The notes beneath the pieces were generated by a model that did not search any database, had not been told where the DNA came from, and saw only the letters and a list, made by a program, of their open reading frames with translations. A stretch of DNA of 64,000 bases from Nitrosopumilus sp. (lineage in GTDB: Archaea; Thermoproteota; Nitrososphaeria; Nitrososphaerales; Nitrosopumilaceae): the NCBI GenBank assembly GCA_965205675.1, contig OZ242186.1, positions 512,001 through 576,000 on the forward strand, written 5' to 3'. The translations under genes were made by a program, and so were the position numbers. Positions 1-64,000 of the stretch are shown piece by piece. Every line of letters begins with the position of its first letter. Within the stretch, counting starts at the first letter, position 1.

Positions 1-1509
1 GACACGACAGGTTACGATGACACACATATAGAAATTCTACAACGAGATTTAGAAAAATATCAAAAAGAAAATACAGAAACAAAACCAAAAAAAAATACTT
101 TAGAGTTAAAACAACAAAAATTAAAAATTGAAGTAGATGATCTCAGAAAAAAAATCGAAACAGACATGCCAAAAATTGATAAAATCAATCAATTAGAATT
201 AAGAAAAAAAGAGCTGTCAGAATATACAAAAGCAACAATTCATGAAATTCAGCATGAAATAAATGAAAATGAGCGTAAAATTCACGATTGCGAAGGATGT
301 TTTGAACATGCATCTTTAAAACCAGATTTAGAATCTAAAATTCAAAAAGTAGAGAAAGCTGTAGCGGATTCAAATACGAAAATTCAAAGTATGATAAATC
401 AAACTACATCATTGAAAGAAAAATTATTAATTGCATCAAAACTACAATTAAAAGAAAATAAATGTCCTTTATGTGATTCTGACGTAGAAAAATTAAATTT
501 ATTATTTCAAGAAGAACATCTTCATCAAGAAATCTCAGAACTTCAAAATCAAATCAAAGAAAAAGAAAAAGAATTAGACATATACAATCAAAAAAAGAAA
601 GAGTTTTTGATAAAATTACAAAAAGCAAGAGATGCAGAAGCCACATTAAGAGCTTATTCAATTAATAATAAAGAAGAACTAAAAAAAATTCAAGAAGACA
701 CAGAAACAAAAAAACAAAAAAACCCTCTGACCATCAATGAGAATTTAATGGAAATGGCACCAATAGACACACATGCAAAAATGATCTTTGAGAATATTAT
801 AACACTAGAAAATGAAATAAAAGGATTTGAAGAACAAGAGTTCAATAAACTTAAGATGTTAGTAAATGAAAAACAAATGAATCTATCTCAAATTGATCAA
901 CAAATAGGTGCAATTTCAGAAACAATTCTCAAAGGTGAAGAACAAATTAATAAAATTGAGAAAGCGATAACGGAATTAAAAACTGTAAAGGAATATGTTG
1001 CAAACCTAAATGAAATTCAAATGAATGTTTTTAGCAGAGATGGACCAGTAGCTACAAGTTTAAGATCTTGGGCATTAAATTCAATTTCTACAAAAGCATC
1101 AGAATATCTCACATCACTTAATACAAAAATCCAAAGAATTTTGTTATCAGAAAAAACAAGGGATATCTCAATAGCATGTTATTCTAAAAATGAAGTTTTA
1201 GAATTAGAATCACTAAGCGGTGGAGAAAAAGTAAGTGTAGCATTATCATTACGATTAGGTATGGCAAGTCTTCTGGGGATATCAAATCTTAACTTGATGA
1301 TTTTAGATGAACCCACAACACATCTTGATGCAGAAAGAAGAAAATCACTAGTAAACGTATTATCACAATTGTCCGATATTTCCAAGTCCGAAACAAAAAT
1401 GCAATTCTTGATTATTACTCATGATGCAGAAATTTTTGAAGATTCAACGGTTGAACAGATTTACAAATTTGAATCATCCGAACAAGGAAGTAAAGTTACA
1501 GTACTTTAA
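1..1509 (+). CDS. rad50: Rad50/SbcC-type SMC ATPase, C-terminal part (5' end outside window)
   Basis: Frame is open from position 1. Coiled coil with CPLC zinc hook, LSGGE signature, Walker B MILDEP and IITHD H-loop. Confidence 0.9.
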   Translation, partial: DTTGYDDTHIEILQRDLEKYQKENTETKPKKNTLELKQQKLKIEVDDLRKKIETDMPKIDKINQLELRKKELSEYTKATIHEIQHEINENERKIHDCEGCFEHASLKPDLESKIQKVEKAVADSNTKIQSMINQTTSLKEKLLIASKLQLKENKCPLCDSDVEKLNLLFQEEHLHQEISELQNQIKEKEKELDIYNQKKKEFLIKLQKARDAEATLRAYSINNKEELKKIQEDTETKKQKNPLTINENLMEMAPIDTHAKMIFENIITLENEIKGFEEQEFNKLKMLVNEKQMNLSQIDQQIGAISETILKGEEQINKIEKAITELKTVKEYVANLNEIQMNVFSRDGPVATSLRSWALNSISTKASEYLTSLNTKIQRILLSEKTRDISIACYSKNEVLELESLSGGEKVSVALSLRLGMASLLGISNLNLMILDEPTTHLDAERRKSLVNVLSQLSDISKSETKMQFLIITHDAEIFEDSTVEQIYKFESSEQGSKVTVL

Positions 1510-2075
1510 TTCACATTAACGAGACCAGTCATCCAAGGATGAACTTGGCAGAAATATTCAAAGGTTCCTACGTCAGTAAATGTAAATTCAAAAGTAGATC
1601 CTGCCATAAATAAACCCGAATCAAGTATTCCAGTTACATCGGCATTAAAGTTACTGCTTGTAACAGTATGTGCTGCTGAATCATCATTACTCCAAATAAC
1701 AGAGGTATCCACATCTACAGTAATTTCATAAGGTAAATAACATTCGTCAGTATCTTCACAGCCTGGAACTGCAACTCCTAGAGGAATTAAAACAATGGAA
1801 GTCGTTTGTGTTGGTTGAGGTTGTACAATTAGACATTCGCCAGAATAATCTAGTTCAATACCTGCAGCATCAAGACCACATTGATTCCCATAAGTTTTAC
1901 CATCAACCCCACAAACAGGATGCCATTGCATAGTACATGCAACAGTTTTTTCTTCAACAGTGATTATTCTTGGTTCAATAATCTCATTTGGCTCCATAGA
2001 TATGAAACCAATTGAAATTGCTGCAAGAACTCCAACTATGCCAATAATGCCATAAGAAAAATTCATCTCATCCAC
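1506..2075 (-). CDS. Membrane-anchored Kazal-type domain + plastocyanin/cupredoxin blue copper protein
   Basis: N-terminal TM; Kazal motif CTMQWHPVCGVDGKTYGNQC...GEC; type-1 Cu ligands AHTV...YFCQVHPWM. Confidence 0.85.
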   Translation of the reverse strand: MDEMNFSYGIIGIVGVLAAISIGFISMEPNEIIEPRIITVEEKTVACTMQWHPVCGVDGKTYGNQCGLDAAGIELDYSGECLIVQPQPTQTTSIVLIPLGVAVPGCEDTDECYLPYEITVDVDTSVIWSNDDSAAHTVTSSNFNADVTGILDSGLFMAGSTFEFTFTDVGTFEYFCQVHPWMTGLVNVN

Positions 2076-2556
2076 CTGTTAACTTTGCAAACTTTTCATT
2101 CTTACTTAACTTTTCCATAAATTCAATGTTAGATAATGCAACAACAGCCGATTCAACGACTGATTTTTCAGAATCATTTAGTGCTTTCTGGAGAGATTCT
2201 TTTGCTTCTTTAGAGCCGACTACACCCAAAGCTATTGCAGCTTCATGACGTACAAACATACTAGAATCATTAAGAGTGGCATCAGTTAAAGGAGGAATGG
2301 CACTAGAATAAGACATTTGGCCTAACGCAAAAGCAGCTTCATGACGTACCAATTCATTTTCATCATTTTTTAGAATTTTAGCAATATGAGGAACTTTATC
2401 CTCTCCTCCAAAATCAACTAAAATACATGCAACTCTTGTCCGTACTACATAATCAGGATGATCTAAAAGAGAAATAAAATATTCAGCATCTTTATGTTCG
2501 TATTTAGATTCCATTTCTACAAAAAGTGCTAATCTATCTTCAGTAATTACCTGCAT
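2068..2556 (-). CDS. HEAT-repeat (PBS lyase / DOHH-like) protein
   Basis: Repeated VRHEAAxALG motifs. Confidence 0.85.
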   Translation of the reverse strand: MQVITEDRLALFVEMESKYEHKDAEYFISLLDHPDYVVRTRVACILVDFGGEDKVPHIAKILKNDENELVRHEAAFALGQMSYSSAIPPLTDATLNDSSMFVRHEAAIALGVVGSKEAKESLQKALNDSEKSVVESAVVALSNIEFMEKLSKNEKFAKLTGG

Positions 2557-3018
2557 TTTGTTTTAAAATTTTGTGTCCTATATTAGGTTACTTGAGGAAA
2601 AATCAATAATTAGTTGAGATATGTACTTTGAGTAAAATTTGACATTAGGCAGTTCCAGAAAAACAATTCTAGATGATGAATTTCTGGTTTGAATTAGGGT
2701 ATAAATAACAAAAATGCTTGAATTGCGACAATCATAAACAAACACAAAAAACACCTAATGTGAATAATCGTTTACGTTCAAATTCTTTTTTAGGCATCTT
2801 CATGATTCTAAAGGATACTTGAACAATGTATAGATTTTAAAAGAACACTTAAAATCATTGTATTTGTATTCGTTATTTATGACACATCCTTGATTTTGAT
2901 TAAAAACACTGTAAATTCTACTTGTTACGAGACTAGAATATGTCTTGACTCTCTCCTGACACCTTTTTTCTAATTCTAAATTTTATATGAACACTTGTTT
3001 CTCTAATTACTGAACCCT

Positions 3019-4065
3019 TTGGAAATTTCTGAAATTACCCCCTCTGAATGGCTGTCTCTTAATCAGTTTCTATATGAGATCAAAAAGATCAATTCTCGTT
3101 GTGTTTCTGTGTATTATTCGTATGGCAAAGGAAATGAGACTATTTCTTTGCTAAACGAAAGTAAACGAAATGAAACGATTAAAAAAATCGAATCAAAAAT
3201 TCAAAAGCGAATTTTAGAATTAAAAAATAATCCTTCATCTGCTGGTAAATTTATTAAAACTCTTTGTATTTTTGGTTGGATGAATAATGGCAAAATAATG
3301 ATTAAAGAAATCGGAACTTCAAAAAAACTTCCTTACATCTACATGTTAAGTAAAAAACCATATGTCAAACCCTTTAGTGATATTCTAAAAATTCATCGTA
3401 ATGTATTATTGATTACACTTGATCAAAAAACTGCCCGAATACAAAAATTCCATGGAAGTCAAATATTACAAGAAGCCAAGCTTAGAATCAATTTACAAGG
3501 TAGACATAGAAAAGGAGGGCAAAGCCAAGGGAGATTTTTACGAGCAAGACAAACAAAAATTCATGTTTTCTTTAAGAAAATAGCAAATAAAACAAAAATA
3601 ATGGATTCTGGTTCTGAATTAATTTTATTGGGTGGAATTGGTCCTGCAAAAACAGAATTCTATGATGAGCTCGATTCAGAATTGATGATAAAATGTCGGT
3701 TTGTAGAAAATCTATCTTTTTCTACTTCAATTAAAGACATTCATGAGAAAATCATTCATCATTTGTATCAACATCGACGTAAACTAGTAGCAGAACTATT
3801 TGAAAAATATGAAAAATTATACAAAGATGGCTTGACTGCTAAAAAAAACAGTGTAATTTACAAAGCATTAGAAATTGGTGCAGTAGATACCTTAATCGTA
3901 TCTGGAAGTTATCATACTAATTCTCAATTTAAAAATATCATAAAGATGCTTGAAATTGCAAAAAATACTTCTGCCACAATCGAGTTTGCATCTTCTCCAA
4001 ATATAATTAAAAAACTAGATATTCATAATTCTGTCTTGGCTATTCTTAGATACAAGATAAGATAA
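3019..4065 (+). CDS. aRF1/eRF1-superfamily paralogue with GGQ motif
   Basis: GRHRKGGQSQGRF loop, ILLGGIG domain 2, ALEIGAVDTLIV...AILRY domain 3; no NIKS motif seen. Confidence 0.75.
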   Translation: MEISEITPSEWLSLNQFLYEIKKINSRCVSVYYSYGKGNETISLLNESKRNETIKKIESKIQKRILELKNNPSSAGKFIKTLCIFGWMNNGKIMIKEIGTSKKLPYIYMLSKKPYVKPFSDILKIHRNVLLITLDQKTARIQKFHGSQILQEAKLRINLQGRHRKGGQSQGRFLRARQTKIHVFFKKIANKTKIMDSGSELILLGGIGPAKTEFYDELDSELMIKCRFVENLSFSTSIKDIHEKIIHHLYQHRRKLVAELFEKYEKLYKDGLTAKKNSVIYKALEIGAVDTLIVSGSYHTNSQFKNIIKMLEIAKNTSATIEFASSPNIIKKLDIHNSVLAILRYKIR

Positions 4066-4087
4066 TTCTCTTTTATTTTTGTATGTC

Positions 4088-5395
4088 TTATTGTATTTTT
4101 TCTATGATCTCGCTAAATTTCCAAGGGCCGCATTTTATATCCTGCTTCTCGTTGAGTAATAATCCTTTTTCATTTAGTTGATTTACTATATGTGCAGAAA
4201 ATGATAATGCTCCTGTAGCTCCTGGTGAATTATAATTTAAAATATGAAATGATGTTTCATCTTCTATTTGGATTACATCTGGTACAAATTTTCCATTCTC
4301 ATCAATTATTGATGATCTTATTCCTGCTGTACCTTTTTCAGTAATTTTATCTGGATTTATTTTTGGAAGAAATTTTTTTACTCTATTTACCATTGCTGTT
4401 TTTGACATGGATGATTGTATTTCGTTAATTGCAAGTTCTTGGAATTGTTTGTCAAAAATTACTTTTCTTGCACCTGAACCTAACATTTCTAGCATTTTTG
4501 GAATAAATTCTTTGAGGTTTTCTGTTATGTCGTATCCATATGGACTAAACACTGGAATCGCATTTGGTCCAATCTCACAACTTCCATCTACTCTTAAAAT
4601 CCAATGTGGATCTAAAAATGGGTATTCGGGAAATTCAGGAACTGAATATACGCTTGATTTTACCAAGTTGTTATATTCTTTTGGTGACTTCCAGTATTCC
4701 CCTCTAAAATGGACGTCTGTGAATTTTTTTGCTATTCCAATACCATGTGCAAGATCCACAGCTTCCCCTCCAGCTGCATTGATGAAAAATTTTGCATGAA
4801 TTTGTTCTTTTTCATTTAGTGTAATTATCCACAATTCTTTCTCTTTTTTTATTTTTGTAACTCTTGTATCTAATAGAACTGTTGTACCATTTACTTTACT
4901 GTCATCTATTATTGAATTTGTGAATAATGAATAATTCGCAGATGCGTCTTTGTAAACGTATAACGCTGATTCACATTTTATTTCTGGTTCTATTTTTTTT
5001 AATTCTTCTTTATTCATCAATTCAATATCTTTGTCTTCCAATCCATTTTGCTTTCCCCATCTAAGATATTTTTCAAGAGTTTTAATTTCTTTTTCATCTA
5101 AAGCAATTTCTATTACACCATCTTTCTTGAATGGAAGTTTTTTTAATTCTGCATATGTTTTCCACATTTCATAACCCTGAAATGCTGATTTTGCAAATAG
5201 CTTTTTCTTTTCTGGGTTGTATAGATATGGTGCGTGAATTTTCCCGGTATTTCTTCCGCTTGTATGAAAAGCAACATTATGAGCTTGTTCTATGACTGCT
5301 ATTTTTTTTGATTTATTTAGAAATGATAAAAAATATGATATCGAAGCTCCAAGAATGCCTCCTCCAATAATTACAACATCAAAATTGCGTACCAA
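4088..5395 (-). CDS. FAD-dependent oxidoreductase, L-2-hydroxyglutarate oxidase (LhgO)-like
   Basis: GGGILG Rossmann motif, HTSGRNTGKIH, FRGEY, PFLDPH, SPGATGALS. Confidence 0.8.
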   Translation of the reverse strand: MVRNFDVVIIGGGILGASISYFLSFLNKSKKIAVIEQAHNVAFHTSGRNTGKIHAPYLYNPEKKKLFAKSAFQGYEMWKTYAELKKLPFKKDGVIEIALDEKEIKTLEKYLRWGKQNGLEDKDIELMNKEELKKIEPEIKCESALYVYKDASANYSLFTNSIIDDSKVNGTTVLLDTRVTKIKKEKELWIITLNEKEQIHAKFFINAAGGEAVDLAHGIGIAKKFTDVHFRGEYWKSPKEYNNLVKSSVYSVPEFPEYPFLDPHWILRVDGSCEIGPNAIPVFSPYGYDITENLKEFIPKMLEMLGSGARKVIFDKQFQELAINEIQSSMSKTAMVNRVKKFLPKINPDKITEKGTAGIRSSIIDENGKFVPDVIQIEDETSFHILNYNSPGATGALSFSAHIVNQLNEKGLLLNEKQDIKCGPWKFSEIIEKIQ

Positions 5396-5471
5396 TAACT
5401 TTCAATTTTAATTTGGTTTAGTTGATAATAAATTAAATCTGTGAGAATTAAGGTTAATATCAGATAAAACT

Positions 5472-5765
5472 TTGAATCTGATTGTGTTACCTGATAAATG
5501 CTCTGTCATGGAAGAAGGAAATCAATGTGTAAATCCACCTCAATTTATCGTATCCATTACTGCAGGAAATGATGAATACATGGTAGGGGTAACATGTCAA
5601 AAACATAAACAAATTGTTTCTGGAAAAATAGGCATGTTGCAGCGTGAAGGTAAAATGCATGATGGAAAAATTAGTTTTTCACCTGTAAAGGCAGTTGGAA
5701 CTGATTGTGTACATGGTGATATTGATGATTTTGTTCAAATTGACATGAATCGTTCAGAAAATTGA
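5472..5765 (+). CDS. Hypothetical Cys-containing protein
   Basis: ORF with protein-like composition, in tandem with the next gene; start uncertain. Confidence 0.6.
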   Translation: MNLIVLPDKCSVMEEGNQCVNPPQFIVSITAGNDEYMVGVTCQKHKQIVSGKIGMLQREGKMHDGKISFSPVKAVGTDCVHGDIDDFVQIDMNRSEN

Positions 5766-5788
5766 AATAATCTTGTTTTGAAGATGTC

Positions 5789-6166
5789 TTGTTGCTCTTT
5801 GAATTGCTATCTGATTTAATAAAAATTGATGATGTCTTATTAATTATCAAAAATAGCGGCGCAATCAGTGAGATTAGAAATAATTCTCTTAGTATTCGCC
5901 AAAAAGACAAATGGATTACAATTGGTGATAATGATAGCCCCGCACATATGCATATTAATTCAGAGTTGATAAAATCTGCAGAATTTATTCAAGAGGGAAA
6001 ACCTGAAAAAACTAGTTTTAGTGTTAGATTTTTTGATGAAAATGATGAACGTATTCTTGCAGTATTTTTTACAAAAATGTATGATGATTCTAAACAATTG
6101 TCTGTTAAGCGAAAAAATGTTTATGATCAATTAAATCAAAAGTTTTCTTCTCACATTAAATTTTAA
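5789..6166 (+). CDS. ChuX/HutX-family heme utilisation carrier protein
   Basis: GAISEIR, AHMHIN and SFSVRFFDENDERILAVF resemble ChuX/HutX. Confidence 0.65.
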   Translation: MLLFELLSDLIKIDDVLLIIKNSGAISEIRNNSLSIRQKDKWITIGDNDSPAHMHINSELIKSAEFIQEGKPEKTSFSVRFFDENDERILAVFFTKMYDDSKQLSVKRKNVYDQLNQKFSSHIKF

Positions 6167-6361
6167 AAAAACCTTGTCTGAAAAAGACAAGGAGAAAAAA
6201 TACTATTCTTCGGATTCTTTCTTCTTCTTTTCTTTTTCAGACTGTACTTTAGCTAATTCTAATTCTTCATTTGTATGTTTGAATTTTTTCAATCTGTTTT
6301 TAGATTGTGTTTTAGATATAAAAACTGCACATTTGATGAGATCTCAATTCATGCGTGAAAA

Positions 6362-7330
6362 CTAGTATCCTACTGAATAAATTGGTTTTTTTCCATTAAT
6401 CCCTAAATTTAAATTCTTTACAGTTATTTTTGTCATTTTGATTCTTGTCTCTTTTGTAGAACTGCCTATGTGTGGTGCAAGAACAATATTTGATAATTTT
6501 ACTAGTGAATGATTTTTTTTAATTGGTTCTTCACTAAATACATCTAAACCTGCTCCTGCGATGATTTTTTTCTTGAGTGCATAGACTAATTCTTTTTCAT
6601 TGATTACTTTTCCTCTTGAGGTATTAATCAAAAATGATGTTTTTTTCATTTTTTTAAAAATTTTCATATTGAATAATTTGTTTGTTTCTTTTGTATGTGG
6701 CACGTGTATTGAAATAAAATCGCTTTCTTTGATTAATTCTTCAAATGAGACATATTTTGCATTTAGCAATTTTTCTTTAGATTTTGAAACTTGTTTTCTG
6801 TTATGGTATATTATTTTCATATCAAATGCTTTTGCTCTCTTGGCAAGTGTGCTGCCAATTCTACCTAAACCCAAAATTCCAATTGTTTTTTCTTGAAGAT
6901 CTACTCCGACATAGTCAAATGCTCCGTAGATTTCTTTCCAATCTCCTTTGCGAATAATTCTATCTCCTTCAGTAGCTCTTCTTGAAATATCAAGTAACAA
7001 TAAAAATGCCATGTCTGCTGTTGCATCTGTTAATACCTCTGGCGTGTATCCTACTCGGATTTTCTTTTCCTTGGCATATTCTGTATCTATATGATCAAAA
7101 CCTACACTATATGTGCTAATGACTTTTAGTTTTTGACTTTTGTTGATTGTATCTTTATCAATGATATCATATGGAAAACAAATCAACCCATCAATTTCTT
7201 TAATCTTTGATCGCAATTTTGTTTGTGAAATCGGAATTCTTCCAGAATGAATTTCAATTTGATATTTTTTTCTTAATTCTTTTAATGCAAAGTCATGTAA
7301 AGTTCTTGTAAGAAAAATTTTCTTTTTCAT
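6362..7330 (-). CDS. gyaR: D-2-hydroxyacid dehydrogenase (glyoxylate reductase family)
   Basis: SVGFDHID, TPEVLT, GLGRIG, INTSRG, GLDVFSEEP, APHIGS. Confidence 0.85.
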   Translation of the reverse strand: MKKKIFLTRTLHDFALKELRKKYQIEIHSGRIPISQTKLRSKIKEIDGLICFPYDIIDKDTINKSQKLKVISTYSVGFDHIDTEYAKEKKIRVGYTPEVLTDATADMAFLLLLDISRRATEGDRIIRKGDWKEIYGAFDYVGVDLQEKTIGILGLGRIGSTLAKRAKAFDMKIIYHNRKQVSKSKEKLLNAKYVSFEELIKESDFISIHVPHTKETNKLFNMKIFKKMKKTSFLINTSRGKVINEKELVYALKKKIIAGAGLDVFSEEPIKKNHSLVKLSNIVLAPHIGSSTKETRIKMTKITVKNLNLGINGKKPIYSVGY

Positions 7331-7383
7331 CAGTCTTGATACTCATCTCAAACCATTTATACGATTTCTTTGTAATCTTTTTA

Positions 7384-7527
7384 ATGTCTTCTAAAGTTGA
7401 AGAAGAAGAATTTGCTATTTGTATAGAATGTGGAAATTCGATTGAAAAATGTGTCTGTGTATGCCCTTATTGTGGAGAGCGTGATAAATGTGAATGTGCA
7501 TTGTTTGATGCAGCAACTGGGGGTTGA
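7384..7527 (+). CDS. Small Cys-rich (8 Cys) putative zinc-finger protein
   Basis: MSSKVEEEEFAICIECG...CVCVCPYCG...CEC; lies directly upstream of korA. Confidence 0.6.
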   Translation: MSSKVEEEEFAICIECGNSIEKCVCVCPYCGERDKCECALFDAATGG

Positions 7528-7576
7528 TCATATTGACTGTACATATCATTATAGTTCAAAATAGAGGAGATTTATT

Positions 7577-9487
7577 ATGAGCTCTGTTGATTTTACTTGG
7601 CTAATTGGAGGTCCTCAAGGAAGTGGTGTTGAATCTGGTGCAAATATTTTCTCCAAAGTATGCGCTGAAATGGGATATAGAATATTTGGTAAACGAGAAT
7701 TTTATTCTAACATCAAAGGAGAACACAGCTACTTTACAGTAAGAGTCTCTAGCCAAAAAATTCACTCAAATGTTAATGCTGTAAATCTTATGGCATCATT
7801 TGATGCTGAAACAATATTTCGTCATTATGATGAGATAGTATCTGATGGAGGAATAATCTATGATTCTGATTTAGAAGGAATTAAAACTGATTCTGTACAT
7901 ACACTTGATGCTCCTTTCAAAGAAAGATTGCACAAAGAACTTGAATTAAAAAATAAACCATTTACTGTTGCCGGTGTTTTAGAAATTGCAAAAGATAATG
8001 GTGTTAAACTTTTCCCTGTATCTTTCAAATCTATTCTTGAAACTCTTTCTGAAGAAACTAAAAACCCTCGTTTGAAAGGATTAGTTAGAATGTATAATGT
8101 AATCGGTGTCTCTTTATCTTTGGGACTAGTAAAAATGTCTCCTGATTCATTACAAAAAACTATTGAATCTATCTTTTCAAAAAAACCTGAAATTGCTAAA
8201 ATTAATCAACAAACAGCAAATTATTCATATAATTTTGCAACTGTAAAATTTGAAAATTTCATTCATACTTTACCTGGAACTGAAAAAGAATCTGAAACCC
8301 TTTTAGTTCAAGGTTTTCATGGTACTGCATTAGGAAAAATGGCATGTGGTTGTAGATTCCAACCTTATTATCCAATTACTCCCGCATCTGATGAATCTGT
8401 TTTTCTAGAATCAAATGAACTGTTGGAAATCATAGATGATAGGCCTGGGTCTACAGCTGTTATTCAAACAGAAGACGAAATTTGTGCCATGGGAATGACT
8501 ATTGGTGGTGCCTTAACTGGAACTCGTTCCTCTACTTGTACTTCAGGACCAGGATTTGCACTAATGACTGAAATGTTAGGTTGGGCCGGAATTAATGAAG
8601 TTCCTGTTGTAATTACTAATTATCAAAGAAGTGGACCCTCTACTGGTTTGCCCACTAGACATGGACAAGATGACTTACTCTTCTCCATTTATGCAGGCCA
8701 TGGAGATTTTCCAAAAATTGTTTATTCCTCTGGTGATGTTGAAGAAAGCTTCTATGATACTGGTAATTGTTTTAATTATGCTGAAATTTTCCAGGTTCCT
8801 GTAATTCATCTTATGGATAAATTCCAAGCTAGTTCTGTAATTACCTGTAAGAGATTTGATCCTCAGAAAATCTCAATTAATCGTGGTAAATTATTAGAAA
8901 AAATTGATGGAAATTATAGACGGTTTGAATTTACTGGTGATGGTATATCTCCTCGCTCTAGATTGGGAATTGATAATGGGATTTTTTGGAATACTGGTGA
9001 TGAATCTGATGAAACCGGACATATCACTGAGGATCCAGTTTTGCGTGTAAAAATGATGGATAAACGAATGTCTAGACTGGATTTAATCTTAAAAGATATC
9101 TCCGATGATCAACAAGTAAAATCTTTTGGTGTTGAAGAATATACTATTGTATCATGGGGTTCTGCAAAGGGGCCAATTCTTGATGCTTTAGAAATGTTAC
9201 AAAAAGAAGGAATTTCTATTGGATTTGTTCAATTAAAACTTCTTCATCCTTTCCCAACTGATTATGTAAATTTCTTGCTAAAAGATGCCAAGATGATTAT
9301 TGACATTGAAGCAAATCATTCAGGCCAACTAGGAAAATTGTTTAAACAAAATACTGGACGTGACATTGATTATTTCATATTAAAATATACAGGGCGAGCT
9401 ATGACTTGTACTGAAATCTATGATTCTCTTAAAAAAATTATTGAAAACAAAGCAAACAAACGGGAGGTTTTAATGCATGGCGCTTAA
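7577..9487 (+). CDS. korA: 2-oxoacid:ferredoxin oxidoreductase alpha subunit (gamma-alpha fusion)
   Basis: [35 protein letters not shown]. Confidence 0.93.
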
Positions 9488-10439
9488 AGTATCTGATTAC
9501 AAAACAGATGTTCACAATGATTGGTGTCCTGGTTGCGGTGATTTTGGAATTGTAAATGCTATTCAGATGGCTCTAGCTGAGATGGGAATAAAGCGAGATA
9601 AAGCCGCAATGTTTTCAGGCATTGGTTGTTCTGGCAAAACCTCTCATTATATCAACACTTATGGAGTTCACACTTTGCATGGCAGAGTCTTGACTTTTGC
9701 ACAAGGTGCAAAAATTGCAAATCCTGAGTTAACTGTAGTTGCTGTAGGTGGTGATGGTGATGGTTTGGGAATTGGAGCTGGTCATTTTGTTGCTGCTGGA
9801 AGAAGAAATGTGGATATGACTTACATTATTTTTGATAATGGTGTTTACGGTTTAACAAAAGGACAAGCATCTCCCACTTTGAAATTAGGAGAGAAAACAA
9901 AATCATTGCCTTCTCCTAACACAAATTCTAATGTTAACCCTATTGGGTTAGCTGTTGCAAGTGGATTCACATTTGTAGCTCGTGGGTATTCATATGATGT
10001 TAGACATCTTAAGGATTTGATTGTTCAAGCAGTAAATCACAAAGGTCTTTCATTTCTTGATGTGTTACAACCATGTCCAACTTACAATGATCTTAACACT
10101 AGGGATTGGTATGCTGGATCAGATTTAGTCGATGAGGCACAAAAACGACATGCTAGAATATACAAACTAGAAGACCATGGCTATGAACCAACAGTACATT
10201 ATGATTCTGAAGTTGAAGTAAATGAAAAACTATCTCAAGCTTTGATTAAATCCCTCGAGTGGGGAAATAAAATACCTACAGGCGTATTTTATAAAAATGA
10301 CCTTATCTCTCCTTATACTCAAAGAATAAAAGATAAAATTCCAAACTATTTAGAGAACTCGCCTGCCAAACAAAACATTTCAAAGAACGGACGTCCTAAT
10401 ACTGATATCTCAAAAATCTTAGATTCTTTAGAAGTATAG
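9477..10439 (+). CDS. korB: 2-oxoacid:ferredoxin oxidoreductase beta subunit
   Basis: [22 protein letters not shown]...[17 protein letters not shown]-binding motif. Confidence 0.93.
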
Positions 10440-10618
10440 TTTGTTGTATTGAACATTAAATAGTCTACATTTCTATGAATTCATATTCACGAATATGCCC
10501 ATCGTAGATAGTCTGGTTATCTGAAAAGGTAGAGATTAGGCGTAAAAGTCATAAATCTATCAAATAAAAAAAGCGAAACCATGAGATTAAATATCAGTTT
10601 GACATTTTTTTTTTAGGT

Positions 10619-12091
10619 TTGAAACAATTTTTCCTATTTTCAATTATTCCTTTATTATTTTTAGCATTGTTAATGCCTTCAATTGCATATGCACAAATTG
10701 AAGCTGGTGGTGTTGACAAGGAAGGTTCGTGGTTTGCAGGTGAAGGTCTCAAAAAAGGTGACTATTTTTCTTATTCAATGTGCCATGTAGATTACAAAGA
10801 ATGTGTTGAATTTGGAATGGATTTTTGGATAAAAGGGGACAAACAAGTTGGTTCTGAAAATAAATGGTTAGCAGAAGTTGTTGTTTATGATGGTAACAAA
10901 GTTATCAAAGGTGAGATGGAGCTAGGCAAAATTGCTCCTGAACCAACTGGTGGCAGTGAATTTCTGGGAGTGTATAGAGGCGCATTCAAATCTTCAATAG
11001 CATGGTTATCTGCTTTTGCAACTTCTGATGGAAGTTCTGGTGGCAAAGGTCCAAAGGACTTTTCTGCAGCATCTTGGGGAAAAATTGGTAATATTGGTGG
11101 TCAACAAGTAGTCCCGGTTATGATTGAAACTGTCACGGTTCCGGCTGGTACTTGGGAAACTGTTCAAGTGGGATGGAAGACTGGTGGTGCTATAAGCAAA
11201 GTTTGGATAGTTGATGATTTTCCATTTCCAGTAAAGGCACAAACATTCACACATGTTTCTGAAGGAATTCCTCCTCCAGAGTATGTTTTTTCATTATTAG
11301 AATATAAAGAAAATGTTTTACAGACTCCATTTGCAGATATTCCTGACTATGAAAATTTTTTTACAGAAGGTTGTAATTCAGGTATAGAAAAAGAAGTCAC
11401 AATAAAAAAACCTACAAATGATTTTGATTATCAACTTCATGTATTTTATGGTCCTGAAGACCCTGTTCAAGGTTGTGAAATAAAATTTTTAATTAAATTT
11501 CTTAATAAATTTGACGACACTGAATTTTTGAACCAAGTTCAATATGATCTTCTTGTTGTAGATGATGATCTAAAACCATTAAGATCAATTGCGCAAGAAG
11601 AAGGTAGGAATTTCCTTTATTCCCCATCAGGACAAGCTCTACTAGACATAACTGTTAAAGAAGAACCTGGTATTGCAAACTATGTAGTTTGGATTTATGG
11701 TCTATCTCCTGAATACATAGTTCCACCATCTGCATCTGATTATCTAAAAATCCCTGTTGAAATATTTGCCAGCGATGATTCAATATCTCCAGTTACAATC
11801 CCCGATCCCGTTACTACACAAGAAATTCCCTCTTGGATTAAGAGTAATGCAGGATGGTGGGCTGAAGGTGCAATAGATGATGATTCCTTTGTACAGGGCA
11901 TTCAATTTTTAATTAAAGAAGGAGTGATGAAAATCCCTCCTACTTCTCAAGGCACTTTTACTAGTAATGAAATTCCCTCTTGGATTAAGAGTAATGCAGG
12001 ATGGTGGGCTGAAGGTGCAATAGATGATGATTCCTTTGTACAGGGCATTCAATTTTTAATTAAAGAAGGTATTTTGAGTATAAGTTCCTAG
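10619..12091 (+). CDS. Secreted thaumarchaeal protein with two C-terminal IPSWIKSNAGWWA repeats
   Basis: Signal peptide; duplicated C-terminal domain typical of Nitrosopumilaceae surface proteins. Confidence 0.8.
   Translation: MKQFFLFSIIPLLFLALLMPSIAYAQIEAGGVDKEGSWFAGEGLKKGDYFSYSMCHVDYKECVEFGMDFWIKGDKQVGSENKWLAEVVVYDGNKVIKGEMELGKIAPEPTGGSEFLGVYRGAFKSSIAWLSAFATSDGSSGGKGPKDFSAASWGKIGNIGGQQVVPVMIETVTVPAGTWETVQVGWKTGGAISKVWIVDDFPFPVKAQTFTHVSEGIPPPEYVFSLLEYKENVLQTPFADIPDYENFFTEGCNSGIEKEVTIKKPTNDFDYQLHVFYGPEDPVQGCEIKFLIKFLNKFDDTEFLNQVQYDLLVVDDDLKPLRSIAQEEGRNFLYSPSGQALLDITVKEEPGIANYVVWIYGLSPEYIVPPSASDYLKIPVEIFASDDSISPVTIPDPVTTQEIPSWIKSNAGWWAEGAIDDDSFVQGIQFLIKEGVMKIPPTSQGTFTSNEIPSWIKSNAGWWAEGAIDDDSFVQGIQFLIKEGILSISS
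11822..12069 (+). repeat. Intragenic perfect 101-bp direct repeat (11822-11922 / 11969-12069)
   Basis: Both copies read identical by eye; period 147 bp = 49 codons. Confidence 0.9.
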
Positions 12092-12139
12092 TTTGTCTAC
12101 ATTCAAATTGTGATTATCTCTTGAAAATTTTGAAGTAAT

Positions 12140-12499
12140 ATGGTGGGTCTTTTCAATCATCCTAAACGTCGTATTAAGAAACTGCTTAAAGATGGTGAAT
12201 ATGATGAAGCTATATCATATGGAAAAAGTTTAGAATCTGAATATTTTGACGATCATGATTTTATGTTTATTTTAGGTAGTGCTTTTTTTATTGTAGATGA
12301 TGCAAAAAATGCATTACCTTATTTTGAAAAAGCATTCAGATTAGATAATGAAGATGTAGAAACTTTGACTCTAAAAACTAACGTTCATCTGGCATTAAAC
12401 CAAAAAGATGAGGCTATTGCTTGTTGCAAGTACATAATCAAACTTCAGCCAAAAAATACTGAAGCTTACACGCTACTTCAAGAACTTGAACGTATTTAG
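12140..12499 (+). CDS. TPR-repeat protein
   Basis: TPR-like helices (LG.A....D...A..YFEKA; EA..C....I.LQP). Confidence 0.75.
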   Translation: MVGLFNHPKRRIKKLLKDGEYDEAISYGKSLESEYFDDHDFMFILGSAFFIVDDAKNALPYFEKAFRLDNEDVETLTLKTNVHLALNQKDEAIACCKYIIKLQPKNTEAYTLLQELERI

Positions 12500-12510
12500 T
12501 TTAGATGTTA

Positions 12511-12987
12511 TTATTTCTTTTTCATTTCATAAGCATTTTCTAGTAACCAATTACAAAATGCTGTGACTTTGTCATCAAAGTCAGTCCATATGTGTACTGA
12601 ATGTGGTAAAATATCTATTTTCCAATCATCTGTAAACACTCTGACTCCTTCTTTATTTTCATACATGTATGCATCTTCTGTTTTAACATTTCCTAACATT
12701 TCAATTGCTTTTTGTTTGATGATCTCTCTATCTATTGGAAATCTTTTTTTGTCATAATCTACAATTAAACTCAAATCTCTTTTACCATATTTTTCAAATT
12801 CATCAATTTTACCTTGCTTTGGAAAATTTACAATTAGTTTGATGTTGTATTTTTTTCCAACTTCTTTACCTATTTCGACAATCCGTGTATATGCCATTGC
12901 AGGATTTTTCTTTAAAAGGAATCTAATCTGTGCTAGATCTTTCTTTAACTGAGATTGTAAATCCGTGATAACCTCTGAAAATATCAT
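12511..12987 (-). CDS. Hypothetical protein
   Basis: 158-aa ORF with ATG start and upstream TATA-like sequence. Confidence 0.7.
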   Translation of the reverse strand: MIFSEVITDLQSQLKKDLAQIRFLLKKNPAMAYTRIVEIGKEVGKKYNIKLIVNFPKQGKIDEFEKYGKRDLSLIVDYDKKRFPIDREIIKQKAIEMLGNVKTEDAYMYENKEGVRVFTDDWKIDILPHSVHIWTDFDDKVTAFCNWLLENAYEMKKK

Positions 12988-13034
12988 ATTCTCCTCTCAG
13001 GAATTCCTATTATAACCATTAATTTCTATCAAGA

Positions 13035-13712
13035 TTGGTTTTTTTAGAACTTGATATATTTGAGAATATGGCAATGCCTATGGATTATGATGGAATGAGA
13101 ACTGATGATGCCTCCCTAAGAACTGACAATGTTGATGACTACAAACGAACTTGTATTGATTTTATTGAAGATATTTCTCATGACTATGAGGCTTGGGTTG
13201 ATTACTACAAGCTACCTGAAGATGAAGATAAAAGAAGACGTGCAGGTATTTGTGCCACTATTATTAGAACCAATGATTGGATAGCCAAGGTTGCACAATC
13301 TATCAAGGCAGTTGATGTAGTTATGAATGACGGAATTCAGAAAATGGCAGAAGCTACTGCAGGTAAACCTCTTCAAATTGGTGTCTTTGTTAATCATAAA
13401 TCTGGTTATGCTGAAACCAATCCTGGAATTATTGATGTGAATGTAAAAGGAGTTGGAAGGAAAGGACGAAAGATAAAGCTTGGTTTTCATTTTAAAGATG
13501 ATCGATTTAGAATTGAATCTACATGTGATGCTTATCTATCTGAAGAAAATTTGCCTACGCAAGAGTCTGAAAACTTGGATATTCATCTTAAACTTTATGC
13601 AGAATATGCAAAACCTCGTGATATAATATCATTCACTGTGACTCTTAGTGAAATTGAAAATGATGTTGAGTTTGATAGACGAGGAGTTTCAACTATTATT
13701 CACTTGGTCTAG
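13035..13712 (+). CDS. Hypothetical protein (true start probably ATG 13068)
   Basis: Long ORF with typical composition. Confidence 0.7.
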   Translation: MVFLELDIFENMAMPMDYDGMRTDDASLRTDNVDDYKRTCIDFIEDISHDYEAWVDYYKLPEDEDKRRRAGICATIIRTNDWIAKVAQSIKAVDVVMNDGIQKMAEATAGKPLQIGVFVNHKSGYAETNPGIIDVNVKGVGRKGRKIKLGFHFKDDRFRIESTCDAYLSEENLPTQESENLDIHLKLYAEYAKPRDIISFTVTLSEIENDVEFDRRGVSTIIHLV

Positions 13713-15924
13713 ATTCAGGAATCATTCCTTCATCTATATAATCTATAAATTTTCCAGTGCTTCCAAGTTTTATCGAATTAATTTTTTGTAAATTATCCAA
13801 AGAATTCATCTTCAAATATTTTTCAGATACTGTATACAAGACATCATCAATATAGAATGTTCTTGCATTACTCATTCCGTAGTAACGTGAATCCTCAAGT
13901 GAATGAGTTATAGTTCCTTTAAGATTGAATCCTAAATTATCTAAATCAAATACATAGAATCCACTCCAGCGATTATAATCTTCTGCAATCATCTTGGAAC
14001 TTGAAATTTCATTAAGAATCTCACTATCCTGACTAATTGGAACTGATAACACTCCACTTTTTTTATCAAAGAAGAATGCTTTGTGGTTACGTGTTGCTTC
14101 TGAATAAGTTGAACTATCTCCAATTATGATGTCATCTGCAACTTTGGGGTTATTTACATCTGCTACATTAAACAAGGCAATTTTGATTCCTAATTGCTGA
14201 ACTCTACCATTTTCAATTTCTTTTGTATCTCTTCCAAATCCAATTACGTGTTCTTCATCATATGGATGCAAATAATTTGAAAACCCTGGAATTTTTAATT
14301 CTCCTAGAATTTTTGGTTTATCTGAAGACAAATCGATCACAAAGAAAGGATCAACTTGTTGGAATGTAACCAAGTATAGCCTATCTCCCATGAATCGTGC
14401 TGAGAAGATACTCTCATCTGGAGCAATCTCTTCTAATTCTCCTACAATGTTTAGTTGTTCGTCTAAAACATAGACTGCATTTGAACGGACTGTCCCTTGA
14501 TGTTGAATGTAGTATTCTGTAGTTGTAGCTACTCTAAATCTATCTCCGCTTTCATCCATGGAGAATTGATTTAGTAATCTGCCTGGAACTGAACCTTTAG
14601 CGACATAGTCAATTTTATCCTCATCAATTGAAATTTTATGAATTATTGTTTTTCTGGTATCTTCCTGGTTTTTCATATCGTATTCATTTAGTGCTTCTTT
14701 GATTTTTTCAAATAATTTTTCTTTGTCGTTTTTGTCCATCTGATTGTATGCCTTTTGCATCAATTCTGAAATCTTTATCCATTGCGATGTGAGACTCGTT
14801 GAAGAATCTTTTCGAATTTCTTTAATCTGTTCTTGAATGTTATTTGGCAGTAATGGTACTACAACATCAAAGAATCTGTCTTTTGATGAATTTTCATAAA
14901 ATTCAAATGGCGTATTTTGTCGGTATGTAAGATAAAAATTATCTTCAGATACATAGAATGTACCAGAGTATCCCATTAGAAATGACTCTGAATTTATTGT
15001 ATCTCCAAAAATATCAATTGCAGTTAGTGTGTTAAAGTTTGAAAACTGTTCTAAATTATCAAAGTAAAATGCATCTGGCGTCATAATTCTTACTGAATTT
15101 TCCATTATCACTGGAAGTCTTGGATATTGATAATCCACATTACTATTTGTTACAAAGTATGCATAATTCCCAATCATTCGTGCGTCCATGAAACGACCGT
15201 CTATGGAATAATCTTTTAGAATTGTAGGGCGTTCCTTATCTGATACATCTACAATTAACGCATGTGTGACTGGACTATATGATCGTCGTGGAACAAAGTC
15301 GTACTGTGGAATTATTTCATCATCGCTTTGCCCATTGTAAAATATCACTAGTCTGTCATCATTTAGAAACATGTTCCGAATGTATTGTGACTCTATGTCT
15401 AATGCGATCTTTAAAACCAATTCTGCTTCTTCTGCAGGATATGCGTCAATAATTGAGAGTGTATTTTCTGATACAATGTAAACATATTCTGAATCATTTT
15501 TGAGATAATCTGGCTCATCTACATTTTTAACTTGAACATTTGTAGTTGAATAGTCAGATCCTCCTGATTCTAATTTAGCATCATTAAGTATGGGTGCTGA
15601 TATTGTTGTTGCCATGTCCACTGAAACCTCTTCAGAAAATGCAAAACGTGCTGTTTTGCTGTTTATGCCTTGTAGGTTATAGAAATTTTCTCCAAATAAT
15701 GATGAAGTTTCAAGTATATTTTTTAGTTCTTCTTGTGATGCTATTTTTTTAACATTATTAGTTCCTTTGAAAAATTCTGAATTTGTTTTATCTACATAGA
15801 CAGTTTCAGTTGTAGGATGTTGTACAATTTGTGGTTGATCGTACCCCTCAAATGAAAGCATTATTCCTACTGTGACCATAACTGAAATGGCGATTACTAT
15901 TGGTATTGTTATTTTTGAATTCAT
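13696..15924 (-). CDS. Secreted beta-propeller domain protein
   Basis: Signal/TM; YSTTNVQVKNVDEPD, LLNQFSMDE, IFSARFMGD, DPFFVIDL, GELKIPGFSNYLHP motifs. Confidence 0.85.
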   Translation of the reverse strand: MNSKITIPIVIAISVMVTVGIMLSFEGYDQPQIVQHPTTETVYVDKTNSEFFKGTNNVKKIASQEELKNILETSSLFGENFYNLQGINSKTARFAFSEEVSVDMATTISAPILNDAKLESGGSDYSTTNVQVKNVDEPDYLKNDSEYVYIVSENTLSIIDAYPAEEAELVLKIALDIESQYIRNMFLNDDRLVIFYNGQSDDEIIPQYDFVPRRSYSPVTHALIVDVSDKERPTILKDYSIDGRFMDARMIGNYAYFVTNSNVDYQYPRLPVIMENSVRIMTPDAFYFDNLEQFSNFNTLTAIDIFGDTINSESFLMGYSGTFYVSEDNFYLTYRQNTPFEFYENSSKDRFFDVVVPLLPNNIQEQIKEIRKDSSTSLTSQWIKISELMQKAYNQMDKNDKEKLFEKIKEALNEYDMKNQEDTRKTIIHKISIDEDKIDYVAKGSVPGRLLNQFSMDESGDRFRVATTTEYYIQHQGTVRSNAVYVLDEQLNIVGELEEIAPDESIFSARFMGDRLYLVTFQQVDPFFVIDLSSDKPKILGELKIPGFSNYLHPYDEEHVIGFGRDTKEIENGRVQQLGIKIALFNVADVNNPKVADDIIIGDSSTYSEATRNHKAFFFDKKSGVLSVPISQDSEILNEISSSKMIAEDYNRWSGFYVFDLDNLGFNLKGTITHSLEDSRYYGMSNARTFYIDDVLYTVSEKYLKMNSLDNLQKINSIKLGSTGKFIDYIDEGMIPESRPSE

Positions 15925-16017
15925 ATTTCTCTTTTATCTTTTCCCAGAAATTCATTTTTTGAAAACTAGCATTTAATGATTACTATTACTTTGTAGTTTT
16001 ATCTTTTCTGGACACTA

Positions 16018-16133
16018 TTCTATTATTCTGAAATTAGTTTACGCCATCATTTCCAGATTAAAGTCAAGATACGTTTGGAAAAGAGGAGAGAATCCTAGAA
16101 TTATGCAAAAGCTAATCCCAATCCAAATATCAT
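16018..16133 (+). repeat. Dispersed intergenic repeat, copy 1 of 3 (invariant core 16049-16080)
   Basis: Core ATTTCCAGATTAAAGTCAAGATACGTTTGGAA also at 19275-19306 (+) and 49058-49089 (-). Confidence 0.9.
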
Positions 16134-16158
16134 AGATGCCACAAATTTTAGGCAAAGA

Positions 16159-16806
16159 TTACCATGTAACATGCACCAAATCTTTGAGATTTCGTCTCGG
16201 TTTAGGGAATTTTGTTTGTTCTGGATAGCCAATACAGAGTATGGATGAGGGGACTAAATCCGTGGTAATTACATCCATTACTTTTTGTTCATCAAACATT
16301 CCAATCCAAATCGAACTTAATCCCAGAGCCTGAGCTGCCAGCTGTGAATATCCTGCTGCAAGAGTAGCATCCTGAATTGCGAATTTTTTAAGTATGTAAT
16401 CAGAAAAATTAAATTTGACTCTAGAAGGGTTTTTACAAAAAACAAGTACGACGGGAGCATCAACATAGGATTGTTTGTTACAAGCTTCAACTAGAAGTTT
16501 TTTCTTTTCAGGACTTTTGATATAAAAAATTTCAAAGCCTTGAAAGTTGCCAGCAGTAGGAGCAGTGTCAGCTGCTGCAATTATTTTATCTATTTTAGTA
16601 GTTTCAACAGGCTTATCAGAAAATTTTCTAGTAGAACGTCTCTTTGCCATTACTGCAAACAAGTCAGTATCAACAATCTCCGTGGGACCTGATTTTAAGA
16701 TAAAATCAAGTAATTGATTTCGGACATCATTATCCGCAGTAGCAGGAGTTTCTTGAGGTTCATAGCCTAAAGGATAAATTTTCTCCCCTTCATTTTCAGA
16801 GACCAT
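16159..16806 (-). CDS. Nitroreductase family protein
   Basis: KRRSTRKF, APTAGNFQ, LGLSSIWIG, LCIGYP. Confidence 0.88.
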   Translation of the reverse strand: MVSENEGEKIYPLGYEPQETPATADNDVRNQLLDFILKSGPTEIVDTDLFAVMAKRRSTRKFSDKPVETTKIDKIIAAADTAPTAGNFQGFEIFYIKSPEKKKLLVEACNKQSYVDAPVVLVFCKNPSRVKFNFSDYILKKFAIQDATLAAGYSQLAAQALGLSSIWIGMFDEQKVMDVITTDLVPSSILCIGYPEQTKFPKPRRNLKDLVHVTW

Positions 16807-16870
16807 AAGAAATTACAGGAAATAACCTATTAAAGAATTGTAAAAATATCCCACGAGACATCAAGAATAG

Positions 16871-17068
16871 TTATTCTGGTTCAAATTTGTCACAGCCAGA
16901 AGTACAAGGTTTATTCATCACACCCTCACATGTACCTATTTCATTATGCATTATTCGATGATGACCACAAATTTTACATTTTTCTCTAAAATAAGAAATC
17001 AAATCAGCTGTTGAAATATCCGAATTTTGAATTTTTGATTCAATTTCTTGAGTCATGATGACTTTCAT
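16871..17068 (-). CDS. Small Cys/His-rich putative zinc-binding protein
   Basis: CKICGHHRIMH...C...C...C; start may be 17053. Confidence 0.55.
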   Translation of the reverse strand: MKVIMTQEIESKIQNSDISTADLISYFREKCKICGHHRIMHNEIGTCEGVMNKPCTSGCDKFEPE

Positions 17069-17281
17069 TAATCAAGTTAGTTTAAACATTTTGAATAATG
17101 TATAATACAACAAACGATAAGATTAGAGCATTGAAAATAATAAAATGGATTAACAAAATGAGTCATCGTAAATTTTATCTCATATTTGGACCGTCATGTA
17201 TTATTGCATTTTATCTATTATTCACAAATTGTTATCAATTATACGGCGAACATTGTTTTTACATTCCATAAAATGACAAAG

Positions 17282-17363
17282 CGCCGAGAGAGGGATTCGA
17301 ACCCCCGTACGCTTGCGCGTAGCCGTTTTCGAGACGGCCGCCGTACTACTTGGCTATCTCGGC
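17282..17363 (-). tRNA. tRNA-Ser (CGA)
   Basis: Cloverleaf GCCGAGA/TCTCGGC, anticodon arm GCCGT-CTCGAAA-ACGGC, long variable arm, TTCGAAT T-loop, G73. Confidence 0.93.
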
Positions 17364-17406
17364 ATCTACTCTGACATATTCTCCATAATAAAGCGAGTTG
17401 GTATGT

Positions 17407-17673
17407 TCAAATTTTATCAATATCAAATAATTCATCTTTGAATTTCTTTTTGATTTGATCTTTGGTTCTAGTCCATTCCTCATCAGTAACCATATCAGTA
17501 AAAATCGAATGAAATCCATCAAAAGTAGAATCATTCAATACTGAAATAATTTCTTGTTTTTCAAATTCTGTAAGAGGGAAATAAGAAATAATTTTTAAAA
17601 TGGAACCATCAGTTCCGTGACGAATTTCAAATATTTTATCCTGTAAAGACCAATGGAATTTTTGTGTAGGCAT
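17407..17673 (-). CDS. Hypothetical protein
   Basis: 88-aa ORF with ATG start. Confidence 0.6.
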   Translation of the reverse strand: MPTQKFHWSLQDKIFEIRHGTDGSILKIISYFPLTEFEKQEIISVLNDSTFDGFHSIFTDMVTDEEWTRTKDQIKKKFKDELFDIDKI

Positions 17674-17784
17674 ACTAACTTTGAGTCTATTTACATATTA
17701 AAATTGATTTTTAAAAAATACAATTTAAATGCCGATCAAAAATAAAGGATAAACACAAAATACCTGAAAAGAATAGAAGACATT

Positions 17785-18804
17785 ATGGGATTAAATCTAA
17801 AAGAGATAGTAGTAAGAGAGAAAACAACTCTAGAGACATTTTCAAACAAGGTGGTTGCAATAGATGCATATAATGCAATTTATCAATTTTTGGCAAGTAT
17901 TAGAGGGCCCGATGGATTACAATTAACAGATTCAGAAGGGAGAATTACTAGTCATCTTAGCGGATTACTCTACAGAAATGTGAATTTTCTCTCATTAGGA
18001 ATTAAACCCGTTTATGTTTTTGATGGCAAACCTCCGTCATTGAAAATAGCAGAAATTGAACGCAGAAAACAAATCAAAAAAGATGCCACTATAAAATATG
18101 AAAAAGCAATTGCGGAGGGAAATATGGAAGATGCTAAAAAATATGCTCAACAAACAACTAGTATGAAAGATGGGATGGTCAAAGAATCAAAACAATTTCT
18201 CACATTATTTGGAATTCCATATGTTGAAGCACCGTCAGAAGGAGAAGCAACTGCAGCACATCTAACAAACACAGGACAAGCATATGCTTCAGCAAGCCAA
18301 GATTATGACTCCATATTATGTGGAGCAAAGAAACTAGTTAGGAATTTTACAAGTAGTGGAAGAAGAAAAATCCCAAATAAGAATACATACATTGATGTAG
18401 TTCCAGAAATTATCGAAACTCAAAAAACATTAGAATCAATTCAAATGACAAGAGAAGAATTAATTGATGTGGGAATCTTAATCGGCACTGATTTTAACCC
18501 AAATGGCTTTGAAAGAATCGGCCCAAAAACTGCAATGAAATTAATTAAACAACACTCAAGATTAGAAGATATCCCACAAATTCAGGAACAATTAGAAGAG
18601 ATAGATTTTCAACAAATAAGACAAATATTTCTAACTCCAAAAGTTGCAGATGTAGATGAAATTGTATTCACTAAAGTAGATGATGAAGGAATCATGACTT
18701 ATCTTAAAGAAAGAAGTTTTTCAGAAGACAGAATTCAATCAACATTAAACAGATTGAAAAAAGCATTAGAGAAAAAGAGTCAAAATCTCGATCAATGGTT
18801 TTAG
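17785..18804 (+). CDS. fen: Flap endonuclease 1
   Basis: [41 protein letters not shown]; C-terminal PIP box QNLDQWF. Confidence 0.96.
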
Positions 18805-19243
18805 CTAACAAATTTATCTTTCATACTTTAGTTCTTGACTAATTTTGGGATCCAGCAATATTATAAAATTCTAAAAAAATTTAATTAAAAAAAATGATAT
18901 GAAAATTAGATTACAGTAGGCAAATATCTATCCGTGACTTGATCAAAGTGCACTCTAAGGTTGGATCGATAAGTAAATTTGGAGAGAGATAAATGATATT
19001 TTGAGATCTTACAAGTTTGCGTGGATGTCTAATGGTAAGAATACTGTTAGTTGAGGATGAATTCATAATCTTTTCTTATTTTACAATAACACCATAATTT
19101 ATGAAAGAGAAGATCATTGACAAACATCTATATCTAATATTGAAGAAAGATTTGATGAACTAGTACTTTATTTTGAATTTAAAAAATCCTTTAAGAGTAA
19201 CGGTATTTAATTTGAAGACAACTGTTTTTTTAATCAACATTCT

Positions 19244-19357
19244 TTCTATTATCCTCAAATTAGTCCATTCAATTATTTCCAGATTAAAGTCAAGATACGT
19301 TTGGAAAAGAGGAAAGAACTCCAGTCATGCAAAAGCTAATTCTAATCCAAATATCAT
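19244..19357 (+). repeat. Dispersed intergenic repeat, copy 2 of 3 (core 19275-19306)
   Basis: Aligns by eye with 16018-16133 and with the reverse complement of 49007-49120. Confidence 0.9.
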
Positions 19358-19369
19358 GGATAATCAAAT

Positions 19370-19935
19370 CAAAGGAGAGGATATGGGAGGACATATTCTA
19401 ACTACATGTGTGGCACAGGGACTGGAAATTATTAGATGATGACAAGGTGGTTTTTGTGTTATCATGATGTGCATCAAGATTTATTATTCATCATGGAATA
19501 TTTGCAGAGACAATAACAGAGTGTCACAGTTTTGAGCAGTCATAAAGTATGGCAAACCTACATCTATCTTAACTGATCAGGATTTCCCAGTTTTATGCAA
19601 ACCAATCAGAATACAAAAGAAAAGAAATATTCCAGTTTGAGCAGGAACTGGTAAAATTGGAGATAAAACAATCCTTGCAAGAGTAAATCTCCCTTGAAAC
19701 AAATGGAAAACTGGTGTGATTCTACGGTGAGATTCAGAGAAAGCAAAAATGGTCTGACACCCTAGGTGAGTTGGTTCACTGATACAACTACATAAATCCA
19801 CACATGTTCCTTGACTGGGAATAATCTGGAGATGCCTGTAAAGGCATATGTGAGAACGATGTCCGAGAAAGGAACAAGAATTATGGATGAACAAACAGGA
19901 AAGGAATATGGTATAGGATGGGGAAGAATTAATTT
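19370..19935 (+). pseudogene. Decayed IS481-like (rve/DDE) transposase
   Basis: Frameshifted fragments MWHRDWK, WFLCYHD, KYGKPTSILTD, FEQELVKLEIK...ARV, NGKL; boundaries approximate. Confidence 0.7.
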
Positions 19936-20007
19936 TGGGATGCCGCACAAGTGAGAATCATCGCATATATTTAAAAGGCAATAACTCAATATACATTGAA
20001 TAGTATA

Positions 20008-20283
20008 ATGGATTTGCAAAACATGAGAGATGAGATTGATGATATCAATGAAGAGATAATTTCTTCAATCACAAAAAGAATCAACATTGCAAAAAAAATT
20101 GCCCATTACAAACAAGAGAATGAGATTCCTATAATAGACAAACAAAGAGAGGACTGTATCATATCCTTTTTTGAAAAAGAATTTATCAATCGTGGGATGA
20201 AATTAGAAACGGGAAGAATACTGGCAAGAGCTCTCATAGATGCTGCCATTGAAGAGGAAAGGCATCTTATCAATAGAAAATGA
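20008..20283 (+). CDS. Stand-alone chorismate mutase (AroQ/type II)
   Basis: LQNMRDEIDDINEEI...R...A..IA.YK...IPI.DKQRE pattern. Confidence 0.8.
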   Translation: MDLQNMRDEIDDINEEIISSITKRINIAKKIAHYKQENEIPIIDKQREDCIISFFEKEFINRGMKLETGRILARALIDAAIEEERHLINRK

Positions 20284-20369
20284 TTCTAGAAATACAAAAA
20301 TGACTCAGAAACTTCTACAAGAAAACCCCAAACCATACATTTATGAATAATTATACAAAAAACTAGACA

Positions 20370-21188
20370 GTGGAAAAGATAAAAGAAAATCCTATCACAT
20401 ATTCGCTAAAAGAGGTTCCAATAGATGCAGTAACAGTATGGGAGGAGGCTCAAGCAAGAACCCTGAATTACACTGACATTGACTCTCTTGCACGCTCAAT
20501 CAAAGAGGAAGGATTACAAAATCCTCCAATGGTACAAAGAGATGGTACAAACTCTTATCTCTTAATGTCCGGACAGAGAAGGCTTGCAGCATTAAAGAAA
20601 CTTGGCTCCAAAACTATTCCAGTGCTTGTACTCTCCAAGAACAGCTCTTGTGATATAGAGGATGCAAAGGCAGCATCCATCATCGAGAACATTCACAGAC
20701 AGGACATGAGTACATCTGAGATGATATCCTCATGTCAGTTCCTAGTACAAAAGATGGGAAAGTCAGAGACTGCCAAAATGCTGGGAATACAACGACAGAC
20801 ACTAAACGAGTATCTCGGATTTGGCGCAGTGCCTGAGAGTGTCAAAGAGATGGTGCCAAAAGTACTATCCAAAAGAGATGCAATTAAAATCTGTAAAATT
20901 ATTACCACGTCCTCAAAAGCAGTTGAGATTATTAACAGTATCTCAAAGTATGACCGTTCTCAAAAGAAAAGATATCTTGATGCGCTCCAATCACTTGGCA
21001 ATACTGCAACACATTCAGAGATTCTAAAGTTGGCAAATTCTTTTAGAGCACGACAGAATCTATCTGTGAAACTATCAAAGAGCCATGCTCGGGGACTATC
21101 CAAAATATCCAAAGAGAACAACCTAGAACCTGCAGAATTTGCACAGAAAATAGTTGCAGATTATTTGAGTAGAAAGGGTTTCAAATAA
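20370..21188 (+). CDS. ParB/Spo0J-like protein with HTH and C-terminal RHH-like region
   Basis: LARSIKEEGLQNPP, SGQRRLAA, IENIHRQD. Confidence 0.85.
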   Translation: MEKIKENPITYSLKEVPIDAVTVWEEAQARTLNYTDIDSLARSIKEEGLQNPPMVQRDGTNSYLLMSGQRRLAALKKLGSKTIPVLVLSKNSSCDIEDAKAASIIENIHRQDMSTSEMISSCQFLVQKMGKSETAKMLGIQRQTLNEYLGFGAVPESVKEMVPKVLSKRDAIKICKIITTSSKAVEIINSISKYDRSQKKRYLDALQSLGNTATHSEILKLANSFRARQNLSVKLSKSHARGLSKISKENNLEPAEFAQKIVADYLSRKGFK

Positions 21189-21261
21189 TGATCTTGTATT
21201 TTAAAATATTTCAAACCCAGTTTTAAAACTCTTAATATTATACTCAGAGAAAAATGCACAA

Positions 21262-21516
21262 ATGAATGGGAACATCTCTGAAAAAGATCAAAGGATTCTT
21301 TGTATGAGGAATTATTTTATGTGTAAAATATCAACATGTAGAAAATAATTAATTGTTCCAAAAACTGAAAATTGTAATGAATCCCACATAGGTGATATAG
21401 CGCATATCAAAGATGAAAGACCTTGTTTTGCATGCTATGATGAAAGCACGAATGAAAAGGGTAGAAACAAACGTTATGAAAAAACAAAAGGATTTGTTGC
21501 ACGTATTAAAAAATGA
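21262..21516 (+). pseudogene. Truncated HNH endonuclease relic
   Basis: ISEKDQRIL...CKISTCRK*...IGDIAHIKDERP...YD...RN resembles the N-terminal half of CxxxxC/AHI HNH nucleases; internal stop, second half missing. Confidence 0.6.
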
Positions 21517-21584
21517 CATAGTTAATTTGATAAATTTAAGCTCAAATATTTTTATGATTATTAATTATAATTATTAGTAAATCA

Positions 21585-21670
21585 GTTGACGATGGGGATT
21601 TGAGTCCATGAAACTGAGGCACTCGATCAGAGATTTTCAATCTCTCGCTATATCGCTAAGCCACGTCAAT
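21585..21670 (-). pseudogene. Degenerate tRNA (Ser-type long variable arm, loop TTGAAAA)
   Basis: TTGACG/CGTCAA acceptor, GCT/AGC D-stem, AGAGA-TTGAAAA-TCTCT arm, long variable region, damaged T-arm (ATGGA CTCAAAT CCCCAT). Confidence 0.7.
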
Positions 21671-21821
21671 GAGTTTTTCTTTTCAAATTTAAAGATAAAA
21701 TCTCTATGTTGTGATTATTGATGTTTTATGTTTCAATCTATTTTGCATATGTTGTTCTTACCGATCTAAAAAACATCCTTTGCTTTGAAAGAAATATCTA
21801 ATTCAAAGTCCATCAATATGT

Positions 21822-22211
21822 GTGAAATATTCTATCCTTGTTGAAATTCCAAACTCATCAAATATACTCTTAGAGTTAGATGATGCTCATTCTCCAAACA
21901 CTGTAAATGATTTTGTCGCAAAATTGCCTTTCTCTGTAGATCTTAATGTTTGGGGTGATGAGATTTACACTTCTAAATCTCCTATCACTCAACCTGAAGA
22001 AAATGCAAAATCTCCTGTACAATTGTATGATGTTGCATATTGGCCTACTGGTAAGGCAATCTGCTTGTTTTATGGCCCTACTCCAATTGGCAATCTTGAA
22101 GAAATTATTCCCGCATCTCCTGTTAATATAATCGGAAAAATTATTTCTCCTGACAAATCCATTTTGGATATTGCTCACAGCGAACATGTTACTTTTAGTC
22201 TTAAATTGTAA
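21822..22211 (+). CDS. Cyclophilin-like fold protein (TM1367/DUF369 type)
   Basis: WGDEIY, DVAYWPTGKAICLFYGPTP, PASPVNIIG. Confidence 0.82.
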   Translation: MKYSILVEIPNSSNILLELDDAHSPNTVNDFVAKLPFSVDLNVWGDEIYTSKSPITQPEENAKSPVQLYDVAYWPTGKAICLFYGPTPIGNLEEIIPASPVNIIGKIISPDKSILDIAHSEHVTFSLKL

Positions 22212-22602
22212 ATTCTTCTTCTATAGGAATTTCTACAATATTTGATTCAAGCAGATATGCTCTAAAATTTTTGTTAATTCCGGAATAAATTATCCATACT
22301 ACTGGATTACTTTGCATGAATTTTTTATCTGTACTTGATGGATATGCATCTGAGTTTGGATGTGAATGAAATATTCCTATCACCTCCATTTTTTTATCTT
22401 CTGCTGTCTTGTATCCTTCAATCAATTGCTCATTTGAAATTGTAAAGTTTACAGGTGATTTTTCAATATTTTCTGTTAAAAATAATTCCAAAACCTGTTC
22501 TTTTTTACCAAATAGTATGGCACATGACTCATTTGGTTTTTGATTCTCTGAATACTCTGATAAAATTTTTTTATCTGATCTTGATAGTTTAATTTTATGC
22601 AA
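22201..22602 (-). CDS. JAB/MPN+ (M67) metallopeptidase
   Basis: PNESC...FHSHP...PSSTD JAMM motif. Confidence 0.88.
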   Translation of the reverse strand: MHKIKLSRSDKKILSEYSENQKPNESCAILFGKKEQVLELFLTENIEKSPVNFTISNEQLIEGYKTAEDKKMEVIGIFHSHPNSDAYPSSTDKKFMQSNPVVWIIYSGINKNFRAYLLESNIVEIPIEEEFTI

Positions 22603-22604
22603 AT

Positions 22605-23705
22605 CTATTCTACGTTAACAATTCCGACCATCCATGGATGAACTTGACAGAAATAATTAAAAGTCCCTGCATCATCAAACGTCACTTCAAAAGTAGTACC
22701 TCCTGCAAATAAACCCGAATCAAATATTCCATCTCCTCCTTCTAACACAAATCCACTTGTTACCGTGTGTGCAACTGTATCGTCATTGCTCCAAGAAATA
22801 ACAGTTCCTGTATCTACTGTGACTTCAAATGGTAAATAACATTCATCGACTTCTTCACATCCTGGCGTGCCAGATCCTTGAGGAACTGAAATTATAACTG
22901 GCTCTAGTACTGCTTCAATCACCAATGTTGCAATCATCCAAGGATGAACAAAACAAAAGTATTCGTATTCCCCAAATTCCAAATCTGTTGTATCTAAAGA
23001 GTATGTTTCACCTGCACTAATCAAACTAGAATCAAATATCTCTCCAGTATTTTCAGTGTTTGTTACAGTGTGTACAGCAGAATCCGCATTTATCCATTCA
23101 ATAACATGTCCATGTGGGACAACTGCTTTATCTGGTGCATAATCTGGATTTCCTTCTATGGATGATTCTGCAAGAATTTCAATTGGATATGTTGGTCCTG
23201 ATGGTGCGAGATCTTCTGTAGGTTCTTCAATGCCTGCTTGTTGAGGAATCATGTATGTATCAGGAGATGAGAAAACTCCAAATGATATCCACATGATAAT
23301 TCCTACAGCTGATGCCATTGCTGCAATTGTCCCTATTGGTTTTACAATTGTTGAGTGCTTCATTGACAAATATCCAATAATGATTGCAGGGAAAGCGATA
23401 GCCATTAAAATTCCTGCTATGGTAATTGTATAGTTTGATGTATTCATAGTCAAAGCATACATCCCAAACCCTAATGATATTGACAAAATCACCAAAGTCG
23501 TTGCTTTGGCTCTATTGCTGGTAGAGACCCCTCCATCTAAGATGCCTGCTGCTAGGAAAATTAATCCTATAAACATGGTTAAACCCGTCAGTGCATGCAT
23601 GCCATCGATGAATGTATGTGCAATATTTGCATACGATAGTGTAAGGCCAGCTAATCCTATAGCTGTAAGTCCCATTCCTGGCATCATGAGGTCCCAATTA
23701 CTCAT
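22605..23705 (-). CDS. Multi-TM membrane protein with two C-terminal cupredoxin domains
   Basis: About five TM helices, then two HTVT...YFCxVHPWM type-1 copper sites. Confidence 0.85.
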   Translation of the reverse strand: MSNWDLMMPGMGLTAIGLAGLTLSYANIAHTFIDGMHALTGLTMFIGLIFLAAGILDGGVSTSNRAKATTLVILSISLGFGMYALTMNTSNYTITIAGILMAIAFPAIIIGYLSMKHSTIVKPIGTIAAMASAVGIIMWISFGVFSSPDTYMIPQQAGIEEPTEDLAPSGPTYPIEILAESSIEGNPDYAPDKAVVPHGHVIEWINADSAVHTVTNTENTGEIFDSSLISAGETYSLDTTDLEFGEYEYFCFVHPWMIATLVIEAVLEPVIISVPQGSGTPGCEEVDECYLPFEVTVDTGTVISWSNDDTVAHTVTSGFVLEGGDGIFDSGLFAGGTTFEVTFDDAGTFNYFCQVHPWMVGIVNVE

Positions 23706-23800
23706 TTAAGATAGCTGGTAGGGCTGAGATACTTATTCCTTGCGAAATATGGGGGATCTAGACGAAGAAATTAAATGGCTTTGGAATAGGATACAGTGAA

Positions 23801-24688
23801 TTGGGATTAAATGAAATCTTGGAGATATCCAAACCCCGAATTGTTGTTCTTTTAGTGATTACTGCAGTTACATCAATGTATGCTGCAAGTAAGCTAGTGT
23901 CAGGTGTCCCTGATCTAGATTATTGGTCGTATTTGCATATTGTAGTTGCCGGCGCATTAGCTTCTGCTGGCTCTAGTGCATTAAATCACTATTATGATAA
24001 AGACATTGATCCTAAAATGACTAGAACTAGTGCTAGACCTATCCCATCTGGACGTATGGCTGCATCTAATGTACTAATTTATGGTTTAGTTGTAAGTTGT
24101 ATATCTGTAATTTATGGTTATTTTACATTAAATGCTGTTTCTGCATTCTTTATCGCCGTTGGAATTTTTTCATATGTTATAATTTACACCGTTTGGTTGA
24201 AACGAAAAAATACCTCAAACATTGTAATTGGTGGTATTGCAGGTAGTGCTGCAGCTTGGGCAGGATGGGCAGCAGCAACTGGAAGTATGGATTTGTTAGG
24301 CTTCTTGGTCGGCTTCCTAGTTTTTGTTTGGACTCCTTCGCATTTTTGGTGTCTTGCAATGAAAATCAAAGATGAATATGCTCAAGCAAAAGTGCCGATG
24401 CTTCCAGTTGTAATTGGAATGCAAAAAACATCAAAATTTATTTTAGGTAACACATTAATTTTAATTCCATACTCGTTGGTACTTTCATTTATTCCAGATG
24501 GTATGGGAGTTGTTTATACTATCATTGCAATAATCTCTGGAGGATTGATGCTTGTATATCATTACAAATTAACAAAGAACCCTACATCTGAATTTGCATG
24601 GAAGGCATACAAAGTAACTGCTCCTTATCTTACAATAATTTTTGTTGCCGTTGCATTAGATGCCGCATTCCACATTTCTTTATTCTAG
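23801..24688 (+). CDS. cyoE: Protoheme IX farnesyltransferase (heme o synthase)
   Basis: KPRIV, NHYYDKDIDPKMTRTSARPIPSG, YTVWLKR, WTPSHFW, VPMLPV. Confidence 0.93.
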   Translation: MGLNEILEISKPRIVVLLVITAVTSMYAASKLVSGVPDLDYWSYLHIVVAGALASAGSSALNHYYDKDIDPKMTRTSARPIPSGRMAASNVLIYGLVVSCISVIYGYFTLNAVSAFFIAVGIFSYVIIYTVWLKRKNTSNIVIGGIAGSAAAWAGWAAATGSMDLLGFLVGFLVFVWTPSHFWCLAMKIKDEYAQAKVPMLPVVIGMQKTSKFILGNTLILIPYSLVLSFIPDGMGVVYTIIAIISGGLMLVYHYKLTKNPTSEFAWKAYKVTAPYLTIIFVAVALDAAFHISLF

Positions 24689-24691
24689 AAA

Positions 24692-24988
24692 TTATTTATC
24701 TACACCTGGAAAGCTAGCTTCATAGTCGCTTTCCATAGTTTCCTTTACTTGTTCTTGTATTTTATCTACTTGTTTTTCTACAACTACAACTTCTATCCTA
24801 CGTTCATCTTTAGTAATCCATGTTACTGTGATGAGGCCAAGAATTTCTAAATCTAAAAGAATTTTGTTAAATCTATCATCTGCAATAACGTGTTCATCTT
24901 TTACTAGACTCTTAAAAAGTTCAACATCTGTCAAACGCTTTGCTTCTTTTATTTTGTCAAATACTGTATTTCTTATTGGTATTGCCAT
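24692..24988 (-). CDS. Conserved archaeal hypothetical protein (possible winged helix)
   Basis: FNKILLDLEILGLITVTW; in tandem with cdc48. Confidence 0.7.
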   Translation of the reverse strand: MAIPIRNTVFDKIKEAKRLTDVELFKSLVKDEHVIADDRFNKILLDLEILGLITVTWITKDERRIEVVVVEKQVDKIQEQVKETMESDYEASFPGVDK

Positions 24989-24991
24989 TTT

Positions 24992-27160
24992 TTATCCGTA
25001 GAATGATTTATCTCCTGTCTTTGGCACTACATTAGATATACTTTCCTTTACTGTATTATACCATTGATTCACTTCTTTTGTAATTGATGGTCTTACTTGC
25101 TTTAAGCTATTTGCAAAGTCCTGACTTGAAATCTTTGATGACTTGTTCCTCATTGCTTCTACTGCTGCTTCTCTGCATAATGCTGCCAAATCTGCTCCAG
25201 TATAGTTTTGAGTAGCTACTGCAATCTCTTGTAACTTTACATCACTTGCTAGTGGCATCTTTCGTGTTAAAATTTTGATTATATCTAATCTACCTTTCTC
25301 GTCTGGTGGCGTAACATACAATACTAAATCTAATCTGCCTGTTCTAAGTAAAGAATTATCTAAAACATCTGGACGATTTGTAATTCCAATTACAACTACT
25401 CTTGATGAAATTCCTTCTTCTATCTCTGTAAGTAATTGACTGAGAATTGTTTCACTTGTTCCACCTTCACCTGATTTGTATTTTGCAATGGAATCTAACT
25501 CATCAAAAATTACCACGCATGGTGATGATGATTTTGCTTTTCTAAAAATTTCTCTTATTGCTTTTTCAGATTCTCCTAACCATTTGGAAAGAATTTCTGG
25601 ACCTCTGACTAAAATCATATTTGCCCCAGTTTCAGTAGCTAGTGCTCGTCCAAGTAATGTCTTACCACAACCTGGAGGCCCATAAATCAAAGCGCCTTTT
25701 GGTGGTCTTATTCCCATCTTTGTAAATCTACTTGGTTCTTTCATTGCCATTATGAGATTATCTGATAATGATTTTTTGATATCTCCTAATCCTCCAACAT
25801 CTTGCCACCATACTTTTGGTCTTTCTACATAAAATTCTCTCATTGCTGTGGGGATAACTTCATGCATGGCATCATAAAAGTCGATTAATTTTATCTGCAT
25901 TGATTCTAATACTTCGGAAGGAATTTTTTCTGTTTCAAGATCAATTTCTGGCAAATATCTTCTAATTGATTTTAGTGCCGCTTCTCTACATAATGATTTG
26001 ATATCTGCACCAGTATATCCATGTAATTCTGATGACAAGTCTTTAAGATCAATATCTTCACTTATTGGCATTCCTCGTGTATGGATTTCAAGAATCTCTA
26101 ATCTTCCATCTTCATTTGGCACTGAAATCTCAAATTCTCTATCAAATCTTCCTGGTCTTCTAAGTGCTGGATCAACACTATCTGGTCTATTGGTTGCTCC
26201 TAGAACAATAACATTTCCTCTATCATTAAGACCATCCATTAGTGCTAATAGTTGAGCGACAACTCTTTTTTCTACATCTCCATATGCTTCTTCTCTTTTT
26301 GGAGCAATGGCATCAATTTCATCTATGAATATTATACTCGGAGAATTGTCTTTTGCTTCTTTGAAAATATCTCTTAGTTTAGCTTCTGTTTCGCCATAAT
26401 ATTTATTCATTATTTCTGGACCGTTAATTGGAAACATGTTAGCTTCTGATTCACTTGCCATAACTTTTGCAAGTAACGTCTTACCACAACCTGGTGGACC
26501 ATAAAGTAAAATTCCACTATGTGGTTCAATTCCCAATCTTGCAAATAACTCTGGATGTTTTAATGGCAATTCTACAATTTCTCTCATTGCTTTTACTTCA
26601 TGTTGTAATCCTCCCACCTCTTCGTATGTTACACGAACTTTACGGTCAACTGATGTCTCTGTTGAAATGTTAAGATTTGTTGTACGGTCAATCTTGACTA
26701 CTCCTTTTGGTGTTGTTTTTGTAATTTTAAAATCCATAGAGTTTCCTAAAATCATAACTGATATTTCGTCTCCATGTGTAATTGGCAATCCTTTTAATCT
26801 ATTTTTAACAAAATCTGTAAATTCTTTGTCAACTGTTACTGAATCATTAACTGGTGTTAATGAAACAGTTTTTGCAAATTTTGATGTTACTTTACGGATT
26901 TTTACAAAATCATTTAATGATGCACCTACATTTTTCCTAGTTTGTCCGTCTACTCTAATGATATCTGGTATTTTTTCATCTTCATCTACTGGCCAAACAA
27001 CTGCACAGCTGGATCTTGAACCCATTACTTCAATAATATCTCCTGGTGTAACTTTGAGAGAATCCATGGCTTCTGGACCAATTCGAGCACGTTTTTTTCC
27101 TACGTCTCTTTGTTTTGATTCTCCAATCCTCATTTGCAAAGGCTCTTCTTTGCGTGTCAA
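24992..27160 (-). CDS. cdc48: CDC48/p97 (VAT) AAA+ ATPase
   Basis: N domain plus two AAA modules (GPPGCGKT twice, [16 protein letters not shown]). Confidence 0.96.
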
Positions 27161-27168
27161 AAAATCAC

Positions 27169-27450
27169 CTATTTCATGTCAACTGACATTCTACTCATGT
27201 TGAGAACTTCAAATTCACTTACACCATCAGTTGATCTTATTGCGTTTTCTAGAGCATCACTTTGACCTTCTTTATCCTCTAAAACAAATTCTGCTTTGAT
27301 ACATTCTAAACCAAATGCCAGTGGTTCTTTTGCATGTCTTTTCATTGACATTCCTTCTGGTAATGTGGTTTTAATGGTCTCAGCTAGCCTATCTAAATCT
27401 ACTTCCATTCCTTGAGGAAGAATCTTTGTTATAAATAATAATTGAGTCAT
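27169..27450 (-). CDS. ef1b: Translation elongation factor aEF-1 beta
   Basis: EPLAFGL motif; downstream of a Zn-ribbon gene, the usual archaeal arrangement. Confidence 0.9.
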
Positions 27451-27453
27451 TTT

Positions 27454-27636
27454 TTAAGGTCCCTGCGAATTACATGAAGAACAAGTGTAATTTCTTGCTG
27501 CTTCTCTGCAACTTTGACATCTCCAAATTAAATCTGCTCCACAACTAGGGCAATTGAATTTTACACACTTGTCATTAGGCATAATTGGTCTCTGGCAGCA
27601 ACTACATGTTGGTAATGATATGGTAGATGATGACAT
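27454..27636 (-). CDS. Small zinc-ribbon protein (DUF1610/HVO_2753-like)
   Basis: CSCC...FNCPSCG...IWRCQSCR...YTCSSC...GP. Confidence 0.85.
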   Translation of the reverse strand: MSSSTISLPTCSCCQRPIMPNDKCVKFNCPSCGADLIWRCQSCREAARNYTCSSCNSQGP

Positions 27637-27689
27637 ATCAGAAATTTCTGTAAACATCATTTATACCTTCCTTGAAAATTGGGCGTGTT

Positions 27690-28826
27690 TTAACCAAGTA
27701 GTTTTTTAATTTCTCCACCAATTAGAGTTTGAGCAGTTTTGATGGAACCCTTCAAACCTAATAATTTTATAATTGATCCTGTATGAAAATCAAAATCATC
27801 TTTTTCTGAAATATCTTTAATAATTTCTGGTGTAACTGATTCAAATAATTTATTGATTGTATTGTTATCTATTCGTTCTAAAATTTTTCTTGCCAATGAC
27901 TGTTTCTCAAATTCTTTACCAAATCTCTCCATCCATCTTTTTTGATATTGTTTTAATTCTTCTTTGTTGTTAGTTTTTAGAAATCTTGAAATTGCTTGCC
28001 CTGCATACACTCCTCCCATACCACTAGTAAAAATTCCTCCTGCTGTAGTAGGTTTTGCTTGTCCTGCTGCATCTCCTATGATGACTGTATTGTTTTCTAT
28101 GAAATTATCAATAGGTCCCTTTACCCAAATTGGTGCAAAAATCTTTCTAATTATAGAATAATTTCCTTTTTCTTCTAAAATTTCTTCCATTGTATTTGCT
28201 ACATTAATTCCTCTTCCTGCAATTCCTACTTTACCTTTACCTTCGTTAGATGGAATTATCCATGCAAAGAATCCTGGATACTTTTCTTGATCAAAAATCA
28301 CTTCTACTTTACCTTTCTTTATCCAATTTGCGTAGATTTCATATTGTGCTGATGACAAAATTCCGGTTCTATCTTTATGAATTAATGATGAGGCTCCTCT
28401 TGCATCAACAAAAATTTTACAATCTATTTTTTCTTTATTAGTTCTGATCCCCGTATCTGTCATTTCTTGAAAACTAGTTTTAACTTTGATTGTTGCTCCG
28501 TTTTTTTGAGCTTGAAAAGCTATCTGCTTATCTAATTCCCTTCTACTGATTTCTATGATTTTTTGTTTTTTTGCTTTGATTGTAAAACTATGTCTGTTAG
28601 GTGATGTTATCTCTGCTGACTCTATTATATGATCAAATGTTTTTCTAAATGGTATTATTCCAAGTTCTGTTAATCCTGCAATACTTACTAGGCCTCCACA
28701 ATGCTCTGGTGTCCCTATTTCATAATCTTCTTCAATTACTAAAACTGAAAAACCCTTTGAAGATATCTCTCTGGCGCATAATAATCCTGCAACACTCCCA
28801 CCTGCAATTACTACGTCATAGCTCAC
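27690..28826 (-). CDS. Geranylgeranyl reductase-family flavoprotein
   Basis: GGSVAG, HCGG, FAWIIP, GDAAGQAKPTTAGGI. Confidence 0.85.
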   Translation of the reverse strand: MSYDVVIAGGSVAGLLCAREISSKGFSVLVIEEDYEIGTPEHCGGLVSIAGLTELGIIPFRKTFDHIIESAEITSPNRHSFTIKAKKQKIIEISRRELDKQIAFQAQKNGATIKVKTSFQEMTDTGIRTNKEKIDCKIFVDARGASSLIHKDRTGILSSAQYEIYANWIKKGKVEVIFDQEKYPGFFAWIIPSNEGKGKVGIAGRGINVANTMEEILEEKGNYSIIRKIFAPIWVKGPIDNFIENNTVIIGDAAGQAKPTTAGGIFTSGMGGVYAGQAISRFLKTNNKEELKQYQKRWMERFGKEFEKQSLARKILERIDNNTINKLFESVTPEIIKDISEKDDFDFHTGSIIKLLGLKGSIKTAQTLIGGEIKKLLG

Positions 28827-29136
28827 AGATTTTGTTTCTTCGCCAATTATTTAATTTAAAGGTGTACTGGATTTCGTATTTATTTTTCTGTAAAGCCCAC
28901 AATTCAAACTACCCAACAAAAAGCGTATGACCATCAGTCTGGAACACCCAAAGGGTATTACGACTGAGGAAGGAACATCAAATTATACAAAGTCAACATA
29001 ATTCAAAAACTACAAACACATCAAAACTCCATTCTAGATTTTTAGAACATTATTAAAAATAAAAAAGGCTAGTTCAAAGACGAACTAACTTGACTGTCAA
29101 ACATTGTTACCAGACATAAATCATAATCAAAAGTCG

Positions 29137-29279
29137 TGGACCTGTTGGGAGTTGAACCCAAATCTCCTAGGTTTCAATTAGGTACATGACCCTCATGCTA
29201 CAAGTAATTGGGTATGCTGAGATAAAGTCAGTTAGGGCCTAGGTTTCAATTAGGTACATGACCCTCATGCTACAGGCCC
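29137..29279 (-). tRNA. Atypical tRNA-like gene (Ala acceptor identity, GAA anticodon) interrupted by a 72-nt insertion/duplication
   Basis: Removing one repeat+spacer gives GGGCCTG TA GCAT-GAGGGTC-ATGT A CCTAA-TTGAAAC-CTAGG AGAT TTGGG-TTCAACT-CCCAA CAGGTCC A (71 nt). Confidence 0.7.
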
Positions 29280-29345
29280 ACAAAGATTTAATAAATAATG
29301 AATGCTAATAACATTAGGTTTCAATTAGGTTAGGCCAGCGTGCTA
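29166..29345 (-). repeat. CRISPR-like mini-array: 37-bp perfect repeats 29166-29202 and 29238-29274, 35-bp spacer, degenerate third repeat ~29315-29345
   Basis: Repeat (-) TGTAGCATGAGGGTCATGTACCTAATTGAAACCTAGG; 16-nt core repeated exactly at 29315-29330; no cas genes in the window. Confidence 0.85.
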
Positions 29346-29401
29346 ATCTCTTTTTTCTATTTTGCAATGCTTACCATCCCCCATACAAAAATATCACAGA
29401 T

Positions 29402-30412
29402 TGCTGTGTTTCCCAACATGACTAGTTGATCCAATTAATTTCATCACCCAAGCTTTAGATCAGAATATTCTGTATTATTCCATGAACAGAAACTGGAAAA
29501 ATTACAACAAAACACTAGTTAGACGTGGAGAAATCATGTTGTCCTTTGACGCAATGGAATCATGGAGTATGGAACTAAAAGAGATGAATCACAAAAAGGA
29601 AGGTCATCGATTTGTCTATCCTGAATCCTTCATGGAGGCGCTAGGATACTGTCATCTCTATTTGCATCTTCCATTCAGACAAACAGAAGGTCTGATAAAA
29701 TCACACCTCCAATCCAAAACAAAGACTCCCACATATTCTGCCATTTGGAAACGTGTCAACAAACTTGACATCAAGATGAATCCAAAACTAGGAAAAGACA
29801 TTGTCATTGCAATAGACTCAACTGGAATCAAGGTTGCAGACAGAGGTGAGTGGATGAGACAGAAATGGCAGAAGAGAAGAGGATTTCTTAAAATTCATGT
29901 GGCAGTAGATGTGAAATCTAAACAGATCACAGGGATTGATATTACAGATGACAAGTCACATGATTCAAAACATTTCATATCGCTAGTTGAGCAATTAAAA
30001 CAGTTTGGCAATGTCACTAAAACTTTGGCTGATGGTGCATATGATACAAAGGACAATTTTTCATATCTGTATTATGATAATGATATTCTACCTGCAATTA
30101 AAACAAGAAAAAACTCATCAGTTGTAACTGATTGTTATCCTCGGAGAAAGTCTGTTTTGGCACAATTGTATAACTTGGATCTATGGAAGCTCAGCGTAAG
30201 CTATGGGGATAGATGGATTGTAGAGGGAGTATTCTCTGTATTCAAAAGAATATTTGGAGAGCATGTGACATCGCACAAGAGAGAAAACATGATTCATGAA
30301 TTGAAAATGAAAGTTTGTCTGTACAATAAAATGATTGCAATGCAATAGAATCAGAAATGATTTCAAAGCATCAAAGAGTGTTGATGGTTATTTGGGGTTG
30401 GGAAACAAAGCA
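29402..30412 (+). mobile_element. IS5-family insertion sequence (IS903-like), ~1011 bp
   Basis: 16-bp TIRs TGCTGTGTTTCCCAAC / GTTGGGAAACAAAGCA (15/16 match); no clear target duplication. Confidence 0.88.
29482..30348 (+). CDS. IS5-family DDE transposase
   Basis: NWKNYNKTLVRRG, AIDSTG, KIHVAVD, ADGAYD, YGDRWIVEGVFSVFKR. Confidence 0.92.
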   Translation: MNRNWKNYNKTLVRRGEIMLSFDAMESWSMELKEMNHKKEGHRFVYPESFMEALGYCHLYLHLPFRQTEGLIKSHLQSKTKTPTYSAIWKRVNKLDIKMNPKLGKDIVIAIDSTGIKVADRGEWMRQKWQKRRGFLKIHVAVDVKSKQITGIDITDDKSHDSKHFISLVEQLKQFGNVTKTLADGAYDTKDNFSYLYYDNDILPAIKTRKNSSVVTDCYPRRKSVLAQLYNLDLWKLSVSYGDRWIVEGVFSVFKRIFGEHVTSHKRENMIHELKMKVCLYNKMIAMQ

Positions 30413-30516
30413 CTATTTTAATTTTTGAGACATTACCATGAATACAAAAACACAAAGAGCCTTGTATAATCCATTTAATTTAAAAGTTTTTCATTAAGTT
30501 TATTTTTGATAATAAC

Positions 30517-30870
30517 ATGGGTGATATCAAACAAGTAATCGCTGTTAGAACTGATCTTGACATGGGAAAAGGCAAGATTGCCGTACAAGTAGGACATGCT
30601 TGTGTTTTAGGTGCAGAGCACGTTAGAAAATCCCATTCTGAATGGTGGAATGAATGGTGGAATGGACAAGAAAAAGTAGTTGTCAAAGTCTCTGGAATAA
30701 AAGAACTGCAAGACGTCAAAAGACATGCAATTGATTTGAATCTACCTTGGTCTGAAATCTCTGATGCTGGTCATACTCAATTAGCTCCTGGAACTACAAC
30801 ATGTATATCCATTGGCCCAGCGCCTGAGAATTTGATTGATAAAGTTACTGGCGATTTGAAATTACTCTGA
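30517..30870 (+). CDS. pth2: Peptidyl-tRNA hydrolase Pth2
   Basis: VRTDLDMGKGKIAVQVGHA, DAGHTQ, GPAP, VTGDLKLL. Confidence 0.95.
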   Translation: MGDIKQVIAVRTDLDMGKGKIAVQVGHACVLGAEHVRKSHSEWWNEWWNGQEKVVVKVSGIKELQDVKRHAIDLNLPWSEISDAGHTQLAPGTTTCISIGPAPENLIDKVTGDLKLL

Positions 30871-30910
30871 TTCTATAAGAGATATTAACTGTCTGTCCTA
30901 CAGCAAATTT

Positions 30911-32515
30911 ATGAAAAAACAACTCAAAGGAATTTTAGCATTTATTTTCCTAGGTGGAATCATGGTGACTTCTGGAGTTGTTATTGCATTTCCTGGTGTT
31001 GATCCTGGTCTGGATTCTGCTGAAATTACAGTTACTGGAACTCCTGCTGATAATTTTCCAGATGAACAACGTGCACAGTTTTGTGGTTCAAGTGATGCAA
31101 AATCTACAACTTTTGTACAAGAATTTTCAATTCCTACTCCTTGTACAAACCCATTAGCAATTGTAACTGATTATGATGGAAATGTGTGGTTTACTCAAAC
31201 TAATACTGGCATGATAGCAAAATTTGATCCTACTACAGAAACGTTTACTGAATATGATAATTCACTATGGCCTCCAGGTGCACGTTCGATGATGTGGGGA
31301 ATTGATTATGCTCCTGATGGCTCTATCTGGTATACTGATGAGTCCTATGATTCGGTGTGGAAGTTTTCAACTATTGATGAAAAGTATGAACGATTATCAT
31401 ATCCATCAGAAGGTGATTCCTTACCTCAAAAACTCCTTGTTGATGGTTCTCAAATTATAATAAATGATTTTACTGGAAACAAACTTACTTTCCTAGATCC
31501 AACTCAATCTGGTGAAGATGTAAATTATCTTAGTATTCCATCTCCTATTGATAATTCTGTAACAGCAGATTTTGCAGTTGATGCAAATGACAATGTTTGG
31601 TTTACTAATTGGTTATATCAACTAGGTGGGGCTTTGGTGAAGTTTAACCAAAATGGATATCTTGAATCCGTTGCAAATTCAGGTGAACAATTCCTTCCAT
31701 TAATGGACTTTATCGAAATCTATCAATTACCTGAAACCTTTCTTACTCCAAATGGCGCTGTAGTTGGAGATGATGGAATGATATGGCTAGCTGATACTTC
31801 TTCTTCGTCATTCTTTAGTTTTGATCCTGTGACTGAAACCTTTGTACAATACGTAACATCTGATCCTCTTTTGAGTACTTATGGTAATCAGACTGGAATT
31901 GTGAAAACTCCAATATCTCGACCATATTGGATTGAATCAGATGCTCAAGGTAGAATTATTTTCAATGAACAGACTGCAAATAACATCTCTGTATTAGATC
32001 CTAAATCCCAATCTCTTGTAGAATATCACGTTCCTTCAAAGAATCCAAACTGGGGTGATTGTGATCCTGGTACTGGTGTGATGCTTGCAGATTGTGGTGT
32101 TGCCCAAATTTTTGATTTTACAGTTGATGGTGAAAAAATTTGGTTTACTGAATGGGTTGAAAACAATATTGGAGTAGTTGACACTTCTCTGCCTTTACCT
32201 GTTGAAATTCAATTAGAATCAAATGAATTGAATTTGTCTCCTGGAGCCTCTCAGCACTTTAACTTTATTGTGTATCCTTTATCTGACAATGATTTAGATG
32301 TTGATTTAATTTTATCTCCAACTCATGATTTCTTGAAAGTTGATCTTGATCATGATAATCCTACTTCATTTCAATTAGACTTTGATGCTCCTAGACCTAT
32401 TCACAGTACTATCTCTGCTTCTGAAGGTGCATTATCTGGTACTTACAAAATTCTAGTTGGTGCACAATCTCCGGATGTTGCAATTAGTAAATACATTACA
32501 GTGACAATAGAGTGA
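30911..32515 (+). CDS. Secreted virginiamycin B lyase (Vgb)-like beta-propeller protein
   Basis: Signal peptide; repeated DGNVWFT / DGSIWYT / GEKIWFTE blades. Confidence 0.8.
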   Translation: MKKQLKGILAFIFLGGIMVTSGVVIAFPGVDPGLDSAEITVTGTPADNFPDEQRAQFCGSSDAKSTTFVQEFSIPTPCTNPLAIVTDYDGNVWFTQTNTGMIAKFDPTTETFTEYDNSLWPPGARSMMWGIDYAPDGSIWYTDESYDSVWKFSTIDEKYERLSYPSEGDSLPQKLLVDGSQIIINDFTGNKLTFLDPTQSGEDVNYLSIPSPIDNSVTADFAVDANDNVWFTNWLYQLGGALVKFNQNGYLESVANSGEQFLPLMDFIEIYQLPETFLTPNGAVVGDDGMIWLADTSSSSFFSFDPVTETFVQYVTSDPLLSTYGNQTGIVKTPISRPYWIESDAQGRIIFNEQTANNISVLDPKSQSLVEYHVPSKNPNWGDCDPGTGVMLADCGVAQIFDFTVDGEKIWFTEWVENNIGVVDTSLPLPVEIQLESNELNLSPGASQHFNFIVYPLSDNDLDVDLILSPTHDFLKVDLDHDNPTSFQLDFDAPRPIHSTISASEGALSGTYKILVGAQSPDVAISKYITVTIE

Positions 32516-33708
32516 TACCTGACTTAGACTCTCAAATTGGGATTTCTATATACAGTACAAATTTTGATGGCATTGGAGGTAAAATTCGAGTTACGCCTGA
32601 AGATTTTCAAGTAAATGAATTAATTTCTGAAAAAGCTACAAAGTCAATTAATGATCAAAATGGTTATGCTGTGTATAAATTAAAAAAGAAAAAAATTGAT
32701 ACTAATCATGCACTATCTGGAATTTTTAAACAAAAAGGTATACGCCTAAAGTCTCTTGGCTTAAAAGATGCCTCAGCTATAACTGAACAATTTGTATGCT
32801 CTGTAAACAAAGGTAGGCCCATAGAGAATTTCTCAAGTGACAAATACTCTCTTGAACATTTGGGTTTTGTAAAAAAACCTTTATCCAAAAAAGATATGAT
32901 TGGCAATCATTTCAAATTAAAAATTTCTAACTCTCAAAACCCTCTGAAATCTTTTACAGATTATGATAAGGTTCTTAATTTTTATGGTTATCAGCGATTT
33001 GGATCACAAAGACCCGTCACCCATCTCATTGGTAAGGCTATCTTGCAGCGTGATTTTGATAAATCCATTGATTTGATTTTGTCTTTTACTTCTTCTTATG
33101 ATTCTAAAGAAAATACTGAAATTCGTGAAAAGCTCTCTGATAAGGCAAATTATGAACAATACTTTGACAAAGTTCCATTTCAGATGGATATTGAAAGAAT
33201 TGTTCTAAAAGAAATGATTGAACATGGAGATTCTATACGTGCTATTCGTGCAATACCTGTCTCGTTAAGGCGATTCTATGTCCAATCTTATCAGTCTTTT
33301 ATTTTTAATCAGTCTCTAAGTAGTGCATTTTTAGATGGTGAAAGCCTCTTTGAAGCACGTTCTGGAGATGTTTGTTTTGATCATCATGGGATTATTGGCA
33401 AGTATGTCAAAGGACTGGATCAAAATTTAGCATTGCCTTTTGTTGGTTATTCGTATTACAAAAAAACACGATTCGATTTTCAAATCTCAAAAATTTTAGA
33501 ACAAGAAGAAATTTCTCCAAAAGATTTCTTTATCAAAGAAATGCAAGAAGTTAGCAGTGAAGGGGGGTTCAGACAAGCTGCAATACATTGTTCTAATTAT
33601 TTTGTATGTGATGATGTGGTTGAATTTTCATTATCTAGAGGCTCTTTTGCTACAATTTTGTTACGAGAAATAATGAAGCCTCAAAATCCTATAATTGCTG
33701 GTTTTTAA
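32512..33708 (+). CDS. truD: tRNA pseudouridine(13) synthase TruD
   Basis: PEDFQVNE, GLKDASAITEQ, NFYGYQRFG, QSFIFN, FSLSRGSFATILLRE. Confidence 0.93.
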   Translation: MIPDLDSQIGISIYSTNFDGIGGKIRVTPEDFQVNELISEKATKSINDQNGYAVYKLKKKKIDTNHALSGIFKQKGIRLKSLGLKDASAITEQFVCSVNKGRPIENFSSDKYSLEHLGFVKKPLSKKDMIGNHFKLKISNSQNPLKSFTDYDKVLNFYGYQRFGSQRPVTHLIGKAILQRDFDKSIDLILSFTSSYDSKENTEIREKLSDKANYEQYFDKVPFQMDIERIVLKEMIEHGDSIRAIRAIPVSLRRFYVQSYQSFIFNQSLSSAFLDGESLFEARSGDVCFDHHGIIGKYVKGLDQNLALPFVGYSYYKKTRFDFQISKILEQEEISPKDFFIKEMQEVSSEGGFRQAAIHCSNYFVCDDVVEFSLSRGSFATILLREIMKPQNPIIAGF

Positions 33709-33768
33709 GATCTATTTTACCAGAATAACTCTCCAGATGTCTTCAAGTTGGCTTGTTTTTAAGAAAAT

Positions 33769-33985
33769 ATGTTCTCAATAGAAAAAGCATACATGCTAAT
33801 TAGTTCTGAGATTAGGAAAGAACAAATCTTTATTCACAATTAAAAGAAATCCGTGAGGTCAAAAATTGTCTGATTATTTGTAAGTAGATACGATGTTGTA
33901 GCTGAATTTGTGACATGCTCTCCTTTCATAAATTAATGAAATAATCTCCTCTAAAATTAGAAATATGATTATTCTTCATATTACA
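33769..33985 (+). pseudogene. Frameshifted Lrp/AsnC ligand-binding-domain relic
   Basis: Fragments EKAYMLISSE, QLKEIREVKNC, YDVVAEFV and IISSKIR lie in different frames; compare the intact paralogue at 53754. Confidence 0.6.
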
Positions 33986-33987
33986 AA

Positions 33988-34191
33988 TTAATTTTTTCTA
34001 AAAACTAGAAATCCTACACTTGAAATGATAATTGATGCAATGATCATCAAGAATCCATAATCTGTCCATTTAGGATTTGAGTACATAAATGATGATTCTG
34101 GTCCAACTATAGATTGTCCTTGAAGATGAAAAATCAGCCCAAATATTCCTGTGGCGAGACCTATGATGATTAGTGTTGTTCCTCTCTGCAT
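33988..34191 (-). CDS. Small two-TM membrane protein
   Basis: Two hydrophobic segments around QGQSIVGPESSFMY. Confidence 0.65.
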   Translation of the reverse strand: MQRGTTLIIIGLATGIFGLIFHLQGQSIVGPESSFMYSNPKWTDYGFLMIIASIIISSVGFLVFRKN

Positions 34192-34294
34192 GATTTTTTT
34201 TCTTAATTCTACTAAAAAAGGGTAAACAGAATTGATAATTTGACCAAATGATTTTTGGATTTAGTTTTTAATTATTTTATTCCAAGTTCATAAA

Positions 34295-34981
34295 GTGTCT
34301 AATTGGAATGATTACAAAGAATCCCATATTCGTAGCCATCTTGGATTGATTCTATTCTCTGCTTCCGCATCTCTTGCTGTTATTTTATATATGATTTTCT
34401 ATCCTCAAATAGAGATCATTAATCGAGAATCTCCAATTCTAATTAACATCATGTTTATTCCTGCCATGGCTGTAGGATTTCTTTATGGTATTAGAATCAC
34501 TGAAAGGGCGGTTAATCCATCAGAAATCCGTAGTCCAATTAAAAGATCAATTGTTAAAATTTTCTTGTTCTTTTTTGTTATCGGTGGTATGTTTAGTTCT
34601 GTGAATTTTGCAATTAATGGCGGTAGTATAATGCCTGATGTTACATTATTAGAGGATGGATTGTTGTATTGGATAAATAATTTCATTACTGCAAATGGCG
34701 GTGCGACCTTTTTAATTATTACAAGTATTGGATTGATGGCAGCTGCTACAAAAAGAATTGTTGGTATGAGTTCTGGATTTGTAAATAGAATTGTAACCTT
34801 TGTCGGAACATTTGTGTTCTTTACAATGCTTGTTTTGAGTTTTACAAAATCTGATCCAACCTCATCTGGCGTATTCTTATATACTTTTTATCAAGCTGGA
34901 ATTGTAGGTGGTGCATTCTTTGCTATGAATCGTCTTACTAAAAAGCAAAATATGATCGAAGATTTTACACATGGGTTCTAA
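34295..34981 (+). CDS. Multi-pass membrane protein
   Basis: About six hydrophobic segments. Confidence 0.75.
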   Translation: MSNWNDYKESHIRSHLGLILFSASASLAVILYMIFYPQIEIINRESPILINIMFIPAMAVGFLYGIRITERAVNPSEIRSPIKRSIVKIFLFFFVIGGMFSSVNFAINGGSIMPDVTLLEDGLLYWINNFITANGGATFLIITSIGLMAAATKRIVGMSSGFVNRIVTFVGTFVFFTMLVLSFTKSDPTSSGVFLYTFYQAGIVGGAFFAMNRLTKKQNMIEDFTHGF

Positions 34982-34982
34982 T

Positions 34983-35231
34983 CTACTTTTCTAAATCTAC
35001 AAAAATCCCTGAGACCTTGTTGTTGATTCTATCCCAATATTTTTCACATCCATCTGTTTTGAAGTCATTTATCTTACATTCGTTAAAATGAGCAGTTTTC
35101 TCTCTTGATAAATCATCTGATAATAACACATCATCTGCTGTAAATAATGCTATAATCCCTATTGTTGCTAAACTGCTTGCAACTAAAATCATTGAATATC
35201 CTACTTTAGCATAGTTGTGTGGGTCTTTCAT
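34983..35231 (-). CDS. Small single-TM protein
   Basis: ATG start, one TM, Cys pair. Confidence 0.6.
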   Translation of the reverse strand: MKDPHNYAKVGYSMILVASSLATIGIIALFTADDVLLSDDLSREKTAHFNECKINDFKTDGCEKYWDRINNKVSGIFVDLEK

Positions 35232-35279
35232 TTATCTGAAATCTATAACTCTTGAATTTAATCTTTTCAAGTTAAGATT

Positions 35280-35840
35280 TTGCGATCTAATTGGGAAATT
35301 GTTTGCGAAAAGATGAAAAGACAGTACTTGAAAATACCTTCATTGAGTATTCAAATTCTCCAATATGAATTTCTTGGGCCTATTCCCCTTGTCGATTGGG
35401 GTCCTCCCATGGAGAAATTAGTTTATTTGATTTTATCTAAAAATGAGGACAAATTCAATATTGTTTATGTGGGTGAATGTGAAAAAACTGATGATGAGTC
35501 CTTTTTTGTCCAACATTCACAATACAAGTGCTGGATTGAACATTCAAAATCAGAACAATCATTACATCTGGCCATACTGCCTCTTTTTGACTCTAGTGTT
35601 GAGCATAGACAAAATATTCTATACAAAATAATTGCTCAGTACAAACCTTTATGCAATTCTAAGGATATTGTAGAAGAAAAGCCTTCATACATTGTTAGAA
35701 AATCTGAAGATGCTTCTGATGATCAGAAATTTTCTTGTCCTTGTTGTGGGGATGAAATGAAATTTGAAAAAGCTTTAGGAAAATCTACTTTGTATAGATG
35801 CACAAGTTGTAAACTAAGTGATACAAAACTTAATTCTTGA
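35280..35840 (+). CDS. GIY-YIG-like domain protein with C-terminal zinc ribbon
   Basis: LVYLIL...IVYVGE...YKPLCN; CPCC...CTSC; start possibly TTG near 35343. Confidence 0.6.
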   Translation: MRSNWEIVCEKMKRQYLKIPSLSIQILQYEFLGPIPLVDWGPPMEKLVYLILSKNEDKFNIVYVGECEKTDDESFFVQHSQYKCWIEHSKSEQSLHLAILPLFDSSVEHRQNILYKIIAQYKPLCNSKDIVEEKPSYIVRKSEDASDDQKFSCPCCGDEMKFEKALGKSTLYRCTSCKLSDTKLNS

Positions 35841-36063
35841 CCTTGTTTTGAACCTTAAACAATTGTAACGTTAACAAATCTAATGCTTTTTTCATGTGTT
35901 GAAATTCATTGATTGAATGCATTTGACCTTCTATTAGTGCTCTTTGTATTTTAATTGATTTTTTTTGAAATTCATCTGTTGCAACAATTTCCATAGCATT
36001 TAGTTTTGATAGTAAATTATCTAAATCCTTGATCATTTCATCTGATGGTTTATGTTTGTCCAT
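35830..36063 (-). CDS. Hypothetical helical protein
   Basis: 77-aa ORF with ATG start. Confidence 0.65.
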   Translation of the reverse strand: MDKHKPSDEMIKDLDNLLSKLNAMEIVATDEFQKKSIKIQRALIEGQMHSINEFQHMKKALDLLTLQLFKVQNKVKN

Positions 36064-36299
36064 GATTATATGAAATGATTTTGATATATGAATTATTACA
36101 AAAGTTCTTCGTCAATTTCTTGAATTGGATCTAAATATTGTTGGCATGTGCACATTGGAATTTGACATTTGCCTGCTTTCATAAGTGAATTACTATTTTC
36201 ATTTTTACTATGTGCTTCATTGGTGTGATGACATCTATTGCAATTCATATCCAAAATTCTGTATCCTAATATTTAAGCCCAAAATTATGTATATATCAA

Positions 36300-37101
36300 G
36301 CACTTTAGATGTATTTTGCCATCTCAGAAAACATATTCAATTTCCTTATTCTCCATGTCTCAAAGCACGTAAGAAATACAGATGGCATCCATCATTCCTT
36401 GATTATTTTTCATCTGTCCACGAACATTTCTTTGTATGATGCACTTTCGAATCGAATTCTCAGCATCATTGTTAGTTGATGGAACGTTACAATACATTAC
36501 AAATGTAAACAAACTGTTTCTTGCAGTTTTTAGTTTCTTGCCAAACTGAATCATTTTTTCATCATCTCCTACCATATATTGCTGTACGATACAATCTGTC
36601 TGGTTTAGCAAATCCCTTGCATGTCTTTTGTGTTGTTTCTCTAAATGTTCTTCTACACTCCAAACTCTTGCACAATATGGCACATCTGGGAACTCTCCAT
36701 AAAGAATTCTGACCTGCTTGTGTTTTGATTTTCTTGCCAGATGTTTTGCTTCACGTTGTAGTTGTGCAGTACATCTCTGTTTTACATTATCAGAAAATAC
36801 AGTTCTATATGGAGCGTATCCATCAGATACTAGAATTCCTGTAAATTCTTTCCAGTACTTTTTTAATATTTTAGAGCCCCTACTGCATTCCAAAACATAA
36901 TGAGCTTCTGGTTCTGTCCTTGCAACTTTGTTTTCTCCATTCAGGAGAATTGCTAGATGGCGGAGAATGTGGATTCTCATAGTAAGATAATCTTTTTTGC
37001 AAATCTTTGTTTGATTTTACTAATTCCCCTATGATTGCTTTGAGTTGTCGTATCTTCTCATGTAGTTGTAAGATAATTTTCTCATGACCACAATTTGACA
37101 T
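36300..37101 (-). pseudogene. Internally deleted, frameshifted IS66-family transposase
   Basis: Coiled coil + NPHSPPSS N-terminus joined directly to SRG...LVSDGY...QRC...PSTNNDAENSIR core; Zn finger and middle region missing; left boundary approximate. Confidence 0.8.
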
Positions 37102-37310
37102 GTGCTGTCTAACAAATATTCATGACTCAAAATCTTCCAAATTATGCTAATTCCTGAAATTTAAACTTGAATCTACAATGTACGTAAATCGAGTTCAAAA
37201 TAGGGTGACGAATTTTTGTTATTGAGTATGTGTTGTAGAATGATTTAGTTGATCTTAGATTTTTTTGTGTAATGGTATTGATTTATGTGTGAAGCTTGAT
37301 ACATACAAAA

Positions 37311-38348
37311 TTATGGTATTAACACTGCTCTAGCTTCAATTTCTGAATATTTTAATTTTTTCAATACCTCATTTGCTTTTTCTAATGGAAAAACTTGTGA
37401 TATGACCTCGATATTTTTTTCCTGACATATTTTGATAACTTGCTCCATGTCTTTTGTTGAACCTATCAATGTGCCTCTAATTGTTTTTTCTTCAAATGCC
37501 ATAAATTGTGGGTTTTCCCCGACTGTGGCAATTACAATCAATCCTCCTTTTTTTACTGATTTTATGGCAGTATCTGTTACAATGTCTGCTGGTGCAAATA
37601 CAATTGCTGCATCAAGTAATCCGTGTTTTTCTTTTAATTTCTCTAGAAATTCCCGTTGATTTTCAGAAAATGTTATTGCGTCACTTGCTCCTAATCTTTT
37701 TGCTACTTTGAGATGGTTTTGTGATCTAGAAAATGCAATAATGTCACAATCTTCTATTTTGGCAAACTGTATTGCCATGTGACCAACTCCTCCAATTCCA
37801 AAAATCCCTATTTTTTTATTTGGTTTTGGTTCTGCAGCTTTTACTGCTTTGTATGCTGTAATCCCTGCACAAAATAATGGTGCAGCATATTCTGCTTTCA
37901 TATCTTCTGGAATTTTTGTTGCAAAGTCTTCTACAACTGTAATATATTCTGCATATCCTCCTTTGAAAGATTCTCCTGTGATTATTGATGATTCACAAAG
38001 GTATTCTTTTCCTTCTTCACAATATTGACATTCCTTACATGCTTCTAATAATGGAGTAATGCCTACTCTATCTCCGATTTTAAATTTTGTTACTTTATCT
38101 CCTACTTGGGTTATTTTACCTACTACTTCATGTCCTGGAACTGTTGGCAATGTTGGTGGAATTCCAATATCTTTCCAATCTCCTTCAATTCCGTGAAGTT
38201 GTGAATGACAGACTCCACAAGCTTCTATTTTTATTAGAATTTCATTTGATCTTTTTATTTCATGTTTGTCTATTTCAGTAAGTTTTAACGGACTTGTTTC
38301 TATTTTTGCACATTCAGAAAGTATCATTGCTCGCATTTTATTCATCAT
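37311..38348 (-). CDS. Zinc-dependent alcohol dehydrogenase (MDR family)
   Basis: CGVCHS, PGHEVVG, CKECQYC...C, APLFCAGIT, GIGGVG. Confidence 0.92.
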   Translation of the reverse strand: MMNKMRAMILSECAKIETSPLKLTEIDKHEIKRSNEILIKIEACGVCHSQLHGIEGDWKDIGIPPTLPTVPGHEVVGKITQVGDKVTKFKIGDRVGITPLLEACKECQYCEEGKEYLCESSIITGESFKGGYAEYITVVEDFATKIPEDMKAEYAAPLFCAGITAYKAVKAAEPKPNKKIGIFGIGGVGHMAIQFAKIEDCDIIAFSRSQNHLKVAKRLGASDAITFSENQREFLEKLKEKHGLLDAAIVFAPADIVTDTAIKSVKKGGLIVIATVGENPQFMAFEEKTIRGTLIGSTKDMEQVIKICQEKNIEVISQVFPLEKANEVLKKLKYSEIEARAVLIP

Positions 38349-38738
38349 TTTAGAGATTTATCATGCTTGTTTTAACTTTTAAGACACTTGACAAATGTTA
38401 TTAATTTTATGTTTGATATTGGTGGGATTATATGCCCTCCTGGCATCATCCATACTCTCCCTACTGAGAATTATTGAATATGAGCATATTCACATTGTCT
38501 GTTAAATATCCTGCCTCTGAAACACTGTGCTCCACTGTTATTTTCAATACGTGATATACTCTTATTTCATCAATTTGTCCTAGTTCCCCAACAAACTCTT
38601 GAATTGTTTTCCGAGGATTAATTGAGGAGATGTCGGCTACTGTAGACATGACTGCCTTTACTAGTTGATAATTTCTAAATCTTGCATTGTCCTGTTATTA
38701 CACTAAGATTTATTTGCAAAATTAACAAAACATTGACT

Positions 38739-38972
38739 ATGAGTAAAATCACTGATGAGGATCGTGAACGTGTTAAATTATTACAATTAGTCACTAGTTC
38801 TAAACATGAATTCAAAAAACTTACTTTGGAGCAATTAAAACGACTTCAAGAGTTAGTTGAAAAAAAGGATTATAGCTATGATAAAAAAGCCCATAAATCC
38901 AAAGTAAAGTTGCTAGGAAAAATTAATGTTAGAATTTATGAATTAACTGAAGGTAAGGGTATATGGAACTAA
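38739..38972 (+). CDS. Small basic hypothetical protein
   Basis: ATG at 38739; in tandem with the next gene. Confidence 0.65.
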   Translation: MSKITDEDRERVKLLQLVTSSKHEFKKLTLEQLKRLQELVEKKDYSYDKKAHKSKVKLLGKINVRIYELTEGKGIWN

Positions 38973-39013
38973 CATCCAATTAAGTACAAATATTCAAACA
39001 AATCTGATAAACT

Positions 39014-41041
39014 ATGGTAGAAAATAATCTTATTCATGAAAGTAGTCCGTATTTACTTCAACATGCGCATAATCCTGTTGATTGGTATGGATGGAATGAT
39101 ATTGCATTACAAAAAGCTAAAGAAGAAAACAAACCCATTTTCCTAAGTATCGGATATAGTTCTTGTCATTGGTGCCATGTAATGGCACATGAATCATTTG
39201 AAAATAAAGAAGTTGCTAAATTTATGAATGAAAATTTTATCAACATAAAAGTTGACAGAGAAGAAAGACCTGACATTGATGATATTTATCAAAAAGTTTG
39301 TCAGATAGCTACTGGTCAAGGTGGATGGCCGTTAAGCATTTTTCTAACTCCTGATCAAAAACCATTCTATGTTGGAACTTATTTTCCTGTTTTAGATTCC
39401 TATGGACGTTCTGGATTTGGAAGTATTTGTAGACAACTCTCACAAGCATGGAGTGAAAAACCAAAAGATATTGAATATTCTGCTGAACGATTCATTGGTG
39501 CATTAAACAAAACTGAAAAAATTCAAATTCCTTCAAAATTAGAACGAACAATTCTAGATGAAGCAGCTATGAATTTGTTTCAATTAGGTGATGCAACATA
39601 TGGTGGGTTTGGCTCTGCTCCTAAATTCCCTAACGCTGCCAATATTTCATTTCTATTTAGATATGCAAAACTCTCTGGGTTAAGCAAATTCAATGAATTT
39701 GCGCTCAAAACCCTCAAAAAAATGGCTAATGGAGGCATCTTTGATCAAATCGGTGGGGGTTTTTCTAGATATTCTACAGATGCAAAATGGCTGGTTCCAC
39801 ACTTTGAGAAAATGCTTTATGATAATGCGTTAATCTCTGTAAACTATGCAGAAGCATACCAAATCACTAAAGATCCTTTTTACTTGGATGTTTTAAGAAA
39901 AACTCTTGATTTTGTTTTACATGAAATGACTTCTTCTGAAGGTGGGTTTTATTCTGCATATGATGCTGATTCTGAAGGAATCGAGGGAAAGTATTATGTG
40001 TGGAAAAAAAATGAAATCAAAGAAATTCTTGAAAGTGATGCTGATTTATTTTGTTTATACTATGATGTAACTGATGGTGGTAATTGGGAAGGAAATAATA
40101 TTCTATGTAATAATCTTAATATTTCCACGGTCGCTTTTAATTTTGGAATATCTGAATCTGAAGTTGCCAAAGTTTTAAAATCTTGTTCAGAAAAACTACT
40201 TAAAGTTCGCTCTACTAGAATTCCTCCTGGATTAGATGACAAAGTACTTGTTTCATGGAATTCATTGATGATTACGGCTTTTGCCAAAGGTTATCGTGTT
40301 ACAGGTGATGTTAAATATCTTGATGTTGCAAAAAATTGCATTTCTTTTATAGAAAAAAACCTTTTTGTAGATGGCAAACTTTTGCGAACTTATAAAAATA
40401 AAACTGCAAAAATTGATGGCTATCTAGAAGATCATTCTTATTTTATCAATGCACTACTTGATATTTTTGAAATTGAACCTGATGAAAAATATCTTAAATT
40501 GTCTTTGAAATTGGGCCATCATTTAGTAAATCATTTTTGGGATGCTGAAAATAACAATTTCTTTATGACTTCTGATGATCACGAAAAATTAATTATTCGT
40601 CCAAAAAGCAATTATGATTTATCTTTGCCTTCTGGTAATTCTGTATCTGCTTTTGTAATGCTCAGACTGTATCATCTTTCCCAAGAACAAATTTTTCTTG
40701 AAATTACTACAAAAATAATGGAATCTCAGGCACAAATGGCTGCTGAAAATCCCTTTGGATTTGGGTATTTGCTAAATACGATTTCAATGTATATTCAAAA
40801 ACCTGTAGAACTTACAATCATTAATCCTGAAAATTCTGAAATATGCCAATCTCTTCTTTCAGATTATCTACCTAATTCTCTTTTAATCACAATTCAAAAT
40901 TCTTCACAATTAGAAAACTTGTCTAAATATCCTTTCTTTGCAGGCAAGTCATTTGAAGATAAAACAACTGTATTTGTTTGTAAAGATTTTACTTGTTCTT
41001 TACCTCTACACACACTTGATGAAATAAAATCCCTTCTTTAG
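39014..41041 (+). CDS. YyaL/SSP411-family thioredoxin-domain protein
   Basis: [56 protein letters not shown]. Confidence 0.93.
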
Positions 41042-41358
41042 ATTTTCTTTAAATCTGTTGCAATAATATTTCCAACTTGTGGTTTGCCCATGCTGTCATA
41101 TCTTGATTTTGGCATTGTAATTGTCATTTGAGTTTGTTGATATGATTTGATATTTACTTTTGGTTGTGCTTGTAAAATAGCTTCTAATAATGGCATTACT
41201 TGCTCTTTAGTGTCTGAATCTAAGTTTTTTGCAACATTTTCAATGATCATTTGTTGTTGTGATACTGGCTCAGTTGAAATATTCTCAATTAAAGTTAATT
41301 GAATTATCTGCCCATTATCTATTATTTGTGTAATTTTAAATTCATTTGTAGCTGACAT
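41038..41358 (-). CDS. Hypothetical protein
   Basis: 106-aa ORF with ATG start. Confidence 0.65.
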
Positions 41359-41388
41359 AATTATGCTTATTTTGACAATGATTTATCT

Positions 41389-41481
41389 TTAACGTATTGA
41401 AAAATATAATGCTATTACTGCTGTTGCCACTGCTGATGATACTCCTAACCCAAAAATAATTTTACTCCCATCAATATTCAT
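41389..41481 (-). CDS. Putative 30-aa single-TM microprotein
   Basis: MNIDGSKIIFGLGVSSAVATAVIALYFSIR*; TTTAAT box about 30 nt upstream; below the ORF-track cutoff. Confidence 0.5.
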   Translation of the reverse strand: MNIDGSKIIFGLGVSSAVATAVIALYFSIR

Positions 41482-41662
41482 GATTACTTGTTCATAATAA
41501 TCACAATTAAACTGTAGTGGTTTTAAAAATAATACTAATGATCTCCATGCAATGTTTTAATAGCAATTTACCTTTGTCTATTACCCTACACTAGGTATAT
41601 TTTGTGCATATGTGATGGCCCAACTAAAAAGGAGTCACAAGAATGTTCCCTTTGGGGGTTTC

Positions 41663-42013
41663 TTAATTATCGTCTTTCTCTAAATCTATATTTTTAAGCT
41701 TACCTTCAGTTTTGTTATTTACTATGCCTTGTTTTGATGGGCCCAGAATGGCTTTTTTGATTATCGCTGCTCTTTCTTTTATAATTTGATTGAATTCTTT
41801 TATATCTTCTAAACCTGGTGTTTGTTGTTGATTTTGATATGCTTGTAAAAACCCAGAATATACACATCCTGTAATAATTCCAAATGCTGTGTCTGGTATT
41901 GATTCTATCTCAGGAACAAAATTCTCTGCAATTTGTTTGTATGATTTTGATTCACTAATGTAATAGTCGATTAAACTATCTATGAATTCTTTATTTTCTT
42001 TTGAAATCGTCAT
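41663..42013 (-). CDS. Hypothetical protein
   Basis: 116-aa ORF, DTAFGIITG motif. Confidence 0.7.
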   Translation of the reverse strand: MTISKENKEFIDSLIDYYISESKSYKQIAENFVPEIESIPDTAFGIITGCVYSGFLQAYQNQQQTPGLEDIKEFNQIIKERAAIIKKAILGPSKQGIVNNKTEGKLKNIDLEKDDN

Positions 42014-42311
42014 ATCTCTACACTTCTTGATTTTCTAGTTTATTTAATTGTCTTTTTTGAGATTACAATTGGATATTAGAATATTTAAGCAATAAAATCA
42101 TAGTTTCTGTTAAGTAATCGAAACTTTTCATAAAATCTTTTTGCAGTGTTGCCAACATGTGGATTTTATCTTTAGTATTAAAGAATTAACTTGATGTTTT
42201 GTTTTTAGAACTTCATTTTGTTACATGTATTTGATATTTTTCATATCTTTCTCTGATTAATTCATAAATTTTGATTAATCATTTATTTATTAATAAATTA
42301 CTTTCAAATTA

Positions 42312-42767
42312 TTGTGGAAACTAGAGTCTGATGAAGATTTTTTTCGAATATATGATTCCAAAAAACTCATTGCAGGCTATTTTGATCCTGATTATGGAGA
42401 TATTTTCCCAAAAGATAATTCTGAAGAAATTATTTCATCTATGTTGAAAAATCATGATAAAATTTTGGGTGGAGTAATTATGGTGCCTTTAGTAAAATTT
42501 GGTTTATTTGATACTGATTTGGACACAAATATCACTGATGTCCAAAAAAACGTTTCTCGTGTATCTGAACATTTAAAAAAATGGCAAAATTTTCTATCTT
42601 GCACAAATAGAACTATTCATTCTATCCGAATATCTCATACTGATCAGGATATGTTGACAATTGCATTCCAAACAAAGTTTTCAAAACCCATTTCTCTTGA
42701 AAAAACAGCTTTAATGGATGAACTTTTTCCTATTTTGGATTTATTACAAAAATCTAATTTATTGTAA
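42312..42767 (+). CDS. Hypothetical protein
   Basis: 151-aa ORF. Confidence 0.65.
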   Translation: MWKLESDEDFFRIYDSKKLIAGYFDPDYGDIFPKDNSEEIISSMLKNHDKILGGVIMVPLVKFGLFDTDLDTNITDVQKNVSRVSEHLKKWQNFLSCTNRTIHSIRISHTDQDMLTIAFQTKFSKPISLEKTALMDELFPILDLLQKSNLL

Positions 42768-42773
42768 TTTTAT

Positions 42774-43463
42774 TTATGGTAAATGATCTTGTTTCCATTT
42801 TTCAGCCTCATTAACACAATTAAACCATTCGACTTCAATTTCATTTGAATCAAATGCATCTTTTTCATTTTTAAATTCTAATTCGCATTTATTTTTCATA
42901 TTATCTGAGATTTGAATTACTTTTTGTTTAATCACATTATCTGGTGGTGAAAATTTATTCTCATCATTAAATTCTATTATTCCTGCTTTGGCTAGTTGAA
43001 ATTCTACTAATCCTAAATTTTCATATTCATATGCTTCTTGAATTTGTGCATCTGATCTTATTTTTGCATATTCGTCTCCTGTTGTAATCCATTTGACGTA
43101 TTCTATATCACTTCTTAATTGAGTTTCAGATGATATTTTGAATAATTCCACTGAGCTTTCAAATAACTCCGGAGTTGACAGTTTATCATATTTAGAAACA
43201 ACATTTCTAAATTTATCTACATGTTTTTCATAGAATCTCAATAACTCTTCTTTTGTTATGTCTCCTTCATCCCATTTTATTTTTTCAGAATAAAATTCTC
43301 TTTGTAACTTTGCTACTTCATCTTGAATTTGTGCAAGTTCATTTCCAAATTGAAATCCTTTTTGTTTGATCTGATCTGCTGAATAATTATACGCAATTAT
43401 TGCTCCTATGAGTACAATGCCTATTATAACAATAGTGACATTTTGAATTTTATTTTTTTTCAA
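42774..43463 (-). CDS. Membrane-anchored hypothetical protein
   Basis: N-terminal TM followed by a helical domain. Confidence 0.7.
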   Translation of the reverse strand: MKKNKIQNVTIVIIGIVLIGAIIAYNYSADQIKQKGFQFGNELAQIQDEVAKLQREFYSEKIKWDEGDITKEELLRFYEKHVDKFRNVVSKYDKLSTPELFESSVELFKISSETQLRSDIEYVKWITTGDEYAKIRSDAQIQEAYEYENLGLVEFQLAKAGIIEFNDENKFSPPDNVIKQKVIQISDNMKNKCELEFKNEKDAFDSNEIEVEWFNCVNEAEKWKQDHLP

Positions 43464-43750
43464 AGATAATCTATGTAATTTCCTTCTTCATCTAATTTTA
43501 ATTCAATTGTAAATTCAGTACCGCTAATAAAAGAATCATTTCGTGTAGTTCTAACTCTCCCAATTACTAATTCATATGGCCAAATCTCTACTACAATTGA
43601 GCCTACACTTGCAATTGGTGTTTCAGTAATCTCCATATCCTCTCGTTTTACTCCGTGTCTTTCTAGCATGTGTATAGCATGATCTAATAATGGTGCCGGA
43701 TTGTTGTAATTTAATACCCAAACTTTTCCTTCATAATCAATTTTTTGCAA
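43460..43750 (-). CDS. Hypothetical protein
   Basis: Overlaps the start of the downstream gene by 4 nt. Confidence 0.7.
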   Translation of the reverse strand: MQKIDYEGKVWVLNYNNPAPLLDHAIHMLERHGVKREDMEITETPIASVGSIVVEIWPYELVIGRVRTTRNDSFISGTEFTIELKLDEEGNYIDYL

Positions 43751-43893
43751 TTTGAAACAATCCTAATGTTACTCATATAACAATTATTCTAAAGGCTAGA
43801 TATAATCTAACTTTCAAGATTTTTATTAAATTTAAGAAAACAAAATTATTTCACAGAATTCATATATTGAATATCTAAATGAAGAGCTAGAAA

Positions 43894-44433
43894 ATGAGCA
43901 AGAATTTTTGGCATGATATAGAATCAGGCAATGATGTCCCAGAAATCATCAATGCTATTGTAGAGATTCCAAAAGGATCTATGAACAAATACGAATATGA
44001 TAAAAAACACAACATGATAAAATTAGACAGAGTTTTATTTTCACCATTTCATTATCCTGGAGATTACGGTCTCATACCACAAACACTATCCGATGATGGG
44101 GATCCTCTTGATGCTCTAGTTTTAGTGACAAATCCAACATATCCTGGAATCTTAATAGAGGCAAGACCAATAGGACTACTTCAAATGAAAGATGATGGAA
44201 AACTAGATGACAAAATTATTTGTGTGGCAACAAATGATCCTAGATATCTACACACTGCAGATATTTCAGACATCGAAGATCATTATCGTTCAGAGATTGC
44301 CCATTTTTTCCAAGTGTATAAGGATTTGGAAGGGAAAAAAGTAGAAATTTTGGGATGGAAGTCATCTAAAGAAGCAAAAGTCGTAATCATAGAATCAATA
44401 AAAAGATACAAAGATACTTTGAAAAAATATTAG
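43894..44433 (+). CDS. ppa: Inorganic pyrophosphatase (family I)
   Basis: EIPKGS, KYEYD, LDRVL, YPGDYG, DGDPLD, HFFQVYKDLE. Confidence 0.96.
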   Translation: MSKNFWHDIESGNDVPEIINAIVEIPKGSMNKYEYDKKHNMIKLDRVLFSPFHYPGDYGLIPQTLSDDGDPLDALVLVTNPTYPGILIEARPIGLLQMKDDGKLDDKIICVATNDPRYLHTADISDIEDHYRSEIAHFFQVYKDLEGKKVEILGWKSSKEAKVVIIESIKRYKDTLKKY

Positions 44434-44434
44434 C

Positions 44435-44689
44435 ATGTCAAAAGAATGTGAGCATTTCATACAAGGGAAAAAAGTATCACAAAATACACAAGGTTGTGAA
44501 GAATGTAAAAAAGAGCATCTTCCAACTGTTGCACTTAGAATGTGTTTAACATGTGGACATGTAGGTTGTTGTGATTCTTCGATAGGAAGACATGCAACAA
44601 AGCATTTTGAGGATACCGGTCATCCAGTAATGAAAGCAGTTCCAGAAAATATTTGGAAGTGGTGCTATATTCATGAAAAATATTATTAA
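44435..44689 (+). CDS. Stand-alone UBP-type zinc finger protein
   Basis: CEH...CEEC...LRMCLTCGHVGCCDSS...HATKHF...GHP...WKWCY. Confidence 0.9.
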   Translation: MSKECEHFIQGKKVSQNTQGCEECKKEHLPTVALRMCLTCGHVGCCDSSIGRHATKHFEDTGHPVMKAVPENIWKWCYIHEKYY

Positions 44690-44713
44690 TTTTATAAATT
44701 CTGTAACACTAGT

Positions 44714-45274
44714 TTAATCGTAAACCATTAATCCTTTTTCTTCAAGTAAAGCGTGGATTTGATTTACAGAACGATGAACATCTTTTTCTAATTTAGCGCC
44801 AACACATACTAATTTACCAGATGCAAAAATCAGAATTACAGTTTTTGGATCAAGCATTCTGTGGATTAATCCTGGAAATTGTTCAGGCTCATACATACTT
44901 CTAGGTAATGTTCGAGCCGCTTGCTCCAAGTTTACTTTACCTCCGAGATTAATTGAGGATACAATATTTTGAATTGATACTATGGGGTCATTTTTGATTT
45001 TAATTTTACCTTTACGCAATATCTTTACGACTTCAAATACAGCAGTTTCTGCCAATTCTTGAGATTTTGCACCAGTACATACCATCTTACCTGAACCAAA
45101 TAAAAGAGTGGCCGTCTTTGGACTTTTAAGTCTGAAAACAGCACCCGGGAACTGTTCTGGATGGTATTCAACTGCAGGAAATTTTTTAGTTATATCTACA
45201 AGATCTAATTTTTGTTCTATAGTTGCAGAGGCTACAACATTAACTATTGCTATAATGGGTTTTGTTTGAGTCAT
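44714..45274 (-). CDS. tbp: TATA-box binding protein
   Basis: Two repeats NVVAS...YHPEQFPG...FGSGKMVCTGAK. Confidence 0.96.
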   Translation of the reverse strand: MTQTKPIIAIVNVVASATIEQKLDLVDITKKFPAVEYHPEQFPGAVFRLKSPKTATLLFGSGKMVCTGAKSQELAETAVFEVVKILRKGKIKIKNDPIVSIQNIVSSINLGGKVNLEQAARTLPRSMYEPEQFPGLIHRMLDPKTVILIFASGKLVCVGAKLEKDVHRSVNQIHALLEEKGLMVYD

Positions 45275-45278
45275 TTTC

Positions 45279-46211
45279 TTATTTTCCTTCTACCATGTCC
45301 ATATTTTGATCTAATCTTAATCCTTTGTATCTATTTCTAATTGTTACCTCCGTAACATTAGCAGCTTCTGCAATATCCCGTTGAGTTTTATCTTCACCAT
45401 TTTTAACACAAGACAAGTATAATGCAGCAGCAGCTAATCCCATTGGATCTTTTCCGGCTGACTCTTCATGAGCTTGTGCATCTTTGAGTACTTTAACTGC
45501 ATAACGTTTTGTTCTTTCAGTAATTCCAATAGAGCTTGCAATTCTTGCAACACATTGAACAGGATCCACTACGGGCATTTTTAGTTCTAATTCTTGGTGG
45601 AGAATTCTATAACATCTGGAAATATCTTTTTTCTTAATATTGCCTGCATCAGCAACATCTTTTAGAGTCCTTGGAGTTTCTGTATCTCTACATGCAGCAT
45701 ACAGAGATGCTGCAATTAATGCAGAGATGGAGCGACCTTTTACAAGACCTTTTTCCAAAGCTTTTCTATAAATATAAGATGCTTTCTCAATAACTGCATC
45801 AGATAATGAAAGTTTGTCTTTTAATGTAGATAATTCACTTAATGCTTGTCTGAGGTTTTTATCCGACGAAGCATTAACTTTGCTTCTACTATCCCAAGTT
45901 CTTAATCGTTCAATAGTACTTTTCATAGTGGATGTAAGAGGTTTTCCAGAAGAGTCTTTGTTAACAGGGCTGATAATTGTTGCAAGTCCTCTATCATGCA
46001 TTGCTAAGGATGTAGGAGCTCCGGTTCTAGTGGGATCTGCGTTGCCTTCTTTTGAGAAAGATCTCCATTCGGGTCCAGAATCTTGTAATGTTTCAGTAAT
46101 CACATAACCACATTTTCCACAGAATCTTTCACCAGTAACATTATCCGTCAGCATAGAATTCTTCCCACAACGACCGCATGTAGAATCTGCATTAATAATT
46201 TCTAAAACCAA
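45279..46211 (-). CDS. tfb: Transcription initiation factor TFB
   Basis: Zn ribbon CGRC...CGKC, GPEWRSF, cyclin folds, GKDPMGLAAA, VTEVTIRNRYK. Confidence 0.96.
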   Translation of the reverse strand: MVLEIINADSTCGRCGKNSMLTDNVTGERFCGKCGYVITETLQDSGPEWRSFSKEGNADPTRTGAPTSLAMHDRGLATIISPVNKDSSGKPLTSTMKSTIERLRTWDSRSKVNASSDKNLRQALSELSTLKDKLSLSDAVIEKASYIYRKALEKGLVKGRSISALIAASLYAACRDTETPRTLKDVADAGNIKKKDISRCYRILHQELELKMPVVDPVQCVARIASSIGITERTKRYAVKVLKDAQAHEESAGKDPMGLAAAALYLSCVKNGEDKTQRDIAEAANVTEVTIRNRYKGLRLDQNMDMVEGK

Positions 46212-46425
46212 AGGATATCAAATTTTGCAGTGATGATTTCCTATATGAACCGATTTATTTACAGATTTTTCAATGAAAAATGAGCCTAAAAATCTAGGCA
46301 TATCTGGTAAAAAATGGCTTGAGAACGAGAATTTTACAACAAATTCGATATTAAGAAATAAGAAAAATAAGACATATCCATATTGTCACATTCATTTTTT
46401 AATAGTCATTTCATAGAAAATTCAA

Positions 46426-48198
46426 ATGTCGTCATATCAATTAGGTAAATGGGATCTGACAGAATTAGCAAAAAATCCTAAAAGTCCTGCACTTCAAAAA
46501 CAAATTCAGGAATTAAAAAAACAAGCAAAAAAATTTGAAAAAGTAAAATCAAAATTAAATCCAAACATGTCGTCAAAACAATTTATGACTATTCTACATC
46601 AAGTTGAAAAAATTTCAGAAGATATGAATAAAGTTGGAGGATATGCATCACTGTCATATTCTTCAGATACACAATCAGATGAAGCAACATCCCTAATGAC
46701 AAAGATGTCAAAATTAGGTTCTGAAATTTCAAATAAAATTTTATTTTTTGATTTATGGTGGAAAACACAAGTTGATGAAAAAAATGCAAAGAGACTCATG
46801 AAAGATGCAGGAGAAATTACAGAATATTTATCACATAAAAGATTATTTGCAAAATATGCACTAAGTGAACCTGAAGAGAAAATCATAAACACATTAGACG
46901 TAACAGGAATATCTGCACTAGTAAAATTGTATGATAAGATAACTAATTCTTTTGAATATAAAATGAAAATTGGAAATAAATTAAAAATAATGACAAGAGA
47001 AGAATTAACAAATTATGTTAGACATCCAAATTCAAAAATTCGCGAAATTGCCTATAAAACAATTTTAACAAAATATTCTGAAAACAAAGGAGTTGTAGGA
47101 GAAATATATCAAAACATTGCTCTTAATTGGAAGGCTGAGGGTATTGACATTAGAGGATACAAATCACCGATTTCTATGAGAAATATTGGAAATGACGTAG
47201 ATGATAAAACAATAGAATCCTTACTTGCAACGTGTAAAAAAAATTCACCTGTTTTTCAGAAATTCTTCCTTCAAAAAGCAAAGATGCTAAAAATTAAAAA
47301 ACTCCAAAGATATGATCTATATGCACCTGCTACTGCAAGTATCAAAGAGAAGAATTATTCATATGATAAATCAGTAAAGCTAGTTTTTGAATCTCTGGGA
47401 AAATTTAGTAGTACGCTAGAAGAATATGCAAGAAAAGTATTCAATGAAAATCATATTGATTCAGAAATAAGACGAGGAAAAAGAGATGGTGCTTTTTGTA
47501 GTACTCTTACACCAAAGATTACGCCATATGTACTGGTAAATTTTACAGGTAAATCAAGAGATGTTTTCACTTTAGCACACGAATTAGGACATGCAGTTCA
47601 CAGTCAAGCAGCACAAGATAGATCAATTCTTGTTCAAGATGCACCATTACCATTAGCTGAAACAGCATCGACTTTTTCAGAACTATTATTGTATGATAAC
47701 TTATCAGATACAATTTCTGATGATGAAAAAAAGATAATGTTATCAGAGAAAATAGATGATCTGTATGCAACAATCCTAAGACAGTCCTTTTTTACACTTT
47801 TTGAAGTTGATGCACATAAACAAATTGGAGAAGGCACAACAATAGATGAAATATCAAAAATATATTTACAAAATCTCAAGGTACAATTTGGAAATTCAGT
47901 TAACGTATCAGAAGATTTTGCAATAGAGTGGAGCTGTATTCCACATTTTTATCATACGCCGTTTTATTGTTATGCCTATTCCTTTGGCAATTTACTAGCT
48001 TTATCGTTATTTCAAAGATACAAAAAAGAAGGAAAAGATTTTGTTCCAGCATACATCAACATTCTTGCAGCCGGAGGATCTCAAAAACCCGAGAAATTAC
48101 TCTCAGAATATGGATTTGATATTAGAAACCTCAAATTCTGGCAAGAAGGATTTGATTATGTAAAAAAACAAGTTACTGCACTATCATCATTGAATTAG
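46426..48198 (+). CDS. pepF: Oligoendopeptidase F (M3B)
   Basis: WDL N-terminus, GKRDGAFC, TLAHELGH, AETASTFSE, IPHFY...FYCYAY. Confidence 0.92.
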   Translation: MSSYQLGKWDLTELAKNPKSPALQKQIQELKKQAKKFEKVKSKLNPNMSSKQFMTILHQVEKISEDMNKVGGYASLSYSSDTQSDEATSLMTKMSKLGSEISNKILFFDLWWKTQVDEKNAKRLMKDAGEITEYLSHKRLFAKYALSEPEEKIINTLDVTGISALVKLYDKITNSFEYKMKIGNKLKIMTREELTNYVRHPNSKIREIAYKTILTKYSENKGVVGEIYQNIALNWKAEGIDIRGYKSPISMRNIGNDVDDKTIESLLATCKKNSPVFQKFFLQKAKMLKIKKLQRYDLYAPATASIKEKNYSYDKSVKLVFESLGKFSSTLEEYARKVFNENHIDSEIRRGKRDGAFCSTLTPKITPYVLVNFTGKSRDVFTLAHELGHAVHSQAAQDRSILVQDAPLPLAETASTFSELLLYDNLSDTISDDEKKIMLSEKIDDLYATILRQSFFTLFEVDAHKQIGEGTTIDEISKIYLQNLKVQFGNSVNVSEDFAIEWSCIPHFYHTPFYCYAYSFGNLLALSLFQRYKKEGKDFVPAYINILAAGGSQKPEKLLSEYGFDIRNLKFWQEGFDYVKKQVTALSSLN

Positions 48199-48205
48199 AA
48201 TAAAT

Positions 48206-48272
48206 GGGACTGACAGTCCAACGCATGGACTGCCAGCTTGTTCCCCGAACGGTTTGAATTCGATGTCATTGT
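48206..48272 (-). ncRNA. Candidate small structured RNA or hairpin
   Basis: 11-bp stem CTGGCAGTCCA-TGCGT-TGGACTGTCAG (one G.U on - strand), outer GGGA/TCCC pairing, TTTAAA box upstream. Confidence 0.35.
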
Positions 48273-48306
48273 CAAGTCAAAGATGATCTGATTTAAACGT
48301 TTGAAA

Positions 48307-48879
48307 TTATTTCCAATTTAATTTTTTAGGTCTGATTTTTCTAATAGTTCCAAATAAAATTCCAATAGATATGCCCAATTGATAAAGCAAATACAACAGT
48401 ACTTCAAATGAACTTGGAGTAGATTCAGTGAATCTACTAATACCAGTCAATATTAGAATAAATAAACTGAATAAGAAAACAAAAACCTTTGTTACACTAC
48501 TAAGATTTGTGAATTTCAATAAAACAAAACTCATCACAGTGACAGAAATTGTCAATACTGTTAGAAATCCTGTGTTCATTCCAAAAATTAAGAAAAGAGA
48601 GGAAATAACTTCACTGGGACTACTTACAGAGATATTAGATAAACTGATTTGCTCTGGAGAAGCGAAACGCGGAACACTCAAAATAGCATTTATCAAAAAC
48701 AAGACAAACATTGAGATAGATGCTGTTTTTACATGATTTTGTAATCTGGGAAATCTAACAAGAATTGCCCTGCCAAGAATAATTCCTTGGAATAACCCAA
48801 TCCCAAAAGCACTCAAAACTGCAATTAATTGGATTATAGGGTTCAAAAAAAGATCAGAGAGAATGGGAATTAAAGCCAT
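48307..48879 (-). CDS. Multi-pass membrane protein
   Basis: About five hydrophobic segments. Confidence 0.7.
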   Translation of the reverse strand: MALIPILSDLFLNPIIQLIAVLSAFGIGLFQGIILGRAILVRFPRLQNHVKTASISMFVLFLINAILSVPRFASPEQISLSNISVSSPSEVISSLFLIFGMNTGFLTVLTISVTVMSFVLLKFTNLSSVTKVFVFLFSLFILILTGISRFTESTPSSFEVLLYLLYQLGISIGILFGTIRKIRPKKLNWK

Positions 48880-49006
48880 AATGTTTAGAGATATGAATTA
48901 ATTAGAATATTAGTTACATGATGATCTGTTTTAGTAAAAAACAAAATAAAATTATCCAACTAAAGAATATGAAGAACAACACAAGAATAAATTTAACATT
49001 TGCATA

Positions 49007-49120
49007 TTGATATTTAGATTAGAACTAGCTTTTCCATGGTTGTAATTCTCTTCTCTCTTCCAAACGTATCTTGACTTTAATCTGGAAATGATGGGGTTAG
49101 ATACTTTGAGGATAATGGAG
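49007..49120 (-). repeat. Dispersed intergenic repeat, copy 3 of 3 (core 49058-49089, inverted)
   Basis: Reverse complement of the 32-nt core is identical to copies 1 and 2. Confidence 0.9.
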
Positions 49121-49195
49121 ATTTTAAATGCATGATTTAATTTTAAAACGAAATTCATTGTAAAACTTAATAATTTCATCTCAAAATGTTAAATT

Positions 49196-50344
49196 ATGCA
49201 GAGAAAAATAATTTATTTAACATTAATTCTAGCTATGGGGATTTCTACAAATCAAGCTTATTCACAAGAAATAGGTCTTTCAACATTTCAAGAAACAGCA
49301 CAGATTATTATTGATAAAAGCATATCTCAAAATGTCACAGCTTCAATCACTTTGCAAAGTACAAGCATACAAGAAATTAAAATTCCAATAGAATTAGAAC
49401 AAAAAATTAGAGAAGATAGAAGAGTTACAGCTGTGGTTCTTACAAATCAAGAACAATGCGTGTTAGGAGTTTCTAATGAATCATGTATAATGATTAACGT
49501 TGCATCCAACCCCGAGAATAAAGGGATTTTGGCAATTCAGAATTACACAAAACATGTTGCAGAATTACACATTGATGAAATTAATGAAGCATTAGACACA
49601 AATGCAGAATTTCACTCGGTTTTCATACATACTGTCGATGAGTCAAATAAGGCACTAGATACATCCGGTACAATTTCAGGCAGAGGATCTATTTCAGCAG
49701 TATATACATTGCCGATGGAAGACACATATTCCATGTATGAAAAAATATCATCTACCTTAATTCCAAAATTAATAAGAGAGAAAGGTGGATTTTATGATGT
49801 TGCAAGAGAATTATCGTCAGAAGAAAATGCAAAAATAACATTTTCAATCATCCCAACAAACACAAAATCGTTGTTACAATTGAAATTATCAGTAGATTAT
49901 CCAAATATAGCATCCACAATTTCAGAAATCAATCCATTAGAATTTCTACAAGTTGAGAATATCAAAAGATCAAGTTATTTTGATTCTGGATTTTATCCCT
50001 TAAATTCAATCATCCAAATAGTCATATTATCACCAGAAGATATCAAAATTTCAGATGTGAATGGAAATATAGTTCCAACGCAGATAGTAGATAACGAAAA
50101 AATCCCAATTGACATTACAGAGGCCGGATGGGTTTTTGATCCTCAAGAAGGACAATTAATTCAAGGCAAGTATATTTTTGGAGAAGAGACGACAATAAGT
50201 AACAACAAATTAAAATTTTCGTTAGGTGGAGAAAGTATTCAAACCCAAAAACCCGGAATTGATGAATCAATAATAGTAGTAATCATAATCACAATAATAG
50301 CTGTATCTGCTGCAATATTTTATCTTAAAGGCTATAAAAAATAA
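49196..50344 (+). CDS. Secreted protein with C-terminal TM anchor
   Basis: Signal peptide; C-terminal hydrophobic helix plus KGYKK tail. Confidence 0.8.
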   Translation: MQRKIIYLTLILAMGISTNQAYSQEIGLSTFQETAQIIIDKSISQNVTASITLQSTSIQEIKIPIELEQKIREDRRVTAVVLTNQEQCVLGVSNESCIMINVASNPENKGILAIQNYTKHVAELHIDEINEALDTNAEFHSVFIHTVDESNKALDTSGTISGRGSISAVYTLPMEDTYSMYEKISSTLIPKLIREKGGFYDVARELSSEENAKITFSIIPTNTKSLLQLKLSVDYPNIASTISEINPLEFLQVENIKRSSYFDSGFYPLNSIIQIVILSPEDIKISDVNGNIVPTQIVDNEKIPIDITEAGWVFDPQEGQLIQGKYIFGEETTISNNKLKFSLGGESIQTQKPGIDESIIVVIIITIIAVSAAIFYLKGYKK

Positions 50345-50908
50345 TTACAATAAAAGAACAGCAGCTGCAAAAACTGTAGTCCATTTTCCATCTTTGTCCC
50401 CCTTAACCGTTTGAGTAATATTGTGAGTTTTGTAAATCTCTCCAGAAATTGACCATTGTTGTCTCTTTTCATTCCAGGCTTTATCTGCATCAAATGGAAT
50501 ACCTAAAGAAGATGCAAGCATTTGAGCTGCAATATCTTCAGCATAATCGCCAGCTTGAACTTCATTCTGTCCAAAAGATTCATATTCAGAAAGATAACCA
50601 TATCTGGAAGAATCCTTGGGTTGAGCTAGTCCCACAGATGCAGCACATACTCGATGAGGTTCATTTGTTTGATTCTTGGAATAAATAGTAAATAGAATTT
50701 GGCCAGGTGAAATTTTTTTCAAGCCTTCTTTTCTGGTGATTAATTTTGCTTTAGGAGGGAAAATACTTGAAATTAAGACAAGATTTGTTCCTGCAATTCC
50801 CGCATCACGAAGTGCGTATTCAAAGCTTGTAAGTCTATCTTCATGTACACCTTTACCTTTTGTAAGAAACAAATTTTTTGCAACTAAATCTAGCATTTCT
50901 GAATTCAT
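50345..50908 (-). CDS. pdaD: Pyruvoyl-dependent arginine decarboxylase
   Basis: SFEYALRDAGIAGTNLVLISSIFPP (SS cleavage site), YGYLSEY. Confidence 0.92.
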   Translation of the reverse strand: MNSEMLDLVAKNLFLTKGKGVHEDRLTSFEYALRDAGIAGTNLVLISSIFPPKAKLITRKEGLKKISPGQILFTIYSKNQTNEPHRVCAASVGLAQPKDSSRYGYLSEYESFGQNEVQAGDYAEDIAAQMLASSLGIPFDADKAWNEKRQQWSISGEIYKTHNITQTVKGDKDGKWTTVFAAAVLLL

Positions 50909-50977
50909 GAAAGGGAATTATTATTTATATTTTAGTTGAAAGTGAAAACTTTGCAAGAATTTTAAAATTATCAATAA

Positions 50978-51205
50978 TCAATCCGTTCTTCTTTTCTTCT
51001 TTCTTTTATCTGGCTCTTTTTGGATCTGTGTCAAAAATATAAATGTGAAAAATGCACCTAAGCCAATATTAATCACCCCCATGAAAGTTATCATTATAGT
51101 CATAGATGGAGGGGCCATCGTCAATCCAATGACAAGTCCCATAACTCCAGTTGCAAAAAACATCATCATCAAAACCTTCACTCTGGTGGGCTCGATGTAT
51201 CTCAT
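50978..51205 (-). CDS. Small two-TM membrane protein
   Basis: Two TM helices with a basic tail. Confidence 0.7.
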   Translation of the reverse strand: MRYIEPTRVKVLMMMFFATGVMGLVIGLTMAPPSMTIMITFMGVINIGLGAFFTFIFLTQIQKEPDKRKKKRRTD

Positions 51206-51328
51206 TACAGGTATCAGAATATCGCAATATTATAAACTGATGGTGTTCTCAATAATTTTAGAATAATATCATTTTCAAATAGATCGTGGGTAACACTTTA
51301 AATCGTCAAAAATTTTATGATACATCGT

Positions 51329-51403
51329 GCCAATGTAGCTCAGCCTGGTTAGAGCGGCTGATTTGTAATCAGCAGGTCGTGGGTTCGGATCCCGTCATTG
51401 GCT
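51329..51403 (+). tRNA. tRNA-Thr (TGT)
   Basis: GCCAATG/CATTGGC acceptor, GCTC/GAGC D-stem, GCTGA-TTTGTAA-TCAGC, T-arm; CCA follows. Confidence 0.95.
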
Positions 51404-51475
51404 CCATCCATTTTATATTCATAATACAACATTTAGCAATACGAATAAGTATTGCTAAATTTGGAATTAATTAAA

Positions 51476-52282
51476 ATGAGTTCAGACGAAATAGAAATTA
51501 AACAAAACATGGATGAAAAAATTTCAGTAAAAAAATCAACGTTTAATGGATTAGTCATAGGAATAATCATATCTGTTGGAATTGCAGCATTCTTTGTAGG
51601 ATCATACACATCAAGTCTAAATTCAGAACAAATTTCAGTAGAAGATCTTGATGAAGCAATAGCAAAATTAGAATTAAAGCTGTTACAAAATCAGTTACCT
51701 ACAAAACAGGCAATAGAACCCGTCAAAGTATCCATAGACAATGATCCTATCATAGGAAATCCTGATGCACCAATTACAATAGTAGAGTTTTCAGATTTTC
51801 AATGTCCATTCTGTGCGAGATTTAACACTCAGACATTGCCATTAATTCTTGAAGAATATATCGAACAAGGAAAAGTAAAATTAGTTTTTAGAGATTTCCC
51901 TATCCAAAGCATACATCCAAATGCATTGCCAGCATCAATTGCTGCTGAATGTGCAAATGATCAAAACAAGTTTAAAGAAATGCATGACATATTATTTGAA
52001 AAACAAAATGAGTGGAATAGAACAGAAGCAGTTGATGCATTATCTATGTTTAGTCAATATGCATCAGAGATGCAATTAGATCAAGGAATATTTGATGCGT
52101 GTCTTACTAGTGGAGACCATATTTCAGAAATTAAAAAAGATCTTGATGACGGAAGAGAATATGGAATCACAGGAACCCCTGGATTTTTTATAGGAAATGA
52201 TGAAATAGGATATGTGGAGTTAAAAGGTGCCCAACCATTTGAGAGTTTCAAAAAAATTATTGATGCTCAATTAGATGCATAG
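51476..52282 (+). CDS. DsbA-family thiol-disulfide oxidoreductase, membrane anchored
   Basis: EFSDFQCPFC, FRDFP, GITGTPGF, GAQP. Confidence 0.9.
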   Translation: MSSDEIEIKQNMDEKISVKKSTFNGLVIGIIISVGIAAFFVGSYTSSLNSEQISVEDLDEAIAKLELKLLQNQLPTKQAIEPVKVSIDNDPIIGNPDAPITIVEFSDFQCPFCARFNTQTLPLILEEYIEQGKVKLVFRDFPIQSIHPNALPASIAAECANDQNKFKEMHDILFEKQNEWNRTEAVDALSMFSQYASEMQLDQGIFDACLTSGDHISEIKKDLDDGREYGITGTPGFFIGNDEIGYVELKGAQPFESFKKIIDAQLDA

Positions 52283-52383
52283 AAAATAACAAGCGTTTAT
52301 TAGACCAGAATTAAGATGTAGCATCAGAATAATGACGAGTAGGCAATTAGCTTTTTCGTCATTGCCAAAGAGAAAAAAATAAA

Positions 52384-53703
52384 ATGACAAAATTTCAAGA
52401 TTTAGGATTAAACGACAAAGTACTGAAAGGTATTTCGGAGCAAGGTTTTGAAGAAGCGTTCCCAATACAAGAAGCAGTTATTCCCGTGTTACTTTCAGGT
52501 AGGGATGTTGTAGGACAAGCACATACAGGTTCTGGAAAAACAGCAGCATTTGCATTATCTATGTTACAAGAAATTCAACCAAAACAAGGAATTCAAGGAT
52601 TAATCATGGCTCCAACAAGAGAACTTGCCATGCAAATTAGCGATGAGATCAAAAAATTTGGAAAACATACTGGGATTAGAATTGCAACCGTTTATGGGGG
52701 ACAAGGAATGGGAATACAATTAGATGCACTACACAGAGGTGTAGAAATTGTTGTAGCTACTCCTGGAAGATTGATAGATCATCTCAAAAGAGGATCAATA
52801 GACCTAAGAGATATTTCCCACATTGTTCTTGATGAAGCAGACACCATGTTAGATATGGGATTTGTCGATGACATTCAATTTATTTTAGATTTAGCACCCG
52901 AAGACAGAGTAATGTCATTGTTTTCAGCAACAATGCCAACTGAAATTTTAAGACTGTCTGAAGATTATCTTACTAATCCAAAACAATTCTTGTTAGATGC
53001 AGATGATCTAAGTGGGGAAGGGATAGATCAATCATATTTGGTAATTAAGGATAGAGACAAATTCAAGTATCTGATTGATTTTATCAAACAAACAAAAAGA
53101 CAATCAATTGTTTTCTGTTCTACAAAATACAGAACTAGAGATGTTGCAAAGTTTTTGCATCAAGAAAAATTCAATGCAGTAGCTATAGAAGGAGACATGT
53201 CCCAACATAGAAGGGAGCAATCCATGGGTAAATTTAGAAGTGGTAAAGCAGATATTCTTGTAGCAACAGATGTGGCATCCAGAGGAATTGATGTTCCAAG
53301 AGTAGAATTAGTGGTGAATTACGATGTTCCAAACCAAGAGATGGCATATTTTCACAGAATTGGAAGAACCGCAAGAGCAGGTGCAAAAGGTAAAGCAGTA
53401 ACATTTGTTTCATATTCATCTGTAGGAGATTGGAATCTAATCAAAAGACAAATCAAAGTACCACTTACAGACTTAAATCAAGAAATGGGAATTCAAATTT
53501 CAATCCCAGATCCTCTAAAAAGGCAAACTCCATCAAGAAGATATGGTGGACAATCAAGATCTAATTATTCCAGAGGAGGGCGTTCTGGAGGATATGGCGG
53601 ATCACATAGAGGAGGAAATCCTAGAGACGATCGAGGGGGAAGAAGAAGAACTAGTAATAGAGACGGAAATAAAAATAGCTACGGCGGACGTAGTAGATGG
53701 TAA
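52384..53703 (+). CDS. DEAD-box RNA helicase with RGG-rich tail
   Basis: Q motif, TGSGKT, PTRELA, DEAD, SAT, HRIGRTAR. Confidence 0.95.
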   Translation: MTKFQDLGLNDKVLKGISEQGFEEAFPIQEAVIPVLLSGRDVVGQAHTGSGKTAAFALSMLQEIQPKQGIQGLIMAPTRELAMQISDEIKKFGKHTGIRIATVYGGQGMGIQLDALHRGVEIVVATPGRLIDHLKRGSIDLRDISHIVLDEADTMLDMGFVDDIQFILDLAPEDRVMSLFSATMPTEILRLSEDYLTNPKQFLLDADDLSGEGIDQSYLVIKDRDKFKYLIDFIKQTKRQSIVFCSTKYRTRDVAKFLHQEKFNAVAIEGDMSQHRREQSMGKFRSGKADILVATDVASRGIDVPRVELVVNYDVPNQEMAYFHRIGRTARAGAKGKAVTFVSYSSVGDWNLIKRQIKVPLTDLNQEMGIQISIPDPLKRQTPSRRYGGQSRSNYSRGGRSGGYGGSHRGGNPRDDRGGRRRTSNRDGNKNSYGGRSRW

Positions 53704-53753
53704 GACTGTAAAACTTAAAGACTTGAACTTTATGATTAATTTAAGGTAAACAA

Positions 53754-53987
53754 ATGCACAAAGGATTCATTTTATTAAATTGTGATCTAGGGGCAGAAGA
53801 ATACATTGTAGATAAGTTAAAACAAATGGAGAATATTAGTAATGCATATCTTACTTTTGGTGCATATGATGTAATTGCAGAAATTCAAACAGAAAACCAA
53901 GAAGGATTTGAAAAAGTAATTGCAATGATTAGAAAACTTTCTAGGGTGGTAAGTACAATGACCCTAAATGTCATAAATCCAGAATAA
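53754..53987 (+). CDS. Lrp/AsnC ligand-binding (RAM) domain protein
   Basis: GFILLNC...TFGAYDVIAEI...IRKL..V.STMTL. Confidence 0.85.
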   Translation: MHKGFILLNCDLGAEEYIVDKLKQMENISNAYLTFGAYDVIAEIQTENQEGFEKVIAMIRKLSRVVSTMTLNVINPE

Positions 53988-54141
53988 TAATTCAAGATAG
54001 TGATTTCAGACGATCAATTCATCATTATGATCTTAAAAAATTAAATAGAATAAAGAAATGGCTCAGATCAAAGCCCTCTCATCATGAGTTGACTTTCAAA
54101 CAAAACGCTTCTTAACGTTGAGCCTTTATTTTTCATAACTA

Positions 54142-55262
54142 TAACCATAACCATATGTGCCAAAATCAGCTAGGAAATTAGATGGTACTTGCATTCGTGC
54201 CAAAACTCACAAGAAGACTAGAACTGCCAACAAACACATTACCTTACCTACCTGAAAGAAAATATTTGATGTTTGTAGGATTGGATGGTCACAAAAACTC
54301 TGTATAGGTTGCAGCAATAGATAATATTGGCAAATTATTATTTAACAAAAAGATTTCCAGTGATTTTTTTGCTATTGATAAAATCGCGGCCGAAATTCCA
54401 AAGAATGCAAAATATGTCCTAGAGTCAATTATCTGTCTGGTATGGTTTGTACAGACACATGACAGGCAAATTACATCGTGATGTTGTATTATCAAATCCA
54501 TACAACACAAAGATAATTGCTGCATCCCTCAAAAAGACCGATAACATTGATGTGTATCAACTTGCAAATCTGTTACGAGGAGGGTATTGCAGAATTATTT
54601 GTATCAGATCATACTATTGTGTAATACAGACAGCTTGTAAGACATCGACACAAGATTATACGCGTTATTGTAAAGATGAAGAATTCCATACATGGCATTA
54701 CACTACAGAAGGGAATCCATATTAAAGCGACACCCTTCTTCTCAACACATACGAGCCACTTGGAAATCTGAAAAGTTACAGAGTAGACTCGTATCTGCAA
54801 AGCATAGGATTTCACAAAAAAGAGGTTGCAAAAATAGATTCCATGATACGCCGTATGGTGATTGGAAATCATGATGTGCATATTTTGACATCAATGCTTG
54901 ATGTTGGACCCTATACTGCATTGACCATATTTTCAGAGATTGCAGACATTGAGAGATTTGCTGATTCCCACAAACTGTGCGCATATGCAGGAGTTGTTCC
55001 ATCAGGCGTGAAATTCTGCAGATACAATACACCATGGCAGTATAACAAAACGAGGAAGCATGACATTGAGATAGGTTCTAACAGAATGCATTCACATTCA
55101 TGCAATCCATGCTAAAAACAACGACATTACAAAATTTTATAATCGCATAAAAAAGAAGAGAGGGACATCAAAGGCTGCCGTAGCTTGTGCATCAAAGATA
55201 CTGCGAATCATATACTGGATGTTAAAGGAGAGAAGAGAGTTTGTGGAACATTATAGTTAGGA
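54142..55262 (+). mobile_element. IS110-family element copy A (multiply frameshifted pseudogene)
   Basis: Homologous to 58761-59888 in inverted orientation; fragments MFVGLD, LSNPYNTK, KKTD, GPYTAL, KLCAYAGVVP, KKRGTSKAAVA. Confidence 0.88.
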
Positions 55263-55371
55263 CTGCTTGTTCTATATTGATAATAAGGATCTTGTTTAGA
55301 ATTGATACAAAAGCTTACAGTTCCTATTTGGCTATTATTTCATATTATTATACTAAGATAAAGTAATCTGA

Positions 55372-55794
55372 TTATACTAGATGGTTAGAATTTGGAATTA
55401 CTTTGTAGATTTTTACAATATATTCTCCTTCAAAAATATTTACAAACTCTCCTGTATTGGAATCTAGGTTTCTTACTCTGAATTTGTATTCGTAAGATCC
55501 ATCTCCTTTTACATCTACTTGGGCAAAGTGTACTGGGTCTTCTCCTTTGTAAAATTGGATGACTACTGGATATCTTTCAGCATATTCTGATGCCTCTCCT
55601 CTTACAGTTCCCCATGGGAGTGTATTTTCTTTAGGTATTGTCATTACAGTTGTTGTTTTTTCCAAACTAATCTCCTCATCAATTGGAGTAACTGCAACTT
55701 GATTTGATTCTGCAACAATATCTTCTGGTACCATCATCATTCCTACTACTGCCATAATTGATACTACTAATAGAACACTTGATTTTGTATGCAT
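55372..55794 (-). CDS. Secreted hypothetical protein
   Basis: Signal peptide; beta-rich domain. Confidence 0.7.
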   Translation of the reverse strand: MHTKSSVLLVVSIMAVVGMMMVPEDIVAESNQVAVTPIDEEISLEKTTTVMTIPKENTLPWGTVRGEASEYAERYPVVIQFYKGEDPVHFAQVDVKGDGSYEYKFRVRNLDSNTGEFVNIFEGEYIVKIYKVIPNSNHLV

Positions 55795-55855
55795 ATATCA
55801 TTACTTTCCAAAGCTACTTAAAAAATTTGTTACTAATTTGTTCTATTTTCATTCC

Positions 55856-56320
55856 TAGTTATGATGATTCTTCTTCTAAATCACAACATATTTTGTATAT
55901 CCGTTGATCTTTGGAATTTTTCAATATTTCTTTCCTGTTTTGATCGCATCTCCATATTTCTCGTCAAATCTGGCTTTCATGAATTGATTATGCTTTTCAT
56001 TAATTTTAATCAGGCTTTATTTTCTCTTTGAATTATTTTTCTTTTGATTACATATGTATAATTCTCCCTCAAAATTAATCCTTTGAAATCCAATCCAAAA
56101 TTTTCTCTTTCTACCTGTCATATTTTTTATGATTTTTTACAAAATCTTTGATGGTGTTCGATATTGAATCAGATTCAGATTTTTCCTATTTTTGAGAATT
56201 ATTTGGAGTAGGATTTTTCTAGATATTTCTCCCTCAAATTTTCTTTGAAATACGTCCATAGGGTTGGTTGGTTCTTCAGATTTTAATGGTCACTATGGTC
56301 TTACTCTCTTTGAAATTTGT
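55856..56320 (-). pseudogene. Decayed gene of unknown identity
   Basis: One frame reads protein-like through several stops (...INFEGELYICNQ...KARFDEKYGDAIKTGKKY*KIPKINGYTKYVVI); boundaries approximate. Confidence 0.4.
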
Positions 56321-56400
56321 ATAATTGAGATGTTTTTTTATATTATTTTGTCTATTTTGAATATTTTTTTTCAGTTAGTATTTAATGATGTATATCTCTA

Positions 56401-57105
56401 ATGGATAGCATCATGGATGACTCTGCTGATGTTGTAGATGAAGTTAATGCATTACTCAAGCTTGGCGTGGGTGACTCGTATAGATTAGAGCATATCAAAC
56501 AGGCTTTTGTTCAAAACAAGATTATTTGGGTTACTGATGAGAATTATCTAAAACGCCTGAGAGAAAAATATCTTGTAAAACAAACCTCTGATATAGAATC
56601 TGATGGTGAAATTGTTTTTGAAAATGAACCTGAAGAAAAAGAAACCATCCATTGCTGGAAATGTGGTAAAAAAGGTCCGTTAAATGCTAATTTCTGTATG
56701 ACTTGTGGTACTTCAATATTTGAAATTGATGCCCCTTCTCATCTTATATCTAAATCAAATAGTTCTGGTCTTGTAAAGTCTATTCCATTAAAAATCCCCA
56801 TACTTGTAGGTATTCCGATTTTAATTTTAATAATTATTGGTGTAGGATATACTCAAGGTTATCTTGATAATGTTCTTGAGCGTTCATCCTCTAATGTAGT
56901 TCCCATTCCGACAGTTGTTGTAAATGATGGTGTTTCTTCTAGTAATGCTGATTCCCCATGTGGTCCTGGAACTGTGTTTGATTCTGTAACTAATTCTTGT
57001 GTCTTAGGAACTGCATCTACGTCTACTTCTAGTAATGCTGATTCCCCATGTGGTCTTGGAACTGTGTTTGATTCTGTAACTAATTCTTGTGTTTTAGATA
57101 ATTAA
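56401..57105 (+). CDS. Zinc-ribbon, single-TM protein with two C-terminal CGxGT repeats
   Basis: CWKC...CMTC, TM helix, two SPCGxGTVFDSVTNSCVL units. Confidence 0.8.
   Translation: MDSIMDDSADVVDEVNALLKLGVGDSYRLEHIKQAFVQNKIIWVTDENYLKRLREKYLVKQTSDIESDGEIVFENEPEEKETIHCWKCGKKGPLNANFCMTCGTSIFEIDAPSHLISKSNSSGLVKSIPLKIPILVGIPILILIIIGVGYTQGYLDNVLERSSSNVVPIPTVVVNDGVSSSNADSPCGPGTVFDSVTNSCVLGTASTSTSSNADSPCGLGTVFDSVTNSCVLDN
56936..57092 (+). repeat. Intragenic 67-bp direct repeat, period 90 bp, one mismatch
   Basis: 56936-57002 vs 57026-57092 (CCT/CTT difference). Confidence 0.88.
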
Positions 57106-57192
57106 CAATTATTAAAACAAATTCCACAGATTGGAGTGGACTCCTGTTTTTAGTACCACTTTTTGCATAATCTTACATACAGTCTGATTCAT

Positions 57193-58014
57193 TTATGTTT
57201 TCATCTCCCACAACTCCATAAACTCATCAGGTATAAGATATCCCAATGCAGAATGAATCCTGGAACCATTGTAATCGATTCGTGCTTTCTCTAGAGCAAC
57301 TTCGGCTTCCTGATAGTTTGCAAACTCGTACCTCCACAAGTATTCCTTCTTGAGTGTCTTGTGGAATGATTCGACATGTCCGTTTTGTTCTGGCGTGTGG
57401 TGCCAGATGAATTCGTGTCTTATTCCAAGTAGAACAACTGCTTTTCTGAAATCTCGGCTGTTGTATTGCGAACCGTTGTCAGTTCTGAGAATCAGTTTTG
57501 TGCAATCAGGCTTTGCAGTAGCTACTGCATTAATGATGCTGTCAATTGCAGTGCTCTTTGGAGCTGCCACATCAAATGAATGCCAAATCCATTTCCTGCT
57601 AAATGCATCAATCACGTTAAAGCAGTAGCACCATCTGTCAACCCCACACCAGACATATGTGATGTCTGTCTGCCACAACTGGTTTGGTGCATCAGGCTTG
57701 AATAATGTTCTGGCAGATTTGATGATGTCATTTTTGGTCTTTTTAGGCTCAATCCAGCCCAATTTGTGAAATATTCTTCTGATTTGTTTTCTGTTTACAG
57801 GCTTGTTCAGTTCCCTTGAGACTTGGGATGCCATGCGTCTGGTTCCATAAGTTGGCCTTTGTTTTCCAATCTTTTGAACTACATCAGTTACTGCAGGATC
57901 TGTCTGAATCCTTCTTGGTGACTTTGAGTAATACCATTTGGATTTTGAGACTCCAATTAATAACAATGACTTGTTCAAACTGATGTGTTTGTTCAGTTGA
58001 TTCACTGCAGTCAT
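57193..58014 (-). CDS. IS3 OrfB integrase-core transposase
   Basis: YGTRRM, WQTDITY, IDAFSR, TDNGSQY, PEQNGHVESFHKTLKKE, HSALGY. Confidence 0.93.
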   Translation of the reverse strand: MTAVNQLNKHISLNKSLLLIGVSKSKWYYSKSPRRIQTDPAVTDVVQKIGKQRPTYGTRRMASQVSRELNKPVNRKQIRRIFHKLGWIEPKKTKNDIIKSARTLFKPDAPNQLWQTDITYVWCGVDRWCYCFNVIDAFSRKWIWHSFDVAAPKSTAIDSIINAVATAKPDCTKLILRTDNGSQYNSRDFRKAVVLLGIRHEFIWHHTPEQNGHVESFHKTLKKEYLWRYEFANYQEAEVALEKARIDYNGSRIHSALGYLIPDEFMELWEMKT

Positions 58015-58301
58015 CTTTTCTGGTTCTCCAACGTTTTTTTTAAAATGTCATTGGCAATTGTGATCTCGCCGATTAGTTTTTTGAGGGAATCATTTTCCTT
58101 TTGCAGATTCTTGCAGACATCTCCGTTTGGTGTGCCATTTAATGATGCCTTGCCACCTTCTACAAATCGTTCCCTCCATTGGTAGAATGTCTGTGGATGA
58201 ATATTGTACTTTCTGCACAACTCTGCAGTTGCAATGTTTGTGTTTAGTGACTCTAAAACCACTCTTGACTTTTCTGCTGATGTGAATTTGCTCTTTACCA
58301 T
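58011..58301 (-). CDS. IS3 OrfA (HTH + leucine zipper)
   Basis: KFTSAEK...AELCRKYNIHPQTFYQWRERF...LQKENDSLKKLIGE; A8 slippery run near the 3' end. Confidence 0.9.
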   Translation of the reverse strand: MVKSKFTSAEKSRVVLESLNTNIATAELCRKYNIHPQTFYQWRERFVEGGKASLNGTPNGDVCKNLQKENDSLKKLIGEITIANDILKKTLENQKR

Positions 58302-58373
58302 GAGGGTAAGCCTCCCAAGTTATCTGAAAAGTGTATGTATGCTACCGGTCCTACTCTAGAGGGGACCAGACCA

Positions 58374-58593
58374 CATCCATTATTGCTACTTGAAGAAACT
58401 TCTTGTGCAGGTCAATACCCACAAACATGCCTTTCTTTGGATTTTTTCTAATCTGTTTGTTTGTAATCTTTTTTGGAGCCGAGTATTTACGAACCTTGGA
58501 ACTAGATTCATTTTTTATGCTATCTGATTTCCTTGCTTTCTTATTCACATATCCATGTGAATCCCTTTTAACTATTGTCGGTATTTTTGCCAT
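58374..58593 (-). pseudogene. 5' fragment of a different IS110 transposase, truncated by the IS3
   Basis: MFVGIDLHKKFLQVAIMD then runs into the IS3 end; the remainder is not found on the other side. Confidence 0.8.
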
Positions 58594-58629
58594 ATTAATT
58601 ACAGCTTACGCTAATACACTCATACTTTC

Positions 58630-59888
58630 AATCACAGATGAAACCAGACACATATCCATTCGGGGTTCTCCCCCAGTACCATCTTCATCCATTTATTAGG
58701 TGAAACCGCGGTTATAGTTTCGAGGTATTATGCATCCTCAATGTGAAAACGCGGCCAAACTCCTAACTGTAATGTTTTACAAATTATTGATGACATTGAA
58801 TAAATTCTCTCCTCTCTTTTAGCATCCAATAAATGACACGCAATAACTTTGATGCAGCAGCAACTGCTGCCTTTGAGGTCCCTCTCTTTTTCTTAATGCG
58901 ATTATAAAATTTTGTAATGTCGCTATCTAGTGCGTATCTAACATGTGCATGAATTGCCTCCACTAGCAACCATCTTAGCATGGTGCTTCCTCTCTTTGTA
59001 ATTCTTCCGTGATGTATTGTATCTGCAGAATTTCTCACCGATGGAACAATCCCTGCATATGCACATAACTTGTGAGAATTTGAAAATCTACTAATCTCTG
59101 CAATTTCTGAGAATATGCTCAATGCAGTGTATGGTCCAACTCCAGGTGTGGATATCAAAATACACACATCAGGATTATCATTTACCATGCGACGTATCAT
59201 GGAATCTATCTTTGCAACCTCCTTTTTGTGAAATTTTATGCTTTGTAGGTACGAATCTATTCTACAACTCTCCAATTTTCCAAGTGCACGTATGTGTTCT
59301 GAGGAAAATGGTGTTGCTTTGATATGGATTCCCTCCTGTAGTGTAATACCATGTATGGAATTCTTCATCTTTACAATGATGCGCACAATCTTGTGTCGAT
59401 GTCTTACAAGCTGTCTGTATTGCACAATTGTGTGATCTGGCACAAATGATTCTGCAATACCCTCCTCGTAGCAAATTTGCAAGATGGTACGCATCAATTT
59501 TATCAGTCTTTTTGAGTGATGATGCTATTATCTTTGTGTTGTATGGATTAGATAGTATAACATCAAGATGTAATTTGTCTGTCATGTGTCTATAAAGGCC
59601 ATACCCGACAGATGATGACTCTAAAACATATTTTGCGTTCTTTGGAATTTTAGATGTAATTTTGCTAATAGCAGAAAAATCACTGGAAATCTTTTTGTTA
59701 AATAATAATTTGCCAATCTCATCTACTGCTGCCACCTGTACAGAGTTCTTGTGAACATCCAATCCTACAAACATCAAATACTTTTTTTCAGGAAGGGTAG
59801 TGTGTTTGTTTGCATTTCTTACTTTCTTGATACGAATGCAAGTACCTTCTAATTTCCTAGATGATTTTGGCACATATGGTTATGGTTA
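58630..59888 (-). mobile_element. IS110-family element copy B (transposase ~59774-58784, one frameshift near 59458, plus 3' non-coding region)
   Basis: DEDD residues GLDVH, VLESS, KTDKID in frame 1; PGVGPYTA, KLCAYAGIVPSVRNSA, AAVAAASKL in frame 2; left boundary approximate. Confidence 0.9.
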
Positions 59889-60018
59889 CCAGTACCTCTC
59901 TTGTCAATAGTTTTCATTTATCTATTAATTATGACTAATTGCTATTAGTTGTAATTAGTCAGCATGGTTCCACTTCCTCCTGCAAGATGCGGTGGGCTGT
60001 GCTGACTTTAAGAAATAA

Positions 60019-60243
60019 TCAAGGTTTCAAATAACATTGCAGAAAATCATCATACACCAAATCATCAACTGAACCAAACCCCATTGCCTCATAGTCACTA
60101 GGCCAGACACAGGGTCCTGCTGCAATACCGTAAATCAAAATGAAAATTAACCATTTGAAATAATACAATAACAGAATAGATACAATGATCAAAAAAGAAA
60201 AAAAGAGGATGCGTCTAGTAGTTATCATGCCAGGGTGTGCCAT
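60019..60243 (-). CDS. Small membrane protein
   Basis: Hydrophobic N-half plus Cys pair. Confidence 0.45.
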   Translation of the reverse strand: MAHPGMITTRRILFFSFLIIVSILLLYYFKWLIFILIYGIAAGPCVWPSDYEAMGFGSVDDLVYDDFLQCYLKP

Positions 60244-60434
60244 TTTTTATATAGATTTAACACATCATCATTGTAAATAGATACATTGTTACGTTTGAAT
60301 CGATTTAATTTTTCAAATATCGAACTTTCCAAAACTGATCTCATCTTTTCATTGGTTTTACCAATCGTGGCTTGTTCCAGTACGGACTGTTGCATCCCCT
60401 GCAATTCTGCGGGATCTCCTTCGGAGTTGTCCAT
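60225..60434 (-). CDS. Hypothetical protein or gene fragment
   Basis: Short ORF overlapping the next one; no recognisable motif. Confidence 0.3.
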   Translation of the reverse strand: MDNSEGDPAELQGMQQSVLEQATIGKTNEKMRSVLESSIFEKLNRFKRNNVSIYNDDVLNLYKKWHTLA

Positions 60435-60507
60435 TTATGACCGCATCTCTCACACTTGTGATTCCATACTGTTATTTTCGTCTTCGTATTCATGTTTTTT
60501 GATATAG

Positions 60508-60759
60508 TAGACGTCTTGCGTAATTACAAACAAAATCTTATCTTTCATTGAATTTAATTTCAAATAATCTCTGACATTCTTTAGAATTACATCAAACTAC
60601 TGTCTAGTCACTCCGGTGTATGCGAGAAATACCTTTTGGTTTTTTTGAGAGTTGCTTGTGTGTTGACATGAAATGAAGTAGATTATTCTTAGCTTTGGAT
60701 CTTGTTGTGAAGGAATCTGTGCTATATGGTAAAATATGTCTAATTGTGCAAGAGGTCTA
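60508..60759 (-). mobile_element. MITE derived from an IS5/ISL2-like element, complete copy
   Basis: TIRs TAGACGTCTTGCGTAATTA / TAATTGTGCAAGAGGTCTA; internal remnant MSTHKQLSKK..VFLAYTGVTRQ*FDVIL resembles an ISL2-group transposase N-terminus. Confidence 0.8.
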
Positions 60760-61083
60760 TTAATTAGGGAAATTTGCATAAATATACAAAAATGATAAAC
60801 CTGTTATAACTAACAATACAACAAAACATCCAATAATAGACAAGCTAACCTTTACCCACATATGCATATGAGTTCGGAATCTCTCAGTTGCAACAAATAT
60901 CATAATGAGAGGTATGATAACTAACAATGCCCCTACAGGTAGTACAAACACACTCATAGGATAAAACACATCATCAGCCACCAGTGGTTCATGATCTATG
61001 AGGCTATCTTGAATGAAAATAAACAAAAATATAAAATAAAGAGACAAGAATATCAGAAAAACAGTTATTGTTGTAATTTTCAA
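60760..61083 (-). CDS. Three-TM membrane protein
   Basis: Three hydrophobic segments; stop codon abuts the MITE. Confidence 0.6.
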   Translation of the reverse strand: MKITTITVFLIFLSLYFIFLFIFIQDSLIDHEPLVADDVFYPMSVFVLPVGALLVIIPLIMIFVATERFRTHMHMWVKVSLSIIGCFVVLLVITGLSFLYIYANFPN

Positions 61084-61091
61084 AAGTATTA

Positions 61092-61649
61092 TTATCTAGT
61101 TGATGATGCTCGTTGTTCTTTCACAGAATTTATTATAACATCAAGCATTTTTTCTGGTATATTTTTGTCAGAATCAACATTAACATACATACCATTTTCT
61201 AAAATATATTTACCATGCTGTAACCCAGCAACATAGTAATTATTACCGTAAATGCTATTAGGTTCTTTTTCACTAACAAAGATAAAAATTTCATCTCCAA
61301 CTACAAATGAAGGTGAATTCTTATACACCATATTATAATCATTATTTAATCCACCCAAAACCCTAACAGTTATTGTATCTTGTTTATATTTTCCATTGAA
61401 ATCACCAGGATGATTTGTATAATGTCTCATTGCAGATTGAAACTCACTTTTAACAATTGAAAAATTACCTGTAGAACCATCGACATTTAATTGATTTAGA
61501 CTTGTATAATGGAAATAAAAATCAGCTCTGCCATTTTCAAGAGTTCCACCTTCAGCAGGGGTAGCTGCAAAAGAATCTGCTGGAACAAAAATCAAACTTA
61601 ATAATGTAATGATTGAAATTGATAAGATTATAGAAGTTATATTTTTCAA
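61092..61649 (-). CDS. Secreted hypothetical protein
   Basis: Signal peptide; ITVRVLGG...SPSFVVGDEIFIFV...YYVAGLQHGKY. Confidence 0.7.
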   Translation of the reverse strand: MKNITSIILSISIITLLSLIFVPADSFAATPAEGGTLENGRADFYFHYTSLNQLNVDGSTGNFSIVKSEFQSAMRHYTNHPGDFNGKYKQDTITVRVLGGLNNDYNMVYKNSPSFVVGDEIFIFVSEKEPNSIYGNNYYVAGLQHGKYILENGMYVNVDSDKNIPEKMLDVIINSVKEQRASSTR

Positions 61650-61903
61650 TAATATAGGAAAAAAAATACACTATTAAAATATTGAGATCATACTCAAATT
61701 GGGCTAATTGTACGACTCATCTAGTGAACCTCAATTGAGATACTCAAATGGTTCTTTAGATTATTTGTAATACAAATGAAAAGCAAAATTATTTTCTAGA
61801 GTATGTCAGGTAGGCACTTTCCCATCTACTGAGAATTGAATAATTCTTTGGGGTTGAAAATGAATTATAAACTGTGAACTATCCAAGTCAAATGTAAAGA
61901 ATC

Positions 61904-62223
61904 TTATTTTTGCTTGATACATATTTGACGTATGTATTCTTGAAGATCTGGGGATATAGAAATCTTCTTTCCATCTAGTATGACGTCGTTTTCTCGCATG
62001 TGTGCTATCCTTTTTTGGAGATATGTTTTGGAGATTTTTGTGTGTGCACTAATCTGAGATGTAGTGTGAATTGCATCGTGTACGGTACAGCACAAAGCAG
62101 ACACATCGTATCTGTTTACCTTTAGATTATACGTACATTTTATTTTATCTTGTATTTTTTTCCAACAGTCTACATCTTTATGATTTCTAGAACATATATG
62201 CAAAAGTATTGCATTTCTAATCA
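61904..62223 (-). CDS. Possible winged-helix protein (C-terminal part of the 61904-62539 ORF)
   Basis: TTSQISAHTKISKTYLQKRIAHM resembles an HTH; start uncertain. Confidence 0.35.
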
Positions 62224-62674
62224 TCGCAAATCCTGAGAATATGAAAAACATCTGTGCAAGTATTAAAAACAAAAGTATCGTATACGAATTCCAAAAATAA
62301 ACTCTGAGATCAAAGGATTCAGGATATGATTTGACTGATCGGTCATCTGATAAAATTATTGCAGATACTATGTTATTATCAGTGGAATCTATCGCATTAA
62401 AAACACACTTGATTCCAGGAGACATTCGTAAAAATTCCAGATGGAAAAGACTTAAGATCTGGTTCAGGTAATAAAAAACCAGATGTTGATAACGATATGG
62501 AAACAATAGCATTTGATAAATATCAAATAGTGTTGCCAAAAGGAGACCTACAAAAGGAATGGGACAAATTGAAAAAATACATGGACATCAAGCTTGAGGA
62601 TTACAAGTATGAAGAACCACAATCAAGTTTAGGTGAAATAGAAAGTATTGAAGAATCCCTAGAAGAATAATCTA

Positions 62675-63102
62675 ATGTCAAAGAATAATTTTGTAGGTGC
62701 AACAGGAGCTTACTTTGTAGCAGGTGAACTATCCCGATTAGGGTATATTGCATTACTCGCAAATAGAAATGCTGTTGGAATCGGCATAATCGTTACAAAC
62801 CCTACTACATACAAATCAACAAACATTCAGGTCAAAACTACAGAAAAAAACCCATACTGGTTATTGAGTAAGAAAGACGAGGAGATACACGAAGACAATT
62901 TATTTTATGTGTTTGTGAAATTGGGTGAAAAATAGAATGCCATGTAATTCCAAATAATGTAGTTTCAAACAGAATAAAGAAAAACCATCAAGAATATCTC
63001 AATGCAAAGGATTCACGTGATAAGACTGCAACTCTTAGAAAGTTTGTTCTGTTAGAATCAGACAACTACCTTGACAAGTGGGAAAATCTGAAATTAGATT
63101 GA
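62675..63102 (+). pseudogene. Frameshifted PD-(D/E)XK (IQVK-type) nuclease
   Basis: GATGAYFVAGELSRLG...IQVKT...FYVFV; one-base loss in the A-run near 62930; downstream frame ends YLDKWENL; expected Asp appears as Gly. Confidence 0.7.
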
Positions 63103-63109
63103 TTGATTC

Positions 63110-63265
63110 ACCGACACGCAACACCTCAAAAGTCAGCTAAAATCACTTCTCTCTTTTACTGGAGTGGCTAGGCAACAGTTTGATGTGATTCCATAATCTC
63201 AGAAATTATTTGAAATTAAATTCAATGAAAGATAAGATTTTGTCTGTAATTACGCAAGAGGCCTA
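63110..63265 (+). mobile_element. Second, partial copy of the ISL2-like MITE, inverted relative to the first
   Basis: Reverse complement aligns with 60508-60665; ends GTAATTACGCAAGAGGCCTA. Confidence 0.82.
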
Positions 63266-63409
63266 ATCTAGGTGATTATCAACTATTTATCCTCAACATA
63301 TAATCAAGCAATAATGAGAAAGTATCTTCCATCTCTGTTGTTGTATCTCCATTCCATCTCTTTGATGTACAACAAGAATTAGGCACAAACTATCACAATT
63401 CTATAAAAT

Positions 63410-64000
63410 GAAAATTACTGAAACCACATATTAAATTTCTATTTTAGTGGGTTCTCCCATACGAAATTGTCTCTTATCCTACTGTGGACTCTTCTTAGTG
63501 TGCTTTGCTGAATCAGGACATCTGTGATTTGTCTTGCATTCTCTTATACTTTCTCTGCGTTAGTTCATGATTTTGTGTACGATACTTTTCAGAGTTTATT
63601 GGCATGAATCAAATTATTTCAAGCATTTGTCTTGCAGCTGCTACCTCTGCTTTTTGTTTTCCTCTTCTTTTTGCAATTCTGCTGTAAAATGATCCATTCT
63701 TGGATCAAATTGTATCGTAGTATTTGCAGCCTCTATCATTGCATTACGCAACCATGTAGAACCTCTTTTTGTTATACTTCCTCCTCTATGTATATCTGCA
63801 CTATCTCTATGTGATGGTGTGCACGTCCTGCATATGAGACTAATTTTTCTGCAGTTGATTCACATACTGCTTGCATGTCTTTACCATATGTCTTTTTGAT
63901 GTGTCTGATAAAACCCACTATTCCACTTGTTGTATTATCAAAACTTGACTGTTCTAGTTTCTTTCTGGATTCATTTTTTATTGTTGCAACACATTTTATT
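63410..64000 (-). mobile_element. Internally deleted IS110-family relic with 3' non-coding region (5' end outside window)
   Basis: KCVATIK...FDNTTSG...AVCESTA fused to LVSYAG...ITKRGSTWLRNAMIEAA...RRGKQKAEVAAARQML; stop at 63513. Confidence 0.8.

What the first reader, a model, noticed from the sequence alone, without database searches (positions are those of the whole stretch)
29137..29345. CRISPR-like repeat-spacer-repeat built into a tRNA-like gene
Seen: two identical 37-bp repeats (29166-29202, 29238-29274) are separated by a unique 35-bp spacer (period 72). A degenerate third copy lies upstream, with its 16-nt core exact at 29315-29330 (75 bp further). The repeat is tRNA positions 6-43; on the - strand it has a palindrome GCATGA-GGG-TCATGT followed by ATTGAAAC. 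Known: 37+35 geometry, an internal hairpin and an ATTGAAAC handle are typical of archaeal type I/III CRISPR repeats. Cas1-type integration duplicates its target, some casposons target tRNA genes, and CreTA/CreR loci use degenerate mini-arrays. Ordinary tRNA att sites usually duplicate the 3' part, not the D/anticodon half. Inference: ectopic spacer acquisition into a repeat-like tRNA, an incipient tRNA-derived array, or a tRNA-processed guide/regulatory RNA. Caveats: identity extends 5 nt beyond ATTGAAAC, and no cas genes are in the window.
Basis: partly seen in the sequence, partly recalled or inferred. Interest (0 to 1): 0.88.

Follow-up and report, generated by a model that had tools for sequence, protein, structure and literature searches.

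The report
Stray CRISPR spacer inside tRNA-like gene
A 72-base insertion in a tRNA-like gene looks like a CRISPR spacer pasted into the wrong place, one of about a dozen such misplaced spacers in this archaeal genome, so the genome keeps a natural record of how the CRISPR memory-writing enzyme misfires.

Summary
Exact 37-nt direct repeats flank a unique 35-nt insert inside a tRNA-like gene on the - strand. It is an insertion with target duplication. A paralog, two relatives' family members and contigs from two related-strain runs lack exactly these 72 nt.

The unit is not unique. The genome holds 13 isolated repeat-insert-repeat units:
- 4 have a 30-bp duplication. Their targets resemble the resident type I-B 30-nt CRISPR repeat.
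- 9 have a 36-39-bp apparent duplication (true size probably about 36). The finding is one of these.
- Inserts are 32-37 nt, like the array's 34-37-nt spacers.
- One insert is an exact 34-nt copy of a chromosomal sequence.
- Five units have empty-site copies within the genome.

Best reading: off-target ("ectopic") spacer integration by Cas1-Cas2. The 36-37 + 35 geometry matches a second type I system with 37-nt repeats ending ATTGAAAC. Congeners carry that system, but this assembly does not. A congener with only that system has 6 such units and none with 30-bp duplications.

The "third copy" is unrelated. It is a conserved upstream element of the tRNA-like gene family. I found no evidence for a functional array or guide RNA. 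Which integrase acted remains open.

The parts
29136..29279 (-). tRNA-like gene (anticodon GAA), interrupted by the 72-nt insertion. It is not the housekeeping tRNA-Phe, which lies at genome 1563605-1563679.
   Evidence: ARAGORN with introns allowed; Rfam tRNA 34.2 bits over 29140-29205. The acceptor pairing GGGCCUG/CAGGUCC needs the 5' end at 29279 (read). The intact 72-nt paralog lies at genome 419548-419619.
29238..29274 (-). Promoter-proximal copy of the duplicated target (tRNA positions about 6-43: D arm plus anticodon arm)
   Evidence: Exact 37-nt direct repeat. If the duplication is the 36 nt beginning GT, its first base (29274) belongs to the flank and the insert.
29203..29237 (-). Spacer-sized insert (35 nt apparent, possibly 36), 40% G+C, origin unknown
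   Evidence: Unique in the genome. No match in phage records, no exact match in viral contigs or metagenome contigs. Length lies within the array's 34-37 nt range. G+C.
29166..29202 (-). Distal copy of the duplicated target, joined to the gene's 3' part
   Evidence: Exact 37-nt direct repeat.
29136..29165 (-). 3' part of the tRNA-like gene (variable region, T arm, 3' acceptor strand, discriminator)
   Evidence: Alignment to the Rfam tRNA model; 92% identical to the paralog at genome 419467-419614.
29315..29361 (-). Conserved upstream element of the gene family. It ends in a 16-nt copy (29315-29330) of the gene's own anticodon arm. It is not part of the insertion.
   Evidence: Present in the paralogs at genome 419k, 359k, 1278k and 1273k and in G007, G015 and G014. 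The upstream copy co-varies with each gene's anticodon arm.
29401..30412 (+). Multi-copy insertion sequence (transposase at 29482-30348). A neighbour only, not part of the unit.
   Evidence: Two other full-length copies at 99.5-99.7% identity, plus partial copies; Pfam DDE_Tnp_1 88.2 bits.

Best explanation
The 72 nt are the scar of an off-target (ectopic) CRISPR spacer integration. A Cas1-Cas2 integrase made staggered attacks about 36-37 bp apart in the tRNA-like gene and joined a spacer-sized fragment of about 35-36 nt. Gap repair then duplicated the stretch in between. This gives target copy, spacer, target copy. The gene is split as a result: its promoter and 5' acceptor strand now sit 72 nt away from the 3' half.

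Shown: the insertion-plus-duplication anatomy; its recurrence at 12 other unrelated sites; spacer-like insert lengths; a chromosomal origin for one insert; empty sites; and a complete adaptation module in the genome.

Inferred: that Cas1-Cas2 did it, and which Cas1-Cas2. I put about 60% on an adaptation module of the 37-nt-repeat type I system seen in congeners, which is absent from this assembly (lost, or on an unassembled or mobile replicon). I put about 40% on the resident type I-B integrase acting without its repeat-anchored ruler.

I see no sign that the unit has a function. It most likely inactivates one dispensable member of a tRNA-like gene family.
For: 1. Anatomy. Exact 37-nt repeats flank a unique 35-nt insert.

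2. Empty sites for this unit.
- The paralog at genome 419467-419701 aligns across the site with a 37-nt overlap and exactly 72 nt absent.
- The full-length family members in G007 and G015 have no insert.
- Contigs of runs X2 and X3 (2 of 4 runs laid, 2 studies; 8 differences over 339 aligned nt) join 29165 to 29238, 'skips 72, both 37'.

3. The machinery exists. The genome has cas6-cas8-cas7-cas5-cas3 and cas4-cas1-cas2. Cas1b scores 437 bits against a cut-off of 304. A 12-repeat array has 30-nt repeats and 34-37-nt spacers.

4. Recurrence. Of the 16 isolated pairs at offsets 64-73 (of 30 at offsets 40-130), 13 are accepted as units.
- Four have a 30-bp duplication plus 34-37-nt inserts.
- Nine have a 36-39-bp apparent duplication plus 32-36-nt inserts, offset 70-73.

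5. Link to the CRISPR repeat. The four 30-bp targets match the resident repeat at 15, 18, 19 and 18 of 30 positions. Background is 10.1 +/- 2.4, and 3.4% of GT-start 30-mers reach 15.

6. Copy-paste origin. The insert of unit 1774762 is an exact 34-nt copy of a sequence present five times at genome 1337-1345 kb. This fixes that duplication at 36 bp beginning GT.

7. Empty sites within the genome for other units.
- 24 copies of an IS66-family element lack exactly the 73 nt of unit 1474824; flanks checked in the first six are 100% identical.
- 9, 6 and 15 paralogous copies lack units 1478538, 1479353 and 1774762.
- No copy carries any of these units.
- Removing repeat plus insert at 1474824 restores a 447-aa frame.

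8. The geometry matches a CRISPR type of the genus. G091, G014 and G087 have arrays of 37-nt repeats ending ATTGAAAC, with spacers mostly 35-36 nt, next to a second type I cas set.

9. Control. The whole 1.70-Mb contig of G087 carries only that system. It has 6 orphan units with 35-37-bp apparent duplications, none with 30 bp, and one orphan true-repeat mini-array. Two of the 6 inserts are exact copies of G087 chromosomal sequence. Those two duplications calibrate at 36 bp and at most 35 bp.

10. Published biochemistry. P. furiosus Cas1-Cas2 integrates in vitro at non-CRISPR sites with a spacing of 30-31 bp, equal to its repeat length (PMC6698737, abstract and passages). Off-target integration in E. 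coli was reported by Nivala et al. 2018, which I know only from citing passages.
Against: - No integrase activity was observed. The link to Cas1-Cas2 is by anatomy and association.
- This assembly has no 37-nt repeat (up to 10 mismatches), no ATTGAAAC pairs at CRISPR spacing other than this locus, and no second cas1, cas7 or cas5. The favoured integrase therefore has to be postulated as lost or unassembled, and lost recently, because 7 of the 9 class-2 units have perfect repeats.
- The target shows only background similarity to either repeat.
- The insert's source was not found.
- For 8 of the 13 units no empty site was found. A search of 60 congeners for unit 1599699 matched only the flanking insertion sequence.
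- The first 400 kb of G052, a congener with a type I-B Cas1, held no unit. The phenomenon is therefore not general.
- Eight of the 9 class-2 duplications start with GT (chance 0.26 each, p about 1e-4). That test was chosen after seeing the data, and by my own reading only 2 of 6 G087 units start that way.
Confidence: 0.85

Rival explanations
1. The resident type I-B Cas1-Cas2, whose array has 30-nt repeats, made this unit and the other eight 36-39-bp (apparent) units. Where the target lacks the mid-repeat anchor, the second attack falls at a default distance of about 36 bp. No second CRISPR system is needed. This is a variant of the best explanation and differs only in the enzyme.
For: - It is the only Cas1 in the assembly.
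- Both classes occur together, including three units within 5 kb at genome 1474-1480 kb.
- Both classes look equally young: 1 of 4 and 2 of 9 units carry any mismatch.
- In type I-B H. hispanica the far end of the duplication is set by a ruler anchored on a mid-repeat motif that can be recognised promiscuously, so its size can vary (PMC4872114, abstract and section 14).
Against: - In that study sizes ranged only from 29 to 33 bp, and inserting 4 or more nt abolished adaptation.
- P. furiosus off-target spacing stayed at 30-31 bp whatever the sequence.
- The second class coincides with the repeat length of the genus's other CRISPR type.
- A genome with only that type shows only this class.
Confidence: 0.35
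2. The 72 nt are an archaeal tRNA intron, removed by the splicing endonuclease at a bulge-helix-bulge motif, so the gene remains functional.
For: - ARAGORN with introns allowed reports an intron of exactly 72 nt.
- One bulge-helix-bulge-like arrangement (AU / GUAC / CUA bulge / AU) would remove exactly 72 nt.
- The pre-RNA folds somewhat better than shuffles, z -2.3.
Against: - That motif follows automatically from a GTAC palindrome inside a direct repeat, and its flanking helices are only 2 A-U pairs.
- The paralog, two relatives' members and two related strains have no intron here.
- An intron does not explain a 37-nt copy of exon sequence.
- It does not explain 12 equivalent units at non-tRNA sites.
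Confidence: 0.03
3. The repeats are attachment sites left by a tyrosine-recombinase element that integrated into the tRNA-like gene and was then almost wholly deleted.
For: - The gene family sits beside mobile or defence DNA: a TraG-like ORF at 419k, and a type III restriction-modification pair flanked by copies of the upstream element at 1273-1278 kb.
- Thaumarchaeal integrated elements often target tRNA genes (PMC6563490, passages).
Against: - Only 35 nt lie between the repeats, and no integrase is nearby.
- Thaumarchaeal att sites are short (median 17 bp), and all but one tRNA integration is 3'-distal.
- The same 30- or 36-bp duplication with an insert of about 35 nt recurs at unrelated sites. 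These include the inside of an IS66-family transposase gene. One insert was copied from the chromosome.
Confidence: 0.04
4. The unit is a working mini-array or regulatory RNA (a seed of a new CRISPR, a CreTA-like module, or a guide released by tRNA processing), kept by selection.
For: - It lies in the sense orientation behind the tRNA-like gene's own upstream region, so it is probably transcribed (inference).
- The duplicated stretch contains ATTGAAAC, the last 8 nt of the congeners' 37-nt repeat.
Against: - ATTGAAAC sits 5-6 nt out of register with the end of the duplication.
- The unit holds only one insert, with no known target.
- It is absent from related strains.
- It lies about 157 kb from the cas locus.
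- The sister units lie in insertion sequences, at gene ends and in intergenic DNA, like neutral scars.
- CreTA is recalled from memory and was not tested.
Confidence: 0.04

Closest known systems
Non-canonical (off-target) spacer integration giving 'neo-CRISPR' units in E. coli type I-E (Nivala, Shipman & Church 2018). The paper is not held; I know it only through citing passages.
   Same: A single spacer-sized insert at a non-CRISPR site, flanked by a duplication of about repeat length, made by the adaptation integrase.
   Different: - Here the events are natural and fixed in a wild archaeal genome, not detected under Cas1-Cas2 overproduction.
- There are 13 events in one genome, and 6 in a congener.
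- There are two discrete duplication sizes, one of which does not match the resident repeat.
- One citing text says natural evidence was 'circumstantial' in two other species.
In vitro off-target integration by Pyrococcus furiosus Cas1-Cas2 (Grainy et al. 2019, PMC6698737; abstract and passages)
   Same: Paired attacks on opposite strands at non-CRISPR sites, spaced by the repeat length. Repeat-like bases occur at the borders, including G1 and T2. The four 30-bp units here behave this way.
   Different: That work was in vitro on plasmids, and its spacing was 30-31 bp only. The unit in question has 36-37 bp.
Repeat-size ruler of type I-B Haloarcula hispanica (Wang et al. 2016, PMC4872114; abstract and section 14)
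   Same: Same subtype, with a 30-nt repeat I recall as similar to the H. hispanica repeat. Duplication starts at a fixed site and ends at a measured distance, so its size can change.
   Different: The reported aberrant sizes were 29-33 bp within an array, not 36-37 bp at unrelated sites.
Archaeal tRNA introns at bulge-helix-bulge motifs
   Same: An insertion inside a tRNA-like gene, which ARAGORN reads as an intron.
   Different: The insert carries a 37-nt copy of exon sequence. It is absent from all 3 other full-length family members examined and from 2 related-strain contigs. Only a minimal motif is possible.
Integrated mobile elements at thaumarchaeal tRNA genes (Krupovic et al. 2019, PMC6563490; passages)
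   Same: Direct repeats that include part of a tRNA gene. This may well apply to the 16-nt upstream copy of the anticodon arm.
   Different: There is no element between the 37-nt repeats. The repeat is longer than typical att sites (median 17 bp) and covers the 5' and anticodon part.

Membership tests
Off-target (ectopic) CRISPR spacer integration | One insert of spacer length | tested here: met
   The insert is 35 nt apparent. The resident array's spacers are 34-37 nt. The congeners' 37-nt-repeat arrays have spacers mostly 34-37 nt.
Off-target (ectopic) CRISPR spacer integration | The insert is flanked by a direct duplication of the target, about one repeat long | tested here: met
   The duplication is 37 bp exact, or 36 if it starts at GT. 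This equals the 37-nt repeat of the genus's second system, not the resident 30-nt repeat.
Off-target (ectopic) CRISPR spacer integration | An empty site exists that lacks one repeat copy plus the insert | tested here: met
   The paralog at 419k; G007 and G015; contigs of runs X2 and X3 skipping exactly 72 nt.
Off-target (ectopic) CRISPR spacer integration | A Cas1-Cas2 adaptation module in the same cell | tested here: inconclusive
   A type I-B cas4-cas1-cas2 set is present. A module matching the 36-37-bp duplication was not found in this assembly; it occurs only in congeners.
Off-target (ectopic) CRISPR spacer integration | The target resembles the leader-repeat junction or the repeat | tested here: not met
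   10 of 30 and 9-10 of 37 identities, at background level. Only the GT start is shared. The four 30-bp units do meet this feature.
Off-target (ectopic) CRISPR spacer integration | The insert is captured from other DNA (a protospacer can be identified) | tested here: inconclusive
   No source was found for this insert. A source was found for one sister unit here and for 2 of 6 units in G087.
Canonical CRISPR array | Several copies of the system's own repeat, with a leader, usually by cas genes | tested here: not met
   There are two copies of a sequence unrelated to either repeat. The unit lies about 157 kb from the cas locus. The third copy is a gene-family feature.
Archaeal tRNA intron | A bulge-helix-bulge motif at the exon-intron borders | tested here: inconclusive
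   Only one minimal motif with 2-bp A-U flanking helices removes exactly 72 nt. It is a by-product of a palindrome in the repeat.
Archaeal tRNA intron | The intron is present in orthologs or paralogs of the gene | tested here: not met
   Absent from the paralog at 419k, from G007 and G015, and from related-strain contigs.
Integrase att duplication at a tRNA gene | A mobile element, or a recognisable remnant with an integrase, between the repeats | tested here: not met
   Only 35 unique nt lie between the repeats. No integrase ORF is nearby.
Casposon insertion | A casposase gene, terminal inverted repeats and a short target duplication (about 14-15 bp, recalled) | tested here: not met
   No ORF lies within the 35 nt. 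There is one Cas1-family hit in the genome, and it sits in a cas operon. The duplication is 36-37 bp.
CreTA-type degenerate mini-array (recalled) | Degenerate copies of the system's repeat next to the cas operon, with a spacer partly matching a toxin-gene promoter | tested here: not met
   The unit has no similarity to the repeat and is not near cas genes. The toxin part was not tested.

The most novel reading that the evidence does not exclude
Off-target spacer integration is frequent in this archaeal genus: 13 fixed events in this genome and 6 in a congener. The size of the duplication it leaves identifies the integrase that made it. On that reading, the unit in the tRNA-like gene and its eight sisters are fossils of a 37-nt-repeat CRISPR-Cas system that this lineage carried until very recently and has since lost. 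Such scars could then be used to reconstruct past CRISPR content, to measure the genomic cost of adaptation, and to catch new arrays at birth.
Probability: 0.5. Interest if true: 0.8.

Novelty: new variant of a known kind. Interest (0 to 1): 0.72.

Why it matters
Off-target spacer integration has been shown in vitro and in E. coli overproducing Cas1-Cas2. From the passages I read, natural cases were called circumstantial. My literature searches (listings and passages only) turned up no report of such units in ammonia-oxidising archaea.

This genome offers a set of natural, datable events with empty-site controls and identified protospacers. Four things follow:
- Adaptation has a mutational cost. 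One unit breaks a transposase gene, one extends a prenyltransferase gene, and this one splits a tRNA-like gene.
- There is a natural data set on where Cas1-Cas2 lands when it misses the array.
- There are two discrete duplication sizes. They pose a testable question: two integrases, or one integrase with two geometries.
- If the first answer holds, scars can reveal CRISPR systems that a lineage has lost.

The units are also a caution for annotation. ARAGORN reads this one as an intron-bearing tRNA-Phe.

Tried and rejected
- Source of the insert. The exact-match scans would miss a diverged protospacer.
- Array spacers against phage records: only chance-level hits.
- RNA evidence: no RNA holder was listed, so expression and processing were not examined.
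- Run X4: no contig spans the site either way.
- Empty sites in congeners for unit 1599699: only its flanking insertion sequence matched, in 60 genomes searched. I did not try the other units.
- Synteny test for loss of a second system. G014's composite locus is too diverged (65-70% identity) to align beyond the cas genes and the array. ORFs left of the resident array have no Pfam match.
- Spacer end composition does not separate the two systems.
- G052, first 400 kb: no unit. One 72-nt periodic hit is a G+C-rich coding repeat.
- Candidates rejected from the census as tandem, coding or low-complexity repeats: 423555, 1343783, 1796704, 396854, 479570 and 422831. Left open: 1480044.
- Locus 9807 is an orphan mini-array of degenerate true repeats, not an off-target unit.
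- The idea that the upstream copy plus the promoter region is an older spacer insertion was rejected. The 'spacer' would have had to supply the 5' acceptor strand that pairs with the 3' end (inference).
Nivala et al. 2018 is not held. Supplementary files were not consulted, and those of PMC6563490 and PMC4872114 could bear on att sites and duplication sizes.
Full report
**1. The observation**

Exact 37-nt direct repeats lie at 29166-29202 and 29238-29274. A 35-nt insert lies between them at 29203-29237. A third exact copy of the 16-nt core lies at 29315-29330.

Read on the - strand, the region is a tRNA-like gene.
- ARAGORN by default calls a tRNA-Phe(GAA) at 29136-29207.
- With introns allowed it calls 29136-29279 with a 72-nt intron.
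- Rfam's tRNA model scores 34.2 bits.
- The 3' acceptor strand CAGGUCC pairs with GGGCCUG at 29279-29273, upstream of the distal repeat copy. The gene is therefore whole only if exactly 72 nt are taken out.

It is not the housekeeping tRNA-Phe, which lies at genome 1563605-1563679. The window is genome 512001-576000 of a single 2.01-Mb contig with 33.7% G+C.

**2. It is an insertion with target duplication**

A paralog at genome 419548-419619 is a 72-nt tRNA-like gene (anticodon AAG) with conserved flanks. It aligns across the site with a 37-nt overlap and exactly 72 nt missing. Full-length family members in two congeners, G007 and G015, also have no insert.

I laid public contigs on the locus.
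- Runs X2 and X3 (two studies, different organism labels) each hold a 388-nt contig with 8 differences over 339 aligned nt. It runs 28951-29165 and then 29238-29361: 'skips 72, both 37'.
- Run X1 has a contig identical to 29166-29267, so the unit is not peculiar to this assembly. X1 may, however, be the source sample.
- Run X4 has nothing that spans the site.

**3. The genome has CRISPR-Cas, outside the window**

One Cas1 lies at 699655-700497. It sits in a type I-B locus: cas6, a large-subunit-sized ORF with no family match, cas7, cas5 and cas3 on one strand, then an IS630 transposase, then cas4-cas1-cas2. Cas1b scores 437 bits against a cut-off of 304.

The array at 698254-699003 has 12 repeats of 30 nt and 11 spacers of 34-37 nt. 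Read in the crRNA sense, the repeat begins GTTTGAAT and ends ATTGAAAT.

**4. The unit is one of many**

A census of direct repeats found 30 isolated pairs at offsets of 40-130 nt. Sixteen of them lie at offsets 64-73. I accept 13 of these as units.
- Class 1, four units: 199961, 439378, 1478538 and 98271. The duplication is 30 bp and the inserts are 34-37 nt.
- Class 2, nine units: 541166 (the finding), 732792, 1247936, 1474824, 1479353, 1505435, 1599699, 1704607 and 1774762. The apparent duplication is 36-39 bp, the inserts are 32-36 nt, and the offsets are 70-73.

The other three pairs at these offsets were set aside:
- 9807 is an orphan mini-array of degenerate true repeats.
- 396854 is a 48+24 repeat.
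- The third pair, at offset 64, is shorter than 26 nt. It is probably the A-rich low-complexity pair at 422831.

The isolated pairs of 26 nt or more at other offsets mostly sit at multiples of three, as coding duplications do.

Class-1 targets resemble the resident repeat. They share 15, 18, 19 and 18 of 30 positions, against a background of 10.1 +/- 2.4, and three of the four end in TTGNAAT. Class-2 targets do not: they share 6-12 of 30.

**5. Evidence that these are spacer acquisitions**

- The insert of unit 1774762 is an exact copy of a sequence present five times in a tandem repeat at genome 1337-1345 kb. The match runs 34 nt, two of them hidden in the apparent repeat. This fixes that duplication at 36 bp beginning GT, and the insert at 34 nt.
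- Five units have empty sites inside the genome. Twenty-four copies of an IS66-family element lack exactly the 73 nt of unit 1474824, with flanks 100% identical in the first six checked. Nine, six and fifteen paralogous copies lack units 1478538, 1479353 and 1774762. One paralog lacks the finding. No copy carries a unit.
- Removing repeat plus insert at 1474824 restores a 447-aa transposase frame.
- Units in housekeeping surroundings sit at gene ends or between genes, for example at the 3' end of a UbiA-family gene and next to hemA.

A process that copies fragments of about 35 nt and pastes them with a 30- or 36-bp duplication, at sites of which some look like the CRISPR repeat, fits Cas1-Cas2. 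It does not fit slippage, transposases, tyrosine recombinases or casposases.

**6. Which integrase**

Cas1 homologs occur in 43 of 101 genomes of the genus that were searched. G091, G014 and G087 carry a second type I set: cas7, cas5, cas3, an unassigned ORF, cas1, cas2 and cas4. It sits beside arrays of 37-nt repeats that begin GT and end ATTGAAAC. Their spacers are mostly 35-36 nt, giving a period of about 72.

This assembly has none of it.
- No 37-nt repeat, allowing up to 10 mismatches.
- No other ATTGAAAC pairs at such spacing.
- No second cas1, cas7 or cas5.

As a control I ran the census on the whole 1.70-Mb contig of G087, whose only Cas1 is of the second type.
- It has six orphan units at non-repeat sites: 37+36, 36+35, 37+34, 36+35, 35+34 and 35+34.
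- It has one orphan mini-array of true repeats.
- It has no unit with a 30-bp duplication.
- Two of the six inserts are exact copies of G087 chromosomal sequence. They calibrate those duplications at 36 bp and at most 35 bp.

Published in vitro work on a 30-nt-repeat system found off-target spacing fixed at 30-31 bp (PMC6698737). In type I-B H. hispanica, aberrant duplications ranged from 29 to 33 bp (PMC4872114).

I therefore favour, at about 60:40, a 37-nt-type adaptation module that this lineage had until recently or carries on unassembled DNA. CRISPR-Cas on integrated mobile elements is known in Thaumarchaeota (PMC6563490). The alternative is the resident integrase working in a second geometry. 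Three points speak for that alternative:
- The resident Cas1 is the only one present.
- Both classes look equally young.
- Both classes occur together within 5 kb at genome 1474-1480 kb.

**7. The third copy**

Every full-length family member has a copy of its own anticodon arm about 75 nt upstream, at the end of a conserved element. The members are the window locus, 419k, G007 and G015. The two copies agree at 16/16, 16/16, 15/16 and 15/16 positions, while the loop differs between loci: TTGAAAC, GTAAGAA, CTAAGAA/GTAAGAA and CCGAGAA.

Forms in which the element is joined directly to the 3' half occur at 1273k and in G014. The third copy is thus older than the insertion and unrelated to it. It may be a short attachment core, since thaumarchaeal att sites have a median length of 17 bp. 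I leave it unexplained.

**8. Rivals**

- An intron is formally possible through one minimal bulge-helix-bulge motif. That motif is a by-product of a GTAC palindrome in the repeat. An intron does not explain the exon copy, the absence in relatives or the sister units.
- An att scar lacks any element, and it does not fit the sister units either.
- A functional mini-array has nothing in its favour beyond probable transcription.

**9. Limits**

- No enzyme was assayed.
- No RNA data were available.
- The insert's source is unknown.
- Eight units have no empty-site control.
- The first 400 kb of another type I-B congener held no unit.
- The GT-start regularity (8 of 9) was noticed after the fact and is weak in G087.
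- Nivala et al. 2018 could not be read.

Noticed in passing
window 29136-29361; genome 419548-419701, 358963-359062, 1278785-1278858, 1273738-1273813; L003, L004, L005: A family of tRNA-like genes with odd anticodon loops and no long variable arm, even where the anticodon reads Leu. Each has a conserved upstream element ending in a 16-nt copy of its own anticodon arm about 75 nt upstream. The two copies co-vary between loci. Deletion forms join the element directly to the 3' half.
   Followed up: partly
genome 1273738-1278858 (L024): A type III restriction-modification pair (methylase 645 aa, Res-type helicase-endonuclease 860 aa) lies between two direct copies of the family's upstream element, like a cassette inserted at a tRNA-like site.
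   Followed up: partly
genome 9807-9905: An orphan mini-array far from the cas locus: two degenerate copies of the resident 30-nt repeat around a 37-nt spacer, next to an insertion-sequence copy.
   Followed up: no
genome 701265-702263 (L014 4266-5264): An IS630-family transposase gene sits between cas2 and cas3 of the type I-B locus. It might alter cas expression.
   Followed up: no
genome 1474824-1479462 (L015): Three off-target units, of both duplication classes, lie within 5 kb of repeat-rich DNA that also encodes a ParB-like protein. It could be an insertion hot spot or simply tolerant DNA.
   Followed up: partly
genome-wide; window 29401-30412: Recent insertion-sequence expansion. There are 24 copies of an IS66-family element, with flanks 100% identical over 438 nt in the six shown. 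The 1012-bp DDE element next to the finding has two other full-length copies at 99.5-99.7% identity, plus partial copies.
   Followed up: partly
genome 1261574-1261656, 1794331-1794418, 1858414-1858502: Three 83-89-nt ARAGORN 'tRNA-Phe(GAA)' calls with a long variable arm and 8-bp acceptor-like ends. These are further tRNA-like genes of unknown role.
   Followed up: no
window 28891-28979 and genome 419363-419449: An 89-nt block downstream of the tRNA-like gene is conserved at 82% between the two paralogous loci. It could be a small ORF or a structured RNA.
   Followed up: no
G014:C1:1748075-1763706 (L032, L035): In this congener the 37-nt-repeat array (76 repeats) and a type I-B array of about 95 repeats lie side by side, each with its own adaptation genes.
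   Followed up: partly
G087 contig, units at 61661, 381767, 879346, 1174536, 1536512, 1589657; mini-array at 43914: A congener with only the 37-nt-repeat system carries six off-target units and an orphan true-repeat mini-array. Two of the inserts are copied from its own chromosome (983480, 1222702).
   Followed up: yes
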